A stretch of DNA of 44,212 nucleotides from Methanocellales archaeon (GTDB lineage: Archaea; Halobacteriota; JAWCLZ01), in assembly GCA_038850285.1 (NCBI GenBank), contig JAWCMA010000009.1:1-44212 (forward strand), written 5' to 3'. Numbering within the stretch: position 1 is the stretch's first letter; every line of letters begins with the position of its first letter. This document shows, in pieces, positions 1-44,212 of the stretch. The notes below the pieces were generated by a model. It was not told the origin of the DNA, did not search any database, and was given only the letters and a program-made list of their open reading frames with translations. The translations under genes and the position numbers were made by a program.

Positions 1-2
1 AT

Positions 3-20
3 TTTGAATTTGAATTTGAA
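3..20. repeat. Microsatellite (TTTGAA)x3
   Basis: Three exact copies at 3-8, 9-14 and 15-20, downstream of the minus-strand pilus operon; may be truncated by the window edge. Confidence 0.7.
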
Positions 21-193
21 CTGTCGATCTAGAATCTGGGATATGCTGCACCACCGAAAGGAGGGAGTTAAAAGAAAAGATTCTAACAGGTTCTCCTTTA
101 TTATCTACGCTGGAATTTCGTCTATCTAGGCTAAGTTTTTTTCAAGTCCAAGTCGAAAACCCACGCCAAGCTGAGTAGATATGAGCCAAATTT

Positions 194-1144
194 TTAAACG
201 AAGAAGGTGAACACCACCCAAGCGATTATTGTTAATACCACTGAGTGCTTCAATCCAGCGCTCACCGAGCCTTCTCCCATCTGCCCTGCGACCAAGCCTG
301 AAACGAAGCCCTGTATCACTGCAGCGTGGAAGAACAAGCGCTTGTATTCCTCGGGATTGAATACCATGTAGAAGCCTGAGATCTGTTGGCCGCTTTGAGC
401 TGCTGCGGTGCCAGCTTCATACATCACTGGGATAAAAGTTGTAGCGAGCACTGCAATAACAAATATGAAGACGAAGAAAGCGACATAGCAAATCACGAGA
501 TAAATCACCATGCCCGCATATCTATCCGCGTGCATCATCTGCAGCTCTCTAGCATCCTTCGAAGCTGCCTCAAGGACGTCAGGAACATTGCCGCCTGCGC
601 GATTTGCTTGCACTATAAGCGCTGCAGCTCTTCCAACTAGCGGGGTGCGCACTCGCTTGGCAAAGTTCTCCAGTGCTTCTTCAAATGGCAAGCCCCATGA
701 AACCAGGGCATCCATGCGCTTGATCTCCGCAGTTAAAGCACCATAGGTACCCTTGGCTACTGTCTTTAAAGCCTGCGGTAGAGTCATGCCAGTGCGATTT
801 GACTCCGAGAGCTCCCGCAGGAAACTTGGGAGATATTCCTCCATCTTTCGAATATGCCTCTGCTTGAAGTAATGCATAAAGCCAGGTGGAGCTATTGCAA
901 TTAATACTGAAGCGATTACTATATCATCAATTATGGGTGAATCTAGCAAATTTATTAACCCATAGATTAAGAGCACTGCAGCAACTGGCACGCTTATAAA
1001 TGCAGCATAAGCTGGCTCGTCTCTAATTGTTTCAAGAGGGGTTCTTAAAAATTGCTTGAACTTAGTCCTGCGCTTGCTCTCCTCAAGTTTTTTCAAGATA
1101 TGCTCGCTCAGCTTCGCATCAAGAACAGCTGCCATTGCTCTCAC
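194..1144 (-). CDS. Type II secretion/type IV pilus platform protein (T2SSF, TadC/ArlJ-like)
   Basis: Multiple TM segments; 'LPSFLRELSESNRTGMTLPQAL', 'YGALTAEI', 'GLVAGQMGEG' are typical of archaeal TadC; 4-bp overlap with upstream paralog. Confidence 0.9.
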   Translation of the reverse strand: MRAMAAVLDAKLSEHILKKLEESKRRTKFKQFLRTPLETIRDEPAYAAFISVPVAAVLLIYGLINLLDSPIIDDIVIASVLIAIAPPGFMHYFKQRHIRKMEEYLPSFLRELSESNRTGMTLPQALKTVAKGTYGALTAEIKRMDALVSWGLPFEEALENFAKRVRTPLVGRAAALIVQANRAGGNVPDVLEAASKDARELQMMHADRYAGMVIYLVICYVAFFVFIFVIAVLATTFIPVMYEAGTAAAQSGQQISGFYMVFNPEEYKRLFFHAAVIQGFVSGLVAGQMGEGSVSAGLKHSVVLTIIAWVVFTFFV

Positions 1145-2076
1145 TTCTCCGGAGTTATGGAATCAATCAATATTACAAAAAGCAAGCTACCTACGGGGAT
1201 CACGAGATAGATCACAAGTTGAAGTAAAAGCATTCCTCCTCCACTCATGATCATCATTATGGACATCATTACAATTAGGAAAAGCGGACCGGCGACAAAG
1301 GCTGTGACATAGGCTTCTGCGATTAATCCCAGGGTATCTAGGAATTCCTTCTGCTGCCTTCGATTTTCAAGCATATATTGCTCAGTTTTTATTTTAAGAT
1401 AGGGCGCGAGCTCCCCTCCTGAGGTAATTGTGGTTATTATTCCCTGCAGGAATTCCTGGAGTCTAGTGGATGGAGTTGTGGCAGCTACATTTTTAAGCGC
1501 AGTAATTAGGTCTTCTCCGAATAATTTAATTTCCCTCACAATATACCTCGCTTCAACCGCTGATTCACCATACATCTCTGAATTAGCTAAGGAGCTGAAG
1601 ATTTCAACAGGCACTACACCTGCTCGAGACATCGAAGCAATGTAATTCACAGCATAAGGTAAGGTTGCATCTATATTTCTCCTTCGAGTGCTGCATCTCA
1701 ATCTGGGGTATAATAGGAAGGAAACATAGGTAATTCCACTGAATAGCAGCGCAAGGAATAATATAACAAAGCCTGCGAGGATGAGTTCTTTGTTATTGAA
1801 AATTGGATCCATCCACTCAGGATACTCGAATTCTGCAAGTCTAGTGGTAGTGACCTCAGGTATTCCAAAGAACTCGAGAAATATCAATCCAAGAAGAATT
1901 CCTACAACTGCCATGATTAAGGAGGTTAAAAGAGCAGTTGACATGAATAGCTCTACCGAGGTTGTCGTTCTACCGCCAAGTAGGCTCTTTCTTAAATCAT
2001 AATATTTATCCCGCCTCTTCAAAAAGAACTTCCCGAAGAGGAGATAGGCTATTTTTTCATAGCTAAGGCTTGGCAT
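1141..2076 (-). CDS. Type II secretion/type IV pilus platform protein (T2SSF, TadC/ArlJ-like)
   Basis: 'IDATLPYAVNYIASMSRAG', 'YGESAVEARYIVRE', 'TTPS..LQEFLQG'; TM helices; overlaps the ATPase stop. Confidence 0.9.
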   Translation of the reverse strand: MPSLSYEKIAYLLFGKFFLKRRDKYYDLRKSLLGGRTTTSVELFMSTALLTSLIMAVVGILLGLIFLEFFGIPEVTTTRLAEFEYPEWMDPIFNNKELILAGFVILFLALLFSGITYVSFLLYPRLRCSTRRRNIDATLPYAVNYIASMSRAGVVPVEIFSSLANSEMYGESAVEARYIVREIKLFGEDLITALKNVAATTPSTRLQEFLQGIITTITSGGELAPYLKIKTEQYMLENRRQQKEFLDTLGLIAEAYVTAFVAGPLFLIVMMSIMMIMSGGGMLLLQLVIYLVIPVGSLLFVILIDSITPEK

Positions 2077-4012
2077 ATAGCTCTTTCCTCACCAACTCCA
2101 TTAATTTATCTGGCTCTCTATAGTAGCCAACGACCACTTTAGCTACATCTTCATAGTGCGTTATTCCCTTGAGGCGCATCCATTCAAGGATCTCCTGTCT
2201 ATTCCTCAGCTCCTGCTTCATCTTTTCCTCAGTCCAACCGCGATCGTCCATTATTTTATCTAAAATATAAGATCGCCCTGAGTATTCAAATTCATCTCTA
2301 GCAGGGACCCATCTGAATACCTCATTGGTAAGTAGCTCTCCCGTCCTAGTGTCAACTCCCACGAGCTCAGTTATGCTCTTGCATCTTCTCACCCGCTGCC
2401 CGCCCACGCGTACTTGCACTTGAACGCAGATTATATCCAATGCTTGAAGCATTATCCTAGGAACATTGATGGGCGGGCTTTCTAAGCGGTGCACCACAGA
2501 GGTAACATTGTCAGCGTGCATTGTTGAAAAGGTAGTGTGGCCTGTTGCCATTGCTTGGAAGAGCACATAGGCTTCTTTGCCTCTAACCTCGCCTAGGAGT
2601 ATGAACTCAGGTCTCTGGCGAAGGGCTGCTCGCAGCAGCTCATACATATCAATTGCACCCTCTCCCCCTACTGTGACAGGCTCTCTGGTAACGCCGGGAA
2701 TCCAGTTGGGGTGAGGTAAGTTTAACTCACGGGTGTCCTCGATGGATATGATCTTAAGCTGCGGGGGTATGAATAGAGAAATTGCATTCAAAGAAGTGGT
2801 TTTTCCTGAGGCAGTGCCGCCAGCGAAGATTATGCTTTTATTATTCTCAACTGCTAGCCAGAGGTAGGCAACTGCACTTGTGGGGAATGTGTGGAGATCT
2901 ATTAGATCTGGAGGCGAGAGGGGTTTTTCTTTGAATTTGCGTATTGTAAAGGTGCTTCCCCTTGTGGTAACCTCTCTGCCAAGTGTAAGTTGAATGCGAG
3001 AGCCATCTGGTAAAGTAGCGTCTAAAAGCGGCTCAGCTATTGAGATGTGTCTATTGCAGATTTGAGCAAGTTTTATTATAAATGAATCAAGTTCATCTTC
3101 TTTTTCAAAGATTAAATTCGATTTTATGGATTCATATTTCTTATGATAAATGAAAACAGGGGTATGAGGGCCATCGCAAGATATGTCCTCTATATTGGGA
3201 TCCCTCATCATTGGGTCTATTCTATCATAGCCAAGGAATTTGCGCAGGATATAGTAGGTGATTTTTTCTTTAGATCTAGGCGGGAGCTTTATGCCATATT
3301 CGCGCAGAATTTTATTAATATTGCTTTTAAGATATTTCTCAGCTCCCTTGCGCTCTATCTCCTTTAAATCTATGTCTAAGCTTTCTATTAATCTATACAC
3401 TAATTCATTAAGCAGCTCTTTTTCCCCATCGGTAAGCGTTGGCTCCAGCACTTGATAGGTATATTCGTGGATGGAGGGTTCATAGGCAATTCTTATGTAG
3501 GCATAGGGTTTATTAACTGGGTAAAGTTCAACCTCTTCATAAGTGGCATCCTTTGGTATTTCAAGTTCGACAAGTAAGCCATGCTTCGCTACATCGTAGA
3601 CTTCTTCCACTTCTTCTTTCTTTAAAATTGGAATCCTTGGCTTGAACTTGAACTCCGGCTTGGGTTTTTCAAGCTCGACTTTAGATACTTTTGTTGGAGT
3701 AGGGAGCTCCACTGCTTCCTTCTTTTTTGCCTCTTCAACTGCTTCCTTCCATATTTTCTCAATTTCCTCAGGGAGCTTCGCTCGCTCGACTGGTTCTAGA
3801 ATTTTTCTACCAGATCCCAATCTGATCTTGAGTTCATCGATGGTTATCTTTGAGCCTTTGGGGAGAATTAAATCTGAAAGTCCTTCCTTTTCTTCCTTTA
3901 ATGGAATTTTTTTAACAGCTCTCTGGATCTCCTCGACTTCACTTACCTTGGATTCCTCTATTTCATCCTTGTTTTCCTTTTTATTATCATTATTCGGTTT
4001 ATCCTGAGTCAT
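2063..4012 (-). CDS. Type II/IV secretion system ATPase (archaeal PilB/ArlI/VirB11 family)
   Basis: Walker A GGTASGKTT, Asp-box IEDTREL, ALRQRPEFILLGEVRG, MATGH...STMHA; long charged N-terminal extension. Confidence 0.95.
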   Translation of the reverse strand: MTQDKPNNDNKKENKDEIEESKVSEVEEIQRAVKKIPLKEEKEGLSDLILPKGSKITIDELKIRLGSGRKILEPVERAKLPEEIEKIWKEAVEEAKKKEAVELPTPTKVSKVELEKPKPEFKFKPRIPILKKEEVEEVYDVAKHGLLVELEIPKDATYEEVELYPVNKPYAYIRIAYEPSIHEYTYQVLEPTLTDGEKELLNELVYRLIESLDIDLKEIERKGAEKYLKSNINKILREYGIKLPPRSKEKITYYILRKFLGYDRIDPMMRDPNIEDISCDGPHTPVFIYHKKYESIKSNLIFEKEDELDSFIIKLAQICNRHISIAEPLLDATLPDGSRIQLTLGREVTTRGSTFTIRKFKEKPLSPPDLIDLHTFPTSAVAYLWLAVENNKSIIFAGGTASGKTTSLNAISLFIPPQLKIISIEDTRELNLPHPNWIPGVTREPVTVGGEGAIDMYELLRAALRQRPEFILLGEVRGKEAYVLFQAMATGHTTFSTMHADNVTSVVHRLESPPINVPRIMLQALDIICVQVQVRVGGQRVRRCKSITELVGVDTRTGELLTNEVFRWVPARDEFEYSGRSYILDKIMDDRGWTEEKMKQELRNRQEILEWMRLKGITHYEDVAKVVVGYYREPDKLMELVRKELYAKP

Positions 4013-4085
4013 ATATTCCCTTTTTTATTTTTAAAACCAACTATATTATATTATTTGTTACATCATAATATAATGATTATAATGA

Positions 4086-4289
4086 TCATAATATTCTAAG
4101 TTTTTTGAATTCCTCGATATCTCTTGCAAGTTTATCAAGCTCTTCATCTGTTACCTCAACTCTATTTTTAATAGAATTTAACTCAAAAGTTAGCTGCTTT
4201 ATTCGAACATACATTATCCAGATGGTGAACAAGCTTACTCCTAATATTAATATTATAGAAATTTCAATGATAGTGCGAAAGTCAGCCAT
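4086..4289 (-). CDS. Small membrane-anchored coiled-coil protein
   Basis: 67 aa; N-terminal TM helix then heptad-like charged region; starts immediately after the minD stop with GGAGG at the end of minD. Confidence 0.75.
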   Translation of the reverse strand: MADFRTIIEISIILILGVSLFTIWIMYVRIKQLTFELNSIKNRVEVTDEELDKLARDIEEFKKLRIL

Positions 4290-5075
4290 CTATCCGCCTC
4301 CGAAAATTGCTCTAGCTAGCCTCTCGGCGAAGCTCTCTTTCTTCTTCGCTGGTAGCTCAACAATTGGGGCACCGGCTATCTTAGCTGCCATTCGCTTGAA
4401 TACAATCGCTGCAGGTGAATCTGGATTTCGAACTATAACTGGCACTTTGAAGGCAGCAGCTCTTCTTACATTGGCATCTTCAGGTATAACATCGATCACC
4501 TCCACCCCTAGCAGTTCTCTTACCTTCTGTCTCTTAATCTCGGTTTGATCCACCCCTGCTCTATTCAAAATAGCTCCACCCACTTTCCCTCCAACGATCT
4601 CAGTCAAAATCTTGGTTTTCAATGCATCTGCCATTGAGGCAATTTCAGGGTTAACCACTAGGATAACCTCATCTGCAACCGCTAAGGGAATTATTCCATC
4701 CCTGCTTATCCCAGCAGGTGCATCGATGAGCATGAAATCAATTCCTTCCAGCAGCTTTACCATTACTTCTTGAAGGCGCTCTGGATCGGACTCTTGAAAG
4801 CCCTGTAGTGATATACCGCTCGGCACAACTTTAAGCCCAGCTGGGCCGTTATATATTGCTTTATCGATAGTTGCTTTTCCAGAGAGAACTTCGTGAAGAG
4901 TTATGGGACTTCTCTCCAGCCCTAGAACTAGTCCTATGTTTGCCATTCCAATATCTGCGTCTATGATGATTGTTTTTTTCCCCAGCATTGCAAGAGCAGT
5001 GCCTAAATTTACCACCACAGTGGTTTTACCCGTGCCTCCTTTTCCAGAAGCAATTGTATAGACTTTAGCGGCCAT
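4290..5075 (-). CDS. minD: MinD-family ATPase
   Basis: Deviant Walker A SGKGGTGKTT, DADIGMAN, IDAPAG, C-terminal amphipathic helix FAERLARAIFG. Confidence 0.92.
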   Translation of the reverse strand: MAAKVYTIASGKGGTGKTTVVVNLGTALAMLGKKTIIIDADIGMANIGLVLGLERSPITLHEVLSGKATIDKAIYNGPAGLKVVPSGISLQGFQESDPERLQEVMVKLLEGIDFMLIDAPAGISRDGIIPLAVADEVILVVNPEIASMADALKTKILTEIVGGKVGGAILNRAGVDQTEIKRQKVRELLGVEVIDVIPEDANVRRAAAFKVPVIVRNPDSPAAIVFKRMAAKIAGAPIVELPAKKKESFAERLARAIFGGG

Positions 5076-5085
5076 GCTCTATCTC

Positions 5086-5118
5086 CAGTATATTCCTCAT
5101 CCTCAGTATATTCATCAT
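5086..5118. repeat. 15-bp direct repeat CAGTATATTC(C/A)TCAT x2 upstream of minD
   Basis: Copies at 5086-5100 and 5104-5118, one mismatch. Confidence 0.6.
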
Positions 5119-5217
5119 TATGATTATTATTGTTTTTGTATATATATTTGTCGTTTATACGATTAAATCTAAATATTTTGGTTTAAAAATCAAAAAATAA
5201 AAAAATTTATCTACAAA

Positions 5218-5961
5218 TTATCTTACTACTTTGATTTCCTCCGCTAGCGATCTCAAGATTCTATCCCGCAATCTATTTACCTCAAAATCCGTTCTTTTCC
5301 TAGGTCTTGGAATATTTACATCGAGGATTTCTTTTATTCTCCCTGGACTTGCTGTTAATAATACAATTTTCTCGGCAAGAAAAACTGCTTCATCTACATT
5401 GTGAGTTATGAAGAGCACGGTTTCCTTTTCTTTTTCCCAAATTGCAAGCAATTCTTCCTGAAGCTGATTTCTGGTTTGCGCATCTAAAGCTCCAAATGGC
5501 TCATCCATTAATAATATCTTGGGCTCATTTGCAAGTGCTCTTGCGATGGCAACGCGCTGCTTCATTCCACCTGAAAGTTCGTGAGGATATGCATTTGCAA
5601 ACTTAGCTAGCTGCACTATTTCAAGATATTTATCCACAATTCGCTTCCTTTCCTCTTTAGCTAAACCCTTAACTTCAAGTCCAAATTCAATGTTCTTGCG
5701 CACCGTGCGCCATGGAAAAAGAGCATATTCTTGAAATACCACACCCCTCTCTGGACTAGGTCCTTCGATTTTTTTTCCATCTAGCAGTATTTCTCCCGAG
5801 GTAGGCTTATCTAAACCAGCAGAAAGTCTAAGCAGCGTAGTCTTGCCGCATCCGCTTGGCCCTAGAATGCAGATAAAAGCTTTATCAGGGACTGTGAAGG
5901 AGATGTTTTCAAGTGCTGTGAAGTTATCAAATTTTTTGGTCACATTTCTGAATTCAAGCAT
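5218..5961 (-). CDS. ABC transporter ATP-binding protein (TauB/SsuB/NrtD type)
   Basis: GPSGCGKTT, LSGGMKQR, LLMDEPFGALD; ATG at 5961 (MLEFRNV) just after the permease stop preferred to the track start 5997. Confidence 0.93.
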   Translation of the reverse strand: MLEFRNVTKKFDNFTALENISFTVPDKAFICILGPSGCGKTTLLRLSAGLDKPTSGEILLDGKKIEGPSPERGVVFQEYALFPWRTVRKNIEFGLEVKGLAKEERKRIVDKYLEIVQLAKFANAYPHELSGGMKQRVAIARALANEPKILLMDEPFGALDAQTRNQLQEELLAIWEKEKETVLFITHNVDEAVFLAEKIVLLTASPGRIKEILDVNIPRPRKRTDFEVNRLRDRILRSLAEEIKVVR

Positions 5962-5963
5962 TA

Positions 5964-6746
5964 TTATACCCTTCCCTCTTGAAGAATACCGCTCCAAGCT
6001 GAAAGCCTTGCTTCAGCGCTTGCTAGAATTTTCATCATCATATAGCCAATGAGACCTATCACAATCATGCCTGAAAATACCAAATCAAATCTTCCCACTT
6101 CACTCATTGCCCAGATATAGTAACCCAGGCCTCCTCCTCTCACGCCCACCATCTCCGCTGCCACTATGCTCATCCAACCAACTCCCAATCCAATCCGAAT
6201 TCCAGTTGTTATGCTTCGAACCGAAGCTGGGATTACCACTTTGGTGAAGAGCGTTAAGCCTCCAGCGCCAAGGGTTTTAGCTGCATCGATTAAAATTGGG
6301 TCAACGCTCTTCACCCCTGAAATCGTGCTCAATAAAATGGGAAATACCACTCCTAGGAAAACGATGAAAACAGCATCAAATGGCTCGCCAAAGTAATAAA
6401 TTGCAAATGGAATCCAAGCCAACGGGGGAATGGGTCTAATTATCTCCACTATTGGCGAGGAAAAGCTATCCACAATTCTAAACCACCCAGAGAGCAGGCC
6501 AAGCGGGATAGCTAGCACGCTCGCGAGCAAAAATCCATATAATACTCTTGTTATACTAGCTTGAATATGCTGAGTTAAATAGAAACCCAAGAAGTCTTTC
6601 TCAAGGAAAGAGTAAAGTAGAGCTATAAAAACTGAATGGGGAGATGGGAGATAAGCACTTTTAATTGCAAGAGCCAAAATTTCCCAAGCTATTATCCAAC
6701 TTGCAATTGAAGCGATGCTTATTCCATATTTCAAATAGCTCTTCAT
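5964..6746 (-). CDS. ABC transporter permease (TauC/SsuC type)
   Basis: IRPIPPLAWIP, EAA-like DAAKTLGA, IVAAEM, GLGY. Confidence 0.93.
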   Translation of the reverse strand: MKSYLKYGISIASIASWIIAWEILALAIKSAYLPSPHSVFIALLYSFLEKDFLGFYLTQHIQASITRVLYGFLLASVLAIPLGLLSGWFRIVDSFSSPIVEIIRPIPPLAWIPFAIYYFGEPFDAVFIVFLGVVFPILLSTISGVKSVDPILIDAAKTLGAGGLTLFTKVVIPASVRSITTGIRIGLGVGWMSIVAAEMVGVRGGGLGYYIWAMSEVGRFDLVFSGMIVIGLIGYMMMKILASAEARLSAWSGILQEGRV

Positions 6747-6778
6747 TCCAATTGAGCTTTGAGCTAATAAATATATAT

Positions 6779-7816
6779 TTATTCCTTTGCCTTAGCTAGA
6801 TAAGCTGCATCGAGGTATCTCTCCGCTAGATCAGTGCTATTTGCATATCCCCTCTCTCTGAGTTTTTCCTGTGATATTATATTATATTGAATTAATTTGT
6901 CGGTGTATTCTGCAATTGAGCTCTTGAACTGCTCATCGATGTCTGATTTGAAGTTGATCAACTTGAATGCCTCCTTAACGACTTGCTCTTCTCTGCCTGT
7001 GAACTGCATTGAAATTGCGATTAATAGCTTGTATTCCTCGGAATCAGGATTCCTTAGAGCTTTATTTATGTAGTTCGTGGCTTCAACGTGGGCTCTTAAG
7101 AAGTTCACCACAGCCTCTGGATTTTGAGCCGCAAATTTCCTATCAACCGCGACCACACAGCAGGGGTGACTGGGCCAGATATCCCGAGAGGAGGCTAAGA
7201 TCTTCCCCGTGCCGCTTATAACTGCATCTGAAACAAATGGCTCCCAAGCAACAAAGCCATTTATCTCTCCCGCCTCTAGTTTTGCTCGCATATCCTTGGG
7301 CGCTACATCGACTATTGCTATTTTTCCTATGTCTACTCCTTCTTTTTCAGCTAGAGTTAGCAAGAGGAAGAACTGTATCGCGGATCTACTTGGCACTGCA
7401 ATGGTTTTGCCAATTAAATCTGAAAATCTTTCAATATCCCTGGATACCACAAGTGCTGATCCCTCTTCATTTGCCTGTGCAATAATTACTGTATCAACAT
7501 TTGCATTAATATGTTTGATTATGGCTGGAGGGCTCCCAAGCAATCCTATATCCACATCTCCAGCTGCAAAGTGATCCATCTCCGCTCCACCATGCGGATA
7601 CGGTGTGCCCTTGGCATCTTCCACTTCAATACCATATTTCTCAAAAAATGAAATTCCACCACCAACAGTTTTATTCTTCGCAACCATATAGGCAACTTCG
7701 TGTAGATCTGCAAGTAAATATCCAACTCTAACCTTCTTGGGCGCAGGAGGAACAGTGCTTATGCATCCCAGTGATAGCAGCAGTAGGGCAATGGATAAAG
7801 CTAAAGCTTTCTTCAT
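6779..7816 (-). CDS. ABC transporter substrate-binding lipoprotein (SsuA/TauA/NrtA family)
   Basis: Lipobox LSLGC, GKTIAVP, AWEPF, HPCC. Confidence 0.9.
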   Translation of the reverse strand: MKKALALSIALLLLSLGCISTVPPAPKKVRVGYLLADLHEVAYMVAKNKTVGGGISFFEKYGIEVEDAKGTPYPHGGAEMDHFAAGDVDIGLLGSPPAIIKHINANVDTVIIAQANEEGSALVVSRDIERFSDLIGKTIAVPSRSAIQFFLLLTLAEKEGVDIGKIAIVDVAPKDMRAKLEAGEINGFVAWEPFVSDAVISGTGKILASSRDIWPSHPCCVVAVDRKFAAQNPEAVVNFLRAHVEATNYINKALRNPDSEEYKLLIAISMQFTGREEQVVKEAFKLINFKSDIDEQFKSSIAEYTDKLIQYNIISQEKLRERGYANSTDLAERYLDAAYLAKAKE

Positions 7817-7904
7817 CTCTTCACCTAATAATAGTTTTCTATAGCAATATTTTAAATTTTCCTTTTTGTATGAATTTATTACCTAAATGTATTGAAAAGA
7901 AAAA

Positions 7905-7928
7905 TTTATTATACAATTGTATAATAAA
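7905..7928. promoter_or_regulatory. Perfect 24-bp palindrome TTTATTATACAATTGTATAATAAA, candidate operator
   Basis: Exact inverted repeat in the divergent intergenic region, ending 7 nt before the regulator ATG at 7936. Confidence 0.7.
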
Positions 7929-7935
7929 GAGTATT

Positions 7936-8460
7936 ATGACTCTATCAGATGAGATATTGCAAGCTGCTATTGAGAGCAATGAAGCCTTTCGCAGAAAATT
8001 GAGCGAAGTAATTACCTCAAATTTAAGCTTAACAATTGCAACTTTTGCTCGAAAATCAAAAATCCCCTTAAGCACCTTATATAAAATATTATCTGGAGAA
8101 AGAGAGCCAAATCTCAAGACCCTGCGCACAATTATAAAGACAGTGAGAAGCATAGAGGGCTCGAGGAGTGGAAGATTCATAGCAGTCATTGCTTCTCGGC
8201 CTGTGCTTGATGCATTGAAAGAGAGAGCCATTGAAATTAAAGGCAAGAGATTTTCAATTCGCGAGTACCCTGTGAGTTCGATCGAGGAATCCATCATAGC
8301 AGCAGTTCGCGCAGAAAGAGAGGGCGCTGCAGCATTAGTATGCGCACCCATAACAAGCAGCACAGTGGAGAAAATACTCAGAATACCTGTTGCAGCCATT
8401 ATACCTAAGGAAAGTTTGAGTGAAGCAGTGGAAATAGCTGCAAAGAAAATACAAATTTAA
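7936..8460 (+). CDS. XRE/HTH transcriptional regulator with C-terminal alpha/beta domain
   Basis: HTH 'FARKSKIPLSTLYKILSGEREPNLKTL'; ATG 7936 preferred because the track start 7771 crosses the AT-rich promoter and overlaps the divergent gene. Confidence 0.85.
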   Translation: MTLSDEILQAAIESNEAFRRKLSEVITSNLSLTIATFARKSKIPLSTLYKILSGEREPNLKTLRTIIKTVRSIEGSRSGRFIAVIASRPVLDALKERAIEIKGKRFSIREYPVSSIEESIIAAVRAEREGAAALVCAPITSSTVEKILRIPVAAIIPKESLSEAVEIAAKKIQI

Positions 8461-8537
8461 GGATAGAAGGTTGATAAGGATAGAGTAGAGTATATAAGCT
8501 TCTATTTTCTAACTGTTAGTTGCAGGAGGTATAAGAG

Positions 8538-9533
8538 CTGAATGGCTATGCGATTGAAACCTTCAACCTCACTAAGAAGTTTGGCAGCATCTTAGCAGTG
8601 GATAGATTGAACTTGAAGATTAAATATGGAGAGATATTTGGTTTACTCGGCCCAAATGGCGCGGGAAAAACAACTACAATTTCCATGCTCTGCACAATAA
8701 TAAATCCCACTTCAGGCACCGCTAGAGTAAATGGATATGATATTCTAAAAGAGCCAGACAAGGTTAGAAAGAGCATTGGCATCGTTTTTCAAGACCCAAG
8801 TATAGATGATCGCTTAACCGCTCGAGAGAACCTCGAGTTCCACGCAATGCTCTATGACGTGCCTAAAGAAGTTCGAGAAAAGCGAATCAAAGAAGTATTA
8901 AAACTAGTAGAACTCGAGGATAGAGCTAATTCCCAGATGCGCACCTATTCAGGAGGAATGAGGCGCAGATTGGAAATAGCACGCGGATTGCTTCACTATC
9001 CCAAGGTATTATTCCTCGACGAGCCTACACTAGGACTTGATCCCCAAACTAGGGAGCACATCTGGAAATACATCGAAGAACTTGCTAAGCGCGAGAATAT
9101 CACAATTGTGCTCACCACGCATTACATGGAAGAAGCTGAGAAACTCTGCAATCGAGTGGCAATAATAGACTATGGAGTAATAAAGGCACTTGATACCCCT
9201 AATAATTTGAAGAATGAATTAGAGGGGGATGTCATCAAGATAAAGACCCCTGACCCTAGATTCTTAGCAGCTAGACTCTTTGAAAAAGGACTTATCCTTA
9301 AAAGCAATGAATCTAGCGGTTTGCTGAATATAACTGTTAAAAATGGTGAAATGCTAATTCCAAAGATTGTGGAAATAGCAAGTGGAAGTGGCGCAAGCAT
9401 AGAAGCAATAGCGCTTCAAAAGCCAACGCTTAATGACGTTTTCCTCCACTATACAGGAAGAGAAATTAGAGCTGCTGAGGCTGAGCAATATCTCCCGCCA
9501 ATGATAGCCGCTCGAAAGAGGAGAATGAAATGA
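8538..9533 (+). CDS. ABC-2 exporter ATP-binding protein (DrrA-like), probable CTG start
   Basis: GPNGAGKTT, YSGGMRRR, FLDEPTLGLD; conserved N-terminus YAIETFNLTKKFG lies upstream of GTG 8598, bounded by in-frame TAA 8532; GGAGGT at 8525-8530. Confidence 0.9.
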   Translation: MNGYAIETFNLTKKFGSILAVDRLNLKIKYGEIFGLLGPNGAGKTTTISMLCTIINPTSGTARVNGYDILKEPDKVRKSIGIVFQDPSIDDRLTARENLEFHAMLYDVPKEVREKRIKEVLKLVELEDRANSQMRTYSGGMRRRLEIARGLLHYPKVLFLDEPTLGLDPQTREHIWKYIEELAKRENITIVLTTHYMEEAEKLCNRVAIIDYGVIKALDTPNNLKNELEGDVIKIKTPDPRFLAARLFEKGLILKSNESSGLLNITVKNGEMLIPKIVEIASGSGASIEAIALQKPTLNDVFLHYTGREIRAAEAEQYLPPMIAARKRRMK

Positions 9534-10288
9534 GCGAGGCTCTAGCTATATACACCATTTGGCTGAGAGAGGTGAAGCGATATACACGCGAGCGCTCTCG
9601 CTTAATCACCTCCTTCACTACTCCGCTATTATGGCTAGTGATATTTGGCATTGGAATAGGTAGAATGGGCATTGCTTGGAATGTCTCAGGGTATAGCTAT
9701 CAAGCCTTTATATTCCCAGGCATAATTGGGCAAACCCTGCTCTTCACCGCAATTTGGTCAGGTATTTCTGTGATCTGGGATCGTGAATTTGGATTTTTAA
9801 AGGAAATATTAGTGGCACCTATATCAAGAACATCCATTGTTCTAGGTAAAGCCATTGGAGGTGCCACAAGTGCTTTTCTCCAGAGCCTTCTCCTTCTCCC
9901 ATTTTCATTTACAGTGGGAATCCAGCTCACGCCCTTTTCATTAATTGCATCTTTACCGGTGATGTTTTTAATAGCACTTGGCTTGGTAACGATTGGACTC
10001 ACACTCGCAGCGCGAATTGAAAGCCTTGAAGGGTTTAACTTGATAATGAGCTTTGTGATAATGCCAATGTTCTTCCTCAGCGGGGCATTATTCAAAATAG
10101 ATTCCCTCCCAGAGTGGCTGAGAATTTTAACCTACTTCGATCCCCTTACTTATGGAGTTGATGCTTTGCGCCTCATCCTTCTCGGCGATGCCAATTCCTT
10201 TCCAATTTACATCGATATTTTAATTTTAGTTGGATTTGCAGCAGGTATAATTTTAATTGCCGCTAGAGAGTTTAACATCAAAAAATAA
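9530..10288 (+). CDS. ABC-2 type permease (DrrB-like)
   Basis: DREFGFLKEILVAP, FFLSGALF, PLTYGVDALR; ATGA overlap with the ATPase. Confidence 0.92.
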   Translation: MSEALAIYTIWLREVKRYTRERSRLITSFTTPLLWLVIFGIGIGRMGIAWNVSGYSYQAFIFPGIIGQTLLFTAIWSGISVIWDREFGFLKEILVAPISRTSIVLGKAIGGATSAFLQSLLLLPFSFTVGIQLTPFSLIASLPVMFLIALGLVTIGLTLAARIESLEGFNLIMSFVIMPMFFLSGALFKIDSLPEWLRILTYFDPLTYGVDALRLILLGDANSFPIYIDILILVGFAAGIILIAAREFNIKK

Positions 10289-10340
10289 AAATAAAAATAA
10301 AAATAAAAATAAAAATAAAAATAAAAATAAAAATAAAAAT
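10281..10340. repeat. Microsatellite (AAAAAT)x10 between convergent genes
   Basis: Ten exact copies; begins inside the last codons and stop of the permease; T-rich on the minus strand (terminator-like). Confidence 0.95.
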
Positions 10341-10342
10341 AA

Positions 10343-10480
10343 CTATTTCTCAGTTTTTTGCCTCACCTCGCACTCAGCACATTTCCACTCTCCCCAGCCA
10401 ATGTAAATATGAATAGTTGTCATAGCGCATGTGGAGCAATATTTATAGCAAACTTTTTGGTAGATTTCTTGCTCGCTCAC
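10343..10480 (-). CDS. Unannotated 45-aa zinc-ribbon-like microprotein
   Basis: Hand translation MSEQEIYQKVCYKYCSTCAMTTIHIYIGWGEWKCAECEVRQKTEK; GTG start preceded by AGGTGA; two CxxC motifs. Confidence 0.65.
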   Translation of the reverse strand: MSEQEIYQKVCYKYCSTCAMTTIHIYIGWGEWKCAECEVRQKTEK

Positions 10481-10489
10481 TTCGCTCAC

Positions 10490-10657
10490 CTAGAGAAACA
10501 TTATCGCTAGATTCTTCCAACATTTCTCGCATAGTAAAGCGAATTCAAGTTCTTTGCAAAACTCTGCTTTATCGCCATTTATTTTAACATATCCCTCGTT
10601 TATTTGATAGGCTTTATCCTCAGCTTCAAATTCCCTTTCACATCTGCTGCATTTCAT
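10490..10657 (-). CDS. Unannotated 55-aa zinc-finger-like microprotein
   Basis: Hand translation MKCSRCEREFEAEDKAYQINEGYVKINGDKAEFCKELEFALLCEKCWKNLAIMFL; ATGA overlap with the Mut7-C stop; terminal CxxC pairs. Confidence 0.72.
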   Translation of the reverse strand: MKCSRCEREFEAEDKAYQINEGYVKINGDKAEFCKELEFALLCEKCWKNLAIMFL

Positions 10658-11154
10658 ATTTCCACTTCTTTTTTCAATTCAGCAACTGTTTTTTGAATAT
10701 TATTCCAGTGACTTCCCTCCCAGTAAACCCGCTTGCAGTTATCGCAGATCCAGAACTCAATATTTCGCTCGAAGAGATCTGGAAATACATATTCCTTTGC
10801 TTTCACCACTTCCATTTCCTCTGATTTCACAATTCTAATTGGATGGTTGCATATAGTGCAGCGGTCCATCTTTGCTTCTAAATTTAAATTAATGTGAGAA
10901 TGCATTTCTTTAAGCTGCTTGAGGACATCCTCGGAGTGAATCAAAATAGCAGCTATTCCTCTTGCCTTTGCCTTTCTCACCAGCTCTCTATCTCTCGAGA
11001 CAATAATTCTCCCCTCTTTCTTTGCAATCTCGAGGAGAAGATCATCCTCTCCTTTTCTCAAATCACTTGCACTCAAGGTATCATAGCCTAAGAGGCGAAG
11101 CCAAGCAGTTAATCTACCTAGCATTCGATCTGCGATGAATTTAATATTTGACAT
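10654..11154 (-). CDS. Mut7-C RNase domain protein (PIN-like, DUF82)
   Basis: FIADRMLGRLTAWLRLLGYDT, SRDREL, RCTICN, CDNCKRVYWEGSHW. Confidence 0.9.
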   Translation of the reverse strand: MSNIKFIADRMLGRLTAWLRLLGYDTLSASDLRKGEDDLLLEIAKKEGRIIVSRDRELVRKAKARGIAAILIHSEDVLKQLKEMHSHINLNLEAKMDRCTICNHPIRIVKSEEMEVVKAKEYVFPDLFERNIEFWICDNCKRVYWEGSHWNNIQKTVAELKKEVEI

Positions 11155-11190
11155 TTAATGATATTTTTATCAAGGGTTATTATTTCAATA

Positions 11191-11967
11191 TTATGTTATT
11201 TCAAGCTTCAATTTATTCTCAGTTATGATTACTTTATTGAAGGGTATGGTTATTGCTAGCTCATCTCCACTTCGCTCCAGTTGAATTACGGTGTTTTGAA
11301 GCGAGCCCTTCATTTTTATGAAGTAGTCTTCCCAAGCATCAGCATATTTACTGCTGTTTATCTCCAGTATCACATTGCCTCCGCTTTCAATGAATACATG
11401 GGTATCTGAGCCATTGTATTTAGAGACCACTGTAACTATACCGCTTCCAGAGGATATATTGCTCTCCATTTTTATGAGCGAGATCATTGCAATTGTTTCA
11501 TTGTTCCTCAAGTCCTCGTAGACAAATATCGTGGGAGGGAATTTAATGAAAGCATATTCTGCTTGTTTTTCAAATACCCCTCCATTCATATATGCCACTG
11601 AATCCTCTCCATATTCATATTCTATCACTCCCAAATCTAGCTCTATTTGGAATTTTGTTGCGTTCGTGACATTTACTGCCAGCTTTAAATGATCCCCTGA
11701 GGAAGTGCTTAAAGTACCTTCTCCCACGTTTATCCTCGTGGTTTTAACTGGAGCTTGATCGTAAGCGGTTTTGTCTAAGTTTGATTGAAGCACCGCGAAT
11801 CCCTGCTCCACGCTTTGATATCTGATTTTACTTTGAGAGCTCTCAAGCACTGGAAAGCCATAGGTGTACATTAACCCTATAGAGGTTATCATGATGCCCA
11901 AGATTAAAATATAGCCAACCACTTCTGAAACTCCATTCTGGGAATGCACTAGCTGCATTTTTATCAC
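11191..11967 (-). CDS. Archaeal pilin-like protein (class III signal peptide)
   Basis: NG|VSEVVGYILILGIMITSIGLMY N-terminus; beta-rich body with YMNGGVF and ADAWEDYF. Confidence 0.8.
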   Translation of the reverse strand: MIKMQLVHSQNGVSEVVGYILILGIMITSIGLMYTYGFPVLESSQSKIRYQSVEQGFAVLQSNLDKTAYDQAPVKTTRINVGEGTLSTSSGDHLKLAVNVTNATKFQIELDLGVIEYEYGEDSVAYMNGGVFEKQAEYAFIKFPPTIFVYEDLRNNETIAMISLIKMESNISSGSGIVTVVSKYNGSDTHVFIESGGNVILEINSSKYADAWEDYFIKMKGSLQNTVIQLERSGDELAITIPFNKVIITENKLKLEIT

Positions 11968-14627
11968 TCCAGAATGATTTTCTCCTCTCGCAAAGTGGTT
12001 ATGTTGATATAAGTATGGGGGAATACTCGAACTTCGTGTGTGCCAGCTATGGATGTGAATTCCACCCTTGATTGATTGAATATATTTACCTCCTTTGCAT
12101 TTTCATTTCTAACTTTAATATTGAATTCTCGAGTCCAAGCTTCATCTATCTTTATTCTCTCTATCTGCCAGATCAATGTTGTAGTGCCATCCTCATTGTG
12201 AATGATTTCCGTTTCAGGAGGCAAACTGGATTCATCCAATATTATATCGCTCGGGATTATATCTATGACTGTTAGATTAGTGGCAGCGGTTTCCCGCAGT
12301 TCCCTGGCTATGGTGCGATAGATATTCTCAAGATCTTCCTTGGTCGCGGCATAGTAGAAGTTACTGGGTGTAGAGGCAATTTGCTGGAGGAGTTCTTTAT
12401 CTGCGTCAACGCCAAAGCCTATGGTGTAGATCGCGATTCCCTTTGCCTTTGCGGCACTTGCTTGATCCAACGCTTGTTCTCTAGCTTTACTCTCAGGCTG
12501 GGGGAGTGTTGGAAGGCCGTCGGATAGCAGTATTATCGCTGGCAGTCTAGTGCTATCTCCAGCGGTGAAGTAGGGGGATTTATTGGTGAGTTCATAAGTT
12601 GCTACAGCTATCGCTTGACCTGTTGGCGTACCGCCATATGCGGTTAATCCATCGAAGCCGTTTTTCACAGCATTTTTATCATAGGTTAAGCCTTGAATTA
12701 AGGTTACATTGGGAATTGTGCCATAGTAGCCATCGCCCTTGAAAATTACCAAGCCTACTTGATCTGTGCTGTTTAAATATTCTGTGAATAATTTGCCGCA
12801 GATTTTGGCTGCATCTATTTTAGCCATGTAGAAACTCAATGCAAACTCCTGCTCTCCCTCTGGGAAGTCACCAGTTACATATGCTTGATAGGTAGTATCT
12901 TTGTTTACATTTGCCTCAACATATTTAGCTCCAGTAGCAGTTTTAATGGCTTGTATCGCGGGTGCTCCATTTTTACTTATCCACATTTGAAGGGATTTAG
13001 TGCCATTTAAATTTTTAAGCTCAATTTTGAAATTCTCCAGTCTATCTTCAGTAATTATTGATTGGGTATATGCATTGCTTGTTATATTACCGAAGTATTC
13101 CGCTATGCATATAGAGCTATATAATGCAAATACTCCTGAGAATGCTCCAGATCCAGAGCCTGATCTATAGTATATGCGCACTGTCCAGTTTCCATCCGCT
13201 GGATTTACTACTTCTATATACTCTGGATTTTTATCTCCTGAGTAGCCAGTGGTTATTTCTCCTCTGCCATATTTCTCTCCAGTTGGGCTTGTTAAATGCA
13301 AATCTAGATTTGGATTATATGCTGTTCCTGGCCACGCTAGTTCAACGCGGAGTTTTGAGGCATTGATGGCGAAGAAAGAATTGTTTATCCACCAGTTATA
13401 TTTTGCAACTGTGCCGCTGTATGGTATTTGAGATATGAGAGTGGTTTTATTAACATTAACCTTGATTTCTTGGCTGCCTTGGGAGAAATTCCCATTAACG
13501 ATTATTGTCCAGTTGCCTTGAATGGGATTGGTTACATAGTATCTCTCTCCATTTGCTATGGAGTATTGCGCTCTGCCTATGTTTCCATTTGGATCTTTAA
13601 GCCAGAGGTTTATGTCTCGGGTGCCATTGATCGATCTTGCTTCAACAATTAAGTCCTTAAATGTGCTATCAACTATTATGGTTTGATTCCACTGCGAGCT
13701 CGATATCTTGCTCGTGGAGCTTTTGAAAGCGGTATAGGCATCGTCTCCATAGCCGAAGTAATCAGGATCCATGCTTCCTGATATATCTGTGGCAAGAATG
13801 ACATCAGTAGATCTAGGGGCTTCTCTTATGCCTCCGCCGTAGAGAATTATATGCGTAGTGGTGCCTTCTTCTAGGGAGAATGTTTCAGGGGATACGAATT
13901 TATCCACTTCTAAATATGGATCTGGATTGCTAGCTATGACTGTTATAGTGGTATTGCTAGTATCTGAGTTGCCATTGGAGTCTGTGACAATGAGCACTGC
14001 ATTATAACTACCTGTAGCAGTGTATTTATGCTGTACCACTGGAGAGGTTGAGGTTGCTCCATCGCCAAATTCCCATTTATATTTCAATGCTCCTTCGCCT
14101 TTTGAATAGCTAGCATCAAAGGTTATATTGCGATTTACCTTTGCTATTCTAGGGTGCACCACTGCAACTGCTGTGGGCATGAGGTATTTCTGTACATTAT
14201 AGCTTAGGTAGTGCTCGACTGCTGCACTTAAGGTACTGCCTTCTAGTGCGATGCTCGATCCTATACCATTGAGAGTTATCAATATTTCTTTCTCAAATTC
14301 CAAAGCTGAAACAAGGACTTGTTGGTCTTGATTTGATTCTTTAAAGGTGACTTTATATTCGTATCCCCCTATATCTTCAGGCATATAGAATTTGGAGTTC
14401 AAGTGCCCTTTGATTTTTGGCATTACTATGTATATATCCACGATTTTGGAGCTCACCGCATTCCCTATGTCTTGAAATTGCGCTTCCATGGCTATCTTAG
14501 CAGGGGTATATGATAGTTCTGATGCATAGGTTGCGAAGAATATCACTGCCCACGCGAGGAATGTTCCAATTAATATTATATATTCATATGATGGGGTTAT
14601 TGCTTCATCATCAAACATATTATTCAC
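11964..14627 (-). CDS. Pilin-like secreted protein with PKD and von Willebrand A domains (putative adhesin)
   Basis: EA|ITPSYEYIILIG hydrophobic N-terminus; PKD 'FDASYS..YKWEFGDG..HKY...G.Y...LIVTD'; MIDAS DISGS, GGTPTG, ILLSDGLP, IYTIGFG. Confidence 0.85.
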   Translation of the reverse strand: MNNMFDDEAITPSYEYIILIGTFLAWAVIFFATYASELSYTPAKIAMEAQFQDIGNAVSSKIVDIYIVMPKIKGHLNSKFYMPEDIGGYEYKVTFKESNQDQQVLVSALEFEKEILITLNGIGSSIALEGSTLSAAVEHYLSYNVQKYLMPTAVAVVHPRIAKVNRNITFDASYSKGEGALKYKWEFGDGATSTSPVVQHKYTATGSYNAVLIVTDSNGNSDTSNTTITVIASNPDPYLEVDKFVSPETFSLEEGTTTHIILYGGGIREAPRSTDVILATDISGSMDPDYFGYGDDAYTAFKSSTSKISSSQWNQTIIVDSTFKDLIVEARSINGTRDINLWLKDPNGNIGRAQYSIANGERYYVTNPIQGNWTIIVNGNFSQGSQEIKVNVNKTTLISQIPYSGTVAKYNWWINNSFFAINASKLRVELAWPGTAYNPNLDLHLTSPTGEKYGRGEITTGYSGDKNPEYIEVVNPADGNWTVRIYYRSGSGSGAFSGVFALYSSICIAEYFGNITSNAYTQSIITEDRLENFKIELKNLNGTKSLQMWISKNGAPAIQAIKTATGAKYVEANVNKDTTYQAYVTGDFPEGEQEFALSFYMAKIDAAKICGKLFTEYLNSTDQVGLVIFKGDGYYGTIPNVTLIQGLTYDKNAVKNGFDGLTAYGGTPTGQAIAVATYELTNKSPYFTAGDSTRLPAIILLSDGLPTLPQPESKAREQALDQASAAKAKGIAIYTIGFGVDADKELLQQIASTPSNFYYAATKEDLENIYRTIARELRETAATNLTVIDIIPSDIILDESSLPPETEIIHNEDGTTTLIWQIERIKIDEAWTREFNIKVRNENAKEVNIFNQSRVEFTSIAGTHEVRVFPHTYINITTLREEKIILE

Positions 14628-15044
14628 CTATTTATATATAAATATCGTTTCGATGCTTTCATAGTCATTATTCATATCATTGTAGACAATTCTAATCTCA
14701 ACTGATCTTATTTCTCCCGCAACGCAGTATGGAATAGCTCTTATATCAACATAGACCCCTTTCTGAGCCAGTAATTTACTCAGCTGATCGCTATAATCTG
14801 AGATCAATTTTACAAAAGTCGTATTATCGCTTGCCTTGCGAGCAGCAGCTCTTATTTGCTCATATGTCTCAATTTTTATATCTCTAATCTCGTGCTTGGG
14901 AAAATTTGTTTCCCCTTGGGATGACTGTATGCTGGAGAGAATTGCACTATTGATAAATATGGTGAGAATTATCAATCCAATAGAAATTGCGAAGCCAGTG
15001 AGCACTAATACTTGAGCCTCGCAGCTCTTATTTAAATATACCAT
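14628..15044 (-). CDS. Pilin-like protein
   Basis: EA|QVLVLTGFAISIGLIILTIFI class III-like N-terminus; abuts or overlaps its neighbours. Confidence 0.7.
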   Translation of the reverse strand: MVYLNKSCEAQVLVLTGFAISIGLIILTIFINSAILSSIQSSQGETNFPKHEIRDIKIETYEQIRAAARKASDNTTFVKLISDYSDQLSKLLAQKGVYVDIRAIPYCVAGEIRSVEIRIVYNDMNNDYESIETIFIYK

Positions 15045-15604
15045 AACTCAAGTCTCACCTCGAACACGTGCACCATATTTTGAGCAGGCTGATCGCCAGA
15101 GGCAAAAGTGGCTTTGAATGGAGAATTTGAATCAAGTTCATTATCATAGATAACTAAAAAATGGCTAGCTGTTACCGAATCCCTAGGTGGGGGAATTGAA
15201 GTTATGAAATCACTTTTTGATCCCAAGGTTATAGTTGAAATACAGCCATCTGAATAATTGATGCTTCTGAGAACTACATTGTACATTACATTGCTTGGCA
15301 GCGCTAGGCTTAAATCGCGCCTCATTTCTTCTGGGAGGAGTAAATCACTTTTATTTACTACTTTAATATAATTCTTGAGAGAATGGCTAGCTGTATTATC
15401 TGGGTTATCCATCGCTAGGAGTATATCCTTGCCATATTGCTCCAGCTGTACATTTAAATGCTGGCCAGTTAGAGGCACTATTACTGAGGGGGAGAGCAAT
15501 ATGAAGTGAATTGCTATGAAGAGCAGCATTGCCGCAAAAAATCCCTCGAGGGTTAAAACTTGGGCTCTGCAGCTACCAAATATAGACAACGAGTTTTGCA
15601 CCAA
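15032..15604 (-). CDS. Pilin-like protein
   Basis: RA|QVLTLEGFFAAMLLFIAI; C-terminal EVRLELWYI. Confidence 0.75.
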   Translation of the reverse strand: MVQNSLSIFGSCRAQVLTLEGFFAAMLLFIAIHFILLSPSVIVPLTGQHLNVQLEQYGKDILLAMDNPDNTASHSLKNYIKVVNKSDLLLPEEMRRDLSLALPSNVMYNVVLRSINYSDGCISTITLGSKSDFITSIPPPRDSVTASHFLVIYDNELDSNSPFKATFASGDQPAQNMVHVFEVRLELWYI

Positions 15605-16517
15605 ATCTCCCCCCTATGTAGTTTCCTAAACTAGTGATCACAAAATAGCCCTTAGTATTATGAACATCGAACTTGATATTCACAGGTATACCAGTGGGAT
15701 ATGAATTCAAAATATCAGTTAGATCGTGAGTGCCAATCGTGGTATTTGCATCAGTTTCATAAACCATATCGCTTTCAATCCATATCTTCATCCAAGGATC
15801 GGATTCGCTTTGATTTTCATTCTTTCCCTCGATAAAGACTATGAATGCCCCAACCTTAGGACTTGCAATTGCGGTTTTGACATCAGTGCTAGGGGTGTCT
15901 AGATTTGAGCGCATCGTGCCATTTACACTATAAGACCCATTTAATGAGAGGCTGTCGTAAACTATTATGCGCTCGTATTTCTCAACATCCGCACTCTCTG
16001 GAAGTGGCGGACCTATTAGAAGTATTTCCCTGCCATTGAGCTCTGAGGCATAGATCGCGTTAGTTGTAGTGCTCTTAAATCGCTGCAGGGAAATATTATA
16101 GCTATAGTCTCTAAAAGAAGTTTTCAATCCAACTCTATCTCTAATTGTGGTTGTATTAGTCGAGTTATATAGCTCTGCAAGTGCATATATCTTGCTCAGG
16201 CTAAGTACATTTGGCTGGTCTTTGCTCACCGCTAAGCCTATGCGCTTTATAAAGCTAGCATTGAACTCATCTGCATAGTTCTCCCAATCTGTACCATTAC
16301 CTGAAAGGGTTACTCTATACCCAGGATCTTCAGCGAGAATTACGCTTGTTCTATAGGCCACTGGATGCAAATCGATACTCGCTGCTTGCAGTCCTGAAAA
16401 TATAACTGGAACTGTTATGAAGACTGAGATTAATGCTAGGGAGAATATAAAGAAACCGGAGAGGAAGTCAAAGCTCATTTGAGCTACATCATTTAATTCG
16501 AATCTCCAAATATTCAT
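15573..16517 (-). CDS. Pilin-like protein
   Basis: VA|QMSFDFLSGFFIFSLALI; LAEDPG, RIGLA; C-terminal KLVVYIW. Confidence 0.75.
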   Translation of the reverse strand: MNIWRFELNDVAQMSFDFLSGFFIFSLALISVFITVPVIFSGLQAASIDLHPVAYRTSVILAEDPGYRVTLSGNGTDWENYADEFNASFIKRIGLAVSKDQPNVLSLSKIYALAELYNSTNTTTIRDRVGLKTSFRDYSYNISLQRFKSTTTNAIYASELNGREILLIGPPLPESADVEKYERIIVYDSLSLNGSYSVNGTMRSNLDTPSTDVKTAIASPKVGAFIVFIEGKNENQSESDPWMKIWIESDMVYETDANTTIGTHDLTDILNSYPTGIPVNIKFDVHNTKGYFVITSLGNYIGGRFGAKLVVYIW

Positions 16518-16655
16518 CTACTTATAATATTATTGAACATAGATATATATCACATTTGTGCAAATTACCAAAAAAATAATAAATTATAGTAATATCAAAC
16601 AAAACAAAATAATGCAAGGCAATAGTTATATGCTGCCTTTGACATTTTAATAAAT

Positions 16656-17438
16656 ATGCTTACTTTCATTGGACTTGGACTCTACGATGAAAAAGACATC
16701 ACGCTTAAAGGTTTGGAGGCAATTAGAAATGCAAATGTGGTATATGCAGAATTTTATACCTCGCGCTTACTTGGTACAACGCTTGAAAAAATGGAGCAAT
16801 TATATGGGAAAAAAATCACGCTATTGAAGCGCGAGGATATAGAATACAACCCCCAGCAGATCCTAGAAAACGCCAGGACAAAGAATGTAGCGCTTCTCTG
16901 CGGAGGCGACCCGCTGATAGCAACGACTCATCTTGACCTTCGCTTGCGAGCTTTTAATCTAGGTATTGAAATTGAAATAATACACAATGCTTCCATTCAA
17001 ACTGCAGTTTGCGGTTTAACTGGCTTGATAAACTATCGCTTTGGGAAATCCGCAACAGTGGCTTTTCCATATAGGGATAGGGTTTTCGAAGCACCCTATG
17101 ATGCCATAAAGCTGAATCTTGCAAGTAATCTGCATACCCTGTTATTTCTGGATATACAAGACGATAGATTCATGACTATTTCAGAAGCTCTGGATATTTT
17201 AATGCAAATTGAAAGGCAGCGAAATGAAAAAATACTTCAAAATAGACTAATGGTGGGCGTAGCCAGAGCAGGTTCGAAAAAACCTCTAGTTAAAGCTAAC
17301 TATATAGAGCACTTGCTTGAATACGATTTTGGACCGCCTCTCCACATTTTAGTGGCACCAACTGATCTCCATTTCATGGAAGCTGAAGCTTTGATTAAAT
17401 TTGCAAATGCACCTAAAGAAATTTTAAAAAAAGCTTGA
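16656..17438 (+). CDS. dph5: Diphthine synthase
   Basis: MLTFIGLGLYDEKDIT, YAEFYTS, GDPLIATTH, YRFGKSAT, LHTLLFLD, FGPPLH. Confidence 0.97.
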   Translation: MLTFIGLGLYDEKDITLKGLEAIRNANVVYAEFYTSRLLGTTLEKMEQLYGKKITLLKREDIEYNPQQILENARTKNVALLCGGDPLIATTHLDLRLRAFNLGIEIEIIHNASIQTAVCGLTGLINYRFGKSATVAFPYRDRVFEAPYDAIKLNLASNLHTLLFLDIQDDRFMTISEALDILMQIERQRNEKILQNRLMVGVARAGSKKPLVKANYIEHLLEYDFGPPLHILVAPTDLHFMEAEALIKFANAPKEILKKA

Positions 17439-17545
17439 TTAAAAAGTTATCCATTCCAGCATAGTGCAGTTGATATCCTATAGTTTAGAGAGAGCGATAT
17501 GATTATAACTTATGGCAATCAAATTAGTGGAAAGGTGAAAGTTAA

Positions 17546-17848
17546 ATGGATGCTCTATATTTTTACAGTTATGAAGGCAAAAAGCAGGCTGAGAAATTTC
17601 TAGAACACGATTTTTTCAAGCGCATTGGATACACAATCAGAGAAGCAAAGCTCCTTGGTTCTAAGAGGCAGGGTTTTTATCTGCATTTCAATACCACTCT
17701 TGAGAATATCAAAAAAGCTGAGGAACTCTTAGCTGAACTGAAACTTGAAAAGCCTGATGCAAAAGAGGCGGAGGAGATAATTAAAGTCATCAAAGAAGAA
17801 GCTGAATCCGCGGAGGCAGGAATGGGAGCTATTTTCGGCAATCTATAA
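17546..17848 (+). CDS. Hypothetical protein with a P-stalk-like C-terminus
   Basis: 100 aa; SD AGGTGA upstream; ends EEAESAEAGMGAIFGNL. Confidence 0.8.
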   Translation: MDALYFYSYEGKKQAEKFLEHDFFKRIGYTIREAKLLGSKRQGFYLHFNTTLENIKKAEELLAELKLEKPDAKEAEEIIKVIKEEAESAEAGMGAIFGNL

Positions 17849-17870
17849 ATCTAAATCTAAATCTAAATCT
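17847..17870. repeat. Microsatellite (AAATCT)x4 filling a convergent intergenic gap
   Basis: Four exact copies between the stops at 17848 and 17869. Confidence 0.9.
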
Positions 17871-18522
17871 ATAGCTTTATAGCTATCAAAAATTTCTCCT
17901 TTCTTTTCCCCTCTAGAGTTCGAAGGTGTTTCAAGCCCATTTTTTCCAGCTCTTTTATAACTGGGGTTAAATTCTCTTCAAATTTGACCACTTGAAGTAC
18001 GCGTCCATTTTTCCCAAGTAATGGGAGAGCTAAGCTAAGTGCTTTCAGCGAGCTCCTCCAGTCCAGTGTTAGATCATTCAATATTAAGCTCAATTCTTCT
18101 AAAATAAATGCCTTCAAATCCACTTTAAATATATCTTGAAAAATTACCCGTACATTTTTCCTCTCTCTTTCAATTGCCTTCAATTCCTCATAGAATTCCT
18201 CGCTGTATTCAATTCCGTAGACTTTTGAGGCATTTTCAGAGGCATAGAGTAGAAATCCACCTGCACTTGAGCCTATGTCTAAGACGATATCGCTTTTTTT
18301 AATCAACCCTGTTTTAGCTTGAATATCCCTGAGTTTGAAGTACCCCGCGGTTTTCTCCACTAGCTCGCGCTGCAATGTAACATTATCTCCATATTTAACA
18401 TCATACGCTGGCTTTTTAACCACCCTATCATTAACCTTAACCAAGCCAAGCGCTATCGCTCTTTTAGCTCGAGTCCTAGATTTAATGCCTAGAACGCTAG
18501 TCAGAAATTCATCCAGCCTCAT
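17869..18522 (-). CDS. S4-domain FtsJ/TlyA-like RNA methyltransferase
   Basis: S4 'MRLDEFL...SRTRAKRAI..G.VKVN...KKPAY'; SAM motif VLDIGSSAGGF; ATG 18522 preferred. Confidence 0.88.
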   Translation of the reverse strand: MRLDEFLTSVLGIKSRTRAKRAIALGLVKVNDRVVKKPAYDVKYGDNVTLQRELVEKTAGYFKLRDIQAKTGLIKKSDIVLDIGSSAGGFLLYASENASKVYGIEYSEEFYEELKAIERERKNVRVIFQDIFKVDLKAFILEELSLILNDLTLDWRSSLKALSLALPLLGKNGRVLQVVKFEENLTPVIKELEKMGLKHLRTLEGKRKEKFLIAIKL

Positions 18523-18574
18523 GCAATATACTAATAAACTTCTATGTACTATATCAAGCATTAGTGCATATGAT

Positions 18575-19078
18575 ATGTGGAGAGAAATTCTAGCTAGATT
18601 TAAAAGTTATCCCGCGCAGGCAAAGGTTTTGCGCTTGCTTCTTGAAAGTGGATTTCAGGTAAGCGAAAAAGGTAGGGTCGTCTCAGGTGGAATTGAGATC
18701 CCACATACTAAAATTGCTCGAGAAATCAGTGTGGATAGAAGAGTGGTTGATGCAACTGTGGAAGCTATTTTAAAGGATGAAAATCTGAAAAAACTCTTTC
18801 AAAATCTTAAATCAATACCATTTCTTCGCGATGCAGCGCCTTGGCTTAATCTAGGGGTTATAATAATTACACCTAGAAATGCAGCTAAACCTGGAATAGT
18901 TGCAGAGGTAACAGCTGTACTAGCCAAAAATGGAATAAGCATTAGACAGGTTGTCACCGATGATCCCTATCTCACCGAAGACCCTAAGTTAACCATCATA
19001 ACAGATAGAAAAGTGCCTGGAGAAGTGATGGATGAATTAACACATTGTTCAACAGTGAAAAGTATCACTTTATTCTAG
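18575..19078 (+). CDS. ACT-domain putative regulator of amino acid metabolism (COG2150-like)
   Basis: MWREILARF..YPAQAKV, VDRRVV, PGIVAEVT...GISIRQ...DDP; ATG 18575 preferred to the overlapping track start 18335. Confidence 0.85.
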   Translation: MWREILARFKSYPAQAKVLRLLLESGFQVSEKGRVVSGGIEIPHTKIAREISVDRRVVDATVEAILKDENLKKLFQNLKSIPFLRDAAPWLNLGVIIITPRNAAKPGIVAEVTAVLAKNGISIRQVVTDDPYLTEDPKLTIITDRKVPGEVMDELTHCSTVKSITLF

Positions 19079-19093
19079 CACAGGAGGAGAAAA

Positions 19094-20128
19094 ATGAAAA
19101 AAGCAGCCATAATAAAAGGCGATGGCGTGGGACCAGAGCTTGTAGCTGCTATGCTCAAAGTACTTAAGGTTACCGAGCCAGAAGTTGAATTCATACCCTG
19201 CAGCGCAGGAGCGGAGTGGTGGGAAAAACATGGTGGAGATTCCCTAATACCAGAGGAGACCTGGGAGATATTGAAGCAAACTGATGCTTGCTTTAAAGGC
19301 CCAACCACCACTCCCGGCGGAATAGGAACGCCTAAGAGTGTCGCGGTTTCAATAAGGCAGAGGTTCAATCTCTATGCAAATATTCGCCCGATTAAAACCA
19401 TTCCTAATGCCCCTTCTCCCCTAGGCGATGTTGACTTCGTATGCATACGAGAAGCCACTGAAGGGCTATACTTTGGAGCTGAATTTAAACTATCAGATGA
19501 TGTTTATATTGCTATTCGCAAAATTACCAGAACCGCGAGTGAAAAAATCGCTAGATTTGCATTTGAAGAAGCTAGGAGGAGGAACTGGAAAACAGTCGTG
19601 GCGATACATAAGAGCAATATATTGAAGCAAACCTGCGGAGTCTTCTTGGAATCTGTCCATAAAGTGGGAAAAGAATATGGAGATATAGAAATCTGGGAAT
19701 ATCACATTGATAACATGGCTCAGCAGTTAATTAAAAACCCTCAGATCTTCAATCAGAAAATCCTGCTTTCCACCAATCTCTTCATGGACATCATCAGCGA
19801 GGAATGCTCAGCACTCGTGGGAAGCATAGGCTTAATTTATTCCGCGAATATAGGCGATACCTATGCCATGTTTGAACCAGCACATGGCTCAGCACCTAAA
19901 TATCGCGGCTTGGATAAAGTGAATCCAACTGCAACCATATTAGCTGGAGCTTGGATGCTGGATTACCTAGGCGAAGAAGCAAAGGCAAGGTCAATCTTTA
20001 AGGCTACTGAGCGCGTGATCTCAGAGGGCAGATATGTAACTTACGATCTAGGTGGAAATGCAAAGCTAAGTGAAATGGCAGATCAAATTGCAAAATATAC
20101 AAAAGAAGAACTTAAAAAAGAGGAATAG
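19094..20128 (+). CDS. Isocitrate/isopropylmalate dehydrogenase family protein (IDH-like, NADP-type motif)
   Basis: GDGVGPE, KGPTTTPG, LYANIRP, REATEGLY, HKSNI, FEPAHGSAPKY; SD AGGAGG. Confidence 0.88.
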   Translation: MKKAAIIKGDGVGPELVAAMLKVLKVTEPEVEFIPCSAGAEWWEKHGGDSLIPEETWEILKQTDACFKGPTTTPGGIGTPKSVAVSIRQRFNLYANIRPIKTIPNAPSPLGDVDFVCIREATEGLYFGAEFKLSDDVYIAIRKITRTASEKIARFAFEEARRRNWKTVVAIHKSNILKQTCGVFLESVHKVGKEYGDIEIWEYHIDNMAQQLIKNPQIFNQKILLSTNLFMDIISEECSALVGSIGLIYSANIGDTYAMFEPAHGSAPKYRGLDKVNPTATILAGAWMLDYLGEEAKARSIFKATERVISEGRYVTYDLGGNAKLSEMADQIAKYTKEELKKEE

Positions 20129-20129
20129 C

Positions 20130-21527
20130 ATGGCGAAGCTAATCTTCGCAAATTCAATTGAAGCTGGAGTTTCACTTTTAAACCACGAGTTATTAAATAA
20201 GGGAATAGAGAGACCCTCTCCTCGTGGAAAGGTAGTTTTCCTCCCCGAAGTTCTCTTAATAGTGGAAAAACCCGAGGTTATAGTTCCCGAGAAATACTCC
20301 AATCCCCTGCTCGTGGAGAAGCCCAATGAGAAGTGGTTAATTGAAAATGAAGATGGCACTTTTGAGACCTATCATCAAAGAATTACTAAACCAATAGACC
20401 AGTTAAAAGCGGGAATAGAATTGATCAAGCAAGTGCCTTATTCCAGGCGCTTCTCCATAGCAGTTGCTCGCCCGTGGGATATAGTTGCGAGAACCCCTCC
20501 ATCGCTGCTAGAAATCTATGTGCAAGTCACCCCTTCTAATTTGAAAAATCAAGTTCATTTAACCGGAGTATTTCGAAGCCTAGATACCTATAACTTCCTA
20601 GATTTGAACATGCTCGGCTTGACTGAAATTCTAGATTTAATCTGCGAGCAAACTGGTTATGCAAAGGGCACTTTAGGGCTATTCATAGTTAATGCACATT
20701 ATTACAAGCGAGATGAATCAAGGGTTAAGCAGCTTAAGCCAGCGATTCCAGCGAAGCCAAATAAACACGCCTTTTTGATCGAGTCAGAGAATATACCATT
20801 TGGCTGGAGGCAAACTCTAGAATATGTCTTCTACGAAGGCTTTGAAGATCGCACTCAATGGGGAGAAGTTTTCGAGAAACAAGCACGCGCTAGATTTGGC
20901 CACCGCGTTTTAGTGGATATTTCAAATCCCCTTGAAAATATGCTCGATGATAAAGCGCCATTCACAGCTAGATATGGCGAGGAATATGCAATGCGCTATA
21001 TCCTAGGCGTGCCAAATGTGGAGAGAGAAGCAGGGGAAAAGGACATCATCCTAGAGCAGGGAGAAGTATATTCCTATGCTTCAAGAGCGAGATACGATCG
21101 CAATGATGTGATAAATTTTAAAAGAGTCCCCATCGATCAGCTATTTCACGCGATTCAAAAGTTGAAGCAGAATAAATACACTAGACAGGCCTTCGTGGTT
21201 ATATCCAGACCCTGGGACGTATTTCTCAAAGACCCAGCTTGCTTGCGGTGCTATTGTTTCTATGCCTATGATGAAAAAACCCTGGGTTTATCGCTTTTCA
21301 TGCGCTCCAACGATGCATTTGGCGCGACCCACGCGAATCAATATGGCTTCGCGCGCTTAGCGGAGTTTGCAGCTATGAATAGCGGTTTTGAAAAAGTGCG
21401 CTTCACATTGCTCAGTGCCAATATGCATATCTATGGGGATAGCTGGAAAGCAGTTAAGGATCTCCTTCGCCCTGAAATGCCCACAGCTGCTGAAATACTG
21501 GGATTGAGGAAAAAAGAAAAAAGATAG
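20130..21527 (+). CDS. Tandem (two-domain) archaeal thymidylate synthase-fold protein
   Basis: Two copies of the motif series Y..R / DQL / (S,T)R(R,Q) / PWD / P.(S,C)L / RS.D / N / H.Y; ATG 20130 after GAGGA. Confidence 0.85.
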   Translation: MAKLIFANSIEAGVSLLNHELLNKGIERPSPRGKVVFLPEVLLIVEKPEVIVPEKYSNPLLVEKPNEKWLIENEDGTFETYHQRITKPIDQLKAGIELIKQVPYSRRFSIAVARPWDIVARTPPSLLEIYVQVTPSNLKNQVHLTGVFRSLDTYNFLDLNMLGLTEILDLICEQTGYAKGTLGLFIVNAHYYKRDESRVKQLKPAIPAKPNKHAFLIESENIPFGWRQTLEYVFYEGFEDRTQWGEVFEKQARARFGHRVLVDISNPLENMLDDKAPFTARYGEEYAMRYILGVPNVEREAGEKDIILEQGEVYSYASRARYDRNDVINFKRVPIDQLFHAIQKLKQNKYTRQAFVVISRPWDVFLKDPACLRCYCFYAYDEKTLGLSLFMRSNDAFGATHANQYGFARLAEFAAMNSGFEKVRFTLLSANMHIYGDSWKAVKDLLRPEMPTAAEILGLRKKEKR

Positions 21528-21570
21528 ATAGAAATAAAGATAAAGATAAAAATAAAAATAAAGATAAAAT
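21522..21570. repeat. Degenerate A-rich hexamer repeat (AA[A/G]ATA-like)
   Basis: agatagatagaaataaagataaagataaaaataaaaataaagataaaat after the TS-like stop. Confidence 0.7.
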
Positions 21571-21577
21571 TTAAAAT

Positions 21578-21856
21578 ATGCTTGCTAGAGCTCATGTTTT
21601 CATCTCAGGCAGAGTGCAAGGGGTGTTCTTCAGATCCGCTACTCAAGAGGTCGCAAAAAATTTAGGCTTAACTGGCTGGGTGAGAAATCTCTCAGATGGT
21701 AGAGTGGAAGCAGTTTTCGAAGGGGAAAAGGAAAAAATCAATCGCGCTATAGAATTCTGCCGAAAAGGCCCTAGGGGAGCAAGGGTTACAAATCTCGAGG
21801 TGAAGTGGGAGGAGTATAAAGGAGAATATAAGGACTTTAAAATTCGATATTTTTAG
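21578..21856 (+). CDS. acyP: Acylphosphatase
   Basis: SGRVQGVFFR, GWVRNLSDGRVE, GP..ARV. Confidence 0.96.
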   Translation: MLARAHVFISGRVQGVFFRSATQEVAKNLGLTGWVRNLSDGRVEAVFEGEKEKINRAIEFCRKGPRGARVTNLEVKWEEYKGEYKDFKIRYF

Positions 21857-21858
21857 AG

Positions 21859-22848
21859 GTGCCAAGCTTGACAAAAATCAAGCTCCGCGGGATCTACGCC
21901 ACTGCTTTAACTAGACTTTTTCTAGACCGGGGATTGAATGTAGTGCAGCCCTCAATAGCGGTCTCCAAGCGATTTAACCTAGAATTCAAACCACTCCCTG
22001 GTGAAGTGCTAATTAAGGAGAGAGGAGATAAACAGGGCATAGTTATAACTGGCAAGGCAGAGGGGATTGAGCCAGTTATTGAGATTTTAAGGGGTCTGCC
22101 GGATAGTGTTATTCGAGAAGAAGATGCTCTAGAATGGCTCCCGAGGGATCAAAAGTGGGTTCAGATTTTCCCCGGCTATATCTGCTATGAAGTTGAATTT
22201 CCAGCCCTCTCTAAATCAGAGCTGGATAAAGTCAGGGATAAAGTAACACCCACAGTTTCCGGGCACCATAAGTTCAGGATATTTGCTTCGAAGCTTGTGG
22301 ATGAAGCTGAGCGCGAGCTTCGACTCTATCCTGAGAGGAGAGGGGAGATTGAATTGAAGCTCTGGAGATATTTATACGACCCGCTTCAGAAAAATGCCAC
22401 CTTGGGGATTGAGCACGCTAAGTTGAATGGCAAAGTGCTTCAACTAGGAGAAGGCACGATTATTGATTTTTCTCCCGAAGCCAAAGTGCTTCGAATTTTA
22501 AGGAGAATGAAAGGAAGTGGAAGCTACGATGGATTAAGTGCTGCTAAAGCAGAGGGGGACTTTGCTATTTCCACTTTCATAGAGGGAAGTTGGTATGGGC
22601 ACCATGCTTATTATTCCAGTTCAAAGGAGCTGAAGGGCGAGTATTATAATATCAATACCCCTGTGGAGTTCTACCCTAATAGGATTAGATATTTAGATCT
22701 CGAAGTGGATGTAATCGTGGATAAAGGGGAAGTTAGAACTATAGATAAAAATAAACTGGAGAAGGCTGTGGAGCAGGGGTATATTAATTTTAATCTCGCT
22801 GAAAAAGCTCTTGAGGTCGCGAGGGAAATTGAAAGAAGAATTCGCTGA
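21859..22848 (+). CDS. FAU-1-like RNA-binding protein/ribonuclease with DUF402 domain (short form)
   Basis: RGIYATALT, VVQPS, GHH, YYNINTPVE, RYLDLEVDV; alternative TTG start at 21868 after GAGGTG. Confidence 0.85.
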   Translation: MPSLTKIKLRGIYATALTRLFLDRGLNVVQPSIAVSKRFNLEFKPLPGEVLIKERGDKQGIVITGKAEGIEPVIEILRGLPDSVIREEDALEWLPRDQKWVQIFPGYICYEVEFPALSKSELDKVRDKVTPTVSGHHKFRIFASKLVDEAERELRLYPERRGEIELKLWRYLYDPLQKNATLGIEHAKLNGKVLQLGEGTIIDFSPEAKVLRILRRMKGSGSYDGLSAAKAEGDFAISTFIEGSWYGHHAYYSSSKELKGEYYNINTPVEFYPNRIRYLDLEVDVIVDKGEVRTIDKNKLEKAVEQGYINFNLAEKALEVAREIERRIR

Positions 22849-22849
22849 T

Positions 22850-22902
22850 GTTATTTTATTTTATTGATTTGATTGATTATATTTGATATTATATTATTTA
22901 TA
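22850..22902. repeat. Degenerate T-rich low-complexity repeat between convergent genes (terminator-like)
   Basis: ttattttattttattgatttgattgattatatttgatattatattattta. Confidence 0.6.
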
Positions 22903-24195
22903 TTATTTATTGTTTTCAGGTAAATTGTTTTCAGGTAAAATGTCTATCTCCCGCTGAATCAGTGTTTCCAACATGAAATATTTAGCAACATATGCCTTGA
23001 TTTCTTCATCTGAAATGCAAGAAACACGCTGCTCCTCATCATATAGCCTTTGAATCTCTTTATGGATCTCCTTAATTCGCGGATCGTTTTTATCCACCTT
23101 TATTTTAACTCCCATTAATTCCTCTAGAGCTTCCTCCACTTTTAATCTAACCACTTCAGTTCCTGAGGAATCACCGATCAAGAGTCTTCTAGTGGCACCT
23201 ACTAATTCAGGTGGAAATGGCTCGTAGGTGAAGGGATATTTAATCACACCAGCGGTATGAATACCGCTTTCATGGGCAAATATATTTCTCCCCACCACTG
23301 ATTTATTTCTAGGCACGCGATAGCCAACCTCAGCTTCCATGAACTCTGCGAATTTAACTAAGCAGCTTAAGTTGTATTTCTGAAAGCCCTCCACGCGAGT
23401 GCAGAGGAAGATCAAGACTTTTTCAAGCTCGGCATTCCCAGCTCTCTCTCCTATTCCAAGGAAAGTCAAATTTGACCAGTCAGCACCATACCAGAAACCA
23501 GCTAGGGAATTTGCAACGCTCAAGCCAAAGTCATCGTGCACGTGGGTTTCAACTTCCTTCACTCCCTCTTCTTTCAAGCGCTTTACGACCTTGGGGATTC
23601 CAAATGGAAGATCTGCCTCTGGAAATGGAATTCCAAAGTTCAAAGTATCGCAAATGCGAATAATTGCATCTGGAGCAATTTTTAATATCTCTCTCACAAG
23701 GGGAAGGGTAAAGCCTTCTATATCTGACCTAGTTACATCTTCTAGGTGGCATCTTACCTTTAAGCCGTGGTCTACAGCATATTGAATTGCATCGAGATAG
23801 CGCTTTTTAGCTTCCTCTCTTTTGATTCCAAGTTTGTGAATAATGTGGATATCTGAGGTGGAGACCAATATCCCAGTTTCCCTTATCCCGTCCATTGCGA
23901 GAACAAGGTCTATGTCTTTGGGATTTGCCCTTGCCCATCCAGTAACCTCAGGTTTTTTATAGCCTTGATTGAGCATTTCTCTAGCAACGATTCTATCCCT
24001 CTCGTTATATAGGAAGACCTCGGTTTTCTCTATGCCTATTTGATGCAGGAATTCATAGATCTGCAGCTTATGGGTTTTTTTCATCACCACGCCTGGCATT
24101 TGAGCGCCATCTCTCATGGTGCTATCGCTGAGCTTGGGATCGCTAACTCCATAGGGCAGTTTTATCTTAGGGAGTTCCTCAAACTTCGTGAACAT
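22903..24195 (-). CDS. DRE-TIM metallolyase (LeuA/homocitrate synthase superfamily), Re-citrate-synthase-like
   Basis: DSTMRDGAQ, HVHDDFG, GERAGNA, FAHESGIH; EVTGWARA, HLEDVTR and IRICDT..FG.PFP...LP resemble Re-citrate synthases; no LeuA regulatory domain. Confidence 0.8.
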   Translation of the reverse strand: MFTKFEELPKIKLPYGVSDPKLSDSTMRDGAQMPGVVMKKTHKLQIYEFLHQIGIEKTEVFLYNERDRIVAREMLNQGYKKPEVTGWARANPKDIDLVLAMDGIRETGILVSTSDIHIIHKLGIKREEAKKRYLDAIQYAVDHGLKVRCHLEDVTRSDIEGFTLPLVREILKIAPDAIIRICDTLNFGIPFPEADLPFGIPKVVKRLKEEGVKEVETHVHDDFGLSVANSLAGFWYGADWSNLTFLGIGERAGNAELEKVLIFLCTRVEGFQKYNLSCLVKFAEFMEAEVGYRVPRNKSVVGRNIFAHESGIHTAGVIKYPFTYEPFPPELVGATRRLLIGDSSGTEVVRLKVEEALEELMGVKIKVDKNDPRIKEIHKEIQRLYDEEQRVSCISDEEIKAYVAKYFMLETLIQREIDILPENNLPENNK

Positions 24196-24269
24196 TTTCT
24201 ACCCCAAATTTTTATAATGCAATAGTAAGAAGAAGTATAAGTGCTTTTTCTATTTCTATATTACATATC

Positions 24270-25208
24270 CTAGCTTATTAGTTTCTCAACTAACCAAGCG
24301 GCATCGAATTTTTGCAGATCTTCGTATCTCTGTCCAATGCCTAAAAATAGAATTGGCTTTTTAGTTATGTAGGCAATTGACACTGCTGCGCCTCCTTTTG
24401 CATCTGCATCTGCCTTGGTTAAAATTGCACCGCTGAAGCCAATGCTATTGTTAAACATCTTGGCTCTTTCCACAGCGTCATTTCCCGCGATTGCCTCATC
24501 AACGAAGATCACTAGATCTGGATTTGTCACTCGGCAGATTTTTTTAAGTTGATCCATGAGGTTTATATTCACGTGCATCCGCCCAGCGGTATCCGCGAGT
24601 ACAACATCTTTGCCTGCTGCCTTTGCATGTTGAATTGCATCATATATCACTGCCGCGGGATCGCCCCCTGGAGGGTGTTTTATCACTTTCACTCCAATGT
24701 TACTCGCGTGTTTCTCCAGCTGCTCGATTGCACCTGTGCGATAGGTATCTGCAGCTGCAATCACCACTCGATACCCCAGCTGCTTTAGAGCATATGCCAC
24801 CTTTGCAATGGTAGTGGTTTTCCCAGTGCCATTCACACCCACGAACACGATATTCACAGGTTTTTTAGCATTTTTTATATATTCATAGAAATCAAAGCCA
24901 TTGACATTGAGTACATCAAGCAGTGCTTTTCTCAAGGCTTCTTGAGCGAGCTCTGAGACATCCGATAAAAGTCTCCGCCTCTTACCTGCTAGCTCTTTCC
25001 TCACCGAGCTCGCGATTTCTTCAGCCACAGCTAGTGCAACATCGCTCTCCAAAAGCGCTAGCTCTAATTCATAAAGAGGCTCCTCTAGGTTTTTCTCCTC
25101 TATTATGATTTCTTGCTCAAGCAAAAGTGCCTTTGTTTTTTCAATTGAAATTTTTTCACCTAAGTTTTTCTTAAAACTGCTTAGCTTTTGCTTGAGTGAA
25201 TCAAACAT
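24270..25208 (-). CDS. ftsY: Signal recognition particle receptor FtsY
   Basis: GVNGTGKTTT, DTYRTGA, DTAGR, TKADADAKGG, GIGQRYEDL. Confidence 0.97.
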   Translation of the reverse strand: MFDSLKQKLSSFKKNLGEKISIEKTKALLLEQEIIIEEKNLEEPLYELELALLESDVALAVAEEIASSVRKELAGKRRRLLSDVSELAQEALRKALLDVLNVNGFDFYEYIKNAKKPVNIVFVGVNGTGKTTTIAKVAYALKQLGYRVVIAAADTYRTGAIEQLEKHASNIGVKVIKHPPGGDPAAVIYDAIQHAKAAGKDVVLADTAGRMHVNINLMDQLKKICRVTNPDLVIFVDEAIAGNDAVERAKMFNNSIGFSGAILTKADADAKGGAAVSIAYITKKPILFLGIGQRYEDLQKFDAAWLVEKLIS

Positions 25209-25210
25209 TT

Positions 25211-25636
25211 CTATTCCCTGCGGTATTTCTGTGCTTCTTGTTGGAGCTTTTGAATTTCCGCAGTTACTGCGCTTAGATTACCAAGGATCTGCTCATATCC
25301 CCGGCGAAGCTCTTCTCTTCGCTTCTCTAAAATTTTCTTGGTCTCTTCTATGTTTTTCTCAATGCTTATTCCAGCGCCAATATTTATTATTATCTTATCC
25401 AATCGCGCGATGTTGGCGTAGACATGAGCACCCGCTCCTATGGGTACTAATACCTCTTGCCCTGCTTTAACTCCATTAATCGAATCTAGAGTTTGAATGG
25501 TATTTTCAATTTCATTCAAGCTGAGCTCTATCAAACTGGCTTGCTGCTGAAGGCTCTCGCTTTCAGCTTGAAATAGCTGGAGCTTGTAGATCAATTCTCT
25601 AATTTCCTCATCTTGAGCCTTCGCTTTTTTTTCCAT
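25211..25636 (-). CDS. pfdA: Prefoldin alpha subunit
   Basis: Coiled coils flanking LVPIGAG and INIGAG hairpins; conserved synteny. Confidence 0.95.
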   Translation of the reverse strand: MEKKAKAQDEEIRELIYKLQLFQAESESLQQQASLIELSLNEIENTIQTLDSINGVKAGQEVLVPIGAGAHVYANIARLDKIIINIGAGISIEKNIEETKKILEKRREELRRGYEQILGNLSAVTAEIQKLQQEAQKYRRE

Positions 25637-25639
25637 TTT

Positions 25640-25816
25640 CTATACCTCTTTAATTGCATTTATTTTAATTTGATTTCTTTTCAATCCATGCTCGCTTCCA
25701 ATCAGTGAATATATTCTTTCCCGAGCATTTTTCTCATTATTACTTTGAATTGATTTTTTAAAATGCTGCCACTTTGTACCAATTTTAAAATCCCCCTCAA
25801 TAATATAAGTCTTCAT
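25640..25816 (-). CDS. rpl18a: 50S ribosomal protein L18Ae/LX (not in the ORF track)
   Basis: Hand translation MKTYIIEGDFKIGTKWQHFKKSIQSNNEKNARERIYSLIGSEHGLKRNQIKINAIKEV; canonical slot between aIF6 and pfdA. Confidence 0.93.
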   Translation of the reverse strand: MKTYIIEGDFKIGTKWQHFKKSIQSNNEKNARERIYSLIGSEHGLKRNQIKINAIKEV

Positions 25817-25828
25817 AGGGAAATCCTC

Positions 25829-26488
25829 CTAGATGAATCCCAGTGCCTCTTCGATTCGACCGAGTTCAAATCCAGTTGTCATCGAACCTGCGAGATAGCC
25901 CTTTGAATTGGCAATTAAAGCAGTGCCAATTAGAGGCGAGCCTAGGTTGACGGTTCCTATATCTACAGGTAGCTCGAATACTTTTTCTAAAAGTTTTAAC
26001 TCCTCCTCAGTTAAATTGGGATGCACCAGCAGGCCTCTATTCGTAGCCACTCCTGCTGTTCCCACAGTTTTAAGCCCAGCAATTGTTCCTTTAACTGCTT
26101 TTACCCTCAAGGTGCGATTAATCACCTCTATAGCCTTTTTTGACAGCTGAGGATGCACAATTGCAGCGTAATCATTAGCTAGGATTAAATTTCCAACTGC
26201 AGTCATTTTATCAGGTAGCTTTGCTACTTTTGTGAATTTTCGAAGTTTAAGGATTTCACTGTCAAGTGCATATTTAGAGACAATTAAGCCGTGGGAATTA
26301 CCCGCGATGAGCGATCCCACGACTGAACTTTCATCGATAGTAGTGCGAATTATCTCCACCTTTAGCTCCTGCTTTATAATTTCAATATCCCGCTGGGAAA
26401 GCTCAGGAGGCACTACTGCCAACTCCTCGGTATTTGCTACGAATACACCTATGTTGGGGCTTCCATTGAAGCTCATTCTTTTTTTCAT
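25829..26488 (-). CDS. eif6: Translation initiation factor aIF6
   Basis: GSPNIGV, GSLIAGNSHG, GTVNLG, TTGFELGRIEEALG. Confidence 0.97.
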   Translation of the reverse strand: MKKRMSFNGSPNIGVFVANTEELAVVPPELSQRDIEIIKQELKVEIIRTTIDESSVVGSLIAGNSHGLIVSKYALDSEILKLRKFTKVAKLPDKMTAVGNLILANDYAAIVHPQLSKKAIEVINRTLRVKAVKGTIAGLKTVGTAGVATNRGLLVHPNLTEEELKLLEKVFELPVDIGTVNLGSPLIGTALIANSKGYLAGSMTTGFELGRIEEALGFI

Positions 26489-26496
26489 ATTCTCGT

Positions 26497-26805
26497 TTAA
26501 TCTTCTATCAACTCAGCTTCCACCACGCCATCTTCAAACTTCATTGCTCTAACTCTAATCTGAAGCGGCGGCTTTTGAGATCCTCGAGACCAGATCTTTT
26601 CATTTATTGATGCATCGATATGAATATTGTTCTCCTCGGCCTTTAAATGCCGAGCAAGATATGCTTTGATAACTTTGATTGCTTTTTCGCTGCGCTTCCA
26701 TCTAGGTACACTCTTTGCTTTGCGAAGCGGGATTGTGAAAACTTGTTCCAATCCGGTTTTCTCTTTCTTGATTTCCGCTTCTTCCTTTTGCTCTGCCTCA
26801 GCCAT
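26497..26805 (-). CDS. rpl31e: 50S ribosomal protein L31e
   Basis: FTIPLR, RWKRSEKA, INEKIWSRG..KPP..IRV; ATG 26805 after AGGTGA preferred. Confidence 0.95.
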   Translation of the reverse strand: MAEAEQKEEAEIKKEKTGLEQVFTIPLRKAKSVPRWKRSEKAIKVIKAYLARHLKAEENNIHIDASINEKIWSRGSQKPPLQIRVRAMKFEDGVVEAELIED

Positions 26806-26818
26806 TGCTATCACCTTT

Positions 26819-26971
26819 CTATACTTTCAAATTGCTTCTTCTCCAGTTGCGTCTCTTAGGGTGAGAAGTCACATTGCGCTTGGTTCTTAAGATCACCCAC
26901 ACTGGAACGCGCTTGTTTTGCTTCGCTGCTTTAGCCAATCGGAGTTTCTTGCCTTTTGTTTTCTTGCTCAT
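26819..26971 (-). CDS. rpl39e: 50S ribosomal protein L39e (not in the ORF track)
   Basis: Hand translation [50 protein letters not shown]. Confidence 0.97.
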
Positions 26972-27068
26972 TATTCCACCTTTATTTAAATTCGCTTCTT
27001 AGTAGGTCTCTAATTGAAAATGATTCTCAATTAATTTATCTTCCATTGCTTATAAACCTTGAGTTCAA

Positions 27069-27131
27069 ATTTTTATTCTTTTTTTTCATTTTTTATTTTT
27101 TATTTTTTTATTTTTTATTTTTTTTATTTTT
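27069..27131. repeat. Low-complexity (T5-8 A)n tract
   Basis: ttttttattttttatttttttattttttattttttttattttt at the 3' end of the 27130-27681 gene. Confidence 0.8.
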
Positions 27132-27681
27132 AATATCTTCTATCTTTAAAAGTGATATATAGCAGGGGGAAGCTCAAAGTTAAGATGAAAATAAGGACTA
27201 AGGTTGGATGAGCAATGAAATGCTTCTTGAATAGATTGTAATAGACCACATCGCCTTCCATCAAAAGCCAGATTATAAAGATTAGGAAATAGGTTTTAGA
27301 AATAAACTTAATCGTTTCCCTTCCGGGAAATGAAATTAATATTGGGCTGAAGATAATTAATCCAAATAATACATTAAAGGCAATGAACATGTTAAGCGGC
27401 ATTAAAATATCTGGATTGCCATTTAAATCAAAGTGGACCCAGAAAGCTGCAAGCCTTTCTAGTTCTGAATAATAATATAGAAGCACTACTATTGATATTA
27501 TGTATAAAGTAAATGGAATAATGAGATATTTGATTTTAGATTTTGCATCAACTTCCTGATTCCAAAAATCCCCTTTAAGCGCGAGGTAGCGCTCAAATCT
27601 ATATCTTAAGTATGCTATATAGAAAGCAATTATGATAGCTCCAAATGCCATCGATGCATATCCAATCCAGAATTCAAACAT
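27130..27681 (-). CDS. Membrane protein with a DUF1648-like motif
   Basis: About five hydrophobic segments; 'WVHFDLNGNPD' matches the H(F/W)xxxGxxD motif; AT-rich. Confidence 0.65.
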   Translation of the reverse strand: MFEFWIGYASMAFGAIIIAFYIAYLRYRFERYLALKGDFWNQEVDAKSKIKYLIIPFTLYIISIVVLLYYYSELERLAAFWVHFDLNGNPDILMPLNMFIAFNVLFGLIIFSPILISFPGRETIKFISKTYFLIFIIWLLMEGDVVYYNLFKKHFIAHPTLVLIFILTLSFPLLYITFKDRRY

Positions 27682-27757
27682 TCCTTTTCATTTATAGAAT
27701 TTAAAAATAAAAGGCTTTAAATTTATGGATAAAGCGTTTTCTCCAACTTATTTATCA

Positions 27758-28108
27758 TTATAATCTCCGAATTGTTATATCGCGTTTCTTAGGCTGAAGC
27801 TGCTGGAGAATTTTCACCAGCTGCTCATCGGTTATCATTGATTTTAACTTCCCGCTTTGAGCTAGAAGGATGAGCTGCTGCTCTAAGCTATCTACGAACT
27901 CCGGTCTTGTCATGCGAATTGTATTAAGCCTTTCCCTAGCTTGGGGAGTTAAAATTTGGCGCATAATCAAGGCTTTCTTCGCCTCGTATTCCTGCCTCAT
28001 CTGCTCTTCTTGCAGAGCTTGAAGTTGGGCAGCTTGAGCTTGCTGCTGGAGTTGGGCAAGCTTTTTCCTTCTTATCGCCTCAAGTTCTTCTTCATTCACC
28101 ATTGACAA
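27758..28108 (-). CDS. PDCD5-family DNA-binding protein
   Basis: [37 protein letters not shown]; follows rps19e. Confidence 0.95.
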
Positions 28109-28114
28109 TTACTC

Positions 28115-28564
28115 CTAGTATTTCTCTAGAGCTGGGATTTGCTTTGAAAGTTCAATTCTCAATTCATTTGCAGTATTATCCAAAAACTCCCTTCCAATAG
28201 TAGAAATTTCCCTGCCTTGCTTGGTAGTTTTAACCAAACCTGCTCTCTCGAGCTGCTGAAGAGCCTCTCTCAATATAGAGCCACTTCCTTTTGCAAATTT
28301 CGCTGGTTCAGATCCTCTGCGTTTCTTACCACCATAATAGGTTCGCAAGCGCTCCGTGCCCACAGGTCCATCCACATATATTCTTCTCAGTAGCGAGGCA
28401 CATCTAATATACCACCAATCATCGCTATCAGGAGGCATCTCTCGATGCATACCTGTTTTAACATAAATTGCCCAAGTAGGTGGTTTAATGCGCTCGTTCT
28501 GCTTCAGCTTACTTGAAACCCTTTTTATGAATATGTCTGTAGGCACATCGTAAACTGTAGTCAT
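28115..28564 (-). CDS. rps19e: 30S ribosomal protein S19e
   Basis: TTVYDVP, VKTG.HRE.PP, WWYIRCAS, YGG, GSGSILR.ALQQLE. Confidence 0.98.
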   Translation of the reverse strand: MTTVYDVPTDIFIKRVSSKLKQNERIKPPTWAIYVKTGMHREMPPDSDDWWYIRCASLLRRIYVDGPVGTERLRTYYGGKKRRGSEPAKFAKGSGSILREALQQLERAGLVKTTKQGREISTIGREFLDNTANELRIELSKQIPALEKY

Positions 28565-28767
28565 TTACTGGCCTCCATAATCGAAATATGTTCAATATAG
28601 TTGAATGATTAGTTTAAATATATTACGTAAAAATTTATTCTCAAAACTAGTATTAATTTTTTCCATAAAAATATATATCAACCTTAACCATTAACCATAA
28701 AGATTAAAAACAAGAAAAACATCATAGCTGAGATCACAGACTTGCGATTATTATACTGGGTGATTGC

Positions 28768-29427
28768 GTGGAAAACATCTGTTTTAACGGGAGAAAGCTA
28801 GTGGTCTTCGACATGGATGGCACATTGGTAGATGCAGAGACTATAGATGAACTTGCGAAAATTGTAGATGCTTATGAAGCGGTAGCGATGCTCACTAAAT
28901 CTGCTATGAATGGCGAGATTGACTTCGGTGTCTCGCTGAAGAAAAGAGCTATGCTGCTAAAAGGATTAAGTGAAGAGCAAGCTTTAAAACTAGCAGAGCA
29001 TATTCCAATAATGAGAGGTGCAAAAGAAGTCATATCTCAACTTGCTCAATTGGGTTATAAAACCGCGCTAGTAACAGGGGGCTTCAAGATAATAGCTGAG
29101 AGGATTGGTAAAAAACTGGGAATAGACTACGTGATTGCAAATGAGCTGGTATTCAAAGATGGAATTGCAACAGGTGAGATTAAAGGCCCTCTTCTGGAGC
29201 AAAATTCCAAAGGGGAAGTAGTGGAAGAGCTGCTTAAAAGAGAAAAGTTAAGCTACGAAGATTGCATAGTCATAGGAGATGGCTCAAACGATCTCTCAAT
29301 GTTCCAAAAAGCCGGGCTGAGAATAGCATTTAATGCAGAATCGATTTTAAAAAGGGCTGCTGATATAGTAATAGATCAAAAAGACCTATCCCCATTGCTC
29401 GCTATCATACTAAATAAGGAGAGCTAA
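28768..29427 (+). CDS. serB: Phosphoserine phosphatase (HAD family)
   Basis: FDMDGTLVDAETIDE, AMNGEIDF, TGGF, GDGSNDL; GTG after GGTGA. Confidence 0.93.
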   Translation: MENICFNGRKLVVFDMDGTLVDAETIDELAKIVDAYEAVAMLTKSAMNGEIDFGVSLKKRAMLLKGLSEEQALKLAEHIPIMRGAKEVISQLAQLGYKTALVTGGFKIIAERIGKKLGIDYVIANELVFKDGIATGEIKGPLLEQNSKGEVVEELLKREKLSYEDCIVIGDGSNDLSMFQKAGLRIAFNAESILKRAADIVIDQKDLSPLLAIILNKES

Positions 29428-29433
29428 GAGAGA

Positions 29434-30294
29434 ATGCTGGAGGAATTGCTAGAAAAGAAACAAAAATTGAAAGCCGAAGCTGAAGAGTTCAAAAGCAAGC
29501 GAACTGCTTTTAACTCCGAAGCAGGCAAATGGTCCAATAGGAGGGATGAATTAAATAAAAGGACCAAAGAGTTGGTGGAAAAGGCCCAACAGTTTAAGCA
29601 AAAAAGAGACGAATACAATGCAAAGGTAAACGAGTACAAGCAAAAGCGAAATGAGCTCAATGAAAAGGCCAATGAAGTTTACGCAAAAGTCGATCAACTG
29701 CGCAAAAAGCTAAATCTAGGCTCAGGACCCTCGCTTAAAGAATTAAAGAGGGAGATCGACCACCTTGAATTCAGGCAGCAAACCGAAGTTTTAACACCAG
29801 ATAAAGAAAAGCAGCTTGTGGAGAAAATCTCACAGCTTCAAGCGGAGTTCGATCGAAAGAAAGAGCAGCTTGAGAAAAACCAAGAGCTGAGGGCACTGCT
29901 TGAAGAAGCGCAAAAATTGAGAGACCAAGCTTCAAACTGCCATAAAAAGGTAACGGAGTATGCAAATAAAGCACAGGAGTTCCACGAGCAGATGATTGCA
30001 GCATTTAAGGAAGCTGATAAAACACGAGGAGAAGCAGATGCGGCTCACCGCGAATTCATTAAAGCACAGGAAAGCGCAGATGAATGCCACAAGCAATATA
30101 TAAAACTGCTTAAGGAAATCCGCGACTTCGAAAGAGTAATCAATGGCTTGAGGCGCAAAACAAGAGAAGCTAGAGAAGAAATCGCGCGGCGTGAAGCACT
30201 CAAGCAGGCAGAGCAAATCTATGCACAATTCAAAAAAGGTGAAAAGCTCGATACTGAAGACATACTGCTGCTACAGAGAGCAGGGTTTATTTAA
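29434..30294 (+). CDS. Archaeal coiled-coil protein (COG1340-like)
   Basis: Long heptad-rich helix, RDELN/RNELN repeats, LEFRQQTEVL, FKKGEKLDTEDILLLQ. Confidence 0.85.
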   Translation: MLEELLEKKQKLKAEAEEFKSKRTAFNSEAGKWSNRRDELNKRTKELVEKAQQFKQKRDEYNAKVNEYKQKRNELNEKANEVYAKVDQLRKKLNLGSGPSLKELKREIDHLEFRQQTEVLTPDKEKQLVEKISQLQAEFDRKKEQLEKNQELRALLEEAQKLRDQASNCHKKVTEYANKAQEFHEQMIAAFKEADKTRGEADAAHREFIKAQESADECHKQYIKLLKEIRDFERVINGLRRKTREAREEIARREALKQAEQIYAQFKKGEKLDTEDILLLQRAGFI

Positions 30295-30308
30295 AAACAA
30301 TAGAATGC

Positions 30309-30393
30309 GCGGAGGTAGCCAAGCCAGGTCAACGGCGATAGATTCAAGATCTATTCCAGTAGTGGTTCACCGGTTCAAATCCGGTCCTCCGCA
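30309..30393 (+). tRNA. tRNA-Leu (CAA), intronless, CCA not encoded
   Basis: Acceptor GCGGAGG/CCTCCGC plus discriminator A; anticodon arm ATAGA-TTCAAGA-TCTAT (CAA at 30345-30347); long variable arm; T arm ACCGG-TTCAAAT-CCGGT. Confidence 0.96.
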
Positions 30394-30396
30394 TAG

Positions 30397-30423
30397 AAAG
30401 GGGAGCCCGTGGTTCTCTTTTTC
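30397..30423 (+). terminator. Hairpin with T-rich 3' arm just downstream of tRNA-Leu
   Basis: GAAAGGGGAGCC-CGT-GGTTCTCTTTTT pairs with several G-U wobbles. Confidence 0.45.
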
Positions 30424-30477
30424 AATCCTCTAAAAAAAGCGCAAAGGTAATGAGTTTGCAAGCAAATTTAAATTTTA

Positions 30478-31371
30478 ATGATCGGAATAAGTTCGGTATC
30501 ATTTTTTAATAAGGATCTAATTGAAGCTTTAATGGAAGCTGTGAGTTATGAGGTAGATCATATAGAAATAATAGCTGAATTTCCACATTGCTATCCACCT
30601 AAAATCAAAGCCAGCCAGAGAGAGCGGATTTTGAAGATAGCACAGGAGTATGGCTTCAAATTTGGAGTCCACGCCCCATTTGTGGATTTAAATGTGGCTC
30701 ATATTAACCCAGACTTGCGAGCCTCTAGCATGCTGCAAATTGAAGAAGCTTTGAAGTTCGCTAGAGATATAGATGCGGAATACGCTGTTGTACATCCAGG
30801 GGAAATTCCCAGGGTTGTGAGAAACTACTTAGAAATACCCACTGAGCAATATCGAGATTTCATTGAGCGCATAATGATAAAAATTGGAAATGAAATACCA
30901 GTAGATTTAAAGCTCCATGAGTGCTTAGATTTTCGAGAGCTCTTCCACCTCTACTCTATCTACTCCATTTTGAAAATAAAGGAAAAAGCTGGATTCGAGG
31001 CAGTTTGCATTGAGAATTTAAGCAACCCTTATTCTCTCTGCAAAACTCCCGAGGAGCACGCACGACACTTGAAATATTTTGAAGGCTGCTTTGACATTGG
31101 ACACGCGAATGTGGCTTCTAATCCATTTGAACACGCGAAAGCAATAAAGGAAAGGATAAAATGCATACATATTCACGATAACTCAGGCAAATATGACGAG
31201 CACTCTCCAATTGGAAAAGGTAAAATAAATTTTGAGGCAGTTATCGAAGTACTTGGGAAGGATAAATGGTATACTTTTGAAGCACTGCCGATGAACGTTG
31301 AATCCCTAACTCAGAGTTTGCCGGTTTTAAGGAAACTACTACTTAATGAAAGGGAGCACCGAAGGCCTTAA
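30478..31371 (+). CDS. Sugar phosphate isomerase/epimerase (AP endonuclease 2 TIM barrel)
   Basis: VHAPFVDLN, VVHPG, IENL, FDIGHA, HIHDN...DEH..IGKG, FE. Confidence 0.88.
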   Translation: MIGISSVSFFNKDLIEALMEAVSYEVDHIEIIAEFPHCYPPKIKASQRERILKIAQEYGFKFGVHAPFVDLNVAHINPDLRASSMLQIEEALKFARDIDAEYAVVHPGEIPRVVRNYLEIPTEQYRDFIERIMIKIGNEIPVDLKLHECLDFRELFHLYSIYSILKIKEKAGFEAVCIENLSNPYSLCKTPEEHARHLKYFEGCFDIGHANVASNPFEHAKAIKERIKCIHIHDNSGKYDEHSPIGKGKINFEAVIEVLGKDKWYTFEALPMNVESLTQSLPVLRKLLLNEREHRRP

Positions 31372-32281
31372 GATATCTATATCTAACTTGATTAATATTT
31401 GGCAGCGAGGATTGAGCACCAAATCCTTCAACCGCATAGGAAGCAACCACGCTCGCGATTCTCCCGCAAGTTAGCAGATCATAATTCCTCGAGAGCCCAA
31501 ATAAAAAGCCAGCGGCATAAGCATCGCCGGCGCCCACAGGATTTCTAGCTCGCTTCACCTTGACCGCGGGAATTCTAATTACCCGCTTGGAAGTTTGAAT
31601 AATACTACCCTTCTCCCCTGAAGTTATCGCCATAGCGCGCAAATTTTCATTCTGCAGTAACTCTTTCATTTCAGCTCCCACTTTTGCAGTTAAAGCTTTA
31701 GCTTCAGCTTCATTCATGAATAAATAATTACATACTCTGAGCAAAAGGCTGAGATAGCGCTTGGATGCTAAATAGATCTCCTTCCCCAAGCTTGCACTTA
31801 TAATCCAATTCATATTTACATTCTTTAACTTTACATTCTTTAACTGCTTTAAAACTCTAGCGCAGAATTTCTCGTGCATTAAAGTGAAGTGCACCATTTC
31901 ACAGCCCTTTAAAATATCTATGTTAAAAGGAAGTGCGTCATAATAGTGATCCACGCGTGGATTATAAAAAGCATAGCTCTTATCAGTAGTAGTATAGAGC
32001 AAGAAGCGCGACATCTCCTCTTGAACTAGCTTTACATTTTCAATATTCACTTGATTCTCCCTTAAATAAGCTTCATAACCCGAGCTAGAGAAATTTCTCC
32101 CAGCGATGGAGAAAAGCGCAGCATTTAAGCCCAGTTTTCTCGCGGCCACTGCAATATTTGCTCCACGTCCACCGTAAAAGACATTTGCAGTTTTAATAAT
32201 CCGGCATTCTCCCTCTCTAGGCAAGGCATCAACATAGTGGATTTCATCAAGCAGTATGTCACCAAAGATGAATAGCTGCAT
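31343..32281 (-). CDS. PfkB-family carbohydrate/nucleoside kinase
   Basis: YGGRGANIAVA, FMNEAEA, TSGEKGS, NPVGAGDAYAAGF; ATG 32281 (MQLFIFG) preferred, start uncertain. Confidence 0.88.
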   Translation of the reverse strand: MQLFIFGDILLDEIHYVDALPREGECRIIKTANVFYGGRGANIAVAARKLGLNAALFSIAGRNFSSSGYEAYLRENQVNIENVKLVQEEMSRFLLYTTTDKSYAFYNPRVDHYYDALPFNIDILKGCEMVHFTLMHEKFCARVLKQLKNVKLKNVNMNWIISASLGKEIYLASKRYLSLLLRVCNYLFMNEAEAKALTAKVGAEMKELLQNENLRAMAITSGEKGSIIQTSKRVIRIPAVKVKRARNPVGAGDAYAAGFLFGLSRNYDLLTCGRIASVVASYAVEGFGAQSSLPNINQVRYRYLKAFGAPFH

Positions 32282-32335
32282 AAATGTAAAAAAAGCATAC
32301 AAAGTTTTAAAATTAATGCTACTAGAGTGAAAAAT

Positions 32336-32917
32336 ATGAGTAGAGAATTTCTAGTAATAGGACATAAAGCAGTAACCACTTCAGATTTCTCCTTGAATGA
32401 CCTGCCTAGCTCTGGCGGTAGAATGGATATTCTATGTCGATGTGTTAACGCTGCTCTATTTCTCTCCCATAGCTTGAGAAAGGATGTGCGCATTCATCTC
32501 CTACTCCTTGGCCCACCAGATCCCCCTGTTAAAATAACATTTAACTGCAATTTAGTGAAATATTTAAACCCTGATGAGCGAAGTGCAGGTTCCTTAATTC
32601 AAAAGGCTCTAAAGCATCGAGTGGGAGAATCAACTCCTGGTGTTTTTATTTCCAAGCAAAATTTGGAGGAAATAATTGAGGGGAAAAATTTGATTTATCT
32701 ACACCCAGAAGGAGAGGATATAAGAAATATTGAGATAATAGAAAACACTATGTTCATACTCGGCGATCACCTAGGGCTTACGCAGCAAGAAGAGGAATTG
32801 CTAGAGAAAATGCAAGCGAAAAAAGTTAGCGTAGGCCCGGAGAAATATCACGCGGAGCATTGCATAGTAATCGTGCATAATGAATTAGATAGGAGAGAGA
32901 AATGGAAGCGCAAGTGA
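32336..32917 (+). CDS. trmY: tRNA (pseudouridine54-N1)-methyltransferase
   Basis: FSLNDLP..GGRMDILCRC, PDERS, FILGDHLG, SVGP..YHA..CI...HNELD; start 32327 (GTG) or 32336 (ATG). Confidence 0.95.
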   Translation: MSREFLVIGHKAVTTSDFSLNDLPSSGGRMDILCRCVNAALFLSHSLRKDVRIHLLLLGPPDPPVKITFNCNLVKYLNPDERSAGSLIQKALKHRVGESTPGVFISKQNLEEIIEGKNLIYLHPEGEDIRNIEIIENTMFILGDHLGLTQQEEELLEKMQAKKVSVGPEKYHAEHCIVIVHNELDRREKWKRK

Positions 32918-34248
32918 TTGAAACTGCTTTGGAAATACTTAAAGAGGGCAGCATTTGCGATAACTGCCTTGGAAGGCAATTTGCTCAACTTGCAACTGGC
33001 TTGACAAATGCTGAGAGGGGAAGAGCAATAAAGATAATTCTAGCTATGATCGCTGATGAACAGCTAAAGAAGAGAGGCGAGGGAGAACTATTGGAATTAC
33101 TTGCACCTAGCAGCGAGCACGCACAGAAAAAACTGGGAGTTAAAATTGAGCAGAAATGTTGGGTATGCGGCGATCTTTTTAAAAAAATAGAAAAACTAGA
33201 GGAGAAAGCCCAAAGATTACTCGCAAACTATGAATATAATACCTTCCACGTGGGTACAATTGTGAGAGGCGAACTGGCTGAGAAGGAGGAAATCCTCTGG
33301 AATAAATATAAAATTACACAAGCAGAGCCTTTGAAGGCAGAGGTAAATCGCGAAATTGGCAAGCTACTGCAGCATAAAACTGGTAAAAAAGTAGAACTCA
33401 TGCGTCCTGATATCGTGGTTTTAATAGATCTTGAAAGGGAAGAAGCTAGGCTTCAGGTGAATTCCATTTTCATTTATGGTAAATATAGAAAACTCATAAG
33501 AGGTATTCCTCAAACCCACTGGCCCTGCAGAAATTGCCATGGTATAGGCTGCGAGCGCTGCAATTTCACTGGCAAAATGTATATAGAATCAGTTGAAGAA
33601 TTGGTCGCGCCTAAGGTGCTTGAAGCAAGCGGTGGAAGGAAAGCGATCTTTCACGGTGCAGGCAGAGAGGATATAGATGCTAGAGTGCTAGGTAGAGGCA
33701 GGCCTTTCATACTTGAAGTTAGAGAGCCAAAAATAAGAAATCTTGATCTCAAAACTCTGGAGCAAGCGATCAATAGCTATGCTGCAGGCAAGGTAGAAGT
33801 AGAGGGACTTAGATTTGTGGAGAAAACAGCTGTAGAAATAATAAAAAATAGAGAGGCAGAGAAGCTATATAGAGTAAAAGTGATATTTGATCAAGCAATT
33901 TCAGAGGAAAAGCTTAAAATAGCGCTAGCATCGTTAATAAAGACCACAATAGAGCAAAGAACCCCTCAGCGTGTAGCTCATCGACGAGCAGATAGAATTC
34001 GAAGGCGCAAGGTACTTGAAGTTGAGCTTAAGGAATTTAAGAGCAATGAAGCATTGCTAGAAATACGCTGCGAAGGTGGATTGTATGTTAAAGAGCTTAT
34101 CTCAGGTGATGGAGGTAGAACTAAACCCAGTTTATCGGAAATGCTTGGAGTTGAAGCTAGCGCGGTGGAACTAGATGTAATTGAAGTGCTTGGAGGGATT
34201 GAATGGCAAGATCTCGCGGTGAGAGAAGAAAAACAAGAGATAGATTAA
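32902..34248 (+). CDS. pus10: tRNA pseudouridine(54/55) synthase
   Basis: CDNCLGRQF, GKYRKL.RGIPQT, HGAGREDIDAR, QRTP.RV.HRR, GGLYVKEL..GD.GRT.PS. Confidence 0.97.
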   Translation: MEAQVIETALEILKEGSICDNCLGRQFAQLATGLTNAERGRAIKIILAMIADEQLKKRGEGELLELLAPSSEHAQKKLGVKIEQKCWVCGDLFKKIEKLEEKAQRLLANYEYNTFHVGTIVRGELAEKEEILWNKYKITQAEPLKAEVNREIGKLLQHKTGKKVELMRPDIVVLIDLEREEARLQVNSIFIYGKYRKLIRGIPQTHWPCRNCHGIGCERCNFTGKMYIESVEELVAPKVLEASGGRKAIFHGAGREDIDARVLGRGRPFILEVREPKIRNLDLKTLEQAINSYAAGKVEVEGLRFVEKTAVEIIKNREAEKLYRVKVIFDQAISEEKLKIALASLIKTTIEQRTPQRVAHRRADRIRRRKVLEVELKEFKSNEALLEIRCEGGLYVKELISGDGGRTKPSLSEMLGVEASAVELDVIEVLGGIEWQDLAVREEKQEID

Positions 34249-34493
34249 GTAAAACCATTAGAGAAAAAGGACTCTCCCCAGTGAGCAGAGCAGTTAGAGA
34301 ATATAAAATTGGAGAGAGAGTGCACATAGAAATAGATCCCAGTGTGCATAGAGGCATGCCCAATCCAAAGTTCCAAGGTAAAACTGGAAGGATAATAGGC
34401 ATGAGAGGCAGTGCCTACATTGTAGAGGTCAGCGATGGCAATGCAATTAAAGAGATAAATATTAGAGCTCAGCACTTGAAACCCTCGAGGTGA
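34203..34493 (+). CDS. rpl21e: 50S ribosomal protein L21e
   Basis: SRG.RRKTR, IDPSVHRGMP..KFQGKTG, HLKP. Confidence 0.97.
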   Translation: MARSRGERRKTRDRLSKTIREKGLSPVSRAVREYKIGERVHIEIDPSVHRGMPNPKFQGKTGRIIGMRGSAYIVEVSDGNAIKEINIRAQHLKPSR

Positions 34494-34497
34494 AGGG

Positions 34498-34860
34498 ATG
34501 ATAGTTAAACAAGTCAAAGGAGAAGAGCTTCTAACGCTCGCTGAGATAAAGGAGATCTTGACTCAAATTGCAGAGGAGAGGGAAAAAGCTGGGAAGGAAT
34601 TGAGATATGAACAGAAGCGGGCTTTGGAGCATGCGAAGACATTTGTCAAGCTCTCTGCAGATGATGCTAAGAAAATGGTTGAAGAACTGCTCCACCTCGA
34701 GAAGACGAAGCCCTCCATTGCAATACAAATTTCAAACATCCTGCCTCTAACTAAGGATGAAGTGCGCTCTGTTTATGCTAAGGAGAGATTTACCTTAACT
34801 GAGGAGGATTTAGAAAAAATATTAAACATTGTGAAAAAATATGCATACAGCAAGAGATGA
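34498..34860 (+). CDS. rpoF: RNA polymerase subunit F (Rpo4)
   Basis: LTLAEIKEIL, YEQKRALEHA..F, ILP...DEVRSVYAKER; synteny. Confidence 0.94.
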   Translation: MIVKQVKGEELLTLAEIKEILTQIAEEREKAGKELRYEQKRALEHAKTFVKLSADDAKKMVEELLHLEKTKPSIAIQISNILPLTKDEVRSVYAKERFTLTEEDLEKILNIVKKYAYSKR

Positions 34861-35477
34861 AGGCAATGCGTGCAGCAAAGCAAGCTAATAAAAAAGAAAA
34901 CAAAAAGGAAAAAGAGAAGGAGAGGGAAGAGAGGGAAGAATATGTCTGGATTTTAGATCTCTTGCCATATGGATATCCAAATGACACTAGACCTGTTTAT
35001 CAAAAGAAGCCCATCATTCATTCTGTTGGCGAGAAGCACTTTGTTTTACTAGAATTAATCCCCAAAGAAGGGGCTACCCCTCAGATACACACCCGCGTAT
35101 ACATTGGCGAGGGGGAGAGAGATGTTATTGATCGCGTGAAGCGCCGGCTTCGCTACGATGAGCTAACAAGTGCCGCTAGACTCGAGCTGCCTTCAACTCT
35201 TGAATTAATCATCAAGAATAATGAAGAGAGATTCATTCGATTCTTCAACGAAGCTCAGCCTATAACCACAAGGTTTCATATGCTTGAAATTTTACCCGGA
35301 ATTGGCAAGAAGCTAATGTGGGGGATAATTAATGAAAGGAAAAAAGGACCTTTTAAAACCTTTGAGGAATTAACGAGCCGAGTGAAAGGCTTGCATAACC
35401 CCGCAAAACTCCTAGCAAGTAGAATTGAAGAGGAACTTAAGGATCCGTATATAAAATATCGCACTTTTACCAGATAA
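34857..35477 (+). CDS. DUF655 putative RNA-binding protein
   Basis: EEYVWILD.LP.G, GEKHFVLLEL, FFNEAQPITTR.H.LE.LPGIGKK; synteny with rpoF and ksgA. Confidence 0.93.
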   Translation: MKAMRAAKQANKKENKKEKEKEREEREEYVWILDLLPYGYPNDTRPVYQKKPIIHSVGEKHFVLLELIPKEGATPQIHTRVYIGEGERDVIDRVKRRLRYDELTSAARLELPSTLELIIKNNEERFIRFFNEAQPITTRFHMLEILPGIGKKLMWGIINERKKGPFKTFEELTSRVKGLHNPAKLLASRIEEELKDPYIKYRTFTR

Positions 35478-35511
35478 ATCTTTTAACTCAGCTTCTTTAT
35501 ATAACTATAAA

Positions 35512-36279
35512 ATGCGTATAAAGGGACAGCATTTTTTAAAAGATGAAAGAGTGCTTCAGCGAATAGTTAAATATGCTCAAGTTGGAAAAAGAGATGTTGT
35601 ACTTGAAATAGGGGCTGGTAAAGGCAATTTAACAAGAGCTCTAGCTGCGAAGGCCAAGCAAGTGTATGCAATTGAGCTGGATAAAAAACTCGCGAGCGAG
35701 CTGCGGATGGAGTTCGCGGGTAAAAATGTTGTGGTGATAGAGGGGAATGCTTTAAAACTTGATTTTCCAGAGTTCAGCAAAGTCGTGGCTAATCTACCTT
35801 ATTATATCTCTTCAAATTTAACCTTCAAATTACTTCGCCATAAATTCAAATTGGGCGTGTTAATGTATCAAAAGGAGTTCGCGGAGAGAATGATAGCTTC
35901 CCCTAGCAGTGAGAGCTATGGTAGACTATCGGTGACTGCACAGCACTATGCGGAGATAGAAATTCTAGAGATAGTGCCTAAAAGTGCTTTTCAACCAGTG
36001 CCTGAAGTTGACTCTGCGATAGTGCGCTTGAAATTGAGGAAGCCAAGCTATGAAGTTAAAGATGAGGGATTTTTCCTCAAACTTGTAACTGCTTGCTTTG
36101 CTCAGCGTAGAAAAAAACTTAAAAATGCAATATTAAAAGCAGCTAATTCGCTGGAATTGAATCGCATGGCACTGGAAGAAGCAATTAAAGAGAGCTCACT
36201 GTGGAATAAGCGCGCTGAGGAGCTTTCCCCAGCTATGTTCGCACTCCTCGCAAATGAACTGATAAAATACAGAGAATAG
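35512..36279 (+). CDS. rsmA: 16S rRNA dimethyladenosine transferase
   Basis: GQHFL, VLEIGAGKG, VANLPYYISS, MYQKEFAER, YGRLSV, P.PEVDSA. Confidence 0.97.
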   Translation: MRIKGQHFLKDERVLQRIVKYAQVGKRDVVLEIGAGKGNLTRALAAKAKQVYAIELDKKLASELRMEFAGKNVVVIEGNALKLDFPEFSKVVANLPYYISSNLTFKLLRHKFKLGVLMYQKEFAERMIASPSSESYGRLSVTAQHYAEIEILEIVPKSAFQPVPEVDSAIVRLKLRKPSYEVKDEGFFLKLVTACFAQRRKKLKNAILKAANSLELNRMALEEAIKESSLWNKRAEELSPAMFALLANELIKYRE

Positions 36280-36371
36280 AAAAATAGATATTTCTTAGCT
36301 GGAAAATCTATGGTGATGTTAATTTACAAAGAGTGCGAATTGTGAAATGAATTTACAAATAGAGGGGTTAG

Positions 36372-37364
36372 ATGGTGGATATATCAAAGTTTTATGAGAA
36401 TAAACTGTATGTTTTGCTAGCTTTTTTCCTTCTCATAGTGATCAGCTTCTCAATCATTTTTATGATCATAGAAGAGAAATCATTTGTCGATTCAATTTAC
36501 TGGGCAGTGGTAACGCTCGCGACTGTTGGATATGGAGATATCACTCCGAAAACTGAAATTGGGAAAATCTTCACGATGATTTTAATTATTATGGGCATAA
36601 CTTTGTATGGCCTTATCATTCAATCAATTGGGTCTACAATGGTTGAAAGGGTATTTAAAGAGGTTATGGGAATGAAGGAATGTAATTTTAATGGACATGT
36701 TATAATTGCAGGCTGGGAATCGCTAGGTGAAGAACTCCTCATAGAGTTAAAGGCAAATAATGTGAATACAGCGGTTATTACTAAAAATCCGGATGCGGTT
36801 CAAAGCATTAAAAACTTAGGTGCTTATGTGATATGCGGTGACTATACCAAAGATCAAACTCTTTTAAGTGCAGGAATCAAAAATGCCAGAGCAGTTGCAA
36901 TAATCGCTGAAAGCGATCTCGATGTACTGGTTACAGCTCTCAGATGCAAGGCTTTGAATAAGAATATTGAGATCATAGCAAAGGTTGAAAATACTGATAT
37001 AATTGAGGTAGTGAAAGAGGCAGGTGTGCGAATTGTGATAAACCCGGATTTAATAAATAGCAGATTGCTTGCAAGCGCCGCTTTTGAGCCTCATATCGTT
37101 GAGCTTCTTGAAGAAATAACAAGCGCTAGATTTGGCAATGATTTAAGGGAATTCAAAGTTCAACCTAGGTCAGCGTTGGCGGAGAAAACCGTTGAAGAAG
37201 TGCAAACCAAGTTTAAAAAAGAAACTGGATTGCTTTTGATCGCTGTGATAAAAGCAGGTAAAACAATTCCCAATCCCTCAAGTGATATGGTGATCAATGC
37301 CGGCGATGGCGTGATTTTGATGGGCAAAAGCGAGCAATTTGAAAATGCAAGGCATTTAATTTGA
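36372..37364 (+). CDS. Potassium channel with RCK (TrkA-N/C) domains, MthK-like
   Basis: Two TM segments around the TVGYGD filter; HVIIAGW, GDYT, ARAV, AG...VINP. Confidence 0.92.
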
Positions 37365-37437
37365 TCAATTTAATCAATCGATAATTTTTCAATTAAATTT
37401 GGCATGATTTCTTAGAGAATCGAATTCAAGTTAATTT

Positions 37438-37510
37438 TTTTATTAATTTTTAATTTTTAATTTTAAATTTTTAATTTTAAATTTTAAATTTTAAATTTTA
37501 AATTTTTTAA
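37438..37510. repeat. Microsatellite-like (TTTTAA/TTTTAAA)n tract
   Basis: tttttaatttttaattttaaatttttaattttaaattttaaattttaaattttaaattttttaa between the channel gene and hemL. Confidence 0.85.
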
Positions 37511-37596
37511 CTCATACTCATGCTCGTACCCTATACCTAAACCCTAATCTTTAAACTTTTAAATATCATAAGGCATAATGCAAAAGAGGGAAATAA

Positions 37597-38865
37597 ATGT
37601 CAAGATCAGAGGAGTTATTCAAAAGAGCAATACGTTTATTACCAGGTGGAGTTAGCAGTCCAGTGCGTGCTTATAAGCCTTATCCTTTTTATGCTGCATC
37701 TGCAAAGGGATCGCGAATCAAGGATATAGATGGCCGTGAATATATAGACTACTGCATGGGCTATGGACCATTGATCTTGGGACACTCCCACCCAAATATT
37801 AAAGAAGCAGTGGTGAGACAAATAGAAAAAGGCTGGCTATATGGAACGCCATATGAATATGAAGTAGCCCTAGCTGAGCGTGTCGCTCATTATTATTCAA
37901 GTGTGGATATGGTGAGATTTGTAAACACAGGTACAGAAGCTACAATGGGAGCACTTCGAGTTGCGAGAGCTTATACTGGGAGAAATAAAATTGTTAAAAT
38001 AGAGGGCGGCTTCCACGGAGCGCACGAAGCAGTACTGGTAAAAGCAGGCTCAGGTGCACTTACATTTGGCACTCCCGATTCACTAGGTATACCAGTTGAT
38101 TTTACCAAGAATACACTGCAAGTCCCATTCAATGATATAGAGGCTTTAAACACCGTTATTCAAAGATATGGTGAGGATATAGCCGCGGTAATAATGGAGC
38201 CCATAATGGGCAATATAGGTACAATTCTACCTGAAACAGGCTATCTAAAAGAGGTGAGAGCTGTTACAGCGGAGAATGGAATTATTCTAATCTTCGATGA
38301 AATCATAACTGGTTTTCGCGTGGCAATGGGCGGAGCGCAGGAATACTATGCCGTTACACCAGATATGACAACGCTTGGCAAAGCTATTGCAAGTGGATTT
38401 CCCATTGGCATAATAGGGGGAAAGCGCAGGCTGATGGAACAGATTTCCCCTGCAGGCAAAGTCTATCAAGCAGGTACTTTTAATGCCAATCCAGTTTCAC
38501 TAGCAGCAGCTTTAATGACCATTCGCACTCTAGAGAGGGAAAATGTCCACAAGAAAATCAATGCGCTTGGAAACGCGCTTCGCACTCAAATTCTTGAAGC
38601 AATCGAGGAGTTAAAATTGAAATTCAACTGCTCAGTCTCTGGCATTGGTTCAATGTTCACAATATTCTTCGGCAAGAAACCAACCAACTATCAAGAAGTC
38701 TTGCTATGCAACAAGCAAGCTTATTTCGAGTTTTTCAAAAGACTCCTGAAATCAGGAATATTCTTCCCTCCCTCGCAATATGAAACCTGCTTCGTTTCAT
38801 TTGCCCACGATGAAGCTGATATTGAAAAAACAGTGGCAATTATAAGAAGCAAATTGAGGGCTTAA
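37597..38865 (+). CDS. hemL: Glutamate-1-semialdehyde 2,1-aminomutase
   Basis: [51 protein letters not shown]. Confidence 0.98.
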
Positions 38866-38866
38866 A

Positions 38867-39799
38867 ATGCAAATAATAATAGGCACACGCGGGAGCAAGC
38901 TCGCGCTTGCCCAAACTAACAGGGTTCGCAATATGCTTGAACAAAGAGGCATGGAAATAGAGCTGCGAATAATAAAAACGATTGGCGATACCTTTGGAGA
39001 TAGACCGCTGCATGAACTCTCCACATCAAAGGGCACCGGGGCCTTCGTGCGGGAAATCGATGAAGCACTCTTCAGAGGTGAAATAGACCTAGCAGTGCAC
39101 AGCTTGAAGGATATACCAACTGAGAGACCCAAGGGATTAACCATCGCGGCATTGCTTAAACGCGATTCCCCTTACGATGTATTAATAACAAATGATGGCA
39201 GCAGGCTTGAATCACTTTCAACTGATGCAGTCGTGGGAACTTCCAGCCTTCGTAGAAAAGCTCAGCTATTGAGATACCGCAGAGATCTTCAAATAAAGCC
39301 CCTTCGCGGCAATTTAGATACTAGGCTACGGAAACTCCGAGAAGGTTACTACGATGCAATCTTAGCAGCAGAAGCAGGGCTTCAGCGATTAGAACTGAAT
39401 CTGAAATATCAGCGCCTCAGCATAGATTACTTCACTCCATCAGCCAACCAAGGTACAATAGCTGTAGTGACCAAAGAAGACAGTGAAGCTGAAAAAATTG
39501 CAAGAGCACTTGACCATCCAAAAACAAGAATTGAAACGGAAATCGAGCGCCTCATTTTACGCATCTTAGGTGGAGGCTGCCTTGTGCCAATTGGCGTACT
39601 TGCAATAGCAGAAGAGGATAAAATAATGGTAAAAGCAGAGGTAATAGCACCAGATGGCAGCTCCTCAGTTTCAATAGTCGAAGAAATTCCAATGGAAAAC
39701 TATAGAGCACATGCGGAGAGAATCGCTCAATTCTTGCGCGATAGAGGTGGAGCTGAATTGGTGCAGAGAACAGCGAGAGAATTGCGAAAAACAAAATGA
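38867..39799 (+). CDS. hemC: Hydroxymethylbilane synthase
   Basis: GTRGSKLALAQ, AVHSLKD, GTSSLRR, RGNLDTRL, GGGC.VP. Confidence 0.98.
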   Translation: MQIIIGTRGSKLALAQTNRVRNMLEQRGMEIELRIIKTIGDTFGDRPLHELSTSKGTGAFVREIDEALFRGEIDLAVHSLKDIPTERPKGLTIAALLKRDSPYDVLITNDGSRLESLSTDAVVGTSSLRRKAQLLRYRRDLQIKPLRGNLDTRLRKLREGYYDAILAAEAGLQRLELNLKYQRLSIDYFTPSANQGTIAVVTKEDSEAEKIARALDHPKTRIETEIERLILRILGGGCLVPIGVLAIAEEDKIMVKAEVIAPDGSSSVSIVEEIPMENYRAHAERIAQFLRDRGGAELVQRTARELRKTK

Positions 39800-39815
39800 A
39801 TGAGGCTGAATTTTA

Positions 39816-40595
39816 TTGCCGCTGGGAAAAGTAGGGAACAAAAGCAAAATTAAAGGTAAAGTCTATTTAGTTGGCGCTGGACCTGGCGATCCCGAGTTAT
39901 TAACCAAAAAAGCTGAGAAGTTAATCAAAAAAGCAGAGGTAATTCTATATGACCAACTAGTAGGCGAAGCACTTCACAAGCTATTTCCTAAAAATGCTGA
40001 GATAATCAACGTGGGCAAGTATACTGGGAAGCATGGATTTGAGCAGAGCGAGATCAATAAAATGCTGGTGGAATATGCGAAGCAGGGCAAGGTAGTTGTC
40101 CGCCTTAAAGGAGGCGATCCCTATTTATTTGGCCGTGGAGGGGAAGAAGCTGAAGAACTGGTTAAAGCCGGGATCGAAGTTGAAGTAATACCTGGCATTA
40201 CCTCAGCGATAGCTGTGCCAACCTATGCGGGCATTCCTATCACCCATCGAGATTTCGCATCCGCGGTAACATTCATCGCAGGCCACGAGGATCCCTCGAA
40301 GGAGAAAAGTGCTTTGAACTGGGATGCTCTTGCCAAGCTTCAGGGCACACTTGTGATTTTAATGGGCGTTGGTAAACTTGAGGAAAATGTGAAAGCACTT
40401 CTAAGCCACGGCAAAGACCCTAGAACCCCAGTTGCAATCATAGAGCGGGGAACTACACGCGAGCAAAGAATTATCACTGGAAATTTGAAGAACATTACTG
40501 CAATAGCAAAGCGGAGGAATGTAAAACCCCCTGCAGTAATAGTAATAGGAGAAGTAGTATCCCTTCATTCAAAACTAAGGAGTCAGAAAAAATGA
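39816..40595 (+). CDS. cobA: Uroporphyrinogen-III C-methyltransferase
   Basis: VYLVGAGPGDPELLT, RLKGGDP..FGRGGEE, PGITSA, GIPITHR; TTG start. Confidence 0.96.
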   Translation: MPLGKVGNKSKIKGKVYLVGAGPGDPELLTKKAEKLIKKAEVILYDQLVGEALHKLFPKNAEIINVGKYTGKHGFEQSEINKMLVEYAKQGKVVVRLKGGDPYLFGRGGEEAEELVKAGIEVEVIPGITSAIAVPTYAGIPITHRDFASAVTFIAGHEDPSKEKSALNWDALAKLQGTLVILMGVGKLEENVKALLSHGKDPRTPVAIIERGTTREQRIITGNLKNITAIAKRRNVKPPAVIVIGEVVSLHSKLRSQKK

Positions 40596-41353
40596 AGACT
40601 CTCTTCATAGCTAGACCTGAAGAGCACCTAGAGGAATCCATTAGCAGCGCCGAGAAAGAGGGCTTTAGAGTGATCGCCACGCCAATGGTTGAAATTAAAG
40701 CAAGAGAAGACCCTGAATTTATAGTTTTCCTGCGGAGAGTGCTTAGCTGCGAGGTGGACTATGTTATTTTCACCAGCGTTAATGGCATAAGAATAGCGCT
40801 GGAGAAAGCCGCCAGCGGGGAATTTGTTAAAGCCCTTAATAAAACCAGAGTCATTGCAATTGGGCCTAGAACAAAGCGAGCTCTTGAAAAAGCAGGTGTA
40901 GCTGCAATTATGCCGGAGAAATACAGCTCCGAGGGAATCTTAGAAGAGCTTTCCTCGCTTTTAAGCGGTAGGAAAGTGGAAATTGTGAGAAGCGCTCAAG
41001 GTGATCCTGAATTAATAAAAAGCTTAAGTTCCGCAGGTGCAGCTGTACACGAGGTTAAAATCTACGAAGTTAAAAGACCAAAGGGTGAAGCTCAAGCTCT
41101 TGCAATTAAACAAGCTCCAGTGGTAGATGTTTTTGCTTTCACAAGCAGCACAGCTGTGGAGAACTACCTGAAAACCGCTGAAGAACTTGGGCTCCGCGGC
41201 ATGGTGATTGAAATCATGAATTCAAGAATAGTAGCGGCAATTGGAGAGCTGACTGCCAAAAAACTCAGGGAGAATGGAATTAAGGTTGATATTGTACCAA
41301 AGCACTTTACATTCCAAGATTTATTAAATGCTATAAAGGAGAAAGTGACTTGA
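40592..41353 (+). CDS. hemD: Uroporphyrinogen-III synthase
   Basis: IFTSVNG, AIGPRT, FTSSTAV, AAIGELTA; operon context. Confidence 0.93.
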   Translation: MKTLFIARPEEHLEESISSAEKEGFRVIATPMVEIKAREDPEFIVFLRRVLSCEVDYVIFTSVNGIRIALEKAASGEFVKALNKTRVIAIGPRTKRALEKAGVAAIMPEKYSSEGILEELSSLLSGRKVEIVRSAQGDPELIKSLSSAGAAVHEVKIYEVKRPKGEAQALAIKQAPVVDVFAFTSSTAVENYLKTAEELGLRGMVIEIMNSRIVAAIGELTAKKLRENGIKVDIVPKHFTFQDLLNAIKEKVT

Positions 41354-41371
41354 TAATATTTTTAAAGCTAA

Positions 41372-42339
41372 TTGCAGATAAAGCAACAGTGTGGGAAGCA
41401 CTTAGAGCAAAGGAGAAATGCTAGAGCTAGAGATGATTTAATTCGCTTTTCCTCGCAAGTCAAGTCAGTTGTAATATGGAATATAACTAGAGAATGCAAT
41501 CTGCAGTGCAAACACTGCTATATCAATGTTCAAAAAGGCCCGCATACTGAAGAGCTGACACTAGGAGGGAATTCGCTTCATAGACGAATTAGCGGAAATG
41601 GAGATACCCATGATCATATTCGCAGGGGCGAGCCCTTCGCTAGTGAAAACTTCTTCCTATTTGCATTTTACGCCAAGGCAAAAAAGTGCGCGCCACGCTT
41701 TCAACCAATGGCACATTGATAACCCCTGAAGTGGCAAGGCTGCGTAAATACGCTAGCATACGCTATAGGGGTGTAAGCTTAGATTCCGCGGATTCTAAGA
41801 CCAACGATAAATTTGGAGGGGTAAATGGTACTTGGGAAATGGCCATCGTTGGTAAAAATGCTAAAAAGCAGGTTTGAAAACCGGCCTTAGAATCGCCATA
41901 AGCAAGGACAATTGGAAGTACCGGCTTTGCTTGACCTAGCGCTGAAAATGAAAATCCCTCGCTTTTGCGTTTACCACCTCGCGCCCATTAGAAGAGGCAA
42001 GCATATCGCCAGCTGGGATATATCGAAAGCCGAGAGAGAAAAAGTACTGGCGTTTCTCTATGAAAAAGCAATTGAACTTCGCGACTGGTGAACCTCAGCA
42101 GAAAATGGGCAGTATTAGAGAAAAATCCTTCAAAGAAATCTGGAACTCCACACTCTGCGCGCCTATTACAGGACTTGAGAAATTTGAAAGCCAAGCTCAA
42201 GGGCAAATGCGGTATTTGCGATTATAAAGATATATGCAGCGGGTGAGGCAAAAAGCTGTACATCGAGGATTTCTTCGGAGAAAATCCAACCTATATCTAT
42301 AACCCAGAATATAACCCAGAATATAACCCAGAAAACTAG
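41372..42339 (+). pseudogene. Degraded radical SAM/SPASM gene, AhbC/NirJ-like
   Basis: Fragments in several frames: WNITRECNLQCKHCY, GEP, LSTNGTLI, GVSLD, GLKTGLRI, IPRFCVYHL, EKSFKEIWN, GKCGICDYKDICSG; multiple frameshifts and an apparent internal deletion. Confidence 0.85.
42298..42333. repeat. Tandem repeat (TATAACCCAGAA)x3
   Basis: Three exact 12-bp copies; reads YNPE x3 in the last frame of the pseudogene. Confidence 0.92.
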
Positions 42340-42791
42340 CGCTCTTTTCTTCGGATCACATACTGCCTATATCCCCGGAGGGTTTGAATGATATCGTAGT
42401 TCAGCGTTCTTTTAATTAGATAATATACTCTAGTCTCCGTCCAATATGCTGCAAAGGTGAATATCAACCAGAAGATAATTGGGATGGAGAGCAAGGGAAT
42501 TAATATCCAAAGGGAAACCCGATCCAGGAAGTATATAAATGCAATTAATATTGCGAAGAAGAGCAAGAGACTCATGCTCCAGAGCATGAACTCAATATCC
42601 TTTGGAATATGCAGGCTATAAATCGAAGAGACTTCTCCTCTCGCGCTTCTTCGCCTCTGGATGCTATTCCTATTTCTTTCAGCAGCTTCGCTGGTTCCAG
42701 TCTCCTTTTTTGGAGTTATTTCCTCTGATTTTCGACGTAGATGGGTTATTGATATTTCAGTTTTTTCATCATCCCCGCTGCTTAACATCAA
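42336..42791 (-). CDS. Hypothetical membrane protein
   Basis: Charged N-terminal half, then two strong TM helices; start uncertain. Confidence 0.55.
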   Translation of the reverse strand: MMLSSGDDEKTEISITHLRRKSEEITPKKETGTSEAAERNRNSIQRRRSARGEVSSIYSLHIPKDIEFMLWSMSLLLFFAILIAFIYFLDRVSLWILIPLLSIPIIFWLIFTFAAYWTETRVYYLIKRTLNYDIIQTLRGYRQYVIRRKER

Positions 42792-42870
42792 TGATAAGTT
42801 TAATCTCCGCTTTCAAATAACTTATGCGCTTGCAGAAATAAGAACAAGATGTAGAAATATTGAACAAAAT

Positions 42871-43671
42871 TTAAATCCAGTCTATGGTTACTTCCACCTT
42901 CGCTATCTCGCCGCTTTTCACCTTTTCCAAAATCTCTGGTTCCTTAGCAGCTAAACCATCGAGGAGCTCAAGCACCTCAGGGAAGTGCTGGTAATAACTT
43001 GGTAGCTGCCAGAAAGCTTGCTTTAATTTCGATTCACAAACTTGGCAGAATATACCATATTTTAATCTATCTCTAGCGTGAATTATTAAATCACTTGGTA
43101 TGAACTCTGGAGAGCGCATGGAGCAAGCATTCTTGCAGTCGGGTAGAGAGCCATAGGTATGTCCGAATTCGTGGATTCCAGTTTGCTTTAGAACTTCGCT
43201 GCCCTGCTTTTTTAATCTGAATAAGCTGATCACCGTTGCATTCATGCTTCCTCTTCCAGTGAAGAATTTAATTTCAGGAGAAGTAGAGTCATAGAGGTCG
43301 TAGGAGGAGAGGAGGAGTAAATCATAGTGCGGCAGTTTTTGCCAGGGTTCTTTTTTAAATAAATTTAGGAACTTAATTAAATCGCACTGCTTTCTCTGTG
43401 CATTGTAAGCTTGCTTTATATACCATTCAATACTTCCAAATTCACCACCATCTTTAAACCAATTGCCATAGACCTCAACTGGTATTACCTCTTTGACTTC
43501 TGCTCTCTCCAGCACCAAGTCAAGAGCCTCTTTAAATAGAGCTATCTCAGCGTTGGAAACAAGTCTATCGCATAAAATATGCACTGGCTTAAACCTATTA
43601 AGCGGATACTCTATTGAAGGCGGGATTCTCATTCCAGTTGTTCTTCTAATTGCTCTTCTAAGCTTCAGCAT
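42871..43671 (-). CDS. Putative zinc metallopeptidase, archaemetzincin-like
   Basis: HEFGHTYG...C...CSM...FCQVC; upstream 'VISLFRL'. Confidence 0.7.
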   Translation of the reverse strand: MLKLRRAIRRTTGMRIPPSIEYPLNRFKPVHILCDRLVSNAEIALFKEALDLVLERAEVKEVIPVEVYGNWFKDGGEFGSIEWYIKQAYNAQRKQCDLIKFLNLFKKEPWQKLPHYDLLLLSSYDLYDSTSPEIKFFTGRGSMNATVISLFRLKKQGSEVLKQTGIHEFGHTYGSLPDCKNACSMRSPEFIPSDLIIHARDRLKYGIFCQVCESKLKQAFWQLPSYYQHFPEVLELLDGLAAKEPEILEKVKSGEIAKVEVTIDWI

Positions 43672-44183
43672 TGAATATATCTCTCCATATAGCTCGCGAA
43701 CTTCTTGGCAAACATATTCTTGAAAACCTCATTAGCCCAGAAGAGATCTTCAAAAACTCTACTTTGAATGCGCTCCCCCTCTTTCTCGCTTAGCTTTTGA
43801 AGCATTTCTTTGTGGATTTTTGGGGAGAATGTTTTAAAAACTTTTATTGAGAAACTCTCCGCTTTCATTGTGGAATAAATCGCTGCTCCAGCGATGCTTG
43901 CAGCGAATTCATCGAGATATAGCTCAATACTACTGGAGTAGAATTTAATGAGGGTTATCAGCTCAGTTTGAGCCTCAATTGCAGCCGCAAGGGATTGAAG
44001 GTAAACTAAGTCTCCTTCTCCAAGTTTATCCTTATTAAGTCTTTTCAAAAAGAACTCAATATTTTCCCTAGTGAATCGCCCTCCTGAGAGATGAGCTTTT
44101 TCATGTCTCACGTCGTATTTGATCTTTTTCTCTAAGATTTCTTCATTCAAAGTCGAGAGCATCTCTATGTATTTCTTTCCCAC
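43665..44183 (-). CDS. Hypothetical protein
   Basis: 172-aa ORF with helical composition and a 7-bp overlap with the peptidase gene; no recognised motif. Confidence 0.6.
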   Translation of the reverse strand: MGKKYIEMLSTLNEEILEKKIKYDVRHEKAHLSGGRFTRENIEFFLKRLNKDKLGEGDLVYLQSLAAAIEAQTELITLIKFYSSSIELYLDEFAASIAGAAIYSTMKAESFSIKVFKTFSPKIHKEMLQKLSEKEGERIQSRVFEDLFWANEVFKNMFAKKFASYMERYIQC

Positions 44184-44212
44184 AAGTAATCTATTCTCGT
44201 GCCCTGAAAATT

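Follow-up and report, generated by a model that had tools for sequence, protein, structure and literature searches.

Thymidylate synthase (TS) of the ThyA type is a textbook obligate homodimer. For decades, heterodimers made in the laboratory have been used in the debate about its half-the-sites reactivity and about how its subunits communicate. An open reading frame in a stretch of 44,212 nt from a Methanocellales archaeon (assembly GCA_038850285.1, contig JAWCMA010000009.1; the whole stretch is referred to as the window) raises the question whether an asymmetric TS dimer may also occur in nature, as one polypeptide chain. An earlier note on this DNA had recognised two series of TS motifs within the frame, the first with an Arg pair and a Ser at the position of the catalytic Cys, the second with the Cys and an Arg pair changed to RQ. 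It proposed one composite active site formed by both halves, considered that the dead pocket may be regulatory, and also allowed for a nucleotide-modifying enzyme other than a dTMP synthase.

A single open reading frame encodes two TS domains

The open reading frame (P0001) can be translated without internal stops into a protein of 465 amino acids, the features of which are compiled in Table 1. The ATG at position 20130 is the likely start, since the motif MA(K/x)LIF, which opens all 19 homologues at the same place of the homologue alignment, begins here, and since this codon is preceded by the TAG terminating the upstream Iso_dh gene (20126-20128) and by the sequence GAGGA (20120-20124). A GTG at position 20070 was considered as an alternative start and rejected, because an overlap with the upstream Iso_dh gene would result. 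The neighbouring genes encode an FtsJ/S4 methyltransferase, an ACT protein, Iso_dh, an acylphosphatase, a DUF402 protein and an HMGL-like synthase, and inspection of this gene neighbourhood revealed no link to nucleotide metabolism.

The two motif series postulated in the earlier note were borne out by profile searches with PF00303 (curated cut-off 24.3 bits). The whole protein reached 89.2 bits, and each half exceeded the cut-off when residues 1-237 and residues 238-465 were searched apart (E values of 6.9e-10 and 2.4e-14, respectively; scores in Table 1). TIGR03283, which describes the methanogen-type TS, matched either half better than any other model and covered each of them almost end to end, with the motifs xTRRA, PPCL, RSND and AHIY in common. 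For the whole tandem protein the TIGR03283 score was 142.9 bits, which is below the equivalog cut-off of 174.55 bits. Domain 1 and domain 2 share 28% identity over 121 amino acids (E = 5e-14), and in this alignment Ser125 faces Cys371. About 20 residues located between the P48 and Y56 columns of single-domain relatives are missing from domain 1, whereas the corresponding loop is present in domain 2. The linker joining the domains differs in sequence and length from homologue to homologue.

Table 1 Features of the tandem TS gene and its product. Positions refer to the window, and fractions to the 123 family representatives described in the text
Feature	Positions	Strand	Observations
Tandem TS protein (P0001)	20130..21527	+	465 aa and stop codon
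Domain 1, TS fold lacking the nucleophile, putative donor of the Arg pair (residues 1-207)	20130..20750	+	PF00303 39.0 bits (residues 1-237), TIGR03283 66.9 bits; order of secondary structure elements parallels domain 2
Linker from the last helix of domain 1 to the first strand of domain 2 (about residues 201-214)	20730..20771	+	Model: nothing regular between helix 193-200 and strand 215-219
Domain 2, putative catalytic TS fold (residues 208-465)	20751..21524	+	PF00303 53.6 bits, TIGR03283 74.6 bits (both on residues 238-465)
R106-R107, Arg pair of domain 1	20445..20450	+	AGG CGC; 123/123; aligns with SRR of solved TS; residues 104-107 in the predicted interface
S125, at the catalytic Cys position of domain 1	20502..20504	+	TCG; opposite C371; shares an alignment column with the Cys of 8 single-domain relatives
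R149-S150-L151-D152, RSxD motif of domain 1	20574..20585	+	R149 and S150 123/123, D152 106/123; residues 149-150 in the predicted interface beside the Arg loop of domain 2
H190-Y191-Y192, domain-1 equivalents of the sugar-contacting His and Tyr	20697..20705	+	H190 and Y192 123/123
R352-Q353, degenerate domain-2 Arg pair that faces the pocket of domain 1	21183..21188	+	AGA CAG; aligns with L. casei R178-R179; R352 123/123
C371, predicted catalytic nucleophile	21240..21242	+	TGC; aligns with L. casei C198; 123/123
R392-S393-N394-D395, RSxD motif of domain 2	21303..21314	+	All 123/123; aligns with RSAD of L. casei TS
N403, base-specificity Asn of domain 2	21336..21338	+	Aligns with L. casei N229; 123/123
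H433-I434-Y435 of domain 2	21426..21434	+	Aligns with L. casei H259 and Y261; 123/123

The asymmetry of the active-site residues is a family trait

Residue conservation was counted in 123 cluster representatives with a length of 400 amino acids or more; three shorter ones were dropped. Throughout the family domain 1 carries the Arg pair and lacks the Cys, and domain 2 always carries Cys371 and Arg352. The codons named in the earlier note for both Arg pairs, Ser125 and Cys371 proved exact. In domain 2 the Cys, the RSxD motif, the Asn and the HxY motif align one for one with those of the homodimeric ThyA of L. casei. The family profile alignment places R392, S393 and D395 onto L. casei R218, S219 and D221, and Y316 and R319 of domain 2 are each present in all 123 representatives. 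The L. casei residue numbers used for this mapping recur in titles of PDB entries among the structure matches.

At the Cys position of domain 1 (residue 125) Ala is found in 103, Ser in 17 and Thr in 3 of the 123 representatives. The Ser of the window's protein, together with the retention of the remaining pocket, would be compatible with two catalytic pockets, Ser125 or another residue acting as the nucleophile of domain 1. A position that is mostly Ala and never Cys offers no conserved nucleophile, and the loop shared by domain 2 and the single-domain relatives is lacking in domain 1, so that catalysis in both pockets is hardly conceivable.

The second residue of the domain-2 Arg pair (353) depends on the lineage. 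It is Asp in 100 of the 123 representatives (R-D in Archaeoglobi), Arg in 13 (RR in relatives of Syntrophoarchaeum and Alkanophaga) and Gln in five (RQ in the window's lineage), while Lys, Asn and Thr occur in two, two and one, respectively. Of the contrast between Ser/RR and Cys/RQ expected from the earlier note, the asymmetry as such extends to the whole family, but RQ is lineage-specific and position 125 is mostly occupied by Ala.

Single-domain relatives provide a measure for these changes. The catalytic Cys is kept in 97 of 99 such proteins, and their Arg-pair position reads RR in 58, NQ in 24, RQ in ten and other pairs in seven. Since RQ is found in ten single-domain relatives that bear the Cys, RQ alone is no proof of a dead partner pocket, while loss of the Cys is. 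These relatives and the counts at residue 353 weaken the idea that RQ itself represents the complementary loss. With RQ or NQ in 34 of 99 single-domain, Cys-bearing sequences, this family may depend on the Arg pair less strictly than bacterial ThyA does. The two Cys-less proteins among the 99 are P0097, which combines PPSL with SRR, and P0108. No stand-alone protein of less than 255 amino acids resembling domain 1 was found in a search whose sensitivity is restricted by its word index, and a metagenome scan with P0097 as query returned solely L047, a distant relative that bears the Cys.

Predicted packing of the two halves resembles that of ThyA subunits

An AlphaFold2 model based on 20 sequences (pLDDT 88.0, pTM 0.90) showed strands and helices arranged in the same order in the two domains. 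Foldseek retrieved 396 PDB matches at E ≤ 0.001. Nearly all of these are enzymes of the TS fold such as ThyA, and every match spans about half of the query. The matches to ThyA structures had a probability of 1.00. When the halves were modelled as two chains, an ipSAE of 0.93 was obtained, compared to 0.00 for the best control; among reference cases, this mark is attained by 58 of 80 solved complexes, compared to two of 110 mismatched pairs. Contacts agreed to at least 93% between the two-chain runs, and the pLDDT of the partner was at least 86. The tightest interface contacts connect equivalent positions of the two halves (147-390, 185-428, 127/128-373/374 and 4-216), and the predicted interface includes both Arg loops (104-107 and 350-353) as well as both RS motifs (149-150 and 392-393). 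According to this prediction the halves pack as a pseudo-twofold, sheet-to-sheet pair, in which R106-R107 would reach into the domain-2 site. Nevertheless the complex prediction may reflect memory of solved ThyA dimers, and is to be read as showing likeness and not binding. Homodimeric ThyA has the same fold, the Arg pair on an interface loop and a back-to-back β-sheet interface, all of which the model predicts for the tandem protein as well.

Passages of a study on E. coli TS (PMC5981203), in which Maley 1995 is cited by title, describe that the R126/R127 loop of one protomer binds the dUMP of the other and that a heterodimer of wild-type and R126E-R127E subunits has exactly one functional site. 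An Arg pair without Cys in domain 1 and a Cys with a weakened Arg pair in domain 2 correspond to this one-site heterodimer, and the tandem protein is therefore read as a one-site dTMP synthase. We consider it probable that the protein is a single-chain pseudo-heterodimer whose catalytic domain 2 is completed by the Arg pair of domain 1. According to this proposal, the two TS folds would have arisen by one ancient duplication or fusion and would be arranged back to back like the subunits of a ThyA dimer. Domain 2 would be the sole catalytic half, using Cys371 together with R392, S393, D395, N403, H433 and Y435, and its site for the dUMP phosphate would be completed in trans by R106-R107. For lack of a nucleophile domain 1 would not perform the covalent TS reaction, and would act as an obligatory partner contributing the Arg pair and the interface sheet. 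The composite site claimed in the earlier note fits all computational tests: the conservation of RR in domain 1 and of C371, the absence of a Cys from domain 1 (0/123), the predicted packing, and the status of the protein as the only TS or ThyX candidate of its genome.

Domain 1 retains the residues of a substrate pocket

At a threshold of at least 97% conservation, 63 positions of the protein are conserved, 48 of which lie in the domain-2 half. The 15 domain-1 positions that pass this threshold across both groups of the family include six equivalents of substrate-pocket residues (Y81, R84, R149, S150, H190 and Y192) and the two residues of the Arg pair. Y81 is present in all 123 representatives and R84 in 114. 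D152 and N160 (the latter present in 106) correspond to the ThyA residues Asp and Asn that contact cofactor and base, and they are the only residues of the domain-1 pocket that begin to vary; in 13 of the 104 Archaeoglobi representatives position 160 is Asp. As judged from these counts, the pocket of domain 1 has not decayed, since the residues that contact phosphate and sugar are invariant. The RSLD and NAHYY motifs had been described as drifted in the earlier note, a description that does not apply to their key residues R149, S150, H190 and Y192. Because the residues for phosphate and sugar contact are kept, domain 1 may still bind a nucleotide, and in the proposed one-site enzyme its pocket would probably hold one without turnover.

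Domain 1 might also serve as a scaffold only, with an empty pocket, R149, S150, H190 and Y192 just holding the interface sheet and positioning the R106-R107 loop. Its faster evolution compared to domain 2 would fit this, as would the variation of the base and cofactor contacts (N160 and D152 are each replaced in 17 of 123 representatives), the missing residues between the P48 and Y56 columns, and the Asp at the trans residue 353 in most of the family, which should repel a phosphate. What speaks against a mere scaffold is that six of the strongly conserved domain-1 positions are pocket equivalents and two more form the Arg pair, and that R352, which faces the domain-1 pocket, is never replaced. 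We regard a pure scaffold as less likely than not. The invariance of R149, S150, H190, Y192, Y81 and R352 is more than a scaffold would seem to need, and domain 1 may have a further role.

Such a role could be that of an allosteric sensor. In this case dUMP, dTMP or another deoxynucleotide would occupy the Cys-less pocket, and catalysis in domain 2 would be tuned via the interface sheet. This idea derives from the presence of R149, S150, H190, Y192 and the trans residue R352 in every member of the family, and we think it rather unlikely. If it were true, the half-the-sites behaviour of ThyA would have been fixed by evolution into a regulatory and a catalytic half.

The tandem protein as a probable supplier of dTMP

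A search of the source genome (1.28 Mb, 93% complete) for another thyA or thyX, as suggested by the earlier note, revealed at this completeness neither a second PF00303 locus nor a ThyX, and ThyX was also absent from five of five related genomes that bear the tandem gene. Among 64 Archaeoglobaceae genomes searched for both proteins, 48 carry the tandem form only, 11 (from two genera) ThyX only, five both and none neither, counts that come from kin genomes, represent about three genus-level events and do not amount to a statistical test. Such complementarity is what would be expected if the two were alternative dTMP synthases. Nevertheless the tandem form and ThyX occur together in five of five sampled genomes of one Archaeoglobaceae genus (g51), and the tandem protein is hence not always the sole route to dTMP.

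The best Foldseek match was 9iqu, a short TS-fold dCMP hydroxylase of a phage (TM 0.76 on the target), followed by ThyA from many species; the CMP hydroxymethylase MilA was also listed. These matches, the TIGR03283 score below the cut-off and the coexistence with ThyX in g51 would be in line with another TS-fold pyrimidine modifier, such as a hydroxymethylase or hydroxylase, in place of a dTMP synthase. In TS-fold dCMP/CMP hydroxymethylases and hydroxylases an acidic residue as a rule replaces the base-specificity Asn. No acidic residue is present at this position in domain 2, where Asn403 is invariant as in dUMP-specific ThyA, while two of the 99 single-domain relatives carry Asp there. The Cys, Tyr and Arg residues of the methylation chemistry are invariant as well. 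Furthermore, the identity to 9iqu is only 17%, and its top rank is probably due to the short target (217 aa). In the source genome and in all five relatives checked the tandem protein is the sole TS/ThyX candidate, and no Archaeoglobaceae genome lacks both enzymes. A modifier other than a dTMP synthase, as allowed for in the earlier note, is very improbable in view of the base-specificity Asn and of the distribution against ThyX.

Concerning the one-carbon donor of the proposed dTMP synthase, passages of Chadwick 2022 (PMC9012536) propose methylene-tetrahydromethanopterin (methylene-H4MPT) for ThyA of related lineages. The source genome encodes the methenyl-H4MPT cyclohydrolase Mch, and no DHFR was found in it. 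Based on these two observations we infer that the tandem TS probably uses methylene-H4MPT, in contrast to the folate used by homodimeric ThyA.

Distribution and origin of the tandem form

Nineteen homologues of nearly the same length (46-91% identity) were found in metagenome-assembled genomes labelled Methanocellales, Syntropharchaeia, Syntrophoarchaeum and Alkanophagales, and 36 further loci, with 32-41% identity, emerged from Archaeoglobi in a genome scan. When 1.84 billion representatives were searched exhaustively without a profile, only four clusters reached E ≤ 1e-30, all of them tandem proteins (P0020 being truncated), and the next match scored 75 bits. A search starting from an Archaeoglobi member returned 108 proteins, including those of Archaeoglobus sulfaticallidus, A. 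veneficus, A. neptunius, Geoglobus acetivorans and G. ahangari. Most of the 108 are named "thymidylate synthase" and one "hypothetical protein".

Of 401 genomes sampled from the phylum, 65 contain the tandem form. These comprise all four genomes of the window's own class, all members of two small families (three of three and two of two), one genome of family f32, two of family f36 and 53 of the 64 Archaeoglobaceae genomes, seven of these carriers being single-contig assemblies. All remaining matches in the sample were single-domain open reading frames, located in 116 other genomes.

A quick IQ-TREE analysis was performed with 31 tandem proteins cut into halves and with 45 single-domain relatives. 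The truncated sequences P0007, P0017, P0020, L041 and L045 were omitted, as were tandem proteins with at least 75% identity to a retained one. All domain-1 halves formed one clade (SH-aLRT 99) and all domain-2 halves another (100), both apart from the 45 single-domain sequences. The tree points to one ancient fusion or duplication behind the tandem TS. Both clades are divided alike into Archaeoglobi and the rest, which suggests that the differentiated tandem form predates this split. Domain 1 has diverged faster than domain 2: the two groups share 27.0% identity in domain 1 and 39.8% in domain 2, while the respective values are 49.9% and 62.2% within the Syntrophoarchaeum-like group and 47.7% and 67.5% within Archaeoglobi.

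Comparison with known enzymes

The family looks like a natural, covalently linked and permanently asymmetric ThyA, which would have been conserved since before Archaeoglobi separated from Syntrophoarchaeum and Alkanophaga. Homodimeric ThyA consists of two identical subunits and contains two catalytic Cys residues per dimer, whereas the tandem protein is one chain with two diverged copies and one Cys per pseudo-dimer. Compared to homodimeric ThyA the tandem domains are short, with about 205 and 258 amino acids. The single-domain TS described by TIGR03283 differs in architecture, and the tandem domains form clades of their own.

Older work on L. casei TS is said to have achieved complementation of Arg and Cys mutants. 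Engineered one-site heterodimers of ThyA follow the same logic as that proposed here, with the Arg pair coming from one subunit and the Cys from the other. They are, however, mixtures of mutant subunits, while the tandem protein is natural, covalently linked and kept across at least two archaeal classes. If the proposed reading is correct, the tandem TS would show that one site per dimer suffices for life. It would also offer a stable one-site TS for studies on communication across the interface, and a test of why a TS pocket without Cys persists. The cultured Archaeoglobus and Geoglobus species that carry the tandem TS make these ideas testable.

Full-text searches, which cover literature outside subscription access, retrieved no publication in which ThyA is described as a tandem protein or pseudo-dimer. 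The passages on ThyA and ThyX of these clades in Chadwick 2022 (PMC9012536) and Laso-Perez 2023 (PMC9894754) leave the tandem form unmentioned, and the supplementary trees or alignments of these papers might show the protein lengths. The tandem proteins are already public under the plain name "thymidylate synthase", and their architecture appears undescribed. To the published thyA/thyX replacement in relatives of ANME-1 our analysis adds the detail that the ancestral thyA of this clade would have been the tandem form.

Tandem proteins with one degenerate repeat are known among the thymidine kinases of Giardia and trypanosomes. Their fold and reaction are unrelated to those of TS, and what they have in common with the tandem TS is the pseudodimer in deoxynucleotide metabolism. 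Three publications describe such kinases as pseudodimers (PMC9190010, PMC5098729 and PMC5803862).

Other long relatives of the tandem protein are of a different kind. Fusions of MtrA-like, TS and PterinBD-DUF4346 domains are long proteins with one short TS domain between unrelated flanks and do not represent TS-TS proteins. Of eight other long relatives tested, seven had this architecture, and the eighth was without an MtrA match.

Arginine pair and catalytic cysteine in relatives of the tandem thymidylate synthase

Among 99 single-domain relatives of the tandem thymidylate synthase (TS), the canonical Arg-Arg pair, which in ThyA binds the dUMP phosphate in the partner subunit, is present in only 58, though 97 carry the catalytic Cys. 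The remaining proteins carry NQ (24), RQ (10) or other pairs (seven). Judging from these counts, many of the short TS-fold enzymes of archaeal type appear to do without the classical trans Arg pair.

The catalytic Cys is missing from the stand-alone TS-fold proteins P0097 (217 aa) and P0108 (262 aa), which retain SRR and read PPSL and FPAI, respectively, at the position of the Cys motif. P0097 shares 36% identity with domain 1 of the tandem TS, which also lacks the Cys, versus 24% with domain 2, the predicted catalytic half. Both proteins may be unfused partner subunits resembling domain 1. A metagenome locus from a scan with P0097 (L047) encodes a distant TS-fold protein with Cys and with KSAT at the position of the Arg pair. 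A second gene, with an SGGMDS motif that looks PP-loop-like by eye, starts a few bases before the end of this one.

An MtrA-like domain, TS and PterinBD-DUF4346 are combined in eight relatives of 450-496 aa outside the window (P0026, P0051, P0060, P0099, P0047, P0038, P0054, P0079), the MtrA match being weak in P0054 and absent in P0079. Here short TS domains are fused in a different way from the tandem, in an architecture suggestive of methanopterin-linked TS.

Genomic context and distribution

The last base of the upstream Iso_dh-family gene (20128) lies two bases ahead of the TS start codon (20130), suggesting co-transcription or translational coupling. The neighbour itself is a metabolic gene unrelated to the tandem TS.

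Genes of the window and of locus L047
Sequence	Gene	Position	Strand
Window	Iso_dh family	19094-20128	
Window	tandem TS	20130-21527	+
L047	TS fold, Cys-bearing	2-502	
L047	SGGMDS motif	495-1346	

Within the Archaeoglobaceae, five genomes of genus g51 (G104, G165, G224, G304, G389) encode an intact tandem TS together with the alternative dTMP synthase ThyX, and ThyX occurs without the tandem TS in two other genera (g15, g55). At base-specificity position 160 in the Cys-less pocket of domain 1, Asp replaces Asn in 13 of 104 Archaeoglobi representatives, which may reflect drift or altered nucleotide recognition by this pocket.

The genome harbouring the window encodes Mch; neither McrA nor DHFR was found in it at 93% completeness. 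In the collection used, its class is represented by just four genomes at species level. The nearest public MAGs are labelled Methanocellales, and in the tree their TS halves cluster with Syntrophoarchaeum and Alkanophaga.
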